64,000 nucleotides of DNA from Rebecca billardiae RCC1528 (lineage: Eukaryota > Protista > Haptophyta), in NCBI GenBank assembly GCA_965240325.2, contig OZ251235.1, positions 62,001-126,000 of the forward strand, in the 5' to 3' direction. The notes beneath the pieces were generated by a model that was given only the letters and a program-made list of their open reading frames with translations, had not been told where the DNA came from and did not search any database. Shown here in pieces: positions 1-64,000 of this stretch. Position numbers and translations under genes: made by a program. How positions within the stretch are numbered: the first letter of the stretch is position 1; the number at the start of each line of letters is the position of its first letter.

Positions 1-1233
1 TAGCTGCTAGTCTAAGTCAGCATTATTATTGAAAATATTAATAGTGAGCAGATTCGGAGTCATCGGAGAGTCCGTGCTCCGCCGCCGGGATGATGGCGCA
101 GTCGTTACTCAGTCTGATTTTATTATTAATAATAAATAATTTTATTACGGATGAGTGCTAATCGGGACCCCGTTAACAGTATATCTGAATTCTGACAATA
201 ATAACCGACGCCGATTAATTAAGTATTAACTGGATCTGACCGATCTTGAAACTAGCAGCAGATGTGTCAAGTCTCAAGATATAGTCGTCGGCACCCAACG
301 GTCGTGCAGACGCGGTGCCCACTCGACCCAGTGTCAGATCGTCGTCAAGGATATAGCCGTCTAGGCGCCGATGCCGCGCGGCCGACCAGGCGACTCAGCA
401 GACTGCGCGCCGGCGGGCCGGCTAACTGGCAGCCCCTGTGCGGCTATCGTCTCAGTCGAGGATGGGACGCCCGCATCCGGGCGGCCGCAGACAGCCTAAC
501 TTCTGGAACCACTGTCGCGTGTACCAGTCACCCGGTGAGGCCTATGCGAACACTGCTGTGGCCTTGTTGCTGACGTTCGTCCGAGGCCGAGGCCCGAGTG
601 CATTGCGCGGCCGGTGGACTTGCGCTCTGGCGGGCAAAGGTGTGCCCGAGGTGCGGATGCCTGCGCGTGCTCCTGGGCGAGAGCGCACAAAGTACTCATC
701 TCACAAACGAGAGGCGCGTTGACGCAGCACCTCGGCCATCACGTACGTCGTACTGCCAACGACTGCGCGCTTGTTGTGGCCACTGCGCTCGCGAGCATGC
801 ATCGCACGAGCTGCTCAAAGTGGTGCCACTGGTGGCCGGCGATGCGGTGGTGGTGCATGGCAGTAGTGTGCGGCTGCTTCGTCACGCCAGCGCAGCAGTC
901 ATGGCCGCTCGTGAGCGGGCCGCGCCGCTGCGCCGATTGTGGCTGGTCCATGGCCGGCGCGGCGACAACTCACGCGCGGTGGAAGTGTGTTCCGGCCGGC
1001 ACCTCTCCTCGTTGGCTCCTCGCGGTGCCGTTTCGCGGATTCTTCTGGCACCTCGGCGCGACCGGCACGGCGGCGGCACCTGCCGCCGCCGCGCCTCCCG
1101 GCAGGGAGCGGTCTTTTGCCCTTGCCAACGGCCGGTGATCGGTCCAATATTCGCACTCGGTCGGACCGGTGCCGAGGACGATCGGCACCACTTCAGGGTG
1201 CTGGGTGCCGGCACGGCAAGCCGTCCGAAGGCG

Positions 1234-2094
1234 ATGTCTGCACTCGGCGCGGGCACCCAGATGCAGGCGCTCCTGCTCGACAGCTGGCTCGCATGCCTGG
1301 CCACCGCATTGGGCGCGCTCCCCGCACACGCGCTCCAGGCCGCCGTGGGCGACGCGCGCCGTGCCGCGGTCATCGCTCTCGGCGGCTGCGTCGCCGCAGG
1401 GATGATGATCGGCGCGAGTGCCCTGCTGGTGCTCGACGCGCGCGCGGACGCGAGCACGCTCTTCGATCTGGTGGCGTTCGCCGCCGGCGCGTGTGCGAGC
1501 GTATGTGTCGTTCGCGCCATCGCATGGGCCACAACGCCGGACGCAGACTCCTCCGCCGTGGCCGCCAAGCGCGCCGAGCGCGGCGGTGGCGCGGCCGCTG
1601 TGCGCTCAGCGCTGCTGCTCGTTGCGCTTGCTACCGACGCACTCGCGGAGGGCGTTGCGATGGGCGTCGCCGCGCACCGCGACGAGATGAGCGCTGACGG
1701 TGCAACACGCCGCTCGCTCCCGCTGATGGCCCTGATGCTCGCCGTGCACAACATCCCGGAGGGCATGGCGGCTGCGAGCGCGTGGCACGCTTCGCGCGCG
1801 GAGGGGGGCCAGCTGCAGCGCGTGGCGAGTGGCACCGAGCTGCTGCGCTCGGCTCTGCTCGCGATGGCGACGTCGCTGCCCCAACCCGTCGGGGCCGTGC
1901 TGGCCTTCCACTTCCTCCGCGCCGCCGCGGGCGCGCTGCCCGTCATGCAGGGCGTGGCCGCCGGCTCGCTCGCCTTTGTCGCCGCCGCCGAGCTGCTGCC
2001 ACACGCCACGCCCACGGTCGGCTCCAAGGCGGCGTACGGCACGGCGCTCGCGTCGGCACTGGGCGCGGCCGCGCTGCACGAGCTGACGGGATAG
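1234..2094 (+). CDS. ZIP (ZupT/GufA/ZIP11-like) divalent metal transporter
   Basis: Hydrophobic multi-TM ORF from ATG 1234. It has the HNIPEG motif, the related upstream DALAEG motif, and TSLPQPVGA and AAGS..FV...ELLP segments typical of the ZIP11/GufA group. Confidence 0.85.
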   Translation: MSALGAGTQMQALLLDSWLACLATALGALPAHALQAAVGDARRAAVIALGGCVAAGMMIGASALLVLDARADASTLFDLVAFAAGACASVCVVRAIAWATTPDADSSAVAAKRAERGGGAAAVRSALLLVALATDALAEGVAMGVAAHRDEMSADGATRRSLPLMALMLAVHNIPEGMAAASAWHASRAEGGQLQRVASGTELLRSALLAMATSLPQPVGAVLAFHFLRAAAGALPVMQGVAAGSLAFVAAAELLPHATPTVGSKAAYGTALASALGAAALHELTG

Positions 2095-2595
2095 GCGGCG
2101 TGGGTGGGCGCTGGCGCATCCGCGCTGGTGCCTCGGAATCGCGAGCCCCGCCCGCTCGTCAACAGAGCCGGCAGGCCTGCTCCGTGCATTCGTCACGCGA
2201 CGGGACCTCGCAAACGCTGTTAACGCAGGCTGACGCGTCGTCGTAACAATCTGTGGTCAGGCGACGAGGCTACTGTAGCAGCAGGGTCATACATGGGATG
2301 TGTATGGCTTCGTCGATTCTCTACGGGTATGCTACTAGCTAGCTCAACTCAGACGAGCCCAGCCGGCCCTGGCGGCGGGTGGCCGATGGGCGCTGGCCAC
2401 TGCGGTTGTCCGGCCAAGGCCCGGGGGTTTTATTCGGTTTTCCGGCGAATTGCGCCTCATTTCCGCCGTGATTTGGAGATTTGCCGCTGACGGCGGCGCG
2501 GCTCAGGCCTGGGCGGACAGCCGCTGGCGGCGACAGCGATGGCGGCTCGCCTTCATTGACACGTCGTTGCACACAATCGCGCTCGGCCGGCCGGC

Positions 2596-3408
2596 ATGGG
2601 TAAGGGCAAGCGCAAACGTGGGAGTGGCGATGGCTGGCAGACGCACGGGCCACCGATGCGCACCGTCTCGGGCCGCATGTCGAGCGGCAGCCCGGCGAAC
2701 GATGAGTGGCAGACGACGCGGCGCACGTGGGCGCAGCTGGCGCCCGCGCTCAGGGCGTACACTCGCGCACGCGTGTGGATGCCATTTTACTACGACGGCG
2801 AGTGCGCGTCGCACATGCGCTCGCTCGGCTTCGAGCACATCATCCACGCGGACGACGACTTCTTCGCCAAGGTGAGCGACGCGGCGTTCATGGAAGGCGT
2901 CGACGTGATCGTGGACAACCCGCCGTACACCGCACACGAGACGAAGGAGCGCGTGCTGCGCGCGCTCGCGGCGAGCGGCAAGCCGTTCGTGATGCTGCTC
3001 CCCATGTCGATCGTGCACGTCGCCTTCGTCCGCGACATCCTCGACATGCGCGCCGTGCAGCTCCTCGTCCCGCGCCGCGTGTACGTGCGCAAGGCCTCCG
3101 GCCCAGAGCTGCCGTTCAAGTACCTGGTCTGGCTGTGCTACAAGACGGGCTTCGAGCGGGACCTGGAGTTCCTCGCGGACGACGAGGAGGTGGGCGACGG
3201 CGGAGTGGCGGAGGCCGGGCCACGCGCGGGGGTCGACGCTGCCGACGGCAGCGACGACGACGACGGCGACGACAGCGACGAGGACGACGGCGACACGGGT
3301 CAGCCGCGAGGGGGCCGTGCTGGCGGAAGGGGCGGCGGGCACGGGCAAGAGAAGGGCAGGGCGCGAGCGCGGGCGAACGCGCGGGCCAAGCGCCGAGCGC
3401 GGCGATGA
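2596..3408 (+). CDS. N6-adenine (amino) methyltransferase-like protein, phage/giant-virus type
   Basis: Motif order DEWQT - VWMPFYYDG - DDFF - VIVDNPPY - KPFVMLLP. NPPY is the amino-MTase catalytic motif IV. Basic N-terminus (KGKRKR) and an acidic/basic tail. Intronless. Confidence 0.7.
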   Translation: MGKGKRKRGSGDGWQTHGPPMRTVSGRMSSGSPANDEWQTTRRTWAQLAPALRAYTRARVWMPFYYDGECASHMRSLGFEHIIHADDDFFAKVSDAAFMEGVDVIVDNPPYTAHETKERVLRALAASGKPFVMLLPMSIVHVAFVRDILDMRAVQLLVPRRVYVRKASGPELPFKYLVWLCYKTGFERDLEFLADDEEVGDGGVAEAGPRAGVDAADGSDDDDGDDSDEDDGDTGQPRGGRAGGRGGGHGQEKGRARARANARAKRRARR

Positions 3409-3655
3409 GCCGTCGCAGCCTGCGGCACTGACGTGCAGGCTCCAGCAGCTTGGGCCATACATCATCGGCGGATACTGGCAACATCGTCAGAAGCCAGCGT
3501 AACTAGTCCGGGCGCCGAGGACGACTTGAGACTGAGCCGGATTCTTCCGCTTGACGCTTGCGGCGCTGCGCACGCCTCGCGGCCCTGGACACGCGCGTGG
3601 CCCAGAGCCGAGCAGCTCCCTCGACCGCGTCTCGACTCGCGTCCTCCAGCCAACC

Positions 3656-4967
3656 ATGTGGGGCGGTGCTTACGGCGGCGCGGCGCAGCAGCAGCAGCAG
3701 TCACAGGTGCCGCAGCTCCCCTCGGTGCAGGCCGTCCTCGACGAGATGTACCAGATGGGCACGCTCATGCCCGGCGACCTCGACTTCAACGTGCAGTCGT
3801 CGCTCCGGCAGCTGCCCGAGCCGCAGGGGTACGAGGTCGCGCAGAAGTTCAAGGAGGCGAACACGGGCGGCATCCGGAACAAGTCGGCGTTCCTCTCGAA
3901 CGTCATCAAGCGCATCCGCGACACCGTCCCCGCGGGCATGGGCGGCATGGGCGGCATGCCCGGCATGGCCGCCGCCGCCAACCCGTACAACAAGACGGTG
4001 CACATCGGCAACCTGCCGCCCGCGTGCACGCCCGACGTGATCCGGCAGCTCTTCTCGCACTTCGGCGCGATCGTGGACGTGCGCTTCGGCGGCAACGCCA
4101 AGTACGCCTTCGTCGACTACGCCGAGCCCCCGAGCGCGCAGGCCGCCATGCAGATGAACCAGTACGACCTGTGGGGCTTCCGGCTGCGCGTCGAGGCCGC
4201 CTCGTCCTTCCGGCAGAACGCCGCGCCGGGCGCGCCGCCGGCGGCGCCCGGCTACGGCGGCGCGGCGTACGGCGCGTACGACCCCGCCGCCGCGGCGTAC
4301 GGCGCCTCGTCCGCGCCGCCGCAGGCCGCGTACCAGCCGCCGCCCGCCACCGGGTATGAGCAGCAGCAGCCGGCGCCGCAGCAGCACGCGCCGCCACCGC
4401 AGGCGTACGCGGACGCGCAGGTGGGCGCGAAGCGGCCGCGGTACGGCGAGCCGGGCGCGTCCGAGCCGACGACGCGCGCCGAGTGCGACCAAATCCTCGC
4501 GCAGCTTCACGAGGAGCATGTGCGTGCCGCGCCCGCCGCCGCCGCCGCCGCCACCGCGAGCGGGCATCGGCGCCCTCCGCGCGCCTCGCCCCGCGCGAGC
4601 GCGCGCCGCGTGAGCTCGCCGCGCCCTGTGCCGCCGCCCCGCTCACGCCCCGCCGCGCGCGCGCGCGTGCGCGCGGTGTGCGTGTGCGCAGGCGGAGCTC
4701 GCGCGCAAGATCGCCGAGCTCACCGCGAAGCGCGACGCCATGCCCGAGCCGGCGCCCGCCGCCGAGCTGCACGCCGCCGAGCATCACGCCGCCGAGCAGC
4801 ACGCCGCCGCCCCCGCCGCAACGGAAGGCGGCGCGGCCGAGGCGGCTGCCAACCACACGGAGCAGCAGCACGCGGAGCACGCGGGGGCAGACGGCGCCGC
4901 CGCCGACGCGGCCGGCGCGACGGAGGCGGACGGCGCGGCGCCGCCGCCGCCGCCGCAGGAGGAGTGA
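3656..4967 (+). CDS. RNA-binding protein: hnRNP Q/R acidic-domain-like region plus RRM (exons 3656-4519, 4692-4967)
   Basis: RNP2 VHIGNL and RNP1 KYAFVDY are present. GDLD..LRQLP...IRNKSAFLSNVIK resembles the hnRNP Q AcD domain. A phase-0 GT-AG intron at 4520-4691 joins HEEH to AELARKIAEL. Confidence 0.85.
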
Positions 4968-5043
4968 GGGAGCGTGGCCGAAGGCGGCACTACGGCGCGG
5001 CGCGCACGCGGCCACTGCTGTGCCTTCGCCCCACGCCGTGCGA

Positions 5044-5215
5044 GCGCGGCGCGGCGCGGCGCGGCGCGGCGCGGCGCGGCGCGGCGCGGCGCGGCGCGGC
5101 GCGGGCGCGGGCGTGGGCGCGGGCGCGGTGCCGGCGCGGGCGTGGGCGCGAGCGCGGCGCGGCGCGGCGCGGCGCGGCGCGGCGCGGCGCCGGCGCGGCG
5201 CGGCGCGGCGCGGAC
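5044..5215. repeat. (GCGCG/CGCGG)n pentanucleotide GC microsatellite, two tracts
   Basis: Directly visible tandem gcggc arrays downstream of the RRM gene stop. Confidence 0.9.
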
Positions 5216-6270
5216 GCGCGGCGTGTGGCGCGTGGCGCGGCGCGGCACTGGCGCCGGCGCGTGCGCCTCCAGCGCGGCGCACCCGTGGGCTGCTGCGCCC
5301 CTCCGGCGGTGCGTGTCCCGTCTCTCTTCGGTGGTGTGAGCCTGTGCCGCCCGACTCCCGAGCTCCCTCCGGCGCTGCGACGCGTGAGCGCCTCCGCCTG
5401 TGCAAGCGCTGCCTCCCGCCTCGCGTGCTCGCGCGGCGCGGCGCAGCGCGGCGCCGCGCGCGCGGCGCGCCGCGCCGCTCCCGTGTCCACACCCTGTCCA
5501 CACCGTGTCCCACACTACCGCCAGTACCACTCTGAGATCGTCCGGCGCACGCCTTCCGGCCGTGCCACCTCGTGACTCACGCCGCCGCAGCGCGCGCGCC
5601 GGCGCGTTCCGCCTCCGCGACCCGCCTCGGCGCGCTGCGGGGCGCCGGGGCGCGCCCTGCGTGCCGCGCTCGCTCCGCTGCCACTCCAAATCTCCGGTGC
5701 TCCGCGGCGCTCCCGCGGCCCTCGCGACTGCGAGTGTGCGCGCGCACGGCGCACGCCTGCCCGCCGCTCCTGCGCCTGGCGCGTCCGCCTGAGCCCAGCC
5801 CGCCCGCCGCCGCGTTGCTCATGTCCTACCTCCTGCGACACACGGCGGCGCTCACGCTTCCGAGCCCCCGCGGCGTTCCCACCGCGCCTGCGGCGCGCCG
5901 GAACTCCAATGCTGCGGCGATGCTTGGCCGGGCACGTGCCACGTTCATGCAGACGGAGTCTGACTGAGATCGCTGCGTGTCTGAGCGTGTGCTAGTAACA
6001 CTGCGCTGTACGCATATATATATAGTGATGCGTATACATATATGTTACGTATGTACGTAGGTATGACCGCGTTCCGCGGTCCTTTTCCGTAGAACGAACG
6101 TAGTTCGGGGCCCGCGGTGGCGGTGCACCCTCCGTCGCAGTCGTCCCGTACACGTGTAACTAGACTCCATCCAGCGGCGCGCCGCCCCAGCGCCGCGCCG
6201 CCGCCGGCGTGCGCCGAGTGTGGATGTCGGTCGTCGGCCGAGCTGCCCTCATCACAGACGGCCCTTACCT

Positions 6271-6816
6271 GACCCCCTGCGCGTGCGCGACGGCCGACAG
6301 GCGGATGCGACTCGGCGTGATCGACGCACGAGCGCGACTGTTGCACGCCAGGCCACCGGCGGAGCTGACTGACAGCCAGGGAGCCGGACGGCGCGGGACC
6401 GCGCGGATTCGACCGTTCGTTCGGGCCTGCCGCTGACCGTCGTCGCCGCGACGCCAGCAGCGCAGGAGTAGATGATCTGCAGGTCAGTAGGGTTCGACCT
6501 GCGCGCCTGCGCGACGGCCGACAGGCGGGCGCGAGGCGTGAGCGACGCATGAGCGCGACTCTACGTGCACACCAGGCACCACGCGGCCGAGCTGACTGAC
6601 CGCGAGCCAGGGAGCACGGTGCGAGCAGCCATGCAGCACCGGTGCTTGCGCGCGCCGCGCGTGCACGGGGTGACACACCTCGGTCAGGCTCGGCACGCGT
6701 CGCAGAGGCACGGCCAGCTCTGGGCACGCCAGGCGCCCAGGCCACGCGGAGCTGACAGCCACGGGGAGCCGACGGCGCGCGGGGCCGCGGCCAGTTCCGA
6801 GTTCGACTTGCGCCTG
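6271..6816. repeat. Degenerate direct repeat, about 3 copies
   Basis: Shared blocks tgcgcgacggccgacaggcgg, gagcgcgact and gagctgac(tgac)..gcca..ggagc at about 6271-6414, 6497-6626 and partially 6725-6816. Confidence 0.7.
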
Positions 6817-9203
6817 CTCTGAAGAAGAGTTCTGGGAGACCCTGGCGGAGAGGCATGGCAAGGGGGGCGTGTGGTGAAGTCGGAGACTCAGAGATCGATC
6901 AGTCCGGCATCATGCGCCGCTGCCCCCGAGCTTGCGAGAGCCCGAACACAGGGCGGCGGCTGCGGCGGCGGCGGCGCGGCCGCGCGCCGGCCGGCCGCGC
7001 AGGCATCGACAGGGCGCGGCAGGGGCGTGCGGAGTGACTAGTGAGCGGGCACGAACGCGATGTCGACGGCCGTCGGGACCCGCCGCAGACGCGCGCTCCA
7101 GGCGCCACTCGGCACTTGCCACGCGCACCTGCCCATCGAGCGCCCCCTTGCGGACCAACCAAGAGTCGTCGCGGCTCGCTCGCCACCCCAGAAGAAACCT
7201 GCACAGCACGTCGTCCTTGCGACGGCGGCAGGTTTTGAGCTCGCCAGCTCGGTAAGTCAGTGACTATGGAATGGGCTGGCAACGAATAGCTGCGCGGGTA
7301 TTTTCAATAAGGCTTGCGGGTTTTAGACTCTAGATACCAACCGCCGCGAAGCCAAGTTCATATTCATCAAGGCGGAGGCAAACTATCACACATGAACGAG
7401 AGTCTACCCACAAAATCGCGCTCGTAACGAACCGTTACACTAATGTCACGTCCAGCTGACGTCCAGATCGCACTTTACTTAAGGGAATCAGCTGGTCGCG
7501 GTTATTTTCGGCCTAATAGACCTCTCTATGCGATCTCAAAAACTCGAAACTCGGTCTCCGCCAGCCCTAAAAATCGCCCCCCGTCCCTTTTTTCTTGATC
7601 AAAGATCTTTTTGAAACGTGGTTCGGGCCCGCTGGTGCGGGCTCCACGCTGCGCGCTCCGCCCTGCACCGCGGGCCATGATAATGCCATGCCCATAGGTA
7701 ACCCGGGTCACTCGGAGTCAGTACGACTGATGCTCAACTACAGTACTTCTACTAACTAGCAGCACAGTTGCCAGTAATAACTCAAACTGAGTAGCAGTGA
7801 GTAGAGCTCATCTAGTGAGTGATCTATGAGTATAGATCGGGCGCTGACTGATGATTGTCGATATGTGATGATAGTAGGCCTGTTTTATTTCTACCAGATT
7901 CCATTATTACTATGTCACGGCGACAAACCCGTGCCCGCCAGTGGGAATCGGTGTCACGCCCCGTCGGATGTACCTCTCACGGCCGATGGCGGCCTCCACG
8001 TGCGTGAGGAATGCGATTCGTGCACTCCTCGGTGACCGGTGAGTGCACGAATCCAGTTGCGGCGCTCGTCCGCCTCGTCGTCGTCGCACACGAGGTACAT
8101 CCAACACCATGGGTCGGATCGCAGAACTCTCCGCGCGCTCGCGCTCGCGCGGCGAGGCACTGGCAGGCTTGTTCTTCATCTTGGCCAAGGCTGCAGCCTG
8201 CCAGATGCGCGAGAACGCGTGTGCATGCCTTTCCGCGCGTCATGAGTGCGCGTTGCACGCATCCTATCGTAGTCTACGCCGACGAGGCCTGAGCATCCAC
8301 GTCAACCAGCCTGCCACGATCACGTTCAAATGCAGGCGGCAAGCTGCATGCGAGCGGCACGCAACGGAAGCATCTCAAGCCCGACAAAGTAGTGGCGGAG
8401 GAGCTTGTAGAGCTGGTGGCGATTGCAGTCTATATGTTCATCACCTGTTCAGAGTCGCCAACTGACACGGGCGCGACGTAGCCAAGGTAGAGTGCCTGCA
8501 GCTTGCAGCAAGCCCGCAGCTGCCACCTCGGCGACGATCGTCACACAACCGTGCGCCGCGACTGACCCCTGTGTCAGGGCGAAGCACCAGGCAAGGCTAA
8601 GCAGCATGCCATGGCAACATCTTTCGCTACAGGTCAGCGCGCTAGTACGAGAATGCGCCAACGACGTGCCATCAGTACTCCGCAATCGCGCCGGCACCGC
8701 ACCAGCGGCCAAGCAGCCGCCATTTTGCCGCGTTTTGGCGGATGTCGCCGATGGGCTCTCGTAGAATTAAAACAGGCCAGTAGTAAACTTTATTATTATT
8801 GTTGTCATATCGTATTATTATAATAAAGTAACCGTTGACCGTGTGGCGTGTCAGTGACACTGTGCTGCTGACTTGGTCTTATTGGGCTTGGCAGCAGTCT
8901 GGCTCTGAGTCAGCTGTCAGCATATCATTGCCAATGCCATGATTCGCGGCACATTCGGCGCCTCGTCGGTCATCGATCATCACGGCTGCGGCGCTCGTCG
9001 TCGCCAAGCCCGACGAGAAGTGGGATAGAATGTGGGCGGCCACACCAGCAGTCACCCGGGACAGAGCGCGCGGCCGAGGAGTGGCGCGCGCGCTTCGTCC
9101 CGGCGATGGGCTCGCGCCTGGCGGCGTCGCGCTGCGCCATGGTTGGGCAGGTTGCGCGCCCTCCTCTGAGCGGCGTGCCGTGTCCGCACGAGCGACGCGC
9201 TCA

Positions 9204-11394
9204 TCACGCGGCCGCGGCCGCAGCCGGCGCGAGCGAGCCAGCTGGCGCGTCTGCGGCGATCGGCTCCGTGTTCGCCAGCAGCCACTCGCGCGCGCGCCCG
9301 CTCACGCGCGGCAGCACCTTCTCGCGCACCTGGGCGTGGTACTCGTCGAGCCAGCGCAGCTCGTCCGCGCTCAGCAGTGGCAGCTGCATGAGCGAGCGCT
9401 GGATCGGCACGTGCGTCAGCTTCTCGAACCTGAAGAACTGCTTGCCGTTGAACTGGTTGGCGGTGTCCGCGGGCGCGACGACGAGCAGGTTCTCGATGCG
9501 CACGCCGAAGCCGAGCTCGGCGTCGTAGAAGCCCGGCTCGTTGGACAGCACCATCCCCGCGCGCAGCGGCTCGTGGTTGGTGAAGCGCGGGGACACGGAG
9601 TGCGGCCCCTCATGCACATTCAGACCGGCGCCCACGCCGTGGCCCGTGCCGTGGATGTAGTCCAGGCCCGCCTGCCAGAGGGAGCGCCGCGCGAGCACGT
9701 CGATCACAAAGCCCGGCGTGCCCTCGGGGAACACGACCGAGTCGAGCGCGATGTTGCCCTGCGAGGCGCGCGCGCGCGCGCGCGCGCACGGGTTTGGGCG
9801 CGGGCGCGGCGCGCGTAGTGAGACATCAGGGCGCGGGCGTGCGCGTTTAGGGAGTGGAGCGGCGGGGTGGGCAGTGGCGGCGGCGGCGGCGGCGCACCTT
9901 GAGCACGCGCGTGAAGCACTCGCGCTGCACCTCGCTCGGCTCGCCCAGGTGGATCGTGCGCGTGATGTCCGTCGTGCCGCACTCGTACTGGCCGCCGCTG
10001 TCGATCAGGATCATCGAGCTGGCGCGCACGGCCGCGCACGCGTCCGGCTGCGCGCGGTAGTGGATGATGGCGCCGTTGCGGCCCTCGCCGACGATGATCG
10101 GGAAGGACTCGTCGAGGAAGCCGTCCTGCTCGGCGCGGAACGCGCGGAAGCGCTCGCCCAGCGTGTACTCGTCCACCGCCTCGCCCGCCGCCACCGCGTC
10201 CTCCAGCCACGCGAACGCGCCGCACAGCGCGGCCGCGTCGCGCAGGTGCGCCTCTCGCATGCCGTGCAGCTCGGCCTCGTTCTTGATCGACTTGGCGAGC
10301 ATGGGCGGGGAGGGCGTGTTGAGCAGCGTGCCGCCGCTCGCGCGGAGCGCGTCGATCAGCGCGGCGTTGCACGCGCCCACGTCCACCATCACGCTCCCCT
10401 CCGCCCGCCCGAGCGCGCGCACGCCCTCGAGCGCGCGCTCGTACGGGGCGACGGCCACGCCCGCGGCGCGCAGGTGGTCGCGCACGCCGTCGTCCAGCTT
10501 CGCCTCGTCCATGTACAGGGTGGCGGCGTCGGCGCTGAGCACGGCGTACCCGTACGCGACGGGCGTGTTGGGCAGGTCCGAGCCGCGCAGGTTGAACAGC
10601 CAGCCGATCTCGTCGAGCGCGCACACGACCAGCGCCTCCGCCTCCGCCTCCTTGAGCAGCTGCCGCATCGAGCCGAGCTTGTCCGACACGGACACGCCCG
10701 CCCACTCGAGCGGGTGCACGCGCGCGCGCGCGGCGGGCGGCGGCGGGCGGCCGCCGGCCCAGACCGCGTCGACGAGGTTGCCCGCGTCCTCCCCCGTCCC
10801 CTGCACCCGCACGCCCTTCGCGCCCAGCTGCTCGCGCAGCGCGTCCACCGCCTTGGCCGAGTGCACCAACGGGTCGAGGCCGACCACCGAGCCCTCGGGC
10901 ATCGCGTCGGCGAGCCACGTGCCCAGGTCGGGGACGCCGGGCTGCGCGGCCTTCATCAGCGTCCACGCATCGCTCAGCTCCATCTCCGCCTGCAGGAAGT
11001 ACCGGCCGTCCGTCCACAGCAGCGCCTCCGACGCGGTGACGAGTGCGGTCCCCGCTGAGCCCGTGAAGCCGCTGATGAACTCGCGGCGTGCGAAGCAGGG
11101 CGCGGGGTACTCGGAGAGGTGCGGGTCGTCGGAGGGGACGATGAGCGCGTCGATCCCCGCGTCCGCCATGCGCGCGCGCAGCGCGGGCAGCCGCTCCTCC
11201 AGCGGCAGCACCGGCGCGTCCTCGCCGCCGCCGCTGCTCCCGCCGCGTGCCGCGAGCATGCGCGTGCGCGAGGCGCCGACGAGGCTGCTGCGAGCGTGGA
11301 CGCGCGACGAGTGCGCCACGAACGCTGCGCCACGCGCGAGCGCCACGCGCTGCACCAGGCAAAGCGCGCCCATCGTCACCACCGACACGCGCAT
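9204..11394 (-). CDS. Xaa-Pro aminopeptidase (aminopeptidase P, M24B), probably organelle-targeted (exons 11394-9898, 9758-9204)
   Basis: Motifs DPHLSEY, WTDGRYF, DSGGQYECGTTDITRT, HGTGHGVG..LNVHEGP, SNEPGFY and GVRIEN. Intron 9897-9759 joins RVLK to GNIAL. N-terminal extension looks like a signal plus transit peptide. Confidence 0.95.
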
Positions 11395-11604
11395 GGCCGT
11401 CCGGGGCGTGCTCAGCCTTGCGCGCGCAGGGAATCTGCTCGCGCGTTCGGCAGCGCTCGGCCGTGCGCCGCTCGCCCGGCGTTGCTTTCAGCTCTTCGTC
11501 AGGTTCCTCAGAACGGTAAGTTTGAAAGTACCGACCGGAATCAGACGATCGACGACGACAAGTCGATCGACAACGCGCGAAGACGCACGGCATCTGGCAT
11601 CAAG

Positions 11605-12883
11605 ATGGCGCACGCCACTCGCGTCCGCACTGCCTCGGCCATGCGCCTCTCGGACGGCACGACGGCCAAATCGCTCGCGTTCGTCGCGGGCCGCATCGGC
11701 GGGGGCGTGTCGCCACCCGCCCACGAGCCACCGCTGCTCCTCGTCACCCACGGCGCGGGGTACAACGCCGGCACGTGGCTGAGCGCCCTCCACGCCCTGC
11801 ACGGCGCGCTGCCCGGCTGCGTCGCGGACGTGATGGCGTTCGACTTCACAGGGCACGGGCTGAGCCGCGCGCTGCCGGGCTCGGGGTACAGCGCATCGCG
11901 CTTCGACTGGGACCGCGTGCTGCCCCACGACGTGCGCGAGGCGCTGCAGCAGGCGGGCGCTTCGAAGCGTGACGTGTACGGAGTCGGCCACTCGATGGGC
12001 GCCACTGGGCTCGTCCTCGCCGAGCTCGCGCGCCCGGGCACGTTCCGGGGGCTGCTACTGCTCGAGCCCATCATCAGGCCGCACGCGCCGCCGGGCGAGC
12101 ACCCGCTCGTCCGCCGCACGCTGCGCCGGCGCGCGCGCTTCGAAGCGGGCTCACACGCCGAGGTCGCCGAATCGTTTGCAAGCCGAGCGATGCGCGCGTG
12201 GGAGCGGCGCGCGGTGGACGCGTACGTGCAGCGCGGCGTGCGCGCGCGTGGGGGTCGTGAGGGTGGCTTCGAGCTGACGTGCGAGCCCGAGGTCGAGGCG
12301 TCGGCGTACATGGGCGGCATGGCGTGCCAAGTCTTTGATCGGCTCGGCAACGTCCGCTGCCCGGTGGTTGTCGCAGCGGGCGCGCATTCCCTCACCCTCG
12401 CGGTGCCGCTAGCGGGGGACGAGGGCGCGCCGCCGGCGAGGAGCAACCTGGAGGGATACGCGGCGGTGGCAGGCGCGTTTGGCGCCCTTGCCCAGCCGCT
12501 TGTCGTCGCGCAGCACCTCGGGCACTCGATCCCAAGTGTGCGCTCGCGCGCCGAGCGCCTGCCTCCACCCGGCATGTGCTGCTGCGTGTGGTGCGCGCCA
12601 TGGCGCCCATCCTGCGCAGTGCGCGTGCCGCCCCGCTTCTCACATTGCACGCCGCGCGCGCACTCGCGGCTGCGCCACGGCGGCGGGCGATGCCACTCCC
12701 CCTGTGTTGCACGCTGCGCGCCGGGCACCAGTGGAGGACCCGGCATGGACGGCCGAGCTTGTGGCGTGGGCGCTGCACACACTGGGCATGGACACCGGCC
12801 GGACACCCTTGGCGGCCGGGAGCGATAGTGGGGGCAGCATCATTGGTTCTGCAGCGTCACGGCAGCCGTTGTCGAAGCTGTAG
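11605..12883 (+). CDS. Alpha/beta hydrolase (Abhydrolase_6-like) (exons 11605-12535, 12732-12883)
   Basis: HGAG oxyanion motif, FDFTGHG and GHSMG nucleophile elbow. Splicing intron 12536-12731 restores the catalytic-His motif GHSIPMEDP. Confidence 0.9.
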
Positions 12884-12896
12884 CTAGTAGACGCGA

Positions 12897-12898
<2 letters not shown>

Positions 12899-12952
<54 letters not shown>

Positions 12953-13000
12953 GAGAGAGAGAGATGAGAGAGATGAGAGAGAGAGAGAGAGAGAGAGAGA
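12899..13000. repeat. (GA)n microsatellite
   Basis: About 100 bp of near-perfect AG repeats. Confidence 0.98.
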
Positions 13001-13350
13001 TTATTATTTTTTGCGGACGCGGAGCGGCGGAGCAGCCGGAGCACGTACGTGACGTGGCGCCGCGCCCGCCCCCCCCGGCTTTCGCGGCACGCTCAGACCT
13101 TTCGGGGCAGGGGCGTGCGCCATCATATCATCTAACATCAGTAGTAGCAGGACAGTACTACTAATCGTAGGCTTCTAAGTAGCAGTGTCAGACACGCAGG
13201 TGCCAACTGCCCAAGCTGGGCCGCCATACATACAGACGGCCAGCCGGCCAGGCGCGTCGGGCCCTCGCACGCGACACGCGAGTGCGGAGTGTTCGACCTC
13301 GCGCTGGTCTATCCGTGGTGCGGGGAGGGGGGCTCGCAGCGCGGCAGCGC

Positions 13351-14415
13351 TCAGCCGTCCGTCGTCGAAGGGACCACCTTGACGTCGATGACATCCGGAC
13401 TCGAGGACTTTGCGGCCGCTGCCTCGTCGTACGAGATGCCCAGCCGCATGCCGACCGTGGTCGCGATGGCGGTGGCGACGTTAACGCCGATGGAGAGCGC
13501 GGCCGCGGGGCTCAGCCGAGGCCCGGCCGCGCCGTTGATGGCGCCGCTCACCGTCATGCTCGCGCAGAACACGGCCAGCGTGCGCGCGGCCCGGTTCAGG
13601 CGCAGGTACGTCGCGCTGCTCAGCCGCTTGGGGCCGACCCGCGCGGCGCCGCGCAGGGCGAGCAGCGCGGCCCCAGCGACTGTCTGCATCGCCGCCGCGC
13701 CCGCGACAGCGGGCACGCCGACGAAGGGCTGCACGAGGCCACACCACAATCCCGCCGCCGCGCACGCCCCGTACGTGACGACGAGTGCGTCGTTGGCATC
13801 GGCCGGCGCGAGTGGCACCAGCAGGCTCGGCTTGGGCCAGCCGTAATTCCGAAGCGCGCGCACGGACGGCACGCTCAGCACCACGCGCGAGAGGATCGCC
13901 GGGAGCACGGAGGCGTGGCGCCGCAGCATGGTGAGCGATAGTGCGTCCGCGGTGAACCCCGCGAGAAGCCCGAGGTTCAGCAGCTGGAACGTGCTCGCGC
14001 CGAGCCGGCCGCGGCTGGCGGCGCTCATGAGGATCGCGCACACTCGCGATGCGAACCACCAGCGCGCGAGCATGAAGCCCCACGCCGGGGTCGGCAGGGT
14101 GAGCATCTGCAAGGCGCAGCCAAAGGCAATGCCACCGCAGGCCAGCTCCAGCTGCCGGAATGTGCGCATGTCCATGAGCTCTGCCTTGGTGTTCTGCTGC
14201 ACCTGGTAGCCCTCGGCGGGAGGGTTGGATGCCGAGCAGCGCGCCGGGGCGGCTGGGCGCCGCCGGGAGGTGCGCACGAGCGATGGTGGCGGCAGTCCAG
14301 GCCGCGCACGTCCAAGCCCCCCCCGGCTCAGTGGGCGGCCCGAAGACAGCGCGATGCCGTGCGCCGTCGCGCACATCGCGAGGAGAGCGATGCCGACGGC
14401 GCGCGAGGCCGGCAT
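13351..14415 (-). CDS. Uncharacterised multi-pass membrane protein, probably plastid-targeted
   Basis: Signal peptide (AVGIALLAMCATAHG) followed by an R/S/P-rich transit-like segment and several TM helices. Internal repeat: AASRGRLGASTFQLLN / AARVGPKRLSSATYLRLN. Confidence 0.7.
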   Translation of the reverse strand: MPASRAVGIALLAMCATAHGIALSSGRPLSRGGLGRARPGLPPPSLVRTSRRRPAAPARCSASNPPAEGYQVQQNTKAELMDMRTFRQLELACGGIAFGCALQMLTLPTPAWGFMLARWWFASRVCAILMSAASRGRLGASTFQLLNLGLLAGFTADALSLTMLRRHASVLPAILSRVVLSVPSVRALRNYGWPKPSLLVPLAPADANDALVVTYGACAAAGLWCGLVQPFVGVPAVAGAAAMQTVAGAALLALRGAARVGPKRLSSATYLRLNRAARTLAVFCASMTVSGAINGAAGPRLSPAAALSIGVNVATAIATTVGMRLGISYDEAAAAKSSSPDVIDVKVVPSTTDG

Positions 14416-14590
14416 CGCTGATCGCAGACTAGCTACGACTGTAGCTGCGCGCGCGCGTGCTACCGCGGTGGCATTTTGAGCTTCGCTCAATTTGGCCCAG
14501 CACGTTCCGGGCATCTCGATCAACAGCCGGACGTCAAAAAGCGATCACCAATCGAAGCCGGCGAGCCGGGCGACAGTGGCAATTGGTGCG

Positions 14591-16098
14591 ATGGCCGCCC
14601 CGGCGCGGAGGCAAGCAGAGGCAGTGCTTGACAGCGAGAGCAGCGACGATGACCTCGACGATGACGAGGGGGCGGCGGAGGGCAAACCCTGGAAGCGCCT
14701 CTCGGCGGTGGACGTGTGTGGTTCGCTTGCCTTCGGCGTCATCGTCCTGATCGTCGCGTGCGTGCTGATCGGGTGGAACGAAGCTCGTGCGATCCGCATG
14801 TCGTTGGTGATCGAGGCGAGCGTGGAGTCGGTGGTCGAGGTGAGCTGCGACACCGTCGATCCCAGGTACGATGGCATGCTCGTTCACCTCTCGTGCGCCG
14901 TCTCGGGCCTGCGCGACTTCGGCGTGCTCGACACGCAGGTCAGCGCGATCTTTGTGGAGACACACGCGCTCATGTGGCAGTGGGTCGAGCTGACGGGCGC
15001 GGGTTCGGCGACGTCGGGGCGCGCGCCGCGCCGGCAAGCGGCGTTGAAAGGTGCGGCCGCCACTCGCCGCCCACGCGTCGCGCAACCCGCCCCGCGTCGC
15101 CGCCAACACGGCGTGCGCCCGCACGCTTGCCCCTCAACCGCAACGCGCGCATGCATGCCCCGACAGACCAAGGCGCCCCGCTCGCGAAGGAGTGGGTGGC
15201 GGAGCCGGTCGACTCGCGCGCGTTCGAGCGCGCGGCCGAGGTGGACCCACACAACCCGCCCGCCTCGGCGTGGCCTGTCCGCTCGGGCACCGCGTGGGTC
15301 CCGGAGGTGCGTGCGGGCGCGTACGCGCTGCCAATGTCAATCGTGAGACAGCGCGTCAAGGCGTCGCGTGGCGTCGACCTGGCGGCCCTCGGCGTGGCGG
15401 GCGGCGGCGCGGTGATCGGCGGGCCCGAGCTCTCGAGCGTTCAGCCGCCGTCAAACCTCACGCTCGAGAGCACGGCGCTCGTCGACCGGTACACCCTGCG
15501 CACGTACGAGCAGCGTTCGGCGGGCGGCGCGCCGATCGGCGCGATGCGGGTCGGCTTCCGCCGCTCGGCGGCCACGACACTCAGCGTGCTCGGCAGGCAG
15601 AGGGGCGCGAGCATCGAGCGGTGGGAGTACGCGGGGTTCGAGGTGCTCGAGCTGGCGGAGGGCGAGGTCAGCGCCGGCCAGATGTTCGACCGCCTCATGA
15701 CGTACAGCCGGTGGGAGCCCTGGTTCTGGCGGTGCGCGTGCGTCGCGCTCGCATGGATCGGCCTCGAGTTCCTGCTGTATCCCCTCACCCGGCTGGCGCG
15801 CTCGGCGCCCGCGCTGGAGTACGCGGTTGGGAAGGTGCTCAACTGCGGGATCAGCGCGGTCGGTCTCGTCCTCGCGCTCGCGTGGTGCTGCCTCATCGCC
15901 GCCCTCGCGTGGATCTACGAGCGGCCGACCGTTGGCATCACGCTGTTCGTGCTCACCCTGCTTGGCCTCTGCACCGCGGTCGCCGTTCGCGGCCTGCTCT
16001 CGCCGGGCCTCCCCGCGGGTGTCCCCGAGCCCCTGAGCTACGAGGAGCGAAGCAGGCGGCACCGCGCGGTGCACTTTGCGCCGTCCGAACTCGCGTGA
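14591..16098 (+). CDS. TMEM43 family membrane protein (exons 14591-15050, 15167-16098)
   Basis: TM followed by WNEAR, then DGMLVHLS, LMWQWVE, PIGAMRVGF, SAGQMF and three C-terminal TMs ending AWIYERP. Intron 15051-15166 has an AAG|GTGCGG donor. Confidence 0.85.
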
Positions 16099-16330
16099 TC
16101 GCTGCCTCCCATACGCATGGGACCCTCAATTCGCCGTCGCAGCTCGGCCTCGGGTTCATCAGGCAGTTTAGTGGAGTTGGACGACTCCTTCTCCCGCCAT
16201 CATCTATCGTTGTCGAGCGTTTATTATTTGGACTTCTATTCTATTCGTTCGTCATCAGCGAGGATCCGGGATGTCCGCGCGGAGCGCGTTCGGCGTTGTC
16301 GCCATCGGGGTGAGAGACTGATGACGCGCG

Positions 16331-16334
<4 letters not shown>

Positions 16335-16379
<45 letters not shown>
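16335..16379. repeat. (TA)n microsatellite
   Basis: Directly visible. Confidence 0.98.
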
Positions 16380-16380
<1 letters not shown>

Positions 16381-17148
16381 CGGCATCATGTAGTCATATT
16401 AATAACAGTCAGGCACGACGAGTATGTACTAGCAGTAAGCTATCTATTATCTAACTATCTAACCGCCGAGACAGCGCGAGACTTGCAGACAGCACGACGG
16501 CGGTGCTGCAATATGAATATGATATGTGATATAATAATCATCGCTGCGGCATTGTTGTTCACGAGTCATCAGTGATGTGACACGCACTCGCACGCGGTTT
16601 GCAGTCTGACGCATCGTCACAGACGTACAGCAGCAGTGCCAGTCGTTACTCACGTTAGGCGCCCGACCAGACTCACCATTAAGCTACCAACCGGCAACCG
16701 CAGTGCGGGCAGTGGGCGTAGCTTGGCGCGCAGGCCTAGACTGCTGCGTGTAGTTACATATATATTACTAGACACGAGTCAGTAGCTACTCATCAGAATT
16801 ATTATAATAAGTTACGAGTCGTGATACGACGACTCATCCGTCATCGCGAGTTCGGAGCAATATGCGCCAGCAGGGAGTGAGGGACGCATGCAACGGGCAT
16901 TACTAATATTTACTATATTGCGCATCATGGTCCACGCCGGCACGCGCGACGCGGGACAGACGCTGCCATGTGTCACCTCACCAGCAGTGTGCTGAACTTG
17001 TCACTGTGAAGTTGGACGACGAGGCGGATCGCGCTCAGCCTCATCAGGCCTCTTGTACAATCGGCTCTTGTACAATCAGCGGCTGCGTCAGGCTGCGTCG
17101 CCGTCAGCGGTTCATCAACATGGTAGTTTGATAACTGACGGTTACTAC

Positions 17149-17200
17149 TACCGTTTACTAATAAGAATAAGGGACGCACACAGCTCAGGCAGGCAAGATT
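17149..17200 (+). repeat. Dispersed repeat (probable transposon terminus), copy 1 of 3
   Basis: The motif agaataag(a/g)gacgcaca..cagctcaggcaggc also occurs at 17597-17638 and 34718-34765. Two copies are preceded by TA-C(A/C)GTTTACT. Confidence 0.7.
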
Positions 17201-17458
17201 CACGCCCGCCAACTGTCACCGCCCATGAAGCCGTCGCCGATGGTAGCGCCGTCGGAAAATTCATTCAGCCGTCCGCCTGCGAGGCCTGGATGAGGCCTGA
17301 GGGCTGCGGCCGCCTTGCGGCGCGCCAGCGCCCGTCGTCCTCGCCCCACCGTCGTCCACAAAACGTCGTCGTCCGAACTCTCCGAACGTATCATCAGTTC
17401 ATCACCGCGCCGCTGCCTGTGGTGCCAGCAAGGGGTCTTTCTGTACAAATAACCCACG

Positions 17459-17596
17459 TACAGTTTATTATTTGTTTTAACGTGCGTATGGCTCACGGTG
17501 GCAGGTTGCCGCGCCATCCTTCAGCGCACGCCCTCCGAAGAGAGACCAGTAGCTACTGTTTAACCAAGTGTGCACGTTAAAACATAGTAAACTGTA
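17459..17596. mobile_element. MITE (about 134 bp) with about 25-bp imperfect TIRs and TA flanks (Tc1/mariner-like)
   Basis: Left end reads TA-CAGTTTATTATTTGTTTTAACGTGC. The reverse complement of the right end reads TA-CAGTTTACTATGTTTTAACGTGC. A similar terminus occurs again at 39518-39541. Confidence 0.7.
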
Positions 17597-18712
17597 TAAT
17601 AAGAATAAGAGACGCACACAGCTCAGGCAGGCGAGATTACAGGGGGGTCCAGATGGTGGGCCCCACTTTTAGGCGGTGGCTGGCCAGGTAGTGCGGCACG
17701 TCCGTGCCTCTGGACGGGCATTGAGCGGTGGCGAGGTCGCCAAATGGCGTGGCGTGGTCCCAGGCTAGGTTGTTACTAGTCCTGATCAGCTTGCTAGCCA
17801 TGCCGGTCGTTGATCACCCTGCCGTTGACAGGCACGCACACGCCAAATGTATTCGCCACGGCAGCCGTGTCGGACGGCGGTCGCACGACTACCGCGCAGC
17901 CAACATTGCTCGTCAGATCCACGGCTTGTAGGGTCAGATGGACAATCGCCAGGCATGCACCGTCGCAATGCATGCCCCAGAGGGCAGTATGACCATCAGA
18001 ACGGTGATCCTGGCCGCTACCTGCCCATCCTTCTCATGCGCAACCTCACCGGCGCGCCGGTCGTACGGGGTCGTGGACGTGGACGTGAGAGTGGTCGAAA
18101 AGTCGGAAGGGAAGCTGTCACTCACGCGCACGCGCTCGTACGGCGACGCCGACCTGCCTACGCCACGCCCCAGTGACCGGGCCGTGGCGCTGGGGCCTTA
18201 GATCGCGTTGGGACCGTGGGACGCATAAGCACCTGCCGCTTTGCTTTTCTCCCCAGCGGAACCGCGAGCCGAGCGAAGGGACGACCAGTCGTCCGCTGCG
18301 CTGCGCTGGCAACCCGGCAGCCGTTCGCGGACGCGAGTCTCCCGCTCGAGAAAAAAGGCCGGATTAAAAAAGCGCACGCGTCTGAACTGGTAGTTGTTTG
18401 GAGATGGCGACTGGTCGTCCCTTCGGTCGGCTCGCCACAAGGTGCACACCGCCCTCGCGCCGGCGACGCTCACGCGCGAGGGGAGTGCGCGCGGGGCTAG
18501 CGCGGGGCGGGGGGCGGGGCTACTCGACCCCGGCGACGCCTCCAACCCGCTCGTGGCGCGCGCCCGCCCCCCGCCGCCGCTCGCCAAGCCGCCAAACTTA
18601 GGCTCCAACAGGGGCCAAAAAGCGGCAGGTGCTTGCTTCCCTTCCGAAGTGGGAAACTTCATCTGGCCCCCCTGTAGCTCACCAGGGCCACCGTGACAAT
18701 GGCGGGGTCAGC

Positions 18713-20140
18713 ATGGCGTCGGCCCGCTACGGCCGGCTGATGATGGAGGAGGACTCGCCACCAGCGGGGGCACGCGTCTGCGCGTGCACGTCGCTCATCG
18801 CGGCCGCGTGCGCTGCAGTGGGCATACTCGCACTTCTGCTCACCCGCGAGCGCCACCTCAGCGCGCCACCCTGCCCGCTGCCAACGGTGCTCTGGTCAAG
18901 GGGGCTGATGCGCGCGTGCTGTGATGTGGCGCCGGCGCGGATCAGGCGCGACGGTATCCACGAGCGGGGTGCCGACGTGGACTGGTCGACAGTGCACATT
19001 GGCGACACATCAATCGTCTACGTGCCCAGCCTCGACATGCGCGACTTCCTCCCGCGCTTCCACGCGCTCCCTCTCTCGGCGCGCATCACGGTCGTCACCG
19101 GGCAGGAGGATGTGGGCGTGCCACGTGAGCTGTTCGGGCAGGGCTGGCGCGCGGAGTTCGTCGATGACGCGCCCGAAGGCAGCCTCGACGAGTTCCTCGC
19201 CGACCGCCGGCTGCTGCACTGGTTCGTGCAGAATTACGACCTGGTCGGCTGCACGCCCTATTCGGGCTGCTCGGCCGCGCGCGCTCGCTCGCCCGACCCG
19301 TCGCGCGAGCTGGCCGCGCGCAAGGTGAGCCCGCTGCCGATCGGGCTGGACCTGCATACGAGGGCCGAGGTGCTCAACCGCTCAACCGCGTGCGCGCAGC
19401 AGGCCGAGTTCGACGAGATCCGCACCGCGCTGCCGCCATTCGCGGAGCGAGCCGACGCTGTGCTCGCACCCTTTGGCTGCCGGTGGCACGGCCGCGAGCG
19501 CGCCTGCGAGGAGCTCGGCGCGGCGGGCAGCACCGTGCGCTTCTTCTCGGGCAGTCGGACGAGAATGTGGCGCGAAATCGGCCACTTCGCGTTCGTCGCC
19601 GCCCCGCTCGGCCACGGGCAGGACACGCACCGCCTGTGGGAGACGCTCGCGCTCGGGTCGGCGCCCGTCGTGCTCAGCTCCTCCCTGGACGCGCTGTACA
19701 TGCAGTTTCCGGTCGTGATCCTGCGCTCGTGGGCAGAGGTGAATGGGAGCGCGGTGCGAGGGTGGCGCGAGCGGCTGGAGGCGCGGTTCGGCCGCGAGCC
19801 CTTCGACGCGCGGTTGCGGCACAAGCTCACCTCGAGCTACTGGGCCGGCTTGATCCGAGGCACGCACGAGGCACTCCTCGGCGCCGATGCTGCGGCGCAG
19901 ACGCCACGCCCAGTGACGCCACGCGCGCAACTGCACGGGGATCAGCGGGATGGAGCGTCCGATCGGGCACGCGAGTCCCGGCTGAACGCGCTCAGCAAGA
20001 CCGCGCAACTGTCTGCAATGCGGGCGGCGCGCCAGAGGCTGAGGGCGAAGCAAGCTGGCCCAGGCGCGCGGGCGCTCAGCAGCATCGGTGCTCACGCCGC
20101 GACGCCGCCTGTCAGCTCACGCATCACGGCGGCTCAATGA
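18713..20140 (+). CDS. Type II membrane exostosin/GT47-like putative glycosyltransferase
   Basis: N-terminal TM anchor, then HWFVQN, PLPIGL and FVAAPLGHGQDTHRLWETLALGSAPVV, which matches the exostosin-like C-terminal motif. Confidence 0.7.
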   Translation: MASARYGRLMMEEDSPPAGARVCACTSLIAAACAAVGILALLLTRERHLSAPPCPLPTVLWSRGLMRACCDVAPARIRRDGIHERGADVDWSTVHIGDTSIVYVPSLDMRDFLPRFHALPLSARITVVTGQEDVGVPRELFGQGWRAEFVDDAPEGSLDEFLADRRLLHWFVQNYDLVGCTPYSGCSAARARSPDPSRELAARKVSPLPIGLDLHTRAEVLNRSTACAQQAEFDEIRTALPPFAERADAVLAPFGCRWHGRERACEELGAAGSTVRFFSGSRTRMWREIGHFAFVAAPLGHGQDTHRLWETLALGSAPVVLSSSLDALYMQFPVVILRSWAEVNGSAVRGWRERLEARFGREPFDARLRHKLTSSYWAGLIRGTHEALLGADAAAQTPRPVTPRAQLHGDQRDGASDRARESRLNALSKTAQLSAMRAARQRLRAKQAGPGARALSSIGAHAATPPVSSRITAAQ

Positions 20141-20910
20141 TTATATGGCCTGGCAGGCTGGCAGTGCAGCAGCAGCCGCTGGCCGAGCTACTGTCTGACT
20201 CAGACTGCCTGACGGCACGGGGGCTCCGGCGGGCAGCAGTGCCTCGGTGCTGGGGGCAGCCGGGGCACTGGTAGTGGTACTGCCACAGCTAGGTAGTGGC
20301 CACCGTATTACCGTTACGTACTACTTATATTACTGATACTCCGATTACTCGCTCGGTCCAAACGGAATGGCGGACGAACGACTGTCGACTGGGTCAGTCC
20401 GAGAGTGAGTGCCGAGTCGGTCAAGAAAGACTCAGAGAATCCGCTGCTAATAAACCGTCCGGCCTACTGCCTGTGACTGATCAGCTCGGATGCCGATGCG
20501 GCCGACCCCGGTCCGGCGGCCGGGCGGCGGGGCCGCCGGTCCGCGTGATCGATCGGTTTATTAGTCGTGCCCCGAGTGCCAGTCGTGCCGCCGCGGAGCT
20601 CGAAATACTGACGAAGGAGTCGGCGCGCGGGTGTGACACTGACAGCAGGGCTGACTGAGCTAGCCCAGCTTCCACTATACCATAACGGCCAACGGGGTTA
20701 TTAACGGCCCGGAGGCGGACTGATTGAGTGATAGTGATGATAGGCAGATAGTCATACTCATAGTGAGTCGGATCCGACCGTCGCGGATCCGCGGCTCCGT
20801 CATTGGCGCTTGCCCGCAGCGAAGCCGGCGTGGCGGCTTGACTACGATAGACCTCCAGAGCGACAGAACCACGCGCGGACGCGCACGTTTCAGTCGGTGG
20901 TGATGGGGCC

Positions 20911-21339
20911 TCAGCGCGATGGCGTCTCCGCCGTGTTTGCATTGCCGTCAGCCCCTGGCGCCAATTGCCGCTTCCGCGCCCACTCATGCCGAAACTCGCC
21001 CTTCGAGTCGAAGAGCACCTGGTTCATACGCTGCTCGCGCTCGGCTCGGTCCTCCTTGTTGCCGTAGCCGTGCTTCATGCCCGAGGACGCCGCTTTGGCG
21101 CGGGCCCACGTCGGTGTCTCCATCAGCTCTTCCTTGGTCATCTCCGTCTTTCCGCCGATGATTGCAAAGACGATGGCTGCCGGCACGATCATCAGGCCGG
21201 TGTAGATCAGGACAGGTCGGGAGCGGAACAATGCCTGACGCAGCGGCAGCGATGGAGGGCCGGTGTCGGCACCGGCCGCAGCCGGCTTGGGCCGAGCTGT
21301 CGAAGGAGGTCGACGATTCGTGCGAAGTCGCGGGTCCAT
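20911..21339 (-). CDS. Small single-pass membrane protein of unknown function
   Basis: Protein-like composition, unlike the shadow ORFs. One TM (VLIYTGLMIVPAAIVFAIIGG) and a charged C-terminus. Confidence 0.6.
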   Translation of the reverse strand: MDPRLRTNRRPPSTARPKPAAAGADTGPPSLPLRQALFRSRPVLIYTGLMIVPAAIVFAIIGGKTEMTKEELMETPTWARAKAASSGMKHGYGNKEDRAEREQRMNQVLFDSKGEFRHEWARKRQLAPGADGNANTAETPSR

Positions 21340-21726
21340 CGTGATTCTGTGGATGGCAGATTTTATTTCTTGCGCTTGATGCAAGGAGGGTTATTTGTGA
21401 GCTGCTGATGAAACCGTCGTCTACGTACCGTCTTTTATTTTAGTCGCGACCGTAGTCGTTCCGCGTTCGTTTTGGTAACTGGCCCGGCCCGCCGTTGTAC
21501 TCTTGTCTGGTTCATATCAAGCAGCGTGAAACGGTACAGTATACCGTACCCCTAATGATGATAGCAGCCGAGATCAAGCGGCTGATGACGAGACACCATC
21601 AAGATTTCGGCTGCTTGGGCCTTGGCTCTTTGCAAAGCTGCTCCTTGGTGAGGGCGGCGGTGGCCACGCCAAGGGCCCCGGGGAGGGCCTGCGCGATCTC
21701 TGGCCGGCCGCGTCACGGCGCCCCCA

Positions 21727-24700
21727 ATGGGGGGCCGGGGCCATGGCCAGACTCCCCGCTTCCTAGGCGCCAACTTCGGCTCGCCGCCGCAGGTTGCGCC
21801 GAATGGCGGCGATCGGTGTTCGCCGCTGCCGCCATCGCAGCCGGGCGCATCACCGCACAACAGCCGGCGCGCACCACGGGCGAGCAACCTGCTCTTCTCT
21901 CGCGCCCGGGCGCACGACACGCGGCTTGTGATCGTGAGCGATCCTGGGCCGGACCCGGATGACGTCAAGGTGCGCGCTGTTGCCTGACGCGCGGCGATGC
22001 TGCGACGCGCCTCGCGCGCGGTGCGAACTGTGTGCTGCGTCGCAGCTCGGGCACGGCGGCGCCACGGGGCGCGGGCGCGCACCGCCTGGCACGGCACGGC
22101 TGCGCGCTGAGCTTGCATGCGCGCCCATCCTCCCGCGCGCGCAGGCCATCCTCGTCGCCGCCATCCTGCACAAGCAGGACCAGCTCGCGCTCAACGCCGT
22201 GATCGCAAACGGAGGCGGACAGGCGCGAGCGCGCGCGCGGCTCGCGCGGTGCATCCTGGACCACGTGGGCGCGCGCGACGTGCCCGTGGGCGTGGGCTCG
22301 GGCGGGCGGGACTACTCCGCCCAGCCGCACGAGTACAACATCGCCGGCTACCAGGAGGTCGAGGACAGCCGGCTGGTGGACGGGCGGGTGCTGCTGATGT
22401 CGATGCTCAAGCAGGTGCACACACGCGCGCGCGCGCACGCGCGCTGGGCGCGGGGCGCGGAGCGCGGGGCGTGGGGCGTAGGCCATGGGGCGTGGGATGC
22501 GGCGCGCCCGCGCACGGGGCGCTTGCGGCGTGCACGCGGCGTGCACGCGACGCGGTGCTCGCGCGCTGTGGTGCGCACGGGCAGCGCCGGCGCGCCGCCC
22601 GTCCTGCAGCTCTGGGGGAGGGCCGATCCGAGGGGGTCAAGGCCCGCCTCGCTCCTCGCCCTCGTGAGCAGCACGGCACAGGGGCGCAGGGGCGCGTGGC
22701 GCGAAGCGGCGCGCTCGACTGCTCGCTCACCGCTCTGGCCTGCGCGTACGTGCGCGCGCGCGCGCCGCCCGCCCGCAGGCCTCGCTGCGCTCGCTCACCT
22801 TTGTCTGTATCTCGTCGCTGCGAGATCTGGCGGACGCGATGCTGGCGGAGCCCGAGCTGGTCGTGTCCAAGGTCCGGGAGGTCGCGGTGATGGGCGGGCT
22901 GGAGCAGGACTCGGCGAGCGGCGAGTGGCTGCCGGACACGTCGGTGAACAACGGTGCGTGCGCGCCGTGGCGGGGGCGGGCCGGGGCCTCGCCTCCGCTC
23001 ACGCGCGCGCGCCCCGCCTCCGTGCGCCGCGCGCAGGCCTGGACGCCGAGGCGGCGCGCACCGTGTACGCCTTCTGCTTCCAGCGCGGCGTGCCGCTGCG
23101 GGTGGTCAGCCGCTTTGCGGTGCCGATGCTGCCGATGCAGGTGCGGTGGGCCCCGCGCGGCTGCGCGCCTCGCGCGACTGCGCGCCTCGCGTGGCGCACG
23201 GCCCACGCCGCACTCGCCCTGACGGCGCCTCACGCCGCGCGTGTGCGCGCCCGCGCGCCGCGCCGCGCCGCTCTCACGCTCGCGCACGCAGCTGGCCAAG
23301 TCGTTCGCCGACCGCACCAACTGCCCGGTGATGGCGTACCTGGCGAACGCGCAGTTCCTCGGGCTCGAGGGCCTCTGGCAGAAGCTGTGCGAGGGCAAGC
23401 TGCCCGCGCGCTGCACCAAGCAGTGGTACTTCGAGACCTTCTGCGGCGTGGACGCAGACCAGTTTGGCGCCAAGGGCCTCGAGGCGCTCGACGCCTCGGC
23501 GGACATCGTCACGCTGCTCAATGGCTTCGTCAAGCCGTACGACGGTGCGAGCGCGCGCCAGCGGCGGCGGCGCGCGCGCGCGCGCGCGCCGGCGGCGGCA
23601 GCGCCGGCGCTCACACCGCGCCCTCGCGCGCCCTCGCGCGCGCGCGCCGCGTTTGCGCCGCGCCCGCCGGTCTGCGGGCGCCTGGCTCGGGCAGTGGTGG
23701 CCCTGATGGCGGTGCTGCCGCTCACACGGCTCTGCTTCCCGCCCGCGCTCGAGGTCGAGCGCGGCGGCGCGACGCACCTGCTGTACGTGCTCGCCGAGCA
23801 CGCGCCCGACGTGTGGCACGTCCTCAAGCTGCTGCGCGAGACCTACCACGAGGTGGTGATTGCGACGAGCGGGCACGGAGAGGAGGGCACGGCCTCGCTC
23901 GCCGCCTCGAGGCTGCGCGGCGGGCTCACCAGCTCGCAGTGGGCGCCAAAGTCGCCCAAGGGCGGCGGTGCCCCGAGCTCGGCGCGCGAGCTGGCGCGCA
24001 GCTCGCTCCACCGCAGCACCGACCTCTTCGGCGGCGGCTCGCGCCGCTCGTCCGACTCGTCCGTGCGCGACAGCCACGCGGTCGAGCCGATGTCGCCCGC
24101 GGGCGCGCGCGCCTTCCCGGCCGTGCGCGCCAAGGCGGGCGGCGAGCCGATGGGCCAGTACGACGTGGTCGTGCTGCTGCGCCACGCGCTCGACGAGGCG
24201 TCGCGCCGGCAGCGCGCGTCCGCGCAGCCCATCGTGCTCTGCGGCATGGCGCTCGTCGCGGCGTGCGTGCTCGTCTCGATCATCGACGCGCTGATCCACC
24301 CGCGCGCCGACCGCTCGCGTGACGAGGACGCGGCGGTGCGCATGCGGCAGGGCGCGTACAAGGCGGCCGCGTCGCTCTCGACGATCTGCATGCTGCTCGG
24401 CGTGCAGCCCTTCTCCGCGCAGCGACGCACGCACCTGCTCGTCGCGCTCTTCGCCATGTGCTTCTTCGCCGCGCTCGCGCTCATCAAGTGGCTCGGCCTG
24501 CTGGTCGGGATCGGCGGCGGCTGGTTCAAGACGCGCACGGCCGCGGGCGCGGAGGCGGTGCTCGTGCTCACCGCGCTCCAGTCGGCGCTGCCCATCGCCA
24601 TCCTGGGCTGGGCGGTGGTGCGCCACCTGCGTCAGTCGCGCTGGATCCTGATCGCCACGTGGCACTCGTGCGGCGTGCTCGCGCTCTGCGCCGGCGCGCT

Positions 24701-25225
24701 CGACGTGACGCTCGCCGTCGACGAGTGCGTGCACGAAGGCTGCGGCGCGCACCCGGGCTTTGTCGCGCCGATGCTCGTGCTCGGCGCGTGGAACGTGGCG
24801 ATGGGCTTCCTGCTGCTGCACCCGCGGCTGCGGCTGAAGGGGCACGCGTGGCTCTCGCGCGCGCTCTCGACCAGCGGCCGCTACTCGCCGCTCGCGCCGT
24901 TGATAGGCTTCGGCCAGACCGACCCCAACCCCGAGCAGATTGTGGAGCGCGCGTGGCGGATGTGCAACCCCGTCACGCTCGACGGCGGCGCGTTCCGCCG
25001 CCTCTCCTTCTCGCCCACGCCCGTCGGCACCGGGCTGCAGAGCGGCCGCGCGCGGCCGCTCAACGGCAGCCCGCAGCACACGAGCCCGCACGGGGCGCGG
25101 CTGTCCGGCCCCGCCGTCGTCGTCGAGCGCGCCGAGCTCTCGGGCGCCGACTCTGACACGTGCTCCGTGCCCGAGCGCAGGCACTCGGTCGAGCTGGGCG
25201 GGTACCAGCTCGCAGTGCCGCCCTT

Positions 25226-25279
<54 letters not shown>

Positions 25280-26144
25280 GAACTCGCAGAGTAGCGGCGG
25301 CTCGCGCTCGCCCATCCGCGCCGCCATGCAGCGCATCAGCGCGGACATGCTCGGCCGCCGCCCCGCCTCGGAGTGCGGGCTCGCGCGCGGCACGTCCGGC
25401 AGCTCGGCCGCACCCAGCAGCGTCGAGGGCAACAGCGGGCGCAACATCGACCGCGCCGCGCCGCTGCCCGAGGAGGACGAGGACGAGGACATCGACTTTT
25501 ACATCGTGCACTCGTGGCGGGACGAGCCGTCGGCCAAGCGCGGCGCGCTCGTGCACTGGGTGCGCGCGTTCGCCGCGGAGCACGGCCGCTCGCCCGTCGT
25601 GTGGCTCGACGCGCTCTGCGTGGACGCGCAGACGCGCGCGGCCGAGGCGCCGGGCGAGCAGCTCGCGCACCTGCCCGTCCGCCTCGCGCGCGCCAGCCAG
25701 CTGCTCGTGCTCCTCGGCCCGACGGTGGTCGACCGGCTCTGGTGCGTCGCCGAGCTGTACGTCTGGCGCGCGATGGGCGGCCAGATGGAGGACGTCGTCG
25801 TGCTGCCGATCGGCGCGCCCGGCGACTCGCGCGCGACCGCGTCGGTGATTGCCTCCGTCGACGCCTTCCACGTGATGCACTGCGCCGCGACGCGCGAGGA
25901 GGACTCGCTGCGCATCGTGCACGCCGTCGAGCTCGCGGGCGTGTCGCGCGTGAACGACGTGATCCGCGCCTTTTTGCCCGCCGTGCGCGCCGCGTGCGCC
26001 CAGATGGAGAACGGCGGCACGCCCAACGTGGGCTCGCCGGGCAGGTTGGTCAGCAGCGACAGCGGCGAGAACGCGGGGCCGCCGCTCGTCGACCCGGCAC
26101 GCTCGGCGGAGGAGGGCCGCGCGGGAAGCGCGGCGGCGAGCTGA
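21727..26144 (+). CDS. Nucleoside-hydrolase-like / 6TM / TIR-like fusion protein, copy A (exons 21727-21969, 22145-22414, 22779-22953, 23037-23140, 23292-23544, 23695-26144)
   Basis: The spliced product has IVSDPGPDPDDVK, VPVGVG, ISSLRD, VAVMGG, SVNNGLD and KPYD (IU-NH-like), then about 6 hydrophobic helices, then DFYIVHSW..VWLDALC..LLVLLGP...RLWCVAEL (TIR-like). All five introns are GT-AG and phase-compatible. Confidence 0.85.
25227..25280 (+). repeat. (GGC)n coding repeat, about 18 Gly
   Basis: Directly visible in the linker before the TIR-like domain. Confidence 0.95.
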
Positions 26145-26868
26145 CGAGTCACGCTTCGCGATGGCCCCGCGGAGGGGCGGACACAGAATGGACGTTGAAC
26201 GTTCGGCCTACGGGACGACGACCTGTCCGCTGTCGTCACCTGTCCTGAATCTGATGCAGCACTGATCACAGACTGATGCTGACACACTAGATAGTAGATG
26301 ACGATATATATATGATGATTGAGACGCGCGACGACTATATATATAAGCATCAGCAGTATAGTTGCATGTGCACCACCGTCCGCCGGGCCCAGCCGCCGCC
26401 ACGCGGCGCTGTGGCACCTCTGTGTCCTCTGACTGCTAGACTGATATGCATGCATGAGTCAGTATTGTGATGCTGAGCAGAGCGCGCTGTCCCGCAGTGA
26501 CGTAAACTCCCGCGACCGGACGGCGATGATGATGTATCGCCGGCGGCCGGTGACCGTCCGTACGTAGATCCGGCTGCCGCGCGGGGACTCGTCATCAGAT
26601 AGTCAGCAGCATCGTCATACCTCATCGACTTGCGGTGGCGCCGCAACGGCGAACGGGCTGCACACGTCCTGCTCGCCCAGCACCGCCGTCGCCTCCGGCC
26701 CGGCGAAATCGCCGCGCGGCCGAAATCTCAAATAGCGGCAGCATGGGCGCGCGCGCGATGCTCGGTGGTTCGCGCAGCGCTGCCGGCCTCAGACCGGCCC
26801 AGGGCCAGCGGGCACGGCAAGTACCGCGTGATCACGGCCCATCAAACCTGCCCCGGCCTCGGCCCGTC

Positions 26869-29646
26869 TCAGGGGAAGCTCAGCTTGTGCGAGGCGCTGA
26901 GGCCGAGCTCGCGGATGAGGTCGTCGCGCGCGCGCGCCGCCTCCTCGGCCGTCTCGTACATCTTGGTGCGGTGGCGCGCGCCTGCGTGGTACAGCATGCC
27001 GCACCACGGCCTGTTGCGCGGCTTGTCCAGCTTCACCTGGACGCCCGCGAACGGGATGACCGGCGGCTTGCGAGCCTCTGCGCCTGCGCGAGAGGCCTTG
27101 ACCACCTCGCTGCGGCGGCGCTGCTTGAACCAGTTGAAGATGCGCCCCTCGCGCAGGCCGAGCTTCTTGGCGAGCAGGGCGCGCGCGTCCGCCGTCGGGT
27201 ACGGCTGCCGGTGGAAGGAGCGGACCAGCGTCGAGAGCTGCTTCGAGGACAGCTTGTTGCCGCGCGGCGGTTGGTCGTCATCCTCGAGCTCGCCCGCGTC
27301 CTCGCCCGGCTCACTGTCCTCTGCCGCGGACTGCCCCGCGCCCACGGAGGGCTCCTCCTCGTGGTCCTCCTCGTCGTCGTCGTCCTCGTCGTCGTCGTCG
27401 TCGTCGTCCTCGTCGTCCTCCTCATCCTCCTCGCTGTCCGCGCTGTGCGCCGCCTCCGCGCCGAGCTCCTCCTCGCCCTCCTCCGGGAAGTTGAGCGCGC
27501 GCTCGCCCACCAGCCCGAGCTGGCGCACGAGGGCGTCACGCGCGCGCGCTGCCTCCAGCGCGGTGGCGAAGGCCGCGGTGGTGTGCCGGCGGCCGCGGAC
27601 GGTGATCTGGCCGCGCCACGGCTTGGGCCTCCCGCGGGACTTGTCGCACTGCAGGCCGACCAGCTGGGTCGGTGCGGCCGGGGAGGGCGCTTCGGACGGT
27701 GGCGCGCTCGGAGTGACGCTCGGCTCCGGAGGGTGCGCGCGGCCTGCGTGCGCTGCGGCGCACTGCGCGCGCGCATCGCCCTCGGCAGCGCCCGTGGCGC
27801 GGCGCGTGCGCTGGCGGGGCGGCGCCTCGCTCGGCACGTCGTCGTCCGAGCCGGCATCCTCGTCACTGAGGTCGTCGAGCATGTCCACGTCCCCATCGCC
27901 GCCCGCGTCTGCCTCCTTGGCCGCAGCGTCGGCGCGCGACGACGAGCCTGGCGCGCGCGCGGTGCGCATGCGCTTGGCGGCAGGGCGCTGCCGCGCGGAC
28001 ACGTCGGCGTGCGCCGAGCTGTCTGCCGCAGGCTCGCGCGCATCGGGCTCGGCGGCACCGCTCGCCCCGACGCCGCCCGGCATCTCGCCGTCGCCGCCCT
28101 CCGCCTCCGCGCCCGAGTCCGGCGAGTCCGGGAAGTTGAGGCCCTTCTGAGCAACGATGCCGAGCGAGCGCACGATCTCGTCGCGCGCCTGGGCCGCCTC
28201 CACGGCCGTCGCGAAGAACGCCGTGTTGTGGCAGCGCTTCTGGTGCCACACGCTGCCGCGGAAAGGCCTGGTGCGGGCTTTCCCCGAGGTGTCACGGTGC
28301 ACGCCGACGAACTCCGCCTCCGCGCCCGAGTCCGGCGAGTCCGGGAAGTTGAGGCCCTTCTCAGCAACGATGCCGAGCGAGCGCACGATCTCGTCGCGCG
28401 CCTGGGCCGCCTCCACGGCCGTCGCGAAGAACGCCGTGTTGTGGGAGCGCTTCTGGTGCCACACGCTGCCGCGGAAAGGCCTGGTGCGGGCTTTCCCCGA
28501 GGTGTCACGGTGCACGCCGACGAACGGGGCGCCAGGCTGCCGCGCCGCCGGCGGTGACTGCGTCTCCAGGCCCGCGCCCACGCCGGGCGCCTCGCCGCGC
28601 ACGTGGGCGCCCGCGCCGAGCTCGCCACTGGCGCCGTGCGCGGCGCTCGGCTCCTCAGCCGGCGCATCGCCGCTCGTGGCGGCAGGACCGTCCGCGGCGC
28701 GCGCACCCGCGCCACTGCCGCCCTCGTGCGCGCCCGCGAGCGGCTGTGCGGCGGGCGTGACAATCGTCTCCGCCGGCTCCTCCGCAGCGGCGCCATCGCC
28801 CGCGGAGTGCAGCGCTGCTGGCGCCGAGTGCTGCTCATGCTGCGCGCCGCCGGGCTCGTCCGGCCGCGGGAAGTTGAGCGGCTTGGCGTGCTCGAGCCGA
28901 AGCTTGCGCACCACGTCGTCCACGGCGCGTGCCGCCTCCTCGTCCGTGCCGAAGCGCGTCGTGAAGTGCGACTTGCCCTTGACGGTCACGCAGCCGCGCC
29001 ACGGCTTGCCCTTGATCTTCTCCGTCCGCTCGCAGTGCACGTTGACGAAGCTCGTGGTCGGCCTGGGCTCGCTCGCGTGGGCGTCCTCCATCCGCTGCGC
29101 CGCCGCCAGGTCCGCGGCCAACTCCTCGTCGTCCTCCGCCTCCTCAGCGCCCTCCTCGTGGCTGAAGACCAGATCAGTCTGAGTGCATGCGTCCACGCGC
29201 GGCCGACGCCGATGCGAGTTGGGCACGTGGCGGGCGTCGGCGACGTCGAGGAGGTGTCGGCCGGGAGGCGCGGCGCCGGACCCCGCCCGCCCGTCGGCGG
29301 GCGCGCCGCGCGCGCTCGGCTCGCTCGAGGAGGTCGGCAGCGCGTCGCTCGGATCGCGCCGCTTGTGCAGCCGCACACTCGCCATCGTCTGGGGCTGCGG
29401 CTCGTGCTCGGCGCTCAGGTCCAGCGTGAGACGCAGCCGGCACTCGTCGCCACCTTGCGCGGCCTCGGGCAAGCGCGCGGCGATCAAGCCGAACAGCGGG
29501 TGCGTGAGCATGAGGTCGTCGCCGCCCTTCCGGCCGAGCGGGACTTGGAAACGGTACTCGCGCGTCTCGTGCGCGGGCGCGGCAGGCGGTGTCGTGAGCG
29601 CGTCCTGCTCGCGCGGCGTCGCAGCGCTGTCGTCAAAGTGCGCCAT
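26869..29646 (-). CDS. Transcription factor with five AP2/ERF-like domains and one homeodomain
   Basis: Five F(V/A)GV...P(W/F)RG....F.T..EAA.A.D....L(N/S)FP-type units. Homeodomain LSSKQLSTLVRSFHRQPYP...LAKKLGL....IFNWFKQRR lies between AP2 #4 and #5. An acidic tract is present. Confidence 0.85.
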   Translation of the reverse strand: MAHFDDSAATPREQDALTTPPAAPAHETREYRFQVPLGRKGGDDLMLTHPLFGLIAARLPEAAQGGDECRLRLTLDLSAEHEPQPQTMASVRLHKRRDPSDALPTSSSEPSARGAPADGRAGSGAAPPGRHLLDVADARHVPNSHRRRPRVDACTQTDLVFSHEEGAEEAEDDEELAADLAAAQRMEDAHASEPRPTTSFVNVHCERTEKIKGKPWRGCVTVKGKSHFTTRFGTDEEAARAVDDVVRKLRLEHAKPLNFPRPDEPGGAQHEQHSAPAALHSAGDGAAAEEPAETIVTPAAQPLAGAHEGGSGAGARAADGPAATSGDAPAEEPSAAHGASGELGAGAHVRGEAPGVGAGLETQSPPAARQPGAPFVGVHRDTSGKARTRPFRGSVWHQKRSHNTAFFATAVEAAQARDEIVRSLGIVAEKGLNFPDSPDSGAEAEFVGVHRDTSGKARTRPFRGSVWHQKRCHNTAFFATAVEAAQARDEIVRSLGIVAQKGLNFPDSPDSGAEAEGGDGEMPGGVGASGAAEPDAREPAADSSAHADVSARQRPAAKRMRTARAPGSSSRADAAAKEADAGGDGDVDMLDDLSDEDAGSDDDVPSEAPPRQRTRRATGAAEGDARAQCAAAHAGRAHPPEPSVTPSAPPSEAPSPAAPTQLVGLQCDKSRGRPKPWRGQITVRGRRHTTAAFATALEAARARDALVRQLGLVGERALNFPEEGEEELGAEAAHSADSEEDEEDDEDDDDDDDEDDDDEEDHEEEPSVGAGQSAAEDSEPGEDAGELEDDDQPPRGNKLSSKQLSTLVRSFHRQPYPTADARALLAKKLGLREGRIFNWFKQRRRSEVVKASRAGAEARKPPVIPFAGVQVKLDKPRNRPWCGMLYHAGARHRTKMYETAEEAARARDDLIRELGLSASHKLSFP
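28099..28524. repeat. In-frame tandem duplication, 2 x 213 bp (one AP2 domain each)
   Basis: 28099-28311 and 28312-28524 are identical by eye except for two substitutions. Confidence 0.95.
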
Positions 29647-29907
29647 CGGGGCACGTCGATCTGGGCGCGCCGTCGCGTTTCGCCGCGGGTGAACGCGGGA
29701 GAGGCGGGCCTGCGCGAGTGGGCCGGCGGCGGCCTTTGCTGCTTGGCGCGCACTCGCCAGCGCCGGCGCGGCGCGCGCACGTGCGGGAGTCGCGGGCTCG
29801 CCGCTCGCGAGCGGCTGCCGCGTTTTCTCGTCCGGAAACACTGCTGTGGTCTCAGGGTCCGGGGTTCCAGCTGCGGGCGCGCGGGGGCGCTCAGGAGAGG
29901 ACTCATC

Positions 29908-31128
29908 ATGGACGGCCCGCCGCCGCCCGCCCAAGCGCACGCTGCGGGCCTCCTCGAGAGCCTGCACGACGACGACCTGGAGGTGGTTCTGCTCCGAACG
30001 GACACGCCAAGTCTCGCGCGTCTCGCGAGCACGTGCACCAAGCTCCGCGCCATGCTGGCCGAGCCCTCCCTGCTCCGGCGACTCGTGCATGTGCGTGGCT
30101 TTTCGCCGGGGCGCGCGCCGGCTGATGCAGACGAGGACACGGCCGCTGGGCGGGCGCCACACTTTCACTTGAGCGCGGATGTGGTGGATTCACTCGAGGG
30201 CCTCGCCATCCTGGAGGCCCTGCGCGCCGAGCCCCTGGGGGGCAGCCACCTCGTGTTCCATCTCGCTTCCTTGTCCATGGTGAGCGAGTCAAAGGAACTC
30301 CTCAGCCGCTACGCCGAGCTGCTCCGGCGGCACCCGCGGCTCACGGTGCGTATCGACTCGCACACGGGCGTGGGCGCGCCCTCGCGTATCCACGCCTCCC
30401 ACAGCGTGCGTCGCGCCGTCGTCGCCGCCCGCGCCCTCGCCGCGCATGACGTCTCGATGGAGCGCATCTCCGCATGCGCGTGGGGGTACCGCGTGGCTCG
30501 TCAGCATGACTGGCCGCCCACGACGAAGTACGCGCGTTGCGAGCTCTTCCTCACCCTGCCCGCCGCACGCAACGCGCTGGGCCCCGTCGTCGCGCCCACG
30601 CCCGTGGCGACGACCGCGCCCGCCGTCGCGCCGGAGGCTTCGGAGCCGGAGGCGGGGCCGCAGCCGCAGCGGCCGCAGTTTGACCGGTCGCGCTGCGCGC
30701 CCTCGTGGCCCCCTTACTACGAGGGCGTGACCCCGACGAAGGACCTGTGGACCGTGTGCGAGGAGGCTGACAGCGAGGACGACCTCGCTGGCGTGGAGAG
30801 CGACTACAGCAGCGACGACGAGCCGGGGCCGGGCGGCCACTTCATCAACCCCATCCTGCACCACCTGCACGGGCTGTTTGGTGGGGCCAACGGCCCTCAG
30901 CTGAATGGCGTCCCCATCGGGATCCACGACTTTGTGGCGCTCCTCCAGCAGCAGCACGGGGCTGGGGTCGTCCCTGGCATCGCAGGCTTCCCCGCGGATT
31001 CGGATAATGACGAGGACAGCAACCCCGCCTCCGACGGCGGCGGCGGCAGTGACGATGATGACCAGGACTACCAGCCCACCAGCCCTCACCACAGCCCGGA
31101 TGGCGGGCATGGCGATCACTCGCAGTGA
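29908..31128 (+). CDS. F-box-like plus OmpA/MotB C-terminal-like domain protein
   Basis: LESLHDDDLEVVL...SLARLASTCTKLR is F-box-like. VFHLAS...LLRRHPRLTVRIDSHTG...SVRRAVVAARAL...VSMERISACAWG...RCELF is OmpA_C-like. Confidence 0.65.
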   Translation: MDGPPPPAQAHAAGLLESLHDDDLEVVLLRTDTPSLARLASTCTKLRAMLAEPSLLRRLVHVRGFSPGRAPADADEDTAAGRAPHFHLSADVVDSLEGLAILEALRAEPLGGSHLVFHLASLSMVSESKELLSRYAELLRRHPRLTVRIDSHTGVGAPSRIHASHSVRRAVVAARALAAHDVSMERISACAWGYRVARQHDWPPTTKYARCELFLTLPAARNALGPVVAPTPVATTAPAVAPEASEPEAGPQPQRPQFDRSRCAPSWPPYYEGVTPTKDLWTVCEEADSEDDLAGVESDYSSDDEPGPGGHFINPILHHLHGLFGGANGPQLNGVPIGIHDFVALLQQQHGAGVVPGIAGFPADSDNDEDSNPASDGGGGSDDDDQDYQPTSPHHSPDGGHGDHSQ

Positions 31129-32828
31129 CGGACTCGGAGGCCGGCCCGATGGCCACGGTGGCAGCGATGGGAGCGAGTGATGACTGTACCGTGCGACTGG
31201 TGTTGTCGCCTGCGCGGGCATGGACGATACGCGCCGCCGCTGATTCGAGCTCCCCGGCGCCGCGTGCCCACGGACGACCGCGAGAGCCGTGCGGCCGAGT
31301 TGGTCAGCACGGACGGCGTCACGGTGCTAAGTGGCGCGCGGTGCCCAGGCGGCCCCCCAGTACGCGGTTGCATGCGCCGCCGGCGGAATCTGACTCGCCA
31401 CGTGCCTGAACGCGCTGAAGACAGCTGGAGTGCCAAGTGAAGGAATGAAGACGCAGTGGCGGTGAGCCGGCGCCGCGGTCCAGGCGCGGTGTCGTTGCAC
31501 CGCGCTGCCGGCGCCCCTCCGCGCTCGGCGCTCGCGCGGCAGCGCCGGCAGCCTGTGCCGCCCCGCATGCAGACTGCAGAATTTGCAGCAGCAGCAGGGG
31601 ATTGCCGCGCCTGCTGACTCGCGTGAGTGACGATATGAGTCGACGGCTGAGTAGCAGCGCGCGTGACACTGCAGTTCGGGCGACAAATTGACGGTGATGC
31701 GGCGTTCCGCGTTAGATAGAGTCGGACGGCTCGCCAGTCGCCGGCCCGGGCCGCATGCACTACGCAGCCTCCGTAGCTTAAGCTAGACGAAGTCCGACGT
31801 GAGTTAGTCCGTGAGGGCAAGAGGCTGTGCTGGTTAAGCTACGACTGTCTAGCGAGTGCGTCAGTCAGTAGGCCGTTAGTTATAATTCACTTGATGTCAT
31901 CAAGGACTCAATGATACTCAATGACGACACGCCACAGACCGGGTGGTCGACAGGACACTAGTCACTAGTCACTAGCCCAAGGGCAAGCATAGGGCAAGGC
32001 CCCGTTGAACTAGTGAAGGCCCGGTCGCGCCTCGCAGCGGGTCGGCCGGGCCTCGCGGCCGAGTCACGGCTCGCCGCGCGGTCCGACGGACGCCGCGGCC
32101 GACTCGCCCCGGTCCGGCCGCGCCTCGCCGACTGATGCCGCTATATACGGGTGCCTGCTAGTGCTGCTGCAGTGCCGCGGGGGCGACGCGCACGCACCGT
32201 CTCCGGCGACCGGTGCAAGGCTGACTGACACTCGGGGCTCAGCTGAGCACTGAGCAGCAGTGACGACTAACTGACTGAGCATACCGATACGGAGCCTGCA
32301 TCGTCGGTCTGCCGATCCCGCGGAGGCCGGAGCCCCAGGCTAAATCATTCACGCCCGTGCCGCCTGGTAATGGTATGCCCGTATGAGCCAATGAGGCCGA
32401 CAGAGAGTGAGACCTGGGGCTGGGCGGCAGCCTGGGGCCGTCACACTCGTCGGCAACGTTCAGCTTGAACTTCCTGTAGCCTGTTCATGATTGGCGCGGC
32501 GGTCTCATTCTCCCATGTGTTGCTGGTCAGCTCGATACGCTCGCCCATCTTATCATCCAGCGTCTCCTTGAGCATCTCGCCAAACTCGATGGCCATCTCC
32601 TCCATGACCATCTTCACTCAGCGCCCGCGCTGATGCCTGATATTGGATGAGTGGCAGACCCGTGTCGCCACCGACGGTCCAGCCGGCGAGGAATGACGAT
32701 GGCCGGGTTGCGTCACCGTTCTCGCGCAGCCAGCGCGCCAGCTGCCCACGCGCTCGGACCGTGCTCAGAACGCAGAAGCGCACATGCGCGCCCAGGTCGA
32801 CGCTGGCGCACGGCGGCGAGTCACTGAA

Positions 32829-33581
32829 TCACAGCTCGGTCTTCTTATTGCGAGCCTCCTTCTCGGCTGTCTTGGCAAAGGAGGTGATCTCCTTGCTGGT
32901 GAAGGCCTTCAGCGTGCCCGTCATGTCGCCCTTCAGCTCGGCCTCCGCGGCGGCGGTCGCCGCACTCGTCGCCGCCTTGAGCACGGCTTCCTTGCTGTCG
33001 CCATTGCTGATGGCGGCCGCAGCCGCCTCTGTGGCCGCCACAATCACCGCCTTGGTCGCCTGTGCCTTCTTCTGCTCGCGCACGGCGTACTCGCGATCCT
33101 TGTCCTTATCCGACTTCTTCCCCTTCTTGCGCTTGAGCCAGCGCGTGTACGTGTCGTCGTCCTCCTCGTCCAGCTGCGTGATCTCTGCCTTGGTGAGCTC
33201 GCGCTTGCCTTCGCTCCAAAACTTGCTTAGCCCGCTCGCTGCCTCCTGCGCCGGCAGCGCGGCCTGGCAAGCAGCGGAGAGCTGCTCGGGTTTGACCCGC
33301 TGCAAGAGGCAGGGCACCGCCTCGCCATCCATGTTCGCACTCTCGCACACGCCGCCACGGCCGATGTCGGCCTCGCATGCCTGCATGAGCTGCAAGTATG
33401 TGTTGCAGAGCGCCGAGCGCTTGTCCGCGCCGAGCGCTTGCAGGCAGGCGTCGATGCCCTCGGGCGAGAGGTCGGCGCCCTCTCCGATGCAGTGCGCCTC
33501 GGTGTCACCCTCGCACGAGGGCATGTCCATAGCGCGAGCGAGACCGAGCGCCGCGCACAAGAGCACCGCGACGCGCGACAT
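32829..33581 (-). CDS. Secretory-pathway protein with Cys-rich (GLG1-like) repeats and C-terminal KTEL
   Basis: Signal peptide, two C..D...(H/V)C......CL....(L/R)S..C repeats, a K/E-rich helical tail, and the terminal sequence KTEL*. Confidence 0.75.
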   Translation of the reverse strand: MSRVAVLLCAALGLARAMDMPSCEGDTEAHCIGEGADLSPEGIDACLQALGADKRSALCNTYLQLMQACEADIGRGGVCESANMDGEAVPCLLQRVKPEQLSAACQAALPAQEAASGLSKFWSEGKRELTKAEITQLDEEDDDTYTRWLKRKKGKKSDKDKDREYAVREQKKAQATKAVIVAATEAAAAAISNGDSKEAVLKAATSAATAAAEAELKGDMTGTLKAFTSKEITSFAKTAEKEARNKKTEL

Positions 33582-35236
33582 GATGGCTCCGGCAAATGGC
33601 CCGCCGAGGCTGCCGTTCTCTGGTCCGGGCGTGGCTTCCGGTCGCCTCGTCTTCGCCATTCGCCGCCCATTTCAATAATCGCCTAGCATGGCCACGTGGC
33701 TGGACGATGGTCGGCGTTGTTGGTTGCGACGGGGCGACAGCGGTTGAGTCATTCGACAACATGCCGACCACGCGGCTGCAATACGCACGGGCTGATTGAT
33801 TACAGTTCCGCAGCTACCGCTCGTGGATGGCGCACGCCGCTCCGCTGCATCCGTCTTTCCGGCTCCGAGCTCCTGCGACGCCGCCGCCATCACGCTGGTG
33901 CGTGGATGGATGATGCGCATGGGCACGGCCGAGCTGCACGCGTCTGTTCCTGCATTCGAGGCCCAGACTTCACGAGCCGATGGGCATCACGCGCTGTTCC
34001 TGCTGCGCGCCCGGAAGGTGGCGTGGGTGCATTGCGTGCCCGCCGTGTCGAGCCTGGCCGTGGCACGCTTGGCTGTTCGCGATGGCGTCTCGCTTGACCG
34101 GGTGCGCGCACCCGAGCGCATCCGCACCCGCGGTGGGCTGAGCTGGGGAGGGCGTGTGGGTACGCGCCGATACCGCGCACGGCTGCCGATGACGATCGAA
34201 CGCAATCCTCACAATTCGGAGCGCCCTGCGCTGAGGAGACACGCGACACCATTGACCTGGGACATCTGAGGCAGCCAGCGTGCGCGGCACCCATCACACG
34301 GCGATGCACCCATCCAGCTCTGGCCGTGCTCTCCGCACCCATTTGCTGGCTGGCAGCCCCAGGGCGCTCACCGATGGCTGACTCTTACGCGCACGCGCTG
34401 CTGCACGCGGCGCGTCCCATCACGCCCCATGCCTGAATGCTGTCCTGCACACAGGCGATACGACGCGATGCTGTCCAGCGGTAACAGTCGGAATCTGTCT
34501 TGAGCAGGCGGTCCTCGGCGGCGGATATGCTGTCACTCTAGCGGCGAGTCTCTTTGTATTTTGTGCAGCCGGTCGTCGACTGGCTGCGCACGGGAGTGTC
34601 GGGTGGCCACGGTCACGTCAGTCACCACGTGGAGCTGGCCAGGCGACGGGGCGCACGGGGCCCACAGACATATTATTCATATTATTCACTCATTATTATT
34701 CACATCAGATTCTCCACTACAGTTTACTCAGAATAAGAGACGCACATGTACAGCTCAGGCAGGCGTACGTCGTCTCTCAAGTCTGATGCGATTTGGGTGG
34801 TCATTCAACTCATTTTGCATGAATTCCTGTATGATAATCACCGAAGCCCGACGAAACTCTGCGATGCAAGTACTGCTACTGACATTTCCGATAGCCATCA
34901 GACTTTATGAGTATCTATTGTGGTAGTAGTACGAAGAATATCAGGCTGTCCACAACCACGACTCTTGGAGTCTAGGGCATTCAACCAATGACAGGGCCTG
35001 ATCAATCGCCCCATCAGGCTCAAGTTTGCCACTTAATAAACTTCTGGCCAATGGAAATCAATCTATGATAGCGCTCACCCGTCCGGTCCCGCCCGCCCGG
35101 CGTGGCGGTAGGTACCTCTGTGCCCAACAGGCATCTGTCGTCATCACGTTCACACGTCAAGTCCTCGGTCCACGCGGCGACGATCGCCTTTCCGTCCACC
35201 CGCACGTACTTCTCGTCGTGGCACGTCTCGAGTATC

Positions 35237-36891
35237 ATGGGCTGCGGCGCGAGCGCTCCCGCGAAGACGTTGATCTCGGTATCATCCGATCGCACCGTCA
35301 CCACTACATCGAGCCTCTCCTCGTTGGGCTCGCCGCTTGGCTCGCCGTCGCTCACGTCTTTGCGGCGCCGTGGGGCTTCGCGCGGAGATCGCGGGCCTGA
35401 GCCATCGACCCGCGAGTTCGGCCTCGCAGGCCCCCTTCGCGAGCTCGAGCACTGTGTGCTCCTGGGCCACAGCGCGGCGGTATGCTCAGTGCTCATCTCG
35501 CGCGATGGCCGAACAGTTGTCGTCAGCAGCAAGAATCAGGAGCGTCGCGGGGGCGAGATCTGCGTGTGGGACACGCTCACAGAGTCGCGCCGCATGGTCC
35601 TCCAGGGCCACTCCCTCAACGTCTGGAGCGTGGCGATGAGCGCAGACGAGCGCCGGCTGGTGTCGGCGGGCGGCGACAACTCTGTGCGCCTGTGGGAGCT
35701 GGGGACTGGCGCGTGCGAGCTTGTCCTCAACGAGCACGCGCGCGACGCGACGAGCGTAGCGATCTCGGCGGATGGGAGGCGGATCGTGTCGGTCTCGTGG
35801 GATGTGACGCTCAGAGGTGCGGCGCTGCCACGCCCTCCGCTCGCCGCGCCGCGCCCAGCCAGCGCCGCGCACCTCGCCACCGCCTTGGATGCGCGCACCT
35901 GTACTCACCTCGCGCCCGCGCGCGCGCCCCACCGAAATGCACAGTGTGGGATGCGGACACGGGCAGGTGCCTGCACACGCTCCGCGGCTCGCACACGCGC
36001 AAGCTGCTTTGCGTGACGATCACGCCCGACGGCTCGTTCGCCGCGAGCGCCGGGCAGGACGGCAAGATCGCGATCTGGGACCTGCGCGAGGTCGAGAGCG
36101 GTGCGCTCAGCTCCGAGCAGCCACAGCACATGATCGACGCGCACATCGGCTTTGTGCACGCGCTGCACGCGTCCGACAGCGGGCGGCACGTCGTGAGCGC
36201 GGGGGCGGACGGGCGCGTGTGCGTGTGGGACCGCGCCACGGGCGCGTGCGTGCGCGAGCTGCGCGCCCACGAGGGCGCCGTGCTCGCGGTGGCCGTGACG
36301 CACGATGCATCGCTCATCGTGACGGGCGGCGTGGAGGGCGAGGTGCGCGTGTGGCACGCAGCGAGCGGGCGGCTGCTCGGCAAGTACGCAGACCATGGCA
36401 GCGCGGTGACGGCCGTCAGTCTCTGCGGCACGGCGCACTGCTTGCTCATCGCGAGCGGCTCGAGCGACGGCACTGTGCGCGTGCGCCGGTGGGCGGACGA
36501 CCGGAGCGGCGCGGGCGAGCCGCGACGGAGCGAGGCCGAGCACCGCGCGGCCAAAATCAGGGAGCGCCTCCCGCACCGGCACACGGTGAGCTCGGTCGAG
36601 ACGACCCTCGACGAGCAGGCCGTCTCGAGCGAGCCCGTCGGGCTGGGGAAGCACCTCAGCCTCGGCGCGGTCGTCACGCAGGCGGCGCCGTGGAGGCGAG
36701 CAGAGCCGGGACCGCCCGGGCACGATGAGTCCTTCTTGCGCCGTCGGAGCAAGGACGACTCCGACTGCATCGTCGGCGATGCGAGGGCATCGCGCGCGAG
36801 CGAGAGCACGGCGTCGAGTAGCACGAGTATGCGCAGGCTGCGCCTGTCCAGCGGCACGGTGCCGATGCCAGCGAGAGCTGCGGGCGGCTGA
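35237..36891 (+). CDS. WD40-repeat protein with N-terminal MGCGAS acylation motif (exons 35237-35816, 35945-36891)
   Basis: Multiple GH...S...D..VR.WD repeats. Intron 35817-35944 restores TLRVWD. Confidence 0.9.
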
Positions 36892-37526
36892 GTCGAGGGA
36901 CCGGATTCTCACTCACAGCAGCATTGGGCATTGGCTGCCCTGAGTCGTCGACGTCATCGACCATATATATATATATATGCCGCTTTAGCTTACGGCTCAG
37001 GCGCCTTAGCCGCCTACTGTTTATATTTGTTTATTTTAATAACGCGTATGCGTATAACTAGCGGCTCATACAGTTACATCACTCGGTAATACGGTATGTA
37101 CGCTACAGTTATTTACTTCTGTAATGGGACGCGGAGTTCAACGCTGACGCCCGGCGCGGAGTAGTCGGACCACGGTGCCAGCTCACTCTGTATACTCAAG
37201 CTCATTCTAGGCAGCTATATAGTGGCTGCTAGTGCTGACAGCAGGCTTCGGGCGCCTGTGAGACAGTGAGACAACTGGCAGTCGAGTCAGTCGGATTCTA
37301 CGCCTGCAGTACGGGCCAGTAACTAACTCAGTCCCGCGGGACTGTTTCCGTGCGGACGCGGTCTAATCACTCTTCACGCCTCGGCAAGCAGCGTGATGAG
37401 CAGGCAGGTGATGAGCTGGCAGCCATGGCGCACAGCACGCGCTTTGAGCTTGGTTTAGATACGCCGGCAGGAGGCCCGCACCTGTGCAGCCTCGGCACAT
37501 GGGGCCTGCCCCAGTGCTCCTCATTC

Positions 37527-38094
37527 TCACTTGCCCTTCGCGCGGCGCTGCTGCTTCTCGAGCTTGGCGCGCTTCTTGGCTGCGGCGGCATCGGAGGCAG
37601 CGCCACCGTCGCCGGCGTCGGGCCTGGTGATCCACGGGTAGATGAGGCGCGTCCATGCGTAGTAGAAGATGGCCGCCCATGGCTGCGCACAGGGGGAGGG
37701 AGGGCAATATGCGCTGTCGGCAACTCCGCGCGCCCTGCACCGCCGCGCGCCGCGCAGCGCTTACGATGACGTAGAGCGCCCACGCCCAGTCGGTGAAGTT
37801 GGACAGTATCTGCACGAAGAGTGTGTACCACACAAGGTCCCAGCTGTACTCCACAAGCCCCGCCTGGAACAGCTCGACGTCGCCGAGCGCCACGTGCCCC
37901 GAAAGCACCCAGTAGCAGCCGGCGTACACGGTGCTCGCGACGAGCAGCGTGAGCCAGTTGAACCAGGAGCGCGTCGCGGCGTGGTGGTAGAGTCTGTACG
38001 CCGCAAAGACCGCGGTGGACACCACCATAGCCACGGCGTGTTGCCGCACGATCGCGACGTTGCGCGCCTCGCGCTTCTCGGACGCCTTCCCCAT
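37527..38094 (-). CDS. TMEM208: TMEM208/SND2 (DUF788) ER targeting protein (exons 38094-37765, 37682-37527)
   Basis: MGKAS.KR...N start, GLVEYSWDLVWYTLFVQIL, spliced LYVI|PWAAIFY, and a basic KKRAKLEKQQRR tail. Confidence 0.85.
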
Positions 38095-38227
38095 CCTGGA
38101 TCCGCGTCGGAGCGTGGACAAATGGCGACGCGATGATGAGCGAGTTCCGCCGTTACGAATTCATCCCGAATGTATCGGGAGCAATGGTACATGGTACTTC
38201 ACGGGTCCGGTACGGTCATCAGGCACG

Positions 38228-39115
38228 ATGCCGCCCTCCAAGCCGCTCACGCTGCGCGCGGCGGCGCTCGCCATGCGCCCGTGGTCTTTCACGGCGACGG
38301 TGTCCCCCGTAGCGCTCGGCACGGTGCTCGCACGCCGCATCGACGGTGCCTTCGCCCCGGGCGTCCTCGCCCTCACCCTGCTCGTCACGCTGCCCGTACA
38401 CGGCGCAGGCAACCTGCTCAACACGTATGGCGACTTCCAGAGCGGCTGCGATGGCGCCGAGTCTTCGGACCAGACGCTGGTCAGCGGCCGACTTCTGCCG
38501 GCGCACGTGCTACGGCTCGCGCGTGGCTGCCTCGTGACGAGCGCGCTCGCGCTCGTCCCGCTGCTCTCGCTCACGTCGCTCCCGCTGCTGCCGTCATGCA
38601 CGCTGTACGTGCTCGGCGTGCTTGGCGCGACCAGCTACACGGGCGGGCCGGCGCTGAAGTACAAGGCGCTCGGGGACTTGCTCATCATGCTCACCTTCGG
38701 GCCGGTCCTCATCATGTTCGCGTACGCGATGCAGAGCGGCCGCGTCGCAGCCGCGCCGCTGCTGCTCACGATCGCGCCGACCGTGCACATCGAGGCGATC
38801 CTGCACGGCAACAACCTGCGAGACATGAAGGAGGACGCGCGGAACGGCGTGCTCACGCTGGCGCTGCTCATCGGGCGCGGGCTCTCGGTGCATCTGTACG
38901 CGCTGCTCGTCGTGCTGCCCTATTGCATCGTCGGCGCGCAGGCGTGCATGCTCGCCTCGCCCGCGCGCGCGCTGCCACTGCTCACGGCTGCGCTCGCCAT
39001 GCCACTCGTGCGCGGGACCTACGGCGGGCATCTGCACGAGCTGCCGCGGCGGACAGCGAAAATGCAGTTTGCCTTTGGCGTTCTCTACGCCGTCTCGCTG
39101 GCGGTGTGCCACTGA
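38228..39115 (+). CDS. UBIAD1: UbiA-family prenyltransferase, UBIAD1/MenA-like
   Basis: MRPWSFTAT, GNLLNTYGDF..G.D...SSDQTLV, YTGG..LKYKALGD and LHGNNLRD..ED...G..TLA motifs. Confidence 0.9.
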   Translation: MPPSKPLTLRAAALAMRPWSFTATVSPVALGTVLARRIDGAFAPGVLALTLLVTLPVHGAGNLLNTYGDFQSGCDGAESSDQTLVSGRLLPAHVLRLARGCLVTSALALVPLLSLTSLPLLPSCTLYVLGVLGATSYTGGPALKYKALGDLLIMLTFGPVLIMFAYAMQSGRVAAAPLLLTIAPTVHIEAILHGNNLRDMKEDARNGVLTLALLIGRGLSVHLYALLVVLPYCIVGAQACMLASPARALPLLTAALAMPLVRGTYGGHLHELPRRTAKMQFAFGVLYAVSLAVCH

Positions 39116-39517
39116 GGTGTAACCGCCGTGCCATGCGTGCGCGCGCGTGCTCGGCCCCCATCTCGGGACTGCCCCACGCCCCCGTTCCCGCGGTTCCGGG
39201 GGGCTACCGCCCCGCTAGTAACTATTAGTATTACTCAGCATGCAGCGCTGTCTCAGAGGTACCTTGCCCTCGACGTACTCGCGGTACTGCCGCCGCCATC
39301 GACACTGGCGTCGGGGCCCGTGGCGTGAATGGTGATGCCCGACAGCCCGTTCCTGGTTGACAGACTGTAAGCTCTAGTCTCATCACTGCTAGTAGTCTCA
39401 GTAGTGTCAGGGTAACTACGACTGATGAACAATCTCCCGGCGCCCCTCCATCGAACGGTGTATGGGGGTATTTCTTCGCCATCTTGCCTCCGGCGCCGTC
39501 TGTCGTTCCGGAGGTGC

Positions 39518-39541
39518 CACCTAAAAACATAGTAAACTGTA
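39518..39541 (-). mobile_element. Solo MITE-type terminal inverted repeat
   Basis: The minus strand reads TA-CAGTTTACTATGTTTTTAGGTG, matching the TIR of the 17459-17596 element. Confidence 0.55.
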
Positions 39542-39609
39542 GTAGATGAAAACGCTTCACAGTCGTCACGACCTTCGAGACCGCCGCCCGCGGCGCACTC
39601 GCGCGTGTC

Positions 39610-41576
39610 ATGTCGCGGCGGGGTCGACAGGCGGAGGCCGCCGAGCTGCTCTCGCAAGTCGAATCGGGGGAAATCGCGGCGCTCTTCCAGCTGCAGTCGA
39701 TCACGGCCACGCCGAGGCCTCCGCCGGGGCTGGAGCCCACCGCTGTTGTCCCCATCGTGGCCGCATTCCTCCGCGAGCGCGTCCCTGAGGAGAGGGACGC
39801 CGCGCGCGCCGCTTGGATGCTCGGCCTGTCCGCGCTCGCGAACGCGTGCGTGGCGGTGGACCAGGAGGACGCGCCACCCTCTGTGCGCGAGCTGTTTGCG
39901 TCGCACATCGCCCCAGTGCTCGCGCGTCTCGAGGCGGCCCTGCCACTCCTCGGCCCGATCGAGTCGGCCGCGGATCACCGGCCGGACAGCGATCCAGGCT
40001 CGTATCCTCTCACGGCGGTGCTGCGCCTGCTGTCGAACACGACGTGCTCGTGGATTCGCCCTTCGTATGCCGACGTCCCCGAGCTCGTGCGCCTTGCGCC
40101 GCGTCTCGCGGGCGTGTTCGCGCGCGAGAAGCGGCTGGGCGGCGTGCCGTCAGGCGACCAGGGCGTGGTGAGCGCCCTGCTCGTCAGCGTCGTCTTCAAC
40201 CAGTCGAAGGATCCGCAGCTGTGCCGCGCGATGCTTGGGGAGCCTGCCTGCATCGATGGTCTCGCCCAGCTCTGGCCCACGCTGCGCGACCCGAAGCTGC
40301 GCGTCCACCTGCTCGAGGCGGTGCACCAGCTGGGCGAGTGCGCCCTGCACGCAGAGGCGGGGGGCCCGAGCGGCTTCGCCGTGCTCGCGAGCTGCGCGAG
40401 CATGGGGGCGCTCGTGCACGAGGTGCTCGTGCGTGACGACGAGTGCATCCCGAGCGCCGCGCCCGCGAGCACGCACACCTTCGCCCTCGGCCTCGCCACC
40501 AACCTCCTGAACAACGAGCGCGAGGCCGCGCTCAAGGTGCTCGGCCACGCGCGAGTGCTGCTGCCAGTCGCGGAGAAGCTCGCAAGGGCCACCGATGCCG
40601 AGCAGCGCGAGCTGGGCGCGGCTGTGCTGGACGCGCTCCTCCGCGACCTCGCGAGCCTGCGCAAGCTCGTCGCCGACCTTGCCGCAGCCGACCGGCTCCG
40701 ACTCGCCGCGCAGGGCGCGCACCCTGTGCTGCAGGAGCTCGGGCGCACGCTCGCACTCGTGGGCATGCCCGATGCGTCCGCGCCCACACCCGCCGCCGAG
40801 CACGCGAAGAACTTCGCGTGCCACAACGCGGAGTGCAGCAAGCTCGCCCAGCCGGGCGAGCAGTTCAAGCAGTGCAGCGGCTGCCGCAACGTGCGCTACT
40901 GCAGGTGCGCCAGCCGGCCGCGAACCCACCCCCTGCCGACCGCGGCGCTACCTCCCGCCACCGCCGCTCACCGTCGGAACGTGCCCGCCTCGCCCTGCGC
41001 GCGCGCAGCCCCGAGTGCCAGAAGCAAGATTGGCGGAGGCACAAGCGTGCGTGCAAGGAGCACCAGGCGCAGGCAGCGCAGCACGGCGGCTCGGCCCGCT
41101 TCGCCGCGTCCGTGATGAAGGTGCTCGAGGACAAGGCGCAGGACTGGTTCCAGGACAACCTCGTGCCCGTCTTCATGCTCGCGGCCGAGTGGAAGGTGGC
41201 CCCGACCGAGCTCGTGCTGGCGGCCGACTTTACGCAGCTCGACGAGGAGGGCCAGCCGCGCACGCGCGTCGTGCGCGAGGCCGACATCAGCCGACTGCGC
41301 CGCATCGAGTGGTGGGACGACAGGGTGCAGGCGGACACGGACGAGTACCTCGTGAAGCGGCGCGAGAGCGTGCGCGCGGGCCAGCGTGTGGAGCAGGTCG
41401 TGTACGTGGCGCGCTTCGATCGGGGGGTCATCGGCGGCCGCTTCATCATGCCGCTGGAAGGGCTCAAGGAGGTGAAGCAGGCAGCGCGCAAGATGCGCTC
41501 GGACATGCTTGCGGCCATCGGCCCCGCCCGCATCGTCCCGACCATCCTCGAGGAGCTCAACGCCGCCAGTGATTGA
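39610..41576 (+). CDS. Helical (ARM-like) protein with MYND zinc finger (exons 39610-40904, 41009-41576)
   Basis: CHNAEC...[26 protein letters not shown] is formed across intron 40905-41008. Confidence 0.9.
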
Positions 41577-42015
41577 CGCATGCCTGCGGCCTGTGGGCCG
41601 ACACGTGCTGCGACGTGCCCACTCTCACAGGCCGCTGGAGGGCCAGGCTGCAGCTTTCGTCGGAGTGCTGACCGCGGGCCCGCCGCGAACGCTCCGATGG
41701 CGACGCCCGCGCGTGGACCGGGCCTCGTGCAGTCGTGGTCCCGGCGCGACGCGCGCGGCCGCTGACGACCGTAGTCGAAGCCTATGAGCGTGCCTGGCAT
41801 GCCGCGGACCGCGCGGCTCACCGATCCGTCGGCCCGGCCACCGAAGGACGCACGTGTGCCAGTTGAGGCGGCACTTCTCAAGACCGCGTGTACTGCGCGC
41901 TCCGCCATCGTGCGGGCCGCCCGCGCCGTGACGCCCGCGGGCGGCGTGCCTGGTGCTCACCAGGTGTGCCAACGGTACTAACGCCTGAAGTCGCGCGCGT
42001 GTCTCGAAGGGCGAC

Positions 42016-43258
42016 ATGGCGGAAGAGCGCTTCGACGGGCTGTACATGCAGGTGGCGCAGCAGGCCGGGGGCATCGACCCGCTCTTCGACTCTTTCTTCG
42101 GCTTCCTCCGCAGAAAGACGGACTACTTCGCCGGCGCCGGTGACGCGAGCAAGGCCGAGGCTACGATGACGGACGCCTTCAAGCGGCACTTGCAAATCTG
42201 GCAGAAGGAGGAGAAGGAGAAAGAGGCGCGCGAGGCCAAGCGCAAGGCGGACGAGCTGGCGCGCAAGAAGCGCATCGAAGAAGAGAAGGCCAAGGAGGCC
42301 GCCGCCGCCGCCGCCAAGAATTCGCGCTTCGAGGAGATCACAGAGACCGCGCAGTCGGCAGCTGCGGCGGCATCGGCAGCGCCCGCGGCCGCGGGCGAGG
42401 CTACGGGGGCGCCGGCGAGCGAGGATGGGGATGGCGAGAGCAAGGGCGCAAGTGCGTACTCAGGCGCGCCCCGCCCTTTCCCGCCGCCAGCCGCCCGCCT
42501 CAATCCTGGCTGCGGCGCGCGCTTCACGCGCGGTGGTCCCCTGTGGTGCTCGGCTGCTGACTTGCGCGTCTGCGCGCACGCACGCCCGATTGTGCCCACC
42601 GCGTGCGTGTGCGCCCACAGCGCCCATAAACAACGGCGGCATCACGGACAAGTACAGGTGGACGCAGACCCTCGCAGACGTCAACATCTACGTCCCCGTC
42701 CCCGAGGGCACGCGCGCCAAGCAGCTGAACGTCACCATTGCAAACACGAAGCTGGCCGTGGGCCTGAAGGGGCAGGAGACGGTCATCGACGGCGAGCTGC
42801 ACGCGCGCGTGAAGGCGGACGACTGCTTCTGGACGGTCGAGGACAACAAGGTGGTGAACATCACGCTGCAGAAGCAGAACGACATGGAGTGGTGGAAATG
42901 CGTGCTGGTTGGAGACCCGGAGATCGACGTGCGCGCGCGACCCTGGCAGCGCGGCGGGTCGCGCGCGGGCGGCGGCGGGATGGGGGGGCGGATGCGCCGA
43001 GTGCCGCGTGTTGACACGCCCGCGGCCGCGTGCTCTCGCGCCGCACCGCGCGCGCAGACGCAAAAGGTCGAGCCGGAGAACTCGCAGCTGTCCGACCTCG
43101 ACGGCGAGACGCGGCAGACGGTCGAGAAGATGATGTACGACCAGCGGCAGAAGCAGATGGGGCTGCCCACCTCGGAGGAGCAGCAGAAGCAGGACATGCT
43201 CAAGAAGTTCATGTCGCAGCACCCGGAGATGGACTTCAGCAACGCCAAGATCTGCTGA
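42016..43258 (+). CDS. NUDC: Nuclear migration protein NudC (CS/p23 domain co-chaperone) (exons 42016-42451, 42621-42928, 43058-43258)
   Basis: FFGFLRRKTDYF, YRWTQTL, VEKMMYDQRQKQMGLPTSEE and HPEMDFSNAK. Confidence 0.97.
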
Positions 43259-43965
43259 GCGCGCTGCAGGCGAACCATGCTCATCGGCTGATCGGCGCGC
43301 GTGCCCGCCGCGCCCCGGTGGCGGTTACGATCGAATACTGTCATAGTACTGATACTCGAGCGCAGTCAGACACTCATCATCACAGTAGAGAGCAGTGTCA
43401 GATGATATTGTCTGAGACTCATCAGCATTGAGAGTGAGACTATCGTCTGAGATATATGCCAGATATCGCGTTGGGGGCCGGCGTTGCCGTTGGGCCGTTG
43501 GGGCGGCCCCGCCTGCGCCCTGGCCCCTGCGCTGCTGCCGCAGTTCAGATCGCGGTCCATGTAACGATGTCAAGTCATGTTATGATATTTAGCACTGTTC
43601 AGCAGCCCGTGTCACTCCTGCCCGCTTGCTCCTGGTGTGCCCGAACTCGGCCAAGCCGCAGGCTTCACCGAGCTGCTCCATATATGACGATCGGCGCCTG
43701 CCCGTCAAATGAGAGGAGGCAGAGATGGGGTGCCCCTGGCCGAGGCGCACTCGACGGCAGAGCGGCCCACTGCTGGCCAGCGGCGGTGTCGGCTGCCGGG
43801 GCGCAGCGTGCGGCGTGCGGCCCGCGGTCAGAGCTGTGGCCGATGCCTCCGCGCAGCTGCGACCTGCCGAGCAAACCAGCGAGCACGAGCGGCGCGGCGG
43901 GCAGCCCCGGCCGACGAGCGTCAGCCGATGCGCGCGCGCGCTCGCGCTCGCGCGCGTCCCACGGG

Positions 43966-45137
43966 CTAGCGCGTCGCGGGCAGGTTGCTCTCACTGACCG
44001 GCACGCGTTGGTACTCGACGCCGCTCACGCTCGCGGCGATCGGCGGCGGCTCGGGCTTGACGTTGTACTGCACGGCGGAGGCGGCGACGGTGATGATGGC
44101 GATGAGCAGCTGCGGCGAGGGGGACTGGGCGAAGAGGTAGATCGAGAGCACCATTGTCACGAGCATCGCGCACGCGTGCGCGTACACGCGCGCGATGTTG
44201 TCCGCGTACTTGAGGATCGCCGAGATGGCGAGGCCGTTGAGCGCGTTGTTCAGCACGGTCGCCCACGCCCACCGGTTGAAGCCGACGAGCGGGCCTCGTC
44301 GGAAGACGGCGGAGCCGTCGCTCACAATCACGCCGAGCATGTTGAACAGGATGCCCCACGTGTACAGCTGGATGTTCTGCCAGTGGATCGAGTCCTTCGG
44401 CTTGTCCTTGAGCAGCTTCTCCGAGTAGATGCCGCCGAACGCCGAGAGCAAGCACGAGATGATCGAGAGGGTCACGCCCCACAGCGACGAGCTGCCGCTG
44501 CTGTGCCCCGCGGTGCACTTGGGGATCTGGCTGGTGGCGGTGCCGCACGCGAGCTGCACGATCGCGATGTACTGGTACACCGTCAGGTGGCGCGAGAGGA
44601 AGAGGCGGAAGAGCAGGCCGGTGAAGACCGTCTTGAGCTGGCTGAGCAGCTGGAAGGTCGTCGCGTCCACGTGCGAGAGGATGGCAAACACGAGGTTGTT
44701 GTTGACGAAGTAGATGAACGCGGGCACCGCGTACTCGGCCACCTCGTGCGTCACGTGCGTGGGCGGCGCGCCCGGCGATGAGCACAGCATGGTGACCGAG
44801 ATTGCGATCTTGAGCACCTCTGTGGGCCGCGAGGCAAACGGGCGCGAGACAGCGCACGCGGCAGCGGGGGAGCGGAGGGTCAGCGCGCGCGCAAGCGGCG
44901 ACGTCTATTCGTACTCACGCGGACACGAGCGACACAGCCGTGCGCTTGGGCGCCTCGCGGCCACCGACTGCCTGGCACGCGCTCGGGGCAGGCCGCGCGA
45001 GCTGTACCTGACAGGAGCGTCGAGCTGATCGGGCTGTAGTCGAGCTGACCGCTCGAGTTCTGGCTGAGGGTCACGAGGATGGGTTGCAGCGTCATGAGAA
45101 ACACGCCGGCCAGAATGTACGGCAGTTGGCCTCGCAT
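43966..45137 (-). CDS. Nucleotide-sugar transporter, SLC35A (CMP-sialic acid/UDP-Gal) family (exons 45137-45008, 44819-43966)
   Basis: Spliced LLS-EVLK, then YAVPAFIYFVNNNL, FQLLSQLK, GIYSEKLLK and ILKYADNIAR. Confidence 0.95.
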
Positions 45138-45458
45138 CGTGCCCCACGGGCACCGCGCCGCGCAGCGCGGCACGTGCTCGCGGGCCGCGGCCGAAGAGCT
45201 GTTGAGGCCGCCGCGACTGGTGCCGATGAAAGGACGCGCGCCGTTGGACGAATAAAAAGCCGTGTCGCGAAAATTGATGGCGCGCTCGCAGAAATCACCG
45301 CCGATCAACAGCCGAATCCAGCATGGAGTCCCAGGTTCACCGTTCAAGTTCCAAGGTGCACGCCTCGTGAGGAGCCGCCGAAGAGAGCAAGGCCTCCGCT
45401 CTCTCACGCGTGCACCAACCGATGCCTGCTTGAGAGGCACCCGCCGCTTGATGGAGTG

Positions 45459-48400
45459 ATGGACCGTCCCAAGCGGAGGTACATCCCGCTCGGGTGGAAG
45501 CGCCGCGGGGCGGGCGCGGCATCGCCCGCGCTGGCCGAGCCGCCCGCGCGCGCCAGCGTGCCCGCGCCCGCCGCCGCCGAGCCCCCGCGCGCGAGCCGGC
45601 ACAGGTCGGTGCTCGATCGGAACGGCTCGTTTCAGCGCGTGGGGCAGATGGGCTTCAGCCTGCTGCGCAGCGACAGCAACGTGCGCGCGGTCCCGCCGTA
45701 CGGCCGGCTGAAGCTCTACACGCTCCGCCACTTCCGCCTGCTCCTCTTCAGCCGCGTCGCCCAGCCGCACCCGGACGACCCGCTGCTCGAGCTGTGCGAG
45801 AAGATGGTCTCCGCCGACGGCTCGCTCGAGTACGCGCGGCTCTCGCACTCGTTCAGGCAGCTGGTGATGCACCGGCGGGCGCTGCTGCATCGCGTGGGCG
45901 TCTTCTACGCGACGACGTCCGTCGCGCTCTCCCTCGGCTTCTCGCTCGAGCTGCCCGACGTGTTCCTGCTGCGGAAGCGCGAGCTGCTGATCACGTACTC
46001 GGTGTGCCTCGCGAGCGTCACGTTTGTGGCCGCGCTGCACTTCGCGTCGTACCTCGCGCAGATGACGCTGCTGGGCACGATGATGCAGGCGGTGAAGGGC
46101 CACACCGCCTTCTACGGGCCGAACCGCACGGGCGTCTCCTTCATGCTCGTCATGCTCGGCGCGTGGACCGCCTCCTTCTCTGGGCTCGTGTGCGCGCTCG
46201 TGCTCGGCGCGCCGCTCGGCGCGGCGGTGCCGTTCGCGCTCGCGCTGCTCGGGGTGATCCTCTCGACGTTCGAGCGGGCGCACGTGCGCGCGATCGGCGT
46301 CGCGCGCAGCGGCATGCCCGCCTCCGCGCGCCGCGCCGAGATCCCCGCCGAGTCTGCGCGCGAGCTCGCGCTCGCCGAGCGGCGGCACCACGCGGGCACG
46401 CTGGAGGACGCCAACCTGGACGCAAACGCGCTCGCGACGTGGGCGTGGCTCGTGGTGTTCGCGGGGTACCAGAACCTGGTGGGCCCGCTGTGGGAGATGC
46501 TGCCGTTCGGCTCGGTGCTGCCCGGCGGCTTCATGGTCGTCGCCTGCCTCCTCGCGCTCCTCGCGCAGGCGCGGCTCGTCGACGCGATCTCGAAGCACTC
46601 TTTGCTGCTCGACCCGCTGGATGCGCCGTACCGGCCGTGGGAGCTGACGGACACGTTCTGCCTGTACGCGCTCTCGGCGTTCTCGATGTGCATCGGCGCG
46701 TACGTGCTGCTCATCTCGCTCGTGCCGATGACCAGCGTGCGCCTCGCCTTCGTCTGCGCGCTCTTCGCCGTGCTGTGCGTGCACGAGAACCTGAGGCTCG
46801 AGCGCGCGCACGCCAGGCTCGGGCGCGCGCACGCGGGCGACGAGGGGGCGGCCGCGGCGGCCGCGGCGGGCGTGGGCGCCAAGGGGGCGAACGGCGCGGC
46901 GGCGGCGGCGGTGGCGGGCACGCCCGCGCCCACGCCGCCCAAGGGCGCGAACGGAGCGGCGGCCGCGCCGCCGACGGGCGCGCCCAAGCCGCCGAGGCCC
47001 TCGAGCGGCGGCGTGTGCGCGGGCAGGGGGATGGCGCCGCCCGCCAAGCCGGGGAGCAAGGGGGCGGCGAGCGGAGGTGCGGCGGCGGGCGAGGGCTCGC
47101 CCCCCGACGGGGCGGGGCCGCCGAGCACCCCCGCGCCGCGCGCCGCGTCGCTCAGCGCGGAGAACACGAGCCGCGAGTTCCGCATGCTCGTGCTGCGCCG
47201 CCGCCTCGCCCTCGAGTTTCTCGGCCGCTTCTACATCGTGATCGCGATCTTCTTCACGCGCGCGTCGAACGGGCGGATCCCCGCGGAGCTGCTGCGCGGG
47301 TACTTCACGACGCTCGCCGTGTCGGGCGGTGTGCCCAGCCTCATCGTCGCGCTGCGCTTCACGCGGATGAACGCGGGCATCGTGCGCAACGGCGCGTACT
47401 GGGCGCACCTGACCGGCGGCGGCGAGGCGGCCGTGTCCGCGGCGGGCCGGCTCAACCGGCTGGGCGTGTCCTACCTGCTCTTCGTGCTCGTGACGGCGAT
47501 GGCGTCCGCGTGCGTCGCGTTCCTCTGCCGGCTGCTGCTGCGCTCGTGGCCCGTCGCCGCGGCGTGCGGGCTGGGCACGATGGGCGCGCTCGCCGCGTAC
47601 TGCGAGCTCGTGCACCGCCGCTTCTACGCGTCCGCCGTGGGGCGGATACGCGCGGAGGCGGCGGCCGCGCCGGAGCCAGCCGAGTCGGCGGAGCGGCTCG
47701 CCGAGCTGCGCACGGCGCACATGTGGGGCTCCCTGGGCGACGCGCACGACGACATCACCGCCATCGTGATCTTCGCGTGCACCGTCATCTTCACCGGCAG
47801 CCAGATCTTCTCGGGGCTCGGCCACGTCGAGGCGTTCCTCAGCGTGCGGTACGGCGCGTCTGAGGCGCTGACGCTCGTGCGGTACGCGCCCGCGCTGTGG
47901 GGCGCGGCGACGCTGCTCGTCTCGCTCGTCTCGCTCGTGATCCACCGCAGGCTGCGCACCTCGGTCGCCCGCTTCGGCCGCGCGCTCGACCCGTCCAACC
48001 TGCGCGGCGACTCTCCGCGCGCGTGGGTGCTGTCCGACCTCTTCCTCTCGAGGCTGCTGCTGGTCGTGATGCTGCTGTGCGCGGTCAACCTCGTGCTGTT
48101 CGGCACGCTGTCGGAGGGCGCGATGCTGGGCGTGGACGGCGCGCTGCTCGTCACGTTTGTGGCGCTCGACCGGCGCGAGGAGCGGCGGCTCGAGCTCGAG
48201 TTCCGCGCGAGCGCCGAGCACGGCGGCGCGCGGCCGCCGCTGTCGATGCACCGCGACTGGGGCAGCCTCGTGGTCGAGTTTTCAAACCTGCTCGGCCGGC
48301 GGCGGCACGTGCTGCGCTTCTTCGCGTCGTTCTCGCTCGCGATGGGCTTCCTGTTCATCAACGTGCTCGAGGGGTGGCTGCCCTCGAGCATGCGCGCGGC

Positions 48401-49529
48401 GCAGACCCACTTCTTCACCACGTGGTCCACGCTCGTCTCGGTGGTGACGCTGCTGCTCGCACTGCGCGTGATCCGCATCCAGTCGGGGCTGCGCGTGCTT
48501 GCGGAGCCGCTGCAGGCGCGGCTCAACGCCGTGGGCGGGGTGCCGGTGGAGGCGCTGCCGGCGCACCTGCGGGGCGTGCACGACTCGAGCGCCGCGCTCA
48601 GCGCGCTCGTCAGCACCACCGCGTGCGCCGCGACCGCGCTCTGGGCGGGGTGCGTGCTGCTGCGCGCGCGCGCGCCGCTCGGCGTCGTGGTCGGCGGCGG
48701 CGCGCTCAGCGCCGCCGCGCTCGGCGTTGGCCTCGCGCTCAGGTACGGCCACGAGGGGCGCGAGGCGCGCGCGACGTGGGTGCAGCGCGCCGACTACAAC
48801 AGCGGCCGTATCGCCGAGGAGAAGGGGCGGCAGCACCACCACGCCGCGCCGCTCTCGCCGCCGCCCGCGCGCCCGCTCTCCGCCGCCCAGCTGAACGGCT
48901 ACCTCACGATGCTCGTCGACGACTGCCTCGAGGACATCGGCGCGATCATGCTGCTCGCCGCGTGCTTCGCGTCGGCGGTGCTCCTCGCGTTCGTCGGGCT
49001 GCTCGACCGCGAGCGCGCGCGCGACGGCCGCATCGCGCTGCAGTACAGCTGGGCGTCGGTCGCGATCGGCGCGCTGCTCATCTGCACGATGGGCACCTCG
49101 ATGCGCATGCACCGCGCGCTCACGCAGCAGGTGGCGCGCTGCACGCTGCTCGCGCTCGACGAGCCGGACGCGCCACGCTCGGCGCGCAGGATGCGCGGCG
49201 TGCGCAAGATGCGCTTCTCGTACGCCAGCCTCGCGCTTCTCTTCTCGTTCGGCGTCTTCTTCGCCGCGCCGCACGTGCTCGGGCCGGCGCACGCCGAGCG
49301 GTCCTCGCCCCTGAGCGCGCTGCTGCGCGGCGCGATCGCCATCCTCGTCTACTCGGCGCTCGCCATCGAGCACGAGCTGCGCATCAAGGCGCAGTACGAC
49401 GCGTCGCGCGGCAAGGACACGCCGCGCTCTGGCTTCCCGCTCTCCTGCCTCGGCGCGTGCGTGTTCGTGACCCCGCTCGCCAGCGGCAGCGCGCACGGCG
49501 GGCATTCGAGGGCAGCGTCGCTCGTGTAG
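45459..49529 (+). CDS. Large intronless polytopic membrane protein (about 1356 aa, about 24 TM, three internal repeats)
   Basis: Long open frame with typical coding bias and many hydrophobic helices in repeated blocks. No family motif was recognised with certainty. Confidence 0.8.
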   Translation: MDRPKRRYIPLGWKRRGAGAASPALAEPPARASVPAPAAAEPPRASRHRSVLDRNGSFQRVGQMGFSLLRSDSNVRAVPPYGRLKLYTLRHFRLLLFSRVAQPHPDDPLLELCEKMVSADGSLEYARLSHSFRQLVMHRRALLHRVGVFYATTSVALSLGFSLELPDVFLLRKRELLITYSVCLASVTFVAALHFASYLAQMTLLGTMMQAVKGHTAFYGPNRTGVSFMLVMLGAWTASFSGLVCALVLGAPLGAAVPFALALLGVILSTFERAHVRAIGVARSGMPASARRAEIPAESARELALAERRHHAGTLEDANLDANALATWAWLVVFAGYQNLVGPLWEMLPFGSVLPGGFMVVACLLALLAQARLVDAISKHSLLLDPLDAPYRPWELTDTFCLYALSAFSMCIGAYVLLISLVPMTSVRLAFVCALFAVLCVHENLRLERAHARLGRAHAGDEGAAAAAAAGVGAKGANGAAAAAVAGTPAPTPPKGANGAAAAPPTGAPKPPRPSSGGVCAGRGMAPPAKPGSKGAASGGAAAGEGSPPDGAGPPSTPAPRAASLSAENTSREFRMLVLRRRLALEFLGRFYIVIAIFFTRASNGRIPAELLRGYFTTLAVSGGVPSLIVALRFTRMNAGIVRNGAYWAHLTGGGEAAVSAAGRLNRLGVSYLLFVLVTAMASACVAFLCRLLLRSWPVAAACGLGTMGALAAYCELVHRRFYASAVGRIRAEAAAAPEPAESAERLAELRTAHMWGSLGDAHDDITAIVIFACTVIFTGSQIFSGLGHVEAFLSVRYGASEALTLVRYAPALWGAATLLVSLVSLVIHRRLRTSVARFGRALDPSNLRGDSPRAWVLSDLFLSRLLLVVMLLCAVNLVLFGTLSEGAMLGVDGALLVTFVALDRREERRLELEFRASAEHGGARPPLSMHRDWGSLVVEFSNLLGRRRHVLRFFASFSLAMGFLFINVLEGWLPSSMRAAQTHFFTTWSTLVSVVTLLLALRVIRIQSGLRVLAEPLQARLNAVGGVPVEALPAHLRGVHDSSAALSALVSTTACAATALWAGCVLLRARAPLGVVVGGGALSAAALGVGLALRYGHEGREARATWVQRADYNSGRIAEEKGRQHHHAAPLSPPPARPLSAAQLNGYLTMLVDDCLEDIGAIMLLAACFASAVLLAFVGLLDRERARDGRIALQYSWASVAIGALLICTMGTSMRMHRALTQQVARCTLLALDEPDAPRSARRMRGVRKMRFSYASLALLFSFGVFFAAPHVLGPAHAERSSPLSALLRGAIAILVYSALAIEHELRIKAQYDASRGKDTPRSGFPLSCLGACVFVTPLASGSAHGGHSRAASLV

Positions 49530-50000
49530 CAATGTCTGGCGGCAGACCACGATGCACTCACTGTGCAGTCGATGCATGCATGGCGGATCATCGCGAGGCG
49601 ATGATATCGAACTCTGCAGCGAGCCCGAAGCAGCCACGCGATAGTATCCTCGTCGCCGTAGTCGTGATGATCGGCGCGTCGTCATCATCCGACGTGACTC
49701 TCACCGCGCATCACATCTGCGCAGCTCAAGCTGACGCCGACGAGCAGCGCAGACCGTGTCCGTCGACGAGTCGTGACGATCGATCCGCGATGATCGTCAG
49801 TGACAGTAGTTTGTAGTTCTGAATCTGACTAGCTACGACGACGCGCACGAATCATCTGACGACGGGAATCTCGTAGGGCGGTCTCGGAGAGCAGTCGGAG
49901 TCGGACCCGGACTCCGGAGTCGCCGTCGGACGCCGCCGCTCACGCCGCGTGCCGATCAGTAAAGTGTAAACCGGCCGCCTGATCCCTATATCTGCTGCTG

Positions 50001-50113
<113 letters not shown>

Positions 50114-50580
50114 CGATGACGAGATGATGACTATGACAGTATATATCGCGCGCGATTACGGCCGATGATGACGATGATGATGTAGCTTAGTACTCGGTAA
50201 TTAGTAGTCGTCACGTCCGTGATGATATGACCGGCCATCATCATGATAGTCGTGTCGCGTATTCATCGTCATCACATTAAATGAATATAAATCAATGATG
50301 CGCGCTGACAAGACGACGGATATATAACGGTATATATATATATAGGATGCCCGATGGAGCTGTGCTTCGGTCGTGAGCTTATTCTGCCGCCCCTGTGAGT
50401 CGTCGATCTGCTGTCGTCATCGCGCGTAGTCGTAATCAGCATATATATGTATATACTGGCATGGACTACCATCGCCATCGGCACGACCTGGCATCTATCT
50501 GCTGCGTGACGAGTCGCGCGCAGCCGCCTGAGCGGCAGCAGACAGCCGTGAGCCCGGTCAAGCGACAGCGAGCCCGACGG

Positions 50581-52699
50581 TTAGGCTACGGCCGGCGCCA
50601 GCGTCACGGCCAGCCCATGCGGCTCGCGCGCAAAGCCACGCGCCGGCGCGTGCGCCGGGCTGGCCGCGACGCTGAGCTCGAACGCGTCGACGACGGCACC
50701 GGCACACAGCTCGAGCACTGTGCGCGCCAGCCGCTCGCCCACGCAGCCGTGCCGCCCGAGCGCGAAGGGGAAGATGGCGCGCCCGCCGCTGCCCCCGCCG
50801 CCGCCATCGCCGCTGTCGCCGTCGCCGTCGCCGCCCTCCGCGCCCTCCCACCGGCTCGGCCGCCACGCCTCCGGCTGCGCAAAGTGCTGCGGCGCGCGGA
50901 AGAGCGCGTGCGCGGGCAGCTGCACGAGCGCCCCAGCCGGCAGCACCAGCGGGGGCTGTGCGAGCCAGGGCGGCGCGGCTGGCGCGTCGGTGAGCGGCGG
51001 GTGCAGCGGGTGGCCGCGGGGCGCGTCGCTGGTGGCGGGCGGCGCCGCGGCGCTCGCTTGCGCGCTGCCGTGCAGCTCAGGCCGGGCAGGAAGGTTCTGG
51101 ACATTTCCGAGCGGGTACTCGCGGCCGAGCCGGCGCACCGCGCCTTCCGGCAACGCGCAGTGCAGCCGCAGGCTCTCGGTGATCGCGTGGCGCAGCAGCG
51201 AGTCCGCCGCGCTGGTCGGCCCGCGCGCCCCCGCGCCGCCGGGCCCGGGCCCCGCCGAGCGCGCGCGCCGCGCCGCCCTCAGCCGCCGCTGGTGCTCCGG
51301 GTGGGCGGCCAGGTCAGCGAGCACCCAGCCGAGCTGCGCGGCGACGGGCGCGATGCCGGCGAGGAGGAAGCCGCAGAGCTCCGTGCCGAGCGCCGCGTCA
51401 CCCTCGGCGCGCACGCCGCTCGCGTCGAGCTGGGCGAGGAGCGCCTCCGCCATCGCCTCGCCCTCCGCGCTGCCCGCGGCCGCGCGCTCGCGCGCGGCGC
51501 GGCAGCGCGCCACCATCTGCGCGCAGCTGCGGAGGAGCGCCTCGGAGGCTGCGCGCGCGCGCGCACACAGCCGCGGCGGCGAGGCGCGCAGCGCGCGCAG
51601 CACGCCGGCCCAGCGCGCCGAGCCCACGTCCGCGACCACGCCAGCGAGGCGTGCGCCCAAGTCCGCGACCTCCGCCTGTTTGCAGCGGCGGCGACCACGG
51701 CGGCGAGGCGCCGAGCGCACGCAGCGCACCGAGCACACAGCCGCACGGGCGCGCGCGCGCGTGAGCTGGGGGCACGCGGAGCCGCGCGCGTGTGCGCGCG
51801 CGGCGGCGTTTGGCGGGCCGTCTGCGCTGCGGCCCACGCCTCGGCGCAGGCGCGTACGTCCGTGAGCACCTCGGCGCCGCAGACAACGTCGCACAGAACG
51901 CGCGTGCTCAGCCGCCACAGCGGTGCCCCCAGCGGGAGCGCTCGGCCGGTGAGCGCGGCTGGGCGCAGCTCGCTCGCGAGCCAGCGTGAGACGCAGCGCT
52001 CGCATGCCGCGCGCATGCCGAGCGCGCGCTTGGGCGAGAAGGCGCGCGCCGCGCACTTGCGCGCGCGCGCCCACGCCGCGCCGTGCTGCTCGCCCATCTC
52101 GTCGCCTCTTGACACGACGGAGTGCGCGCCGCCCGTGAGCGCGGCCCACTCCGCATACGGCTGCGCGCACGGGCGGGCGCGCGGCACGGGGGCGTCCCGG
52201 TCGGCGGCACGCGCCGCGCGGACCATGCGCATCCACCGCCACGGGGCCACCGGGGTGCGGCCGGGCGCGGGCGCTTGTGCACACGCTCTCTCTCTCCGCG
52301 CGCGCGCACAAAGGCGGGCTTCTGCGAGAGCGGATCCAGAAGAATCTCGCGGGCCAGGTCGAGATCGGCGCAGACGTAGAAGCGGGACGGCGTGGGCATC
52401 GCGAGGCGGAAGACGCTGCCGAAGCGCTGCACAATGCGCAGGACCAGCTCCGGCGCCTCGCCCGACCTCACCGCGCGTACGACGCGCAAGACGGACACGG
52501 GCGCGCGCGGCGGCAGCGCATCGCCGTCGCTGAACATGAAGACGAAGAGGGCCATGGCGCCGAGCGCGAGCAGCGGGAGCGCGATGCCGACGATCATCAT
52601 GATGCGCGCATCCGCGGCGCGACGCTTGGCGAGCTCGTGTGGGTTCATCATGCCGCTCAGGTCGACGCCCGACCCGAAGGCCGGGCAGAAGACGCCCAT
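50581..52699 (-). CDS. Cytochrome P450 (exons about 52699-52310, 52160-51858, 51675-50581; start uncertain)
   Basis: N-terminal TM followed by LPP, W...RK C-helix, I-helix FLLAG, ESLR (ExxR), WRPSRW (PERF-like) and heme motif PFALGRHGCVG. Confidence 0.9.
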
Positions 52700-52989
52700 G
52701 CCCCGCGGCGAGATCGCGCGCCGCCAAGGGTGGTTCCTCATCAAGAACTCCGCCCACTCCGGCCGCCTTCCTACTTGGCTTTGGAGCTTCGTCGTTGTCA
52801 CGAACTCAAGGAAGGCGAGAAAGGCGGGCACATTCGAGAATCGAGCCAAGTGACGAACGGGCTGAAGAACTGACGGCCGCGCATCTTGTATGCAGCGTGC
52901 TGTGCTTGCCCACAATCATCCGCCCGGTGCTGAAGGCCGGTGCCATCGACCCGCGCGCGCGCCGCGCACGCGGGGGCTCCCCGTGCAGC

Positions 52990-54690
52990 ATGGCCCCGGT
53001 CGGCCGGGCTGGCGGCTTCGTACGCGAGTTTGTGCACGGGCCGGCCATCTGGCTCGTGCCCGTCCTCGCCGGCTGGTGCCTCTCGGCGGGCATCGTGATC
53101 ACGCCCAAGACGGACATCATGCAGGACTACTTTGCGTCTGTCGCGCCGCACATCGCGTCGCAGCGAGGCGGGCGCGACGTGCAGCAAGGGATCTGCCCGT
53201 CAGAACCCACGCCGCAGAACGCCGAGCGCTGCGCCGCCGGCGCCGCCGCCTCCGTCGACGTGACCAGCTACACGAGCGCGGCAGGCGCGCTCGTCTCCTT
53301 CCTCGTCACGCCCGGCCTCGGGCGCATCAGCGACGAGCTCGGGCGCCGGCCGTTCGTGCTCGGCGGCTTCGTGCTCCCGCTACTCGGCCACGTGTGCCTC
53401 GCCTGGTACTACTCGAGCGTGCGCCGCGGCTGGCCCGCGTACGTCGACCTGTGGGCGTACCTGGGGCTGAGCGCGCTCGGCTTCTCGATCCCAATCAGCA
53501 TGTCTCTCTCGTACTTTGCGGACAGCTTCAGCCCGCACAACCGCGCGGCGGGGTTCGGCGTGGTGCTCTTCACCTTCTCCGCCGCGATCATCATCGGCCC
53601 CAAGCTCGGCACCTTCCTCCCCGTCGAGGTCGCGCTGTGGGCGGCGGTGGGCATCAACGCGCTCGGCTTGCTCGCAGGCGCGCTGTTCCTGCCGGAGACG
53701 CTCAGCGCCGAGCGGAGGGCGCTCGCGCGCGCGCACGCGCCGGGGCGGCGCGCGCGCGTGCGGGACTTTGTCGACGCCGCGTCGATCCTCGGCCGCGACC
53801 GCTTCTTCGCCGTGCTCGCCGCCGTCGCCGCCACCGATGGCGTCGCCCTGCAGGGCATGCAGGACGTCTCGCTTTTCTATCTCAAGGAGACGCTCGGCTT
53901 TGACGACGGCGCGCGCGGCGCGCTGCTCGAGTGCGTCGGCTTCGGCGGGCTGATCGTGCAGGCGCTGCTGCTCAAGCCGCTGGTCGCGTGCATCCGCGAG
54001 CGCGGCACGCTGCTCCTCGGCCTCGGCTGCACCTGGGCCCTGATCTGCACGTACGCGCTCGTCGGCCAGCTGCGCACGTCCGGACGGATTGGGCCGGGGG
54101 GCGCGAGCGCGGCGGTGTTCGCCGTGATCGTGCCGGCGCAGGCGCTGGCGGGCGTGACGTTCCCCGCGATCTCGGCGCTCAAGGCGAACCACGCGCACAG
54201 CGAGGAGCAGGGGCAGGTGCAGGGCGCCCTCAGCGGCGCGCGCAGCCTGGCCACCGGCGCCGGCCCGCTCCTGACCGCGTGGCTCTGGCGCGCGCTGCCC
54301 GGCCGGCAGTACCTCGTGTACTACGTGCTCGCATCGTTCGTGCTGCTCGCGCTGGCGCTCGCCGCGCTGACGCTCCCGCGCGCGCGCGCGCTGCCCGGCG
54401 CGACGCGGCTCAAGGAGCCGCTGCTCGACGCAGCCGCGGAGGAGGAGGCCGGCCGGCCGAGCGGCGTGCACTCGCGGCTCGATGCGGGCGCGGGCGGCAT
54501 GCGTGCGAGCGCGTCCGAGCCCTCCCTGAGGACGGGCTCGGACGCGTCCGAGGAGGACGCCGATCTGGCGCTCAGCATCGGCGTGAGCGTCGGGCACGGT
54601 GCCGGCATGGGCGCAGCGCCTCACACCGCCTCGATGTCGCGCATCGCGGTCGCGCCAGTGCGCTGCTCGAGGAGCAGCCCAGGCGCATGA
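52990..54690 (+). CDS. MFS transporter, TetA/MFSD14 (HIAT1)-like
   Basis: Motif A GRISDELGRRP, about 12 TM, SYFAD...RAAGFG and EQGQVQGALSGARSL. Confidence 0.9.
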   Translation: MAPVGRAGGFVREFVHGPAIWLVPVLAGWCLSAGIVITPKTDIMQDYFASVAPHIASQRGGRDVQQGICPSEPTPQNAERCAAGAAASVDVTSYTSAAGALVSFLVTPGLGRISDELGRRPFVLGGFVLPLLGHVCLAWYYSSVRRGWPAYVDLWAYLGLSALGFSIPISMSLSYFADSFSPHNRAAGFGVVLFTFSAAIIIGPKLGTFLPVEVALWAAVGINALGLLAGALFLPETLSAERRALARAHAPGRRARVRDFVDAASILGRDRFFAVLAAVAATDGVALQGMQDVSLFYLKETLGFDDGARGALLECVGFGGLIVQALLLKPLVACIRERGTLLLGLGCTWALICTYALVGQLRTSGRIGPGGASAAVFAVIVPAQALAGVTFPAISALKANHAHSEEQGQVQGALSGARSLATGAGPLLTAWLWRALPGRQYLVYYVLASFVLLALALAALTLPRARALPGATRLKEPLLDAAAEEEAGRPSGVHSRLDAGAGGMRASASEPSLRTGSDASEEDADLALSIGVSVGHGAGMGAAPHTASMSRIAVAPVRCSRSSPGA

Positions 54691-55492
54691 CGGCGACGTC
54701 TGGCATCTGGCCCGCGCGTACGTTGGCTGATCGACACTGCGGTAGTTGGCTGACGTACCTGCTGGGTGAGCTGGGTCCTGGCCCTGCGACGGCGACGAGC
54801 GGTTGGACTCAGCCTTAGGCAGCAGGGCTCAGGCTGTGGGCGACCCATCATCGGTTCGGACCGTTCAGACTCAGCTGGTAGCTGAGACATTATTGCACGC
54901 ATGATGGCCCTGTCCGGGACCGCGTGACTCGCCGCTGAGTCGCCGACGGGCGGCCGTGTGACAGGCTACGGCTATGACGACTGACATATATTGACGTATA
55001 CGTCACATGAGTACTGATGCATAGTCGTGTAGCAGTGAGTCGTATCATAGCCCTGTGGGCTGCAGACCAGTGCTCGGCAGTGCAGCCGGCTCCACTCGTC
55101 ACTCGATCTGAAACCGTAGTACCGTCGAGTCTGTCCGTGCTGGAGACGGCCCGCGCCGGCGTGCGTGAGCCCGCGTGACCCGTGAAGTGTCGTGCGACGG
55201 TGATGGCGGTCGGTCGGTCGCGAGGGGGGCTGTCGTACCTGGGCCACGGCGCCTGACCTAGAGCGGGTGGACGATGAGCACAATGACATGATGGACCACA
55301 GGGTCAGCACGACGATTGACGTTCCCACGTGCGTGAGTTGGGTTGTCGCCGGCTGAGTCGCCAAGCGCCGCAAACGGCTGGAGAAGAGGCAGTTGGAGAC
55401 AATTCAGCTGAAGGCTGCTCATCTCGCTGCTCGAGCTCAAACTTAGCAGCCGCCGAGTCCCACCGAGCTGGAGAGCAATGAAGTCATGTGCG

Positions 55493-55690
55493 CTACTTCT
55501 TCGCAGCTGCACGCCATGCTGCCCGCAGGCATTGGTAGAGCTGCTGGTACTCGCGCTCGCAAACACCGCGCTCGATGTTGGCCGCGTGCGTTGCGATGCA
55601 CGCGCCGTATGCGCTGACCTCGGTGGAGCACGTCGCAAACGACGCGGAGAGGCGCGCAAGATGCTCACGTCGGCGAGGCGGGGGTGCCAT
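55493..55690 (-). CDS. Twin CX9C mitochondrial intermembrane-space protein, NDUFAF8-like
   Basis: CSTEVSAYGAC...CEREYQQLYQC (two CX9C motifs) in a 65-aa ORF. Confidence 0.8.
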   Translation of the reverse strand: MAPPPRRREHLARLSASFATCSTEVSAYGACIATHAANIERGVCEREYQQLYQCLRAAWRAAAKK

Positions 55691-56066
55691 GGATTTCGCT
55701 GCACTGGCGTTCGGATCTCCGCCACGACCGGCCGACGACATCACAATGGCGGCGGCCTTTGGGCCAGCGCGGCCCAAGCATGATCCTCAGGCCGATTGTG
55801 CCTGGCACCGACGCAGGCCAGCGGCCGCAAGCGTTGCATACCAGCCATGCGCGGTCAAGCTGCCGCGACTGCCACTTGGGCACGACAGCTCTGCTGCCCG
55901 CTGCCGCTGCGGCGCTGGCAGACGGCGGCCTGCAGACAATTCCGGCTGACACGGGGCGCACACGGAGCGCACTGCGCGGCACGGAACGCGCACCAGACGC
56001 CATGCCCGCACGGCAGCGAGGGAGTGGCGGACACGGCTGCGCAGCCGGGGGGCGGGCGGACGTGCG

Positions 56067-59000
56067 CTATGCCTCCTCGCCCGCCTTGCCGGCCGAGGCT
56101 CCCCCTTCCTCGAGGTCGATCAGCTCGGCGCGCCCGCGCCCGCCTCCGTTCGCCCCAGCGCCGTTGGACTTGAGCTTGAGCTTGGGCCTGGGCCGCGGCG
56201 GCGACGAGGCCCCGGCGCCTTCCTCGCCCCGGCTCGCGCGCAGCGGGCGGATGAACTTGCTGACGGGCGAGCGGAGCACAGACCTGCCGGACTCGGCGCC
56301 ACCGCCGCCGCCGGCGCCCGAGCCCCGCGCCGCCGCCGCCGCCGTCGCCTCCGCCGCCGCCCTGTCCTGCTGCTGGCGGGCGCGCGCCGCTGCGGCTCTG
56401 ACGAGGGGCACGAGCGCTCGCACCTCGCGGTTGATGCGGCGCTCGGTCGCGAGCTCGACGGCCAGCTTGAGCCGGCGCGTCACCTCCGCCGCGTGGTCCA
56501 GCTTGGTGGACAGGCGGGCGCGCGCCGCCCACCACGCGCCGCCGCCGCCGAGCGCGCCGCCGCCGCGCTCGCTGCTCGCCCAGCTCCCGCGCGAGCGCGG
56601 GGTGCTGGCACTGGCGCGCTTGGCGACGCTCTCGCCGACGCGCGCGGGCAGGCTGGGCTCGGACGCCGCGTCCGCCACGTGGAACGCGTCAAAGGCGGCC
56701 GCCACGTCGCGATTCGCGTGCGCCACCGCCGCGCCGCTCCACCGGCCCGCGCTGCCGCGCACGCGCTCGCGCGTGCTCTCGCGCCGAGAGTCGCACCCGC
56801 ACGAGGCGGCGGACTCGCGCGGCGTGGGCTCGGGCGGCGGCGCGACCACCTCGACCTCGATGGCGTCTGCGCGCCCGCCCAGCGCGTGCCACGTGTGCAC
56901 CTCGATCAGCGCGTGCAGCTTGCGCGTGAGCGAGGTGCTGGCCAGCACGAGCACGCCGCGGCAGAGCGCGAGCCTGCACGGCGTGTGCTCGAGCGCGGAC
57001 ACGCGCGACAGCCACGCGCCGTTGCCCAGCGCGTCGATCCACACGGTGGGGCGGCGGCCGTGCTGCCGCTCGAAGCGCTGGGCGAAGAGGCGCAGCGCGT
57101 CCGCGCGCGCGCTCGCCGGGTCCGCGTCGGAGTGCACCACGTAGTAGTCGGCGGGCGCGGGCGTCTCGAGCGCGCTCGACGCGGCCGTGAGCTGCCCCGC
57201 GCTCGGGTAGCTGTTGAGCGACTCGCTCTGCTGCGCGCTCGAGGCGGCGCCGGTGCTCGCGCGCGTGAGCTCGTCGGCGAGTGCGCTCGGCGCGGCCAGC
57301 GCGCCCTCCGCGCCGCTCGTCGACCGGCGCGGCTCGCCGCTGCGCGCGCGCGCCGCGCGCGCCGCGACGCAAGCGTGCCACGGAGGCAAGGCGGCGGCGC
57401 CGCCGCTCGCGGCCGCAGCGCCCGCCCAGGGTGCCGCGCCTCGGGGCCGGCCAGGCTCGTCCGCGAAGCCGCCGCCGCCGCCGCCCGCGCTCGCGCGCGT
57501 GCGCTGCTCGGGCGCGGGCTCCCGCCCGACGCGCCACAGGCCGTCGAAGCTCGAGCGCGCCTGCCGCCGGTCGGGCGCGCCGCCCGCGGCGGCGGCCATG
57601 CTGAGCGCGCTGTTCGCCCGGCCGGACCGCCCAAACCGGGCGGGCATGGGCGCGGAGAGCTGGCCGGCGAGCGGCGGCGGCAGGAGCGGGTCGGCCGCGC
57701 TGGCGCGCGCGCCGCCCGCCCGCCCTGCGCCGCCGCCCGCGCCCACGCCGCCAAAGCACGCGCGCTGCGTCGGCTGGTTCGCCCACCAGCGCCAGTGCGA
57801 GCCCGACACGAGGGCGGCCATGCGCGTCGCGTCGTCGTGGCTGGAGGCGTCCAGCAGCGCACTCGGACGTTTGGGCGGCGAGCCGAAGGCGCCGGGCTGG
57901 CTGGGCCGGGCGGCGATGCGCAGGTCGAGGGCCGCGTCGTCCGCACCGACGGCGACCACGCTCTCCGCAGCGCTCGAGCGCTCGGACGCGCGAGCGGCGG
58001 CGCGCGCGCGCGCGCCGTCCGCGCCGCCCGGCGCGAGCGCGGCCGGCGCGAGCGGTTGCGTGCCGCCGAGCGCTCCGAGCACGGAGTCCTCGAGGGGGAC
58101 GGGGAGGAAGGCGCGCGCTGCCTCGGCGACGAGCTCGGCGGGCTGGCGCTCGGCGCGTGCGCTGCCGAAGCCGAGCAGGGGCGCGAGCGCGACGATGTGC
58201 TCTGGCCGCGCCGCCTCATGCGCGTGCGCGCCCGCGCGCGCGCGAGGCGGCTGCTGCGGCTGCGGCTGACCGCTGGCCGTGCCGCCCGCGCCTGCGGCGG
58301 CGTCCGCGGGCCGCGGGCCGCCGGCTGCGGCCGTCGCCGTCGGCCAGGGCGCGGCGTGCGCCCTTTGGCCTGCTGCCGCGGGCAGCAGGTCGGGCATCGC
58401 CCCCGGCTGCGCCGCCGGGCGCACGGTGCCCCGCTTCGCGCGCCCCTGGCCGCCCGGCGCGGGCGGCCACTGGCGGCCGCGCGGCGCGGCGCGCGCGATC
58501 GGCGCGAGCACGGCGCGCGAGAGAGCAGTCTGCAGGCGCATGCGCCACGCGGGCGTGAGGGCCGCGCAGCCGAGCGCGGCGTGCAGCGCGCCGATCAGCG
58601 CGAGCACCGCCGCCTCGCCCTGCCCGAGCTCCGTCGTCGCCACGTGCAGCCCCGCCAGCGCGCCGAGGCCGAGGCCGAACGCACCGACCGCGCTCCACGC
58701 GCCCCGCAGCAGCGCGCGCGCCGAGCGCCAGTGCCGCAGCGCCGCGCCTGCCGCGAGGAGCGCGAGCGCGCCGAGCACGGCGAGGGCGAGCACCGCGCGC
58801 GCGAGGCGTGCGCGCGGCTCGGGCCCCGCCTCCACGCGCGTCGCCGCCGTGCTCAGCACCACCGCCTTCCCGAGCACGAGCAGCGCGACGTAGCACAGAC
58901 TGACGGCGGCGATGCCGAGCGCGCCGCGCCGCGCGGCCGGCAGCAGCGCGTCCGCCGGGAAGATTCCGAGAAGTGTCAGGTGCGCGCCGACGGCGAGGAG

Positions 59001-61009
59001 CAGGAGGTAGCCGAGCATGCGCGGCGCGAGCTCGGCCTCCGCGTGCCGCGCCGCCGCGCCGCGCCACGCCGCGCCCAGCCCCGGCTCCGCCGCCGTCGCG
59101 ACCAGCGCGCCGAGCATCAGCAAGACACCCGCGGCCGACGCGGCGCGCGTCGCGCGGTGCTGCTGCACGTGAGCGGTGCCGAGCGCGCCGTCCAGCAGCT
59201 CGCGCGTCTCGTCGAGCGAGAGCGGCGGGCTGCGCTCGGAGACGCCGCTGCTCCGCCGCAGCGTCTCGAGGTGCCACGACGACTGCCGCTCGAGCACGCC
59301 CGAGACCCGCCCGTCCTCCGAGCCATCCGCGTGCGAGCGGCGCGCGTTGCCGCCGCCGCAGACCGGGCTCGCGCCGCCGCCGCCGCAGCGCGCGAGCAAG
59401 GCGAGCGGCGAGCCGGCGAGCGGGCCGCCGCCGAGCCGGCGGTGTGCGCCGTGCTTGGCGCGCTTCCCGCCCACGCCGCCGACCCCGCCGCTCCCGCCGC
59501 CGCCCACGCCGCGCGAGAGCACCCGCCGCCCCCGCCGCGCCTCCCTCTGCGCGCGCGCCACGTCGTGCAGCGTGTCGCGCACGAGCTCGAGCACGAGCGA
59601 GGGGTCGAGCGCGTGCTCCGCGCGCATCAGCAGCCGGTGCTGCACGCCGCCGACGCGCACGACGGCGGCGCGCGCCGCGCCGCGCGAGACGAAGACCGAG
59701 CTCGAGCCGGGCAGCGCCATCACCAGCGCCGCCACCTGGTACGCCTTCACCAGCCCGTTGAGATGCTCGCTCACGTCGTCGGCCGCGCCCAGCCGCGCGT
59801 ACTCGCCGCTCAGGTACTCGGCGGTGGAGACGCCGCAGAAGGTGGTGAAGAACCAGAGCTTCGTGTTGCGCGCGGGGAGCTCGCCCGCGCACAGCCGCTG
59901 CCACAGCCCGTTCAGCGCCGCCAGCTGCGCCCTCGCCAGGTACTCGATCAGCGACGAGTCGAGGTGCGCAGCGAACGATCTCGCCAGCTGCGCGCGCGCG
60001 CGCGCGCACGCGCGCGAGGGCAGCGGCGGTCGGTGCGGGCGCGCGCCGCGGGCCGGCGGCTCGATCGCCCGCCGTCGCAGGCGCTCGGGCTGCGCAGGCA
60101 TCCACGGCCGTGCGGGCCCCCACGCACATGCCCACGTGCGCACACACGGGGCCACGCACGGGGCCGCCCGCCCTCCCGAGGGCAGCACGCGCGCGCACAC
60201 ACACGCACACACGCACACACACACACACACGCGCGCACACACACGCACACACGCACACACGCGCACATGCACACACACACACGCGCGCGCGCACCTGCAT
60301 CGGCAGCATTGGCACCGCGTCTCGGCCGATCACGCTCATGCCCACGCGGTGCTCGAAGCACCAGTCGTACGTCGCGGTGGCGGCGGCGCGGTCCTTCTCG
60401 TTGTTGTTCGAGCTGTCCGCCGTCCAGCCGTACTGCCCCGCCGAGCGCGCCTTGAGACCGCCCATCACGGAGACGGAGTGAGTCCGGCTCACCACGAGCT
60501 CGGTGCTCTCGCGCGCAAACGACGCAAAGTCGGTCATGGCGGAGGCGAGCACCCAGCGCACCGAGCGCGGCGGCGCGGCGCGGAGCACGGCCTCGAGCAC
60601 GCTCGCCGCGCTCTCCAAACGGCGCCCGTCCACCTTGTCGTACCCGTCGAGCGCAAACTCGTGTGGCGCGACTGCGTGCGCCTCGCCGCGCGCGCCGATC
60701 CCGACCGGGATCTCCGGCTCGCCGACGAGGTCGAGCACGCGGCGCGCGAGCGTGGCGCGTTGCTCGGGCCGAGCGCTGCCGTTACACACGACCGCGGAGA
60801 GCTCGATCTCTTTCTTCTTGTGCAGCATCGCTGCGACGAGGATGCACTTGACAGCATCCGGGTCAGGGCCTGCGCAGCGCCGCGTGACGCGCGTGGTGAG
60901 CGGCAGCGGGGTGCTCGGAGCACCCGCGGCGCAGAAGGCGGTGGCACGCACCAGGGTCGTTGATGATGATGATCCGCGGCTTCAGCCGCGGCTCGAAGAG
61001 CAACGCCAT
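56067..61009 (-). CDS. Nucleoside-hydrolase-like / 6TM / TIR-like fusion protein, copy B (exons 61009-60952, 60869-60295, 59987-56067; alternative start 61093)
   Basis: IIINDPGPDPDAVK, IPVGIG, ASAMTD, VSVMGG, SNNNEKD and KAYQ, then about 6 TM, then DYYVVHS..VWIDALG..VLVLAS....KLHALIEV. Collinear with copy A and shares the MLPMQ|LA intron position. Confidence 0.85.
60196..60282. repeat. (CA)n/(CG)n compound microsatellite inside an intron
   Basis: Directly visible within intron 60294-59988. Confidence 0.9.
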
Positions 61010-62120
61010 GGCGCCACTCCCCGCCCACGGCGCCCCCGATGTTACCTCGGTCTCGGGGCGCTCTCCAAGCGTATTTACTCTCTGGACCCCCATACTGTAT
61101 TATTGTTGTGATAGGCGTGCTTCAGGTTTTGTCTCCCACGAGACAGCTCACCATCTGACATGCAACTAGAGGAGATATGTAACAGCTGTATGTGGTTGCC
61201 AGTATGGGTAATATGCGAACCCTTTCAGTGTTCTTTTGTATCATACATTCTCAAGCACCCACGCGGCAAAGCGTCTTTTAACGGCATGATGATAAATCTA
61301 CTACTACTAGTAGTAGTACATAGAAAACTGTGCGTGTAACGGACTGATGGAAACGGCAGGCTGTATGAGTCGGAAATATGCATGTATAGGGATGTATCAT
61401 AGTGAAAAATGTGAAAACTACCGTCACACACACACGCAGACTTTTGTCCACGTGGTGTGCTGCTGCCAGGGAGTCCTCGTTGGCCAGCAGCGAGCACTGC
61501 GAATGCACCGATGCTCATTCAGTCTTTGGCTGCCCGCCAAGTTTCCGCTTATCGCCGCGCGGCGCGGAGCGGCAGAAGCAGCGTGCGGGGGCAGGCCGCG
61601 GGCCGGGCCGTCGTCAGAGCGGTGAGCTTCCAGCTTACACAGACAGTCGGGCCCAATAGCCTCGGCGGGTGTCCTCAATTGCTTCGGAGACGGGTTATGC
61701 GCGTGTGACTGCCGGCTTGCTGTGCGGAGCCACCACGAAGAAACTGATTCAGACCTGGCACGGGAGGCAGTGACTTCAGCAGCGGCACCGTGACCACCAT
61801 CGTCATCATCATCGAGCGGTCGGTTGCATGGCAACTTACCCGGCGTCCCAGCCAACGGCGACCAACCGGCACGCCATGGACTCATCGATCTCCCCGCGTG
61901 GTCAAGCGCAACTCCGCCATCCGGGCTGGGCGACTTGGGCGCCTGGGCCGCTGTTGGGCGGGCCGCGGGCGCCATTTCTCGCGCTCATTATTCCTTGCTC
62001 ACTTCTTGCCGCGCGCGCACTCAAGTTCAGGTCTTCAGGACGACTGGGCTGCGCGGTGGGCTCGCCCTGCTCCCGGCTGGCCCGGTGGCGCCCTGACGAG
62101 GCACTGTCTTCGTCACCATC

Positions 62121-63873
62121 ATGAAGCGAGCGCGCAACACGGGAGAGGAGGAGGACAGCGCCGGCGCGGTGCGCGCGCGGGCACGCGGCGCGCCACCCGC
62201 GGTCAACGCTCGATGCGCCCGCGCGCACGTGGGCTCGGCTCGTCGCACTCACACGGCACGCCCTGCGCGCGTGCGCGCCATGCATCCCTGCAGGGCCGCG
62301 GCAAGAAGTCTGCCCGCGCGGAGAGCAAGCCCGCGGCAGACGAGGCGCCCAAGGGGCCGACGACCACGCGTGGCGCCGCCAAGTCGGGTGGCGAGCGCCC
62401 CGCCGGCCGCCAGCTGCGCGTGAAGCTGACGGGAGCTCCGCCGATGCTTCGCGAGGGCGCGGGTGCCATCTCAAGTGATGAGCCGTCGGCCGAGGCGCCC
62501 GCTGCGGGGATCGCGGCGAGCGCGCCCGCCGGGCATTTCGCGCCGCGCACGCAGGTCATCCTCACCAACGGCCGCATCTCGTACGAGGCGGAGGTGCGCG
62601 CACGCTGCGCGGCAGCAGTGCGCGCGTGGAGGCGCGCCCGCACTCGCGCGCTGACACTCGCGCGATGCCGCGGCTGCGCGCGCGCGTGGGCGATCGCGCG
62701 CGCAGATCGTGCGCTACGCGGAGCGCCCCGCACCGCCCGCCGCGCCCGCGAAGAAGGGCCCCGCGGGCTCGCGGGCCGCCGCGCAGCAGCCGGCGCCGCC
62801 GCGCGCCGCCCCAGGCCCGCGCTGGGGCTACTACGTGACCTACCTGCGCTGGCCCAAGCGGCCGGAGGAGTGGGTGCCTGAGAGCGTGGTGCAGGCGTGG
62901 ACGGAGGCGGCGGGGAAGGTGCGAGCTGCGCCCCCTCCCGCGCGCGCGCGAGCGCCGCCGCCACGGCTCCGCTCCACCCGACCGCGCTCACGCACCGCGC
63001 GCGCGCACGCCGCTGATGCGCTGTGCGCCGCCCGCCGTGTGCGCGCGCCTCGATGCCTGCCCCGACCCCTCCTGCTCCGCCGCTGCCGCCGTCTCGTGCG
63101 GCGCGGCGCGACACCAGGCGGCTTCGATCCGACCGCCGCGCAAGGAGCAGTGGGATACCGCCGACGCCGCGGGCGCCTCCGCCGCCGACGAGGTGGGCAG
63201 CGCGGAGGAGGGCGGTGGCCAGGGGGCAGCGGCCAGCGGCGGCGCTGCGGAGGACGCGGCCGCTGCCGGCGGCGCGGCCGGCGGCGCGGCCGCGGCGGCG
63301 GGCGGCGCGGCCGCGGGTGGCAGCCGGATGACGGAGCGGCAGCAGCTCGCGCTGCTGCTCAAGGAGTCCGACGACTCGCGTGGCAAGGTGCGCGGTCGGG
63401 CGTCCGCAGCCGCCGCGGGCTCGTCCGCCGCCGACGCGGACGCGGACGCAGAGGCGGGCGGCGGCGGGCGCGGCGGCAGGGCTGCTGCCAAGGGCGGCGG
63501 CGCCGCCGCGGGCGCAGGCGCGGGCAGCAGCGTGCGCGCGGAGGAGGAGGAGGCGAAGGTGCTCAGCGGGATGCCGCGCGGCGCGGCGCGCTCCGAGCGC
63601 CGCGTCGCCGCGCGCGAGTCCGCGCAGCAGCAGCACATGGCGGACAAGGAGGAGGCGATGACCGCGCTCGGCGCGCTCGCTGCCGGAGCCTTCCAGCAGG
63701 CGCACGCGGCGGAGGCGGAGGAGGGCGGAGCCGCCGACGACGGCGAGGACAGAGGCGAGGAGGGGATGGACGACGACGGCGCGGACGACGACTACGACGA
63801 CGACGGCGACGGCGTGGGCGGCGATGTCGGCATGGGCGAGGAGGAGGCCGAGGAGGAGCTCGAGGGCGAAGAG
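62121..63873 (+). CDS. Chromatin protein with Tudor-knot/chromo-barrel domain, 3'-partial (exons 62121-62168, 62294-62593, 62706-62918, 63118-63873, continues beyond the window)
   Basis: Spliced YEAE|IVR...YYVTYLRWPKRPEEWVPES matches the MRG15/Esa1-type Tudor-knot pattern. An acidic tract follows, and there is a GT donor at 63874. Confidence 0.7.
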
Positions 63874-64000
63874 GTGCGTGCGCACACGCGCTCTGTCGGC
63901 TGCGCGTGCTGAGCCCTCCGTGTCGCCCCTGCGCCATGAGTTGGTGTGCACGGCACCGCCTCTGCGCCGGCTGTGCGCGGCAGCGCGCCGCCGCGCGCTG

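Follow-up and report, generated by a model that had tools for sequence, protein, structure and literature searches.

A pavlovophyte gene for a predicted fusion of a XopQ-like nucleoside-hydrolase domain, a six-helix membrane module and a TIR-fold domain

Structure of the gene

The window, the whole 64,000-nucleotide stretch of DNA that was analyzed, contains a six-exon gene at positions 21727–26144. Its features, all of which lie on the plus strand, are given below with the evidence for each in parentheses.

21727–26144, plus strand: six-exon gene with five introns, encoding 1164 amino acids
21727–21969, plus strand: exon 1, with the putative start codon (first ATG after an in-frame stop), low-complexity N-terminus, first hydrolase strand and DXXXDXDD motif
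21940–21963, plus strand: hydrolase motif DPGPDPDD, residues 72–79 (sequence)
21970–22144, plus strand: intron 1, 175 nt, GTGCGC...CAG, phase 0 (junction gap-free against homologues; no codon periodicity)
22145–22414, plus strand: exon 2, hydrolase residues 82–171 (homologue alignment)
22415–22778, plus strand: intron 2, 364 nt, GTGCAC...CAG, phase 0 (homologue alignment, codon-position GC)
22779–22953, plus strand: exon 3, hydrolase residues 172–230 with the MGG and NN motifs, NN codons at 22947–22952 (Pfam and NCBIfam matches)
22954–23036, plus strand: intron 3, 83 nt, GTGCGT...CAG, phase 1 (homologue alignment, codon-position GC)
23037–23140, plus strand: exon 4, hydrolase residues 230–264 (NCBIfam XopQ, E 0.023; homologue alignment)
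23141–23291, plus strand: intron 4, 151 nt, GTGCGG...CAG, phase 0 (homologue alignment, codon-position GC)
23292–23544, plus strand: exon 5, hydrolase residues 265–349 with L289, L292, W309, F314 and D348 (NCBIfam XopQ, E 7.7e-6)
Residues 209–211, 228–232 and 346–348, plus strand: hydrolase motifs MGG, NNGLD and PYD (sequence)
23541–23543, plus strand: D348, equivalent of XopQ D399 (alignment)
23545–23694, plus strand: intron 5, 150 nt, GTGCGA...CAG, phase 1 (no insertion in homologues; GC 0.86–0.90 at all three positions)
23695–26144, plus strand: exon 6 including the stop codon, covering the rest of the hydrolase fold and then the membrane module, linker and TIR domain (GC3 0.95–1.0 throughout; collinear with full-length homologues)
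24150–24866, plus strand: membrane module of six long helices, residues 501–739 (AlphaFold2 pLDDT 88.9, pTM 0.84; hydropathy)
25227–25280, plus strand: linker run of 18 glycines between the membrane module and the TIR domain (sequence)
25488–26009, plus strand: TIR-fold domain, residues 947–1120 (AlphaFold2 pLDDT 92.3, VIA-align, profile)
Residues 950–1036, plus strand: TIR motifs FYIVHSW, VVWLD, LLVLLG and RLWCVAEL (sequence)
25752–25754, plus strand: Glu1035 of the WCxxEL motif, where helix alpha-C begins (sequence, profile register)

The exons were joined to give the spliced model, while the database searches were run with the exons as separate queries. The joined model has no frameshifts and no internal stops, and very probably describes one gene for a single 1164-residue multi-pass membrane protein, a fusion of hydrolase, membrane and TIR parts. 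The splice sites are consistent, as all five introns start with GTGC[GA] and end with CAG, and an alignment of the spliced hydrolase region with 13 homologues, some of them complete transcript ORFs, has zero gaps at all five junctions. Because intron 5 is in frame and lacks a stop, it is concealed within the long ORF 23241–26144; at its junction, every aligned homologue reads KPYDV[VL]ALM with nothing inserted. In the exons, the GC content is 0.72, 0.53 and 0.96 at codon positions 1, 2 and 3, respectively; in the introns it is flat (0.74–0.93). This exon periodicity, together with the high GC3 across exon 6, demonstrates that the long ORF is coding sequence, as opposed to a frame left open by chance in a GC-rich genome. 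A sequence-only reading of this DNA had proposed one polypeptide after removal of five introns, and the splice sites, gap-free junctions and exon-only periodicity bear this out; each of the sequence features it listed is found where it had been placed. The least certain point of the model is the start codon at 21727, as GC3 is lower in exon 1 (0.79) and the homologues begin nearer the first motif.

The order of the parts is shared by relatives. A full-length homologue (P0025) aligns as a single HSP spanning residues 53–1145. Complete MMETSP transcript ORFs, Pavlova gyrans among them, contain all three parts, and the fusion is therefore real in the mRNA of these relatives. That two adjacent genes, or a pseudogene, were taken for one protein is highly improbable: the locus model was built from genomic DNA with an uncertain start, and at 75% GC open frames arise easily, but the hydrolase end, membrane module and TIR share one exon of high GC3, the relatives' complete transcripts show the same order, and the reading frame is intact.

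The three parts of the protein

The N-terminal domain (about residues 64–410) adopts the nucleoside-hydrolase fold and belongs to the HopQ1/XopQ-like clan; none of the aspartates that make up the calcium and catalytic site is missing. The defining mark of this clan is DXXXDXDD, a modified calcium-binding motif that replaces DXDXXXDD (PMC11685791). The algal domain carries D72-P-G-P-D76-P-D78-D79, which aligns with TDPNKDPDD of XopQ, in place of the canonical IU-NH motif. The IU-nucleoside-hydrolase-like domain of the sequence-only reading consequently stands as to fold and motifs, but not as a canonical IU-NH, considering the DXXXDXDD motif and XopQ as the nearest solved relative. In the alignment D76 and D348 correspond to D120 and D399 of XopQ, mutation of which is reported to abolish cleavage of 2'cADPR (bioRxiv 10.64898/2026.06.15.732069). 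The same 2026 preprint describes hydrolysis of 2'cADPR, a TIR-made signal, to ADPR by XopQ, and no activity of XopQ or HopQ1 on ordinary nucleosides. Of the five XopQ ADPR contacts quoted in PMC11185476, four have matching residues in the algal protein (L289, L292, W309 and F314), and Val227 occupies the position of XopQ Tyr279.

The hydrolase region of the gene matches the homologue P0062 with 449 bits; P0062 in turn matches the XopQ structures 4kl0/4p5f with an E-value of 9e-26, versus 0.007 for the canonical hydrolase 1ezr. The corresponding values for the paralogue exon are 1e-6 and 0.99. Among close scores, the exons of the gene match NCBIfam XopQ only, and exon 3 gives an E-value of 2.6e-5 with that model and 0.0012 with Pfam IU_nuc_hydro. 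As a lone query, the exon 3 piece scores 19 bits with Pfam PF01156 (gathering score 34.2); with IU_nuc_hydro, paralogue exon 1 reaches 40 bits and six of seven homologues 34–56 bits. The exon pieces score 13–25 bits against NCBIfam XopQ (NF041355), far below its cut-off of 500 bits, and the hydrolase is therefore a distant relative and not an orthologue of XopQ. The XopQ-like motif and XopQ as nearest solved relative make cleavage of an ADP-ribose-type nucleotide more likely than cleavage of an ordinary nucleoside; the substrate may differ from that of XopQ because the identity is ~25–30% and Tyr279 is replaced by Val227.

The membrane module was anticipated as about six TM helices, an even number, and AlphaFold2 indeed gives six long helices. 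Since the count is even, the module begins and ends on one side of the membrane, and this, with the absent signal peptide, suggests that both enzyme domains face the cytosol. Lys and Arg number 14 on the proposed inside versus 7 outside. A homologous module is present in 92 of 151 proteins. No convincing PDB relative of the module was found by Foldseek (best E 0.13) or by a wide VIA search (best Z 9.3, partial coverage). The module was therefore not assigned as an ion channel or transporter, the Z-score being below the meaningful level for helical bundles. The linker that follows is disordered, and the poly-Gly stretch noted earlier is the 18-residue run listed above.

TIR domains convert NAD+ into immune signal molecules. 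The C-terminal part of the protein is a TIR-fold domain in which the NADase glutamate is retained. The AlphaFold2 model has the expected order of elements, with a five-stranded parallel sheet and helices A–E. The best 50 PDB entries in VIA-align are all TIR domains (Z 8.4–11.3, 126–155 residues covered), a moderate match with an rmsd of about 3.8 Å, and enzymatic plant TIRs head this list. Foldseek likewise places TIR domains on top (E 1.5e-3 at best), the VIA re-alignment being clearer. The top three matches of the family profile in the PDB are TIR domains, in register (E 0.012–0.043), the leading ones being the animal receptor TIRs TLR15 and SIGIRR. Glu1035, within RLWCVAEL, occupies position six of the helix that follows strand C; the profile alignment and the motif are the basis for this register. 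The model, VIA-align, profile register and WCxxEL glutamate thus uphold the earlier proposal of a TIR-like domain with a glutamate at the catalytic position.

Profile and structure were needed for this assignment. Pfam, NCBIfam and PADLOC searches with the C-terminal domain and exon 6 gave no TIR, HET or defence match for this gene, with zero matches to the PADLOC anti-phage defence models at E up to 1, and a single-sequence PDB search with the domain returned nothing. With Pfam, 17 of 67 homologous domains match TIR_2 (best 4.9e-7), 13 match HET, three match TIR and three match ThsB_TIR. The fungal HET domain, whose motifs are similar and which the 13 relatives match weakly, was considered and rejected, as TIR_2 is stronger and commoner and the structural matches are all TIR; HET is a distant relative at most.

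Family and distribution

The gene is a member of a large gene family and not a one-off. A word-indexed search with exon 6 gave a single match, and the family was recovered by exhaustive search; the members that bear organism names are all from pavlovophyte algae. The membrane–TIR unit is the conserved core, and the TIR glutamate is retained in 150 of 177 family domains (85%). Among the 24 full-length members, the hydrolase catalytic set is complete in 21, and 17 keep all eight hydrolase residues as well as the TIR glutamate, which points to selection on both sites. Four keep the hydrolase site and have lost the TIR glutamate, which argues that the hydrolase does not depend on having a catalytic TIR beside it in the protein. 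A second copy within the window has a degenerate hydrolase site that has lost three catalytic aspartates, with the fold and the TIR glutamate kept.

No relatives were found in the viral contigs searched, and the bacterial genomes searched contain stand-alone hydrolase relatives only, with neither a TIR nor the membrane module alongside. These bacterial relatives adjoin a NUDIX gene and a second hydrolase gene. PADLOC models and viral contigs provided no viral or defence context. The genes of the window share at most ~65–72% identity with any database protein. A literature search yielded no description of a hydrolase–membrane–TIR fusion, in line with the sequence-only reading, which knew of no characterized precedent; fusion to a membrane module and TIR is likewise absent from the literature examined on the HopQ1/XopQ-like clan.

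Possible function and comparison with known systems

What the fusion protein does we infer from its parts. The best overall explanation, with a probability of roughly 0.5, is that the TIR domain makes an ADP-ribose-type nucleotide and that the XopQ-like domain hydrolyzes this product or a close relative. That both domains act on NAD-derived nucleotides we regard as an even bet. Activation, probably through membrane clustering as other TIR enzymes need, would lead the TIR domain to cleave NAD+, yielding an ADP-ribose-type nucleotide that might be a cyclic ADPR isomer. That nucleotide or a close relative would then be the substrate of the XopQ-like domain, and its hydrolysis may set a threshold, end the signal or convert it to the next molecule. 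More tentatively, the protein may be a self-contained TIR signaling unit, in which the TIR makes a cyclic ADPR-type messenger and its own XopQ-like domain serves as off switch or threshold; it is similarly conceivable, if somewhat doubtful, that maker and breaker of the same molecule reside within one protein. The most likely role would be defence or stress signaling in a pavlovophyte alga, with immunity proposed only by analogy with plants and bacteria.

A less probable alternative, though one to be taken seriously, is that the main task of the XopQ-like domain is to bind an ADP-ribose-type nucleotide from another source within the cell, and that binding switches on an NAD+-depleting TIR or opens the membrane module, leading to growth arrest or death of the infected cell. 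SARM1 and the Thoeris effectors offer parallels, the ligand-contact residues are retained, the membrane–TIR unit is the conserved core, and the second copy, with its fold and TIR glutamate but without three catalytic aspartates, fits a binding-only domain. However, a pure sensor would need no catalytic set, which is complete in this gene and in the 21 full-length members counted above, and the membrane module has no recognized effector-like fold.

We consider it unlikely that the TIR is a protein–protein adaptor, as in animal Toll-like receptor signaling, beside a hydrolase with an unrelated metabolic or binding role. The animal receptor TIRs at the head of the profile search would fit such a scaffold, as would the position of the family TIR between Pfam TIR_2 and HET; against it are the glutamate kept in 85% of family domains, the enzymatic plant TIRs as best structural matches and the lack of known adaptor partners in haptophytes. 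An equally poor prospect is that the protein, anchored in the membrane, serves nucleoside or NAD salvage and takes no part in signaling or defence. Pfam does assign the fold to IU_nuc_hydro, and the bacterial neighborhood of NUDIX and second hydrolase genes could be a salvage cluster, but the DXXXDXDD motif is non-canonical, XopQ and HopQ1 are reported to be inactive on ordinary nucleosides (bioRxiv 10.64898/2026.06.15.732069), and a large, fast-diverging TIR-fused family is unexpected for a salvage enzyme.

The presence of a XopQ-type domain and a TIR in one chain, with both sites conserved in most members, lends independent evolutionary support to the idea that these enzyme classes are functionally linked. 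To our knowledge, XopQ spent two decades as an enzyme without a substrate. If the reading as a self-contained signaling unit is correct, haptophyte algae would share TIR nucleotide chemistry with plant and bacterial immunity, and plant pathogens would have weaponized an older, endogenous class of signal-terminating enzymes as their XopQ/HopQ1 effectors. The family offers a natural system for studying the internal termination of TIR signals, the possible use of cADPR-type immune nucleotides by algae that do not belong to the green lineage, and the origin of the bacterial XopQ/HopQ1 effectors.

Among known systems, the nearest parallel to such a maker and breaker is the bacterial GGDEF-EAL proteins, which join a c-di-GMP cyclase to a phosphodiesterase in one chain; many members of that family have one degenerate site, as do some of the algal proteins. 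The likeness is an analogy and not homology, as the folds are unrelated and the nucleotide is different. With canonical IU-NH enzymes (PF01156; Leishmania major NH 1ezr, E. coli RihA), the algal hydrolase has the overall fold and the aspartate-bound calcium site in common, and it differs in having DXXXDXDD instead of DXDXXXDD and in the much weaker match of P0062 than to XopQ (0.007 versus 9e-26). With the enzymatic TIRs (plant RPP1, RUN1 and SNC1; SARM1; AbTir; Thoeris ThsB; SPARTA), the algal TIR shares the flavodoxin-like fold and strand/helix order, with Z up to 11.3 over about 150 residues, and the WCxxEL glutamate at the start of alpha-C. In contrast to these, its identity is very low (9–16%), a Pfam TIR match is absent for the algal copy, some algal relatives score weakly for fungal HET, and its partner is a six-helix membrane module where the others have NB-ARC/LRR, ARM/SAM or Argonaute.

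An algal HopQ1-like protein (HLP) clade, haptophytes included, has been reported previously (PMC6019455). With XopQ/HopQ1, the type III effectors of Xanthomonas and Pseudomonas syringae (PDB 4kl0, 4p5f, 7jlu), the algal hydrolase shares the nucleoside-hydrolase fold and DXXXDXDD. XopQ is its best solved match: D116, D120, D122, D123 and D399 all have algal equivalents, and four of the five reported ADPR-contact residues are kept, with ~25–30% identity overall and Val at the Tyr279 position. Unlike these effectors, the algal gene is eukaryotic and intron-containing, its product is not a secreted effector, and its hydrolase shares one chain with a membrane module and a TIR domain.

Gene model and continuity of the fusion

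The window is very GC-rich (0.55-0.80), and all six frames contain open frames. In three-frame translation of 21400-23800, a nucleoside-hydrolase-like protein appears in pieces that switch frame, and every switch is bordered by a left-hand GTGC[GA] and a right-hand CAG. These switches and borders delimit six exons, whose spliced frame of 3495 nt comprises 1164 codons and a stop, in agreement with the five introns and the frame-split hydrolase proposed in the sequence-only reading.

21727-21969, 22145-22414, 22779-22953, 23037-23140, 23292-23544 and 23695-26144, plus strand: exons of the main gene
20911-21384, minus strand: small ORF of 157 aa, upstream of and divergent from the main gene, containing a single hydrophobic segment and a tail rich in Lys/Glu
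26869-30168, minus strand: AP2/homeodomain gene, a long ORF with AP2-like repeat units and a homeodomain-like segment, convergent on the 3' end of the main gene
56070-60906, minus strand: second hydrolase-membrane-TIR gene, at least two exons, hydrolase domain about 45% identical

In the exons, GC is 0.72, 0.53 and 0.96 at codon positions 1, 2 and 3, whereas the five introns show no codon periodicity (0.74-0.93 at each position); in the last exon, GC3 is 0.95-1.0 in all 300-nt slices. Alignment of the spliced hydrolase region with 13 homologues contains no indels at any junction, even at intron 5, an in-frame, stop-free intron that is easily overlooked. A single HSP joins the main gene to P0025, a homologous database protein, across residues 53-1145, and full-length relatives are collinear end to end. 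Codon periodicity, alignment and collinearity therefore support the gene model as three independent lines. Its weakest point is the start codon, since GC3 in exon 1 is 0.79 and homologues have shorter N-termini. The gap between the small ORF and the main gene (21385-21726), which has lower GC and stops in every frame, is probably a promoter region shared by the two.

An annotation artefact is one rival explanation for this gene, set against the claim that hydrolase, membrane part and TIR domain form one polypeptide. That claim holds. A single exon of uniform coding signal runs from the last third of the hydrolase fold through membrane part and linker to the C-terminal domain, so that the fusion is independent of any splice. 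The parts follow in identical order in the second copy on the minus strand (about 60906-56070), in annotated proteins of Diacronema lutheri and Pavlovales sp. CCMP2436, and in complete MMETSP transcript ORFs, one assigned to Pavlova gyrans. Of 34 database proteins with a membrane-TIR unit and sufficient N-terminal sequence for judgement, 29 include the hydrolase domain or the remnant of it encoded by the last exon. The start of many database entries coincides exactly with the last-exon portion of the hydrolase, the outcome expected when ORF-style gene calling is applied to contigs with introns.

Public gene models of the family are often wrong (the database proteins P0001, P0007, P0015, P0029 and others); the middle exons of the hydrolase are missing from P0001 (Diacronema lutheri KFE25_000057) and P0007. 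With models faulty and many starting at the last exon, domain-architecture surveys built on them would miss the fusion. In the literature searched, most subscription journals being outside its reach, we found no description of a nucleoside hydrolase-TIR fusion, in keeping with the initial view that no characterised protein of this architecture is known, and no paper on TIR signalling in haptophytes. Of these elements, the hydrolase and TIR domains belong to known families; neither their combination nor the membrane module is known.

Membrane module and TIR domain

By hydropathy alone, the membrane module (24150-24866) has between four and six segments, depending on the family member. The high-confidence AlphaFold2 model, built on a 50-sequence alignment (pLDDT 88.9, pTM 0.84), has six long helices, as the sequence-only estimate of about six had it.

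Residues 501-549, 557-584, 589-623, 631-658, 663-696 and 702-739: membrane helices of the main protein (AlphaFold2)

Short conserved helices around an LAPLxGFG motif follow. Only one position in the module is nearly invariant, proline 587 between helices 2 and 3. In homologues the N-terminus precedes the hydrolase fold by just 5-30 residues and shows no signal peptide, and Lys+Arg number 14 on the proposed cytosolic side vs 7 on the opposite side. Because six helices place both ends on the same side, we infer from these features and the model that the hydrolase and TIR domains are both cytosolic. Of the 151 proteins that the TIR domain recovers, an iterated profile detects the module in 92. 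Searches among solved structures gave no convincing relative: the best Foldseek match is at E 0.13, and exhaustive searching with VIA-align reached Z 9.3 at best, with partial coverage. One predicted protein, P0005 (ENA assembly, 1110 aa), contains two module-plus-TIR units in tandem: module 1-283, TIR 307-461, module 476-778 and a second TIR stretch.

The C-terminal domain of the main protein has no match in direct Pfam, NCBIfam, PADLOC or PDB sequence searches. Exhaustive HMMER searching of 1.84 billion cluster representatives returned 1831 relatives, of which 1055 reach E 1e-10 or better. With a 67-sequence family profile, the top three PDB matches are TIR domains (TLR15 once and SIGIRR twice, E 0.012-0.043). 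The first strands align, as does the family segment LLvLaGp...rlWCvvEL with vLfvlSPsFvnScWCqyEL of the receptor. Taken individually, the 67 domains match Pfam TIR_2 in 17 cases (best 4.9e-7), HET in 13, TIR in 3 and ThsB_TIR in 3. In the AlphaFold2 model (pLDDT 92.3), strands and helices follow one another as in TIR domains. Foldseek, the check proposed at the outset, returns almost exclusively TIR domains in its top rows, but weakly (E 1.5e-3 and worse). On re-alignment with VIA-align, the best 50 entries are all TIR domains (Z 8.4-11.3), with plant RPP1, RUN1 and SNC1 first, followed by MyD88, AbTir, SARM1, SPARTA and ThsB. The predicted catalytic-position glutamate is likewise in place: Glu1035 occupies position six of the helix after strand C, within W-C-x-x-E-L, the motif bearing the catalytic glutamate of plant TIRs. 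Of 67 aligned domains, 52 retain the equivalent glutamate, as do 150 of 177 in a wider set.

A XopQ-like hydrolase domain

Exon 1 of the paralogue matches Pfam IU_nuc_hydro (5e-10, 40 bits; cut-off 34.2), as do seven full-length homologues (27-56 bits). Being short, the exons of the main gene match weakly when searched separately (Pfam E 0.0012; NCBIfam XopQ E 2.6e-5, 0.023 and 7.7e-6); its spliced hydrolase region scores 449 bits against the homologue P0062. The closest solved structures are those of XopQ, a type III effector of plant pathogens (4kl0, 4p5f, 7jlu; P0062 E 9e-26 over about 310 residues), and a canonical Leishmania enzyme is matched by P0062 at E 0.007 only. The proposed IU-nucleoside-hydrolase-like domain does not have the classical motif: D72-P-G-P-D76-P-D78-D79 reads DXXXDXDD, the mark of the HopQ1-like clan, whereas classical enzymes have DXDXXXDD (PMC11685791). 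In the alignment to XopQ structures (offset 81, chain index vs XopQ numbering), D72, D76, D78 and D79 correspond to XopQ D116, D120, D122 and D123, N228 and N229 to N280 and N281, and D348 to D399. D120N and D120N/D399N have been used as inactive XopQ mutants (bioRxiv 10.64898/2026.06.15.732069). HopQ1-like proteins forming an algal clade, with haptophytes among its members, were reported earlier, with TIR or membrane fusions unmentioned (PMC6019455).

Bacterial relatives of about 30% identity, from Candidatus Obscuribacterales and one Uhrbacteria genome, share the motif (ITDPGRDQDD).

L001 3812-7098; also L003, L004, L007-L010, L012 and L014: bacterial loci with a HopQ1-like hydrolase (DXXXDXDD) and NUDIX

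Of 14 loci, 9 have the hydrolase gene immediately downstream of NUDIX, and 6 have a second nucleoside hydrolase (IU_nuc_hydro) gene beside it; none of the 14 has a TIR or membrane module nearby. ADP-ribose is a common substrate of NUDIX enzymes, and the arrangement may be an ADP-ribose-related gene cluster. For that reason the adjacency hints, weakly and indirectly, at an ADPR-type substrate in the HopQ1-like clan.

Conservation of the two sites and a proposed nucleotide pathway

All organism-named family members are Pavlovophyceae (Diacronema lutheri, Pavlovales sp. CCMP2436 and Pavlova gyrans), the others coming from metagenomes and public read assemblies; the window's genes are at most about 65-72% identical to any database protein. 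We scored 24 full-length members for eight hydrolase residues and the TIR glutamate. Both sites are intact in 17, the main gene included; four have lost only the TIR glutamate, two (both in one 90%-identity cluster) keep the glutamate beside a degenerate hydrolase site, and one combines a degenerate hydrolase site with loss of the glutamate. The second copy has lost three catalytic aspartates (to Cys, Ala and Gln), its DXXXDXDD reading C-A-G-P-D-P-D-A and its PYD reading AYQ, and keeps the TIR glutamate, in KLHALIEV. Conservation of both sites in most full-length members argues that both domains would be working enzymes. Members without both sites intact resemble degenerate partners in other writer-eraser families.

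The architecture, folds and conserved residues of the main protein are established. TIR domains that have this glutamate are NAD+-cleaving enzymes, with ADPR, cyclic ADPR isomers and related nucleotides as products. The TIR domain of the main protein may make an ADPR-type nucleotide from NAD+ on the cytosolic membrane face; the tethered XopQ-like domain would hydrolyse that nucleotide or a close relative, and so might limit, time or convert the signal. Rival readings take the protein as a sensor-executioner, as a scaffold or as a housekeeping protein. XopQ itself hydrolyses 2'cADPR, according to a 2026 preprint (bioRxiv 10.64898/2026.06.15.732069), and binds ADPR through Tyr279, Leu342, Leu345, Trp361 and Phe366 (PMC11185476). 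Four of these five contacts are matched in the main protein (L289, L292, W309 and F314), whereas Tyr279 is replaced by Val227.

Follow-up and report, generated by a model that had tools for sequence, protein, structure and literature searches.

According to a 2026 preprint, the TIR-made signal 2'cADPR is degraded by XopQ-type hydrolases, an activity established so far only in the bacterial homologs of XopQ; the D120N mutant of XopQ lacked activity, and D120N/D399N served as the dead form (10.64898/2026.06.15.732069). HopQ1-like proteins carry a modified Ca2+ motif, DXXXDXDD, and the HopQ1 mutant D107A_D108A loses both Ca2+ binding and stability (PMC11685791). HLPs have already been reported in algae (PMC10944878). 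Our literature search found no paper on the pavlovophyte NH-6TM-TIR family considered here, whose members would carry an N-terminal XopQ/HopQ1-like hydrolase (NH) domain and a C-terminal TIR-fold domain, both cytosolic, on either side of about six membrane helices. The window, a 64-kb stretch of Rebecca billardiae RCC1528 DNA analysed over its whole length, holds two copies of this family and no others, a canonical paralog (copy A) and a diverged one (copy B).

Copy B is a complete minus-strand coding sequence (56067-61009; all of its features lie on this strand) of three exons and 1517 codons, running from an ATG at 61009 to a TAG stop at 56069-56067. Exon 1 (60952..61009) encodes MALLFEPRLKPRIIIINDP plus the first base of a Gly codon. 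It supplies the start of the NH domain, with beta-1 and the first Asp of the Ca2+ motif, and the N-termini of family members open in the same manner. Intron 1 (60870..60951; 82 nt, GT..AG, phase 1) splits this motif into DPG and PDPDA, and exon 2 (60295..60869) then encodes the N-terminal half of the NH domain from PDPDAVK to PMLPMQ, as recognized by Pfam PF01156 (39.8 bits; cutoff 34.2) and by alignment to XopQ. Intron 2 (59988..60294; 307 nt, GT..AG, phase 0) falls between MLPMQ and LA; it opens with a (GT/GC)n microsatellite. Exon 3 (59987-56067) starts with LARSF and runs to the TAG. It comprises the C-terminal half of the NH domain (59541..59987; LARSF through VKAYQV), a hydrophobic block (58530..59160), the post-membrane motif LAPLLGFG...P...V..A.R...PV.L (58077..58187), which is also found in many relatives, a TIR-fold domain with two low-complexity inserts (56349..57188; DYYVVHS through KLHALIEVHTW), and a low-complexity C-terminal tail with the stop codon (56067..56348). 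The hydrophobic block, for which we found no match in Pfam or the Atlas, is predicted to form approximately six membrane helices, a count that comes from a Kyte-Doolittle hydropathy scan alone and includes one borderline segment among the six.

Throughout its 1517 codons, copy B shows no stop and no frameshift, and both introns retain intact GT..AG boundaries. The integrity of the reading frame is weak evidence here, because the GC content is 80% and a 1320-aa antisense ORF covers the same DNA. Codon composition adds to the picture: each 150-nt window along exon 3 has a GC3 of 0.88-1.00 (mean 0.95) compared to 0.46-0.88 for GC2, and the high GC3 extends over linkers and inserts.

Copy A lies on the plus strand (21727..26147), with an uncertain start codon and exons at 21727?-21969, 22145-22414, 22779-22955, 23037-23140, 23292-23544 and 23695-26144, the last of which leads into the stop codon. 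The original prediction had described copy B as a diverged paralog of copy A, located about 30 kb away on the opposite strand with the same domain order, and both BLASTP and gene structure agree with this. Copy B matches copy A in the N-terminal part of the NH domain (41% identity over 90 aa, E 4e-19), in its C-terminal part (34%, E 1e-25) and in the TIR-like part (36% over 109 aa, E 3e-15). The exon structures also bear out the proposed shared intron at MLPMQ/LA and the differing position of the other one, as the first intron interrupts the Gly codon of DPG/PDPDA in copy B and follows DPDDVK in copy A. The post-membrane motif, LAPL(I/L)GFG with the tail P...V..A.R...PV.L, is likewise present in both copies, although the spacer after GFG has 5 residues in copy A and 7 in copy B and not the 4 initially given. 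Topology tests allow A and B to be sisters with the NH C-half data (p-AU 0.72) and nearly reject this with the TIR data (p-AU 0.059). The two genes are convergent, with copy A ending at 26147 and copy B at 56067, 29.9 kb apart, and other genes were noted between them.

The nearest solved relatives of both NH halves are the XopQ entries 7jlu, 4kl0 and 4p5f in the PDB (E 1e-23 for the family, 3e-06 for exon 2 of copy B). Alignment to these structures places both replacements that had been singled out in copy B, DPDD to DPDA and PYD to AYQ, on equivalents of Ca2+-site aspartates. In the N-terminal motif (INDPGPDPDAVK in copy B, VSDPGPDPDDVK in copy A), copy B reads D-P-G-P-D-P-D-A where copy A has DPGPDPDD, so that the last Asp of DXXXDXDD, equivalent to HopQ1 D108, is replaced by Ala (7jlu index 136). 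In the C-terminal motif (VKAYQV in copy B, VKPYD/V in copy A), AYQ stands against LYD in XopQ and PYD in the family, putting Gln at the equivalent of XopQ D399 (7jlu index 412); the 279-residue spacing of D120 and D399 in the preprint fits 7jlu indices 133 and 412. Copy A retains every NH site residue. Copy B keeps the first Asp of the motif, which we take to be the proposed catalytic base, together with the D120-equivalent Asp and the NN ribose-site motif. Among NH positions conserved in at least 80% of members, it matches 57 of 66 (86%), compared to 69 of 69 for copy A; its nine misses include four conservative changes and the two Asp ligands.

The best reading of these replacements is a pseudo-hydrolase, that is, a domain that would lack normal Ca2+ binding and be catalytically dead. 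In the IU-NH mechanism, Ca2+ holds the ribose as well. Copy B has lost metal ligands, which makes binding of a nucleoside without cleavage doubtful. On the other hand, Ca2+ may still be coordinated by Gln, and the first Asp and the D120 equivalent are retained; these are points against a dead hydrolase, and residual or altered activity of copy B is possible.

Structure models assign the C-terminal domain of both copies to the TIR fold. The model of copy A (pLDDT 93.8) matches RPPT, RPP1, RUN1, MyD88, AbTir and SARM1 with Z 10.6, and the AF2 model of copy B, which leans on the family alignment (pLDDT 82.3), reaches a VIA Z of 10.5 to TIR domains. The best 50 structural matches of each model are all TIR domains, with the best Z over 140-141 aligned residues. 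In sequence searches, copy A scores 13 bits against Pfam TIR_2 (E 0.15), below the cutoff of 28, TIR_2 matches occur in 4 of 28 family members (E 0.012 or weaker), and a profile search against the PDB retrieved the TIR domains of TLR15/TLR2 and SIGIRR at E ~0.04. At the sequence level, this profile match aligns the Glu of RLWCVAELY (copy A, intact) and KLHALIEVH (copy B) with that of WCQYELY in TLRs. As originally claimed, copy B keeps the aligned TIR Glu and loses the preceding Trp-Cys, with KLHALIEVHTW in place of RLWCVAELYVW; besides this change to His-Ala, it shows losses within the LDxLCxD and GP motifs. Whether copy B might cleave NAD is uncertain because the Trp-Cys before the retained Glu is gone.

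We surveyed the site residues of 161 public relatives, scoring the N-terminal motif in 111 and the C-terminal Asp in 78. Of the 111, 96 carry an intact N-terminal motif, and 70 of the 78 have the Asp. Both sites can be read in 65 relatives: 53 of these are fully intact, 6 are degenerate at both sites and 6 at a single one. Judged by these motifs, NH-site loss is recurrent, affecting roughly one-sixth of family members, among them P0072, P0109, P0127 and P0157. Members with a degenerate NH site also tend to lack the TIR Glu (odds ratio 7, p 0.08), and the combination in copy B, DPDA and AYQ with the TIR Glu kept, is its own within the family. Degenerate members have longer tip branches than others (median 1.02 vs 0.53, p 0.013), with copy B at 0.81 and 1.13. 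A doubly degenerate D. lutheri-type gene and its ortholog P0109 share identical degenerate motifs and show an overall dN/dS of 0.41, falling to 0.27 within the NH domain; this Diacronema gene is under purifying selection.

The same gene sits 8 kb from the closest A-like gene of D. lutheri, an arrangement expected in about 2.5% of cases under random placement. These D. lutheri neighbours speak somewhat for a non-random linkage of enzyme and pseudoenzyme, and to that extent against a reading without pairs. The degenerate neighbour is, however, not an ortholog of copy B: it is 34% identical to copy B, whereas intact members reach 47-49%, and the tree places it in a separate clade. Of five D. lutheri loci, four lack another family member within 10 kb. 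The eleven D. lutheri members are spread over ten contigs, the scattering of paralogs that had been named beforehand as speaking against a pair. Linkage within 35 kb is expected by chance in 4-53% of cases (10-30 genes, 40-75 Mb). Among the public relatives, we found no ortholog of copy B and none with more than 50% identity, and no microsynteny with D. lutheri.

On balance, copy B is probably an intact, maintained non-catalytic paralog and not a dedicated partner of copy A. We favour this explanation because site loss recurs in about one-sixth of the family and purifying selection acts on at least one of the degenerate members. Copy B would then be an intact and probably still functional gene of a fast-evolving family member, perhaps acting as a scaffold, regulator or assembly subunit in the family's TIR/nucleotide signalling, and its closeness to copy A is most readily seen as a coincidence or the remnant of a local duplication.

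An unlikely alternative is that copy B is a decaying or silent copy, either a young pseudogene or an unexpressed, drifting paralog, so that the losses in both domains reflect simple decay. The long branches, the losses at the NH Ca2+ site and in the Trp-Cys, LDxLCxD and GP motifs of the TIR domain, the large low-complexity expansions with two inserts in the TIR domain, and the failure to find an ortholog or a listed RNA run are all compatible with decay, and ORF length is uninformative at this GC content. Against it stand the uninterrupted frame with intact splice boundaries, the strong and uniform codon periodicity, the membrane helices, LAPLLGFG motif and TIR core that copy B keeps, and the purifying selection on a comparably degenerate relative. 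Moreover, copy B retains 86% of the highly conserved NH positions at an overall identity of 40-49%, and the misses concentrate on site residues. An old pseudogene is unlikely.

We consider it quite unlikely that copy B is still an enzyme, a specialized isoenzyme with a remodelled metal site (a Gln ligand and three of four motif Asp), perhaps acting on another substrate. Such a reading would draw on the well-conserved NH fold, the retained ribose-site motif the retained first Asp and the retained equivalent of D120, a residue whose mutation is alone sufficient to kill XopQ, and on the precedent that XopQ was long held to be inactive until its true substrate came to light (10.64898/2026.06.15.732069). 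Yet the HopQ1 double mutant lost Ca2+ binding and stability, the D399 equivalent is Asp in 70 of 78 scored relatives, and the co-occurring loss of both motifs (6 both vs 6 one) fits a release from catalytic constraint.

A sensor-executor pair, in which the dead hydrolase of copy B would sense a nucleoside or a TIR-made nucleotide and signal through or with the competent copy A, is highly improbable: although a canonical and a site-degenerate copy lie within 30 kb, copy B retains its TIR Glu, a D. lutheri neighbourhood is analogous, degenerate members are maintained by selection, and TIR domains and NH enzymes are usually oligomeric, the two genes lie tail to tail with others between them, whereas paired receptor genes are typically head to head, the D. 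lutheri neighbour belongs elsewhere in the tree, four of the five D. lutheri loci are solitary within 10 kb, chance linkage within 35 kb amounts to 4-53%, the lost metal ligands, which also hold the ribose, likely impair canonical ligand binding, and NH-site loss tends to go with loss of the TIR Glu instead of complementing it. With its convergent layout over ~30 kb, a large and mostly dispersed family and no ortholog found for copy B, the dedicated enzyme/pseudoenzyme pair of the original prediction is not supported, and new data would be needed before the claim of a linked sensor-executor pair is taken further.

The favoured explanation, a maintained non-catalytic paralog, leaves copy B as a case in which the hydrolase site appears to have been selectively dismantled while the fold was kept, a recurrent outcome in the family that selection has maintained in at least one case. 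A eukaryotic family of membrane proteins that unites a XopQ-type hydrolase with a TIR domain is a natural candidate for an algal nucleotide-signalling or immune module, and copies A and B, like the other pairings of live and dead domains among family members, offer testable contrasts for the role of each domain. By analogy with the lipase-like EDS1-PAD4 pseudoenzymes of plants, the metal-less XopQ-type domain of copy B might itself be a receptor for a TIR-made nucleotide that, on binding, controls its own membrane block or TIR domain, alone or in mixed assemblies with catalytic paralogs such as copy A. We regard this as very unlikely; if true, the four possible combinations of a live or dead hydrolase with a kept or lost TIR Glu would be components of a self-contained algal network that makes, breaks and senses a signal.

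Compared to known systems, the family shares DXXXDXDD (D-P-G-P-D-P-D-D) and the C-terminal YD with XopQ/HopQ1 (HLP clan, PF01156), but these are soluble, secreted bacterial effectors, whereas here the domain stands at the N-terminal end of a eukaryotic protein that crosses the membrane several times and finishes with a TIR domain. The Tyr of RAYNN in XopQ is Val in the family and Asn in copy B, in which the equivalents of HopQ1 D108 and XopQ D399 are replaced as well. With TIR domains (plant RPP1/RUN1/RPS4, SARM1, AbTir, MyD88, SPARTA and ThsB), the models share the fold (Z 10.3-10.6, 120-146 residues aligned) and the family shows TIR-like signatures in betaA (DxYVVHS) and alphaC ((W)C..EL). 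Unlike known TIRs, the family scores below Pfam thresholds, contains a HET-like WLDxLCxD block and extends into an additional helical part at the C-terminus, and copy B additionally differs by His-Ala in place of Trp-Cys and by its two inserts. The idea of a degenerate paralog beside a competent one is shared with the RRS1/RPS4 paired receptors, from which A and B differ in being neither adjacent nor head to head. EDS1-PAD4 lipase-like heterodimers share the idea of a dead enzyme fold as a small-molecule receptor, but unlike such pseudoenzymes, copy B has lost metal- and ribose-holding residues and not only a catalytic base. The D. lutheri KFE25_ proteins and MMETSP transcripts share with copy B their domain order, their motifs and one intron position.

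Copy B, the gene with the degenerate hydrolase site (61009-56067, minus strand), has a complete coding sequence whose 1517 codons are spread over three exons. Exon 1 (61009-60952, minus) encodes MALLFEPRLKPRIIIINDP and contributes one base, the first, to a Gly codon, exon 2 (60869-60295, minus) runs from PDPDAVK to PMLPMQ, and exon 3 (59987-56067, minus) runs from LARSF to a TAG stop. The introns measure 82 nt between exons 1 and 2, and 307 nt (59988-60294, minus); both have GT..AG borders, and the second opens with ~110 nt of GT/GC dinucleotide microsatellite. Its canonical paralog, copy A (~21727-26147, plus strand), has six exons. HMM scans in all six frames returned these two as the only family copies in the window, which is eukaryotic DNA of ~70% GC; its closest protein relatives in a first search were proteins of Diacronema lutheri, a pavlovophyte haptophyte, and sequences in marine transcriptomes, at 31-49% identity, so that the source is a relative of D. 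lutheri rather than that species. The two genes are convergent, with 29.9 kb between their 3' ends. The original prediction described copy B as a diverged paralog of copy A, and BLASTP bears this out in three separate blocks at 34-41% identity: 41% over 90 aa in the first, 34% in the C-terminal half of the nucleoside-hydrolase (NH) domain, and 36% over 109 aa in the C-terminal domain. At this divergence, synonymous sites in an A-B comparison would almost certainly be saturated. The fifth intron of copy A (23545-23694, plus) is exactly 150 nt long, in frame and stop-free, leaving the ORF open across it; the VKPYD|V position at which it sits is common to the D. lutheri loci of the public relatives P0002 and P0004 and is absent from copy B.

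Given its GT..AG introns, the absence of any stop or frameshift, and a codon-position signal throughout exon 3, we favour, on indirect evidence, the reading of copy B as a coding gene. Every 150-nt window of exon 3 (3.9 kb) has a GC3 of 0.88-1.00 versus a GC2 of 0.46-0.88, linkers included, which argues against hidden introns. ORF length alone is poor evidence at 80% GC, since an antisense ORF of 1320 aa (56493-60455, plus), most likely a by-product of this composition, overlaps copy B on the same DNA. Compared with all relatives, the TIR domain of copy B contains two low-complexity inserts of ~30 and ~55 aa (56600-56850, minus); as the coding GC3 signal is kept in both, they probably represent loops of the translated protein and not introns.

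Exon 2 of copy B matches the Pfam model IU_nuc_hydro with 39.8 bits (curated cutoff, 34.2), and among solved structures the XopQ entries 7jlu, 4kl0 and 4p5f come closest, both to the family and to either half of the copy B NH domain. The family Ca2+ motif, D-P-G-P-D-P-D-D, has the DXXXDXDD form that defines HopQ1-like proteins, whereas canonical nucleoside hydrolases carry DXDXXXDD (PMC11685791). HMMER placed PDPDAV of copy B on KDPDDV of XopQ (7jlu indices 132-137) and KAYQV on NLYDP. The XopQ residues D120 and D399, known from preprint mutants, are 279 residues apart, the same spacing that separates the motif's second Asp (7jlu index 133) from the YD Asp (index 412). On this alignment, copy B keeps the D120 equivalent, whereas the final Asp of the motif has become Ala and the D399 equivalent Gln. 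That final Asp corresponds to HopQ1 D108, which homology to the Crithidia enzyme identifies as one of three aspartates coordinating Ca2+, and in the HopQ1 D107A_D108A mutant both Ca2+ binding and stability are lost (PMC11685791). A D120N mutation inactivates XopQ, and the double mutant D120N/D399N served as its dead form in plants (10.64898/2026.06.15.732069). Since the D108 and D399 equivalents are both Ca2+-site residues, two single-residue replacements take away two of the metal ligands of copy B. The two aspartate replacements noted originally thus withstand alignment to the XopQ structures and comparison with the HopQ1 and XopQ mutants.

Among 161 public relatives surveyed for the site motifs, 96 of the 111 covering the N motif have it intact, as do 70 of 78 the C-terminal Asp; where both motifs are covered (n = 65), both are intact in 53, both lost in 6 and one lost in 6. 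With the motifs intact in most relatives, the change in copy B is more than ordinary variation. Nor is it general decay of the domain: 69 NH positions are at least 80% conserved in the family, and copy B matches 57 of the 66 that its exons cover, its nine misses comprising four conservative exchanges (V/I, L/V, I/V, G/A) and the two aspartates among them. Copy A matches 69 of 69, and the family median is 93% (10th percentile, 79%).

In IU-nucleoside hydrolases the ribose hydroxyls are also held by the Ca2+, and the first Asp of the motif, which copy B keeps, is the proposed base. Loss of metal ligands with this base kept is the opposite of the pattern expected of a substrate-trapping sensor, the role implied by binding rather than cleaving. 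A remodelled metal site, with Gln as a ligand, is possible.

C-terminal of the NH domain, copy B has a membrane block in which hydropathy, the only criterion used, marks about six segments, one being borderline; the conserved motif LAPLLGFG...PV.L comes after it. Pfam searches with single sequences gave no match for the membrane block, linkers or TIR part, and an Atlas feature search gave no usable match for the membrane block. The C-terminal domain of copy A reached E 0.15 against Pfam TIR_2, and a family profile weakly matched the TIR domains of TLR15/TLR2 and SIGIRR in the PDB (E ~0.04), with the family ..C..ELY aligned on WCQYELY of the TLRs. Structures of the domain were predicted with a pLDDT of 93.8 for copy A and 82.3 for copy B, whose low stretches are its two inserts and whose model, built on the family alignment, is not independent of that of copy A. 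The top 50 structural matches are all TIR domains, of plant, animal and bacterial origin, the best having Z scores of 10.6 (A) and 10.5 (B) with 140-141 residues aligned at 3.6 Å rmsd. The models thus confidently predict a TIR fold for the C-terminal domain of both copies. The usual domain order is reversed in the relative P0055 (947 aa), where a TIR-like domain (260-439) lies N-terminal of a XopQ-like hydrolase (488-679).

Site loss is seen again in long relatives that have the full architecture (P0072, P0109, P0127 and P0157). D. lutheri has a doubly degenerate member 8 kb from the A-like gene KFE25_006283 (P0003), on the same strand and with five genes between; its motifs read CPGESGDA, VRPYSL and SLWAVALLHAW, and the TIR Glu is missing. 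The orthologous protein P0109, from a different organism, has retained these degenerate motifs. The micro-synteny is conserved as well: a DUF3119 gene adjoins the degenerate member in D. lutheri, its counterpart on a Logan contig from a closely related strain, and P0109 in the third organism. At a dS of ~0.6-0.7, the dN/dS between the D. lutheri degenerate gene and P0109 is 0.41 for the whole gene, with values of 0.27 (hydrolase), 0.40 (membrane block) and 0.42 (TIR domain), so selection can maintain non-catalytic members of the family; by analogy, it is plausible that copy B is maintained as well. The D. lutheri gene models of KFE25_006283 and its 933-aa neighbour are N-terminally truncated, the hydrolase coding sequence extending upstream in the same ORF in both; in a near-identical Logan contig the degenerate neighbour is an intronless gene of 1252 aa. 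These loci lie at L003 10619-14413 (minus), L004 3890-7648 (minus) and L001 9338-14443.

The TIR-domain alignment comprised 28 proteins, and all but P0005, which is without hydrolase motifs, were scored for the TIR Glu and the state of the hydrolase site (n = 27). With an intact hydrolase, the Glu is kept in 19 and lost in 4; with a degenerate one, it is kept in 2 (copy B and P0072) and lost in 3. The two losses tend to co-occur and not to be complementary (Fisher p 0.08, odds ratio 7, 27 proteins).

Copy B evolves fast, its tip branches measuring 1.13 in the C-terminal half of the NH domain (median 0.58), 0.81 in the N-terminal half (median 0.53) and 1.24 in the TIR domain (median 1.03); those of copy A span 0.22-0.75. 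Site-degenerate relatives have a median tip of 1.02 versus 0.53 (Mann-Whitney p 0.013, with points that are not phylogenetically independent). An exhaustive search with exon 2 of copy B returned 360 relatives, none above 50% identity and no ortholog among them; word searches with the long exon, dominated by low-complexity words, gave one match each, and a metagenome scan found no relative. A sister relationship of the two copies is allowed in the C-terminal half of the NH domain (p-AU 0.72, the constrained tree being better than a quick free search) and nearly rejected in the TIR domain (p-AU 0.059). The MLPMQ|LA intron common to both is absent from five loci of the intron-poor D. lutheri genome.

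The original prediction went further and proposed a possible sensor-executor pair; most of the evidence speaks against the copies being a dedicated pair. Paired receptor genes typically stand head to head, whereas copies A and B are convergent, 30 kb apart and have a WD40 ORF between them. The family is also large: the ten D. lutheri members recovered by the searches are on ten contigs, with the degenerate neighbour of P0003 as an eleventh on one of them, and for 10-30 genes in 40-75 Mb the chance that some pair falls within 35 kb is 4-53%. The intact/degenerate neighbourhood in D. lutheri speaks for pairing, being expected at ~2.5% under random placement, but local duplication explains such clustering without functional pairing, and no second member lies within 10 kb of another four D. 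lutheri loci (P0002, P0004, P0016 and P0017). In tblastx, D. lutheri loci matched the window in nothing but family genes and generic WD40 sequences, with no microsynteny. Orthology of copy B with the degenerate neighbour or P0109 was rejected on 34% identity to that neighbour (intact members, 47-49%) and on its place in a separate clade (SH-aLRT support, 98-99%).

Algae are known to have HopQ1-like hydrolases (PMC10944878), and cleavage of 2'cADPR, a product of TIR domains, has been reported for XopQ (10.64898/2026.06.15.732069). A full-text literature search found no paper joining a TIR domain, a nucleoside hydrolase and algae in the sense of an NH-TIR fusion. The fusion accordingly combines known parts in a new form, and copy B adds to it a site-degenerate member.
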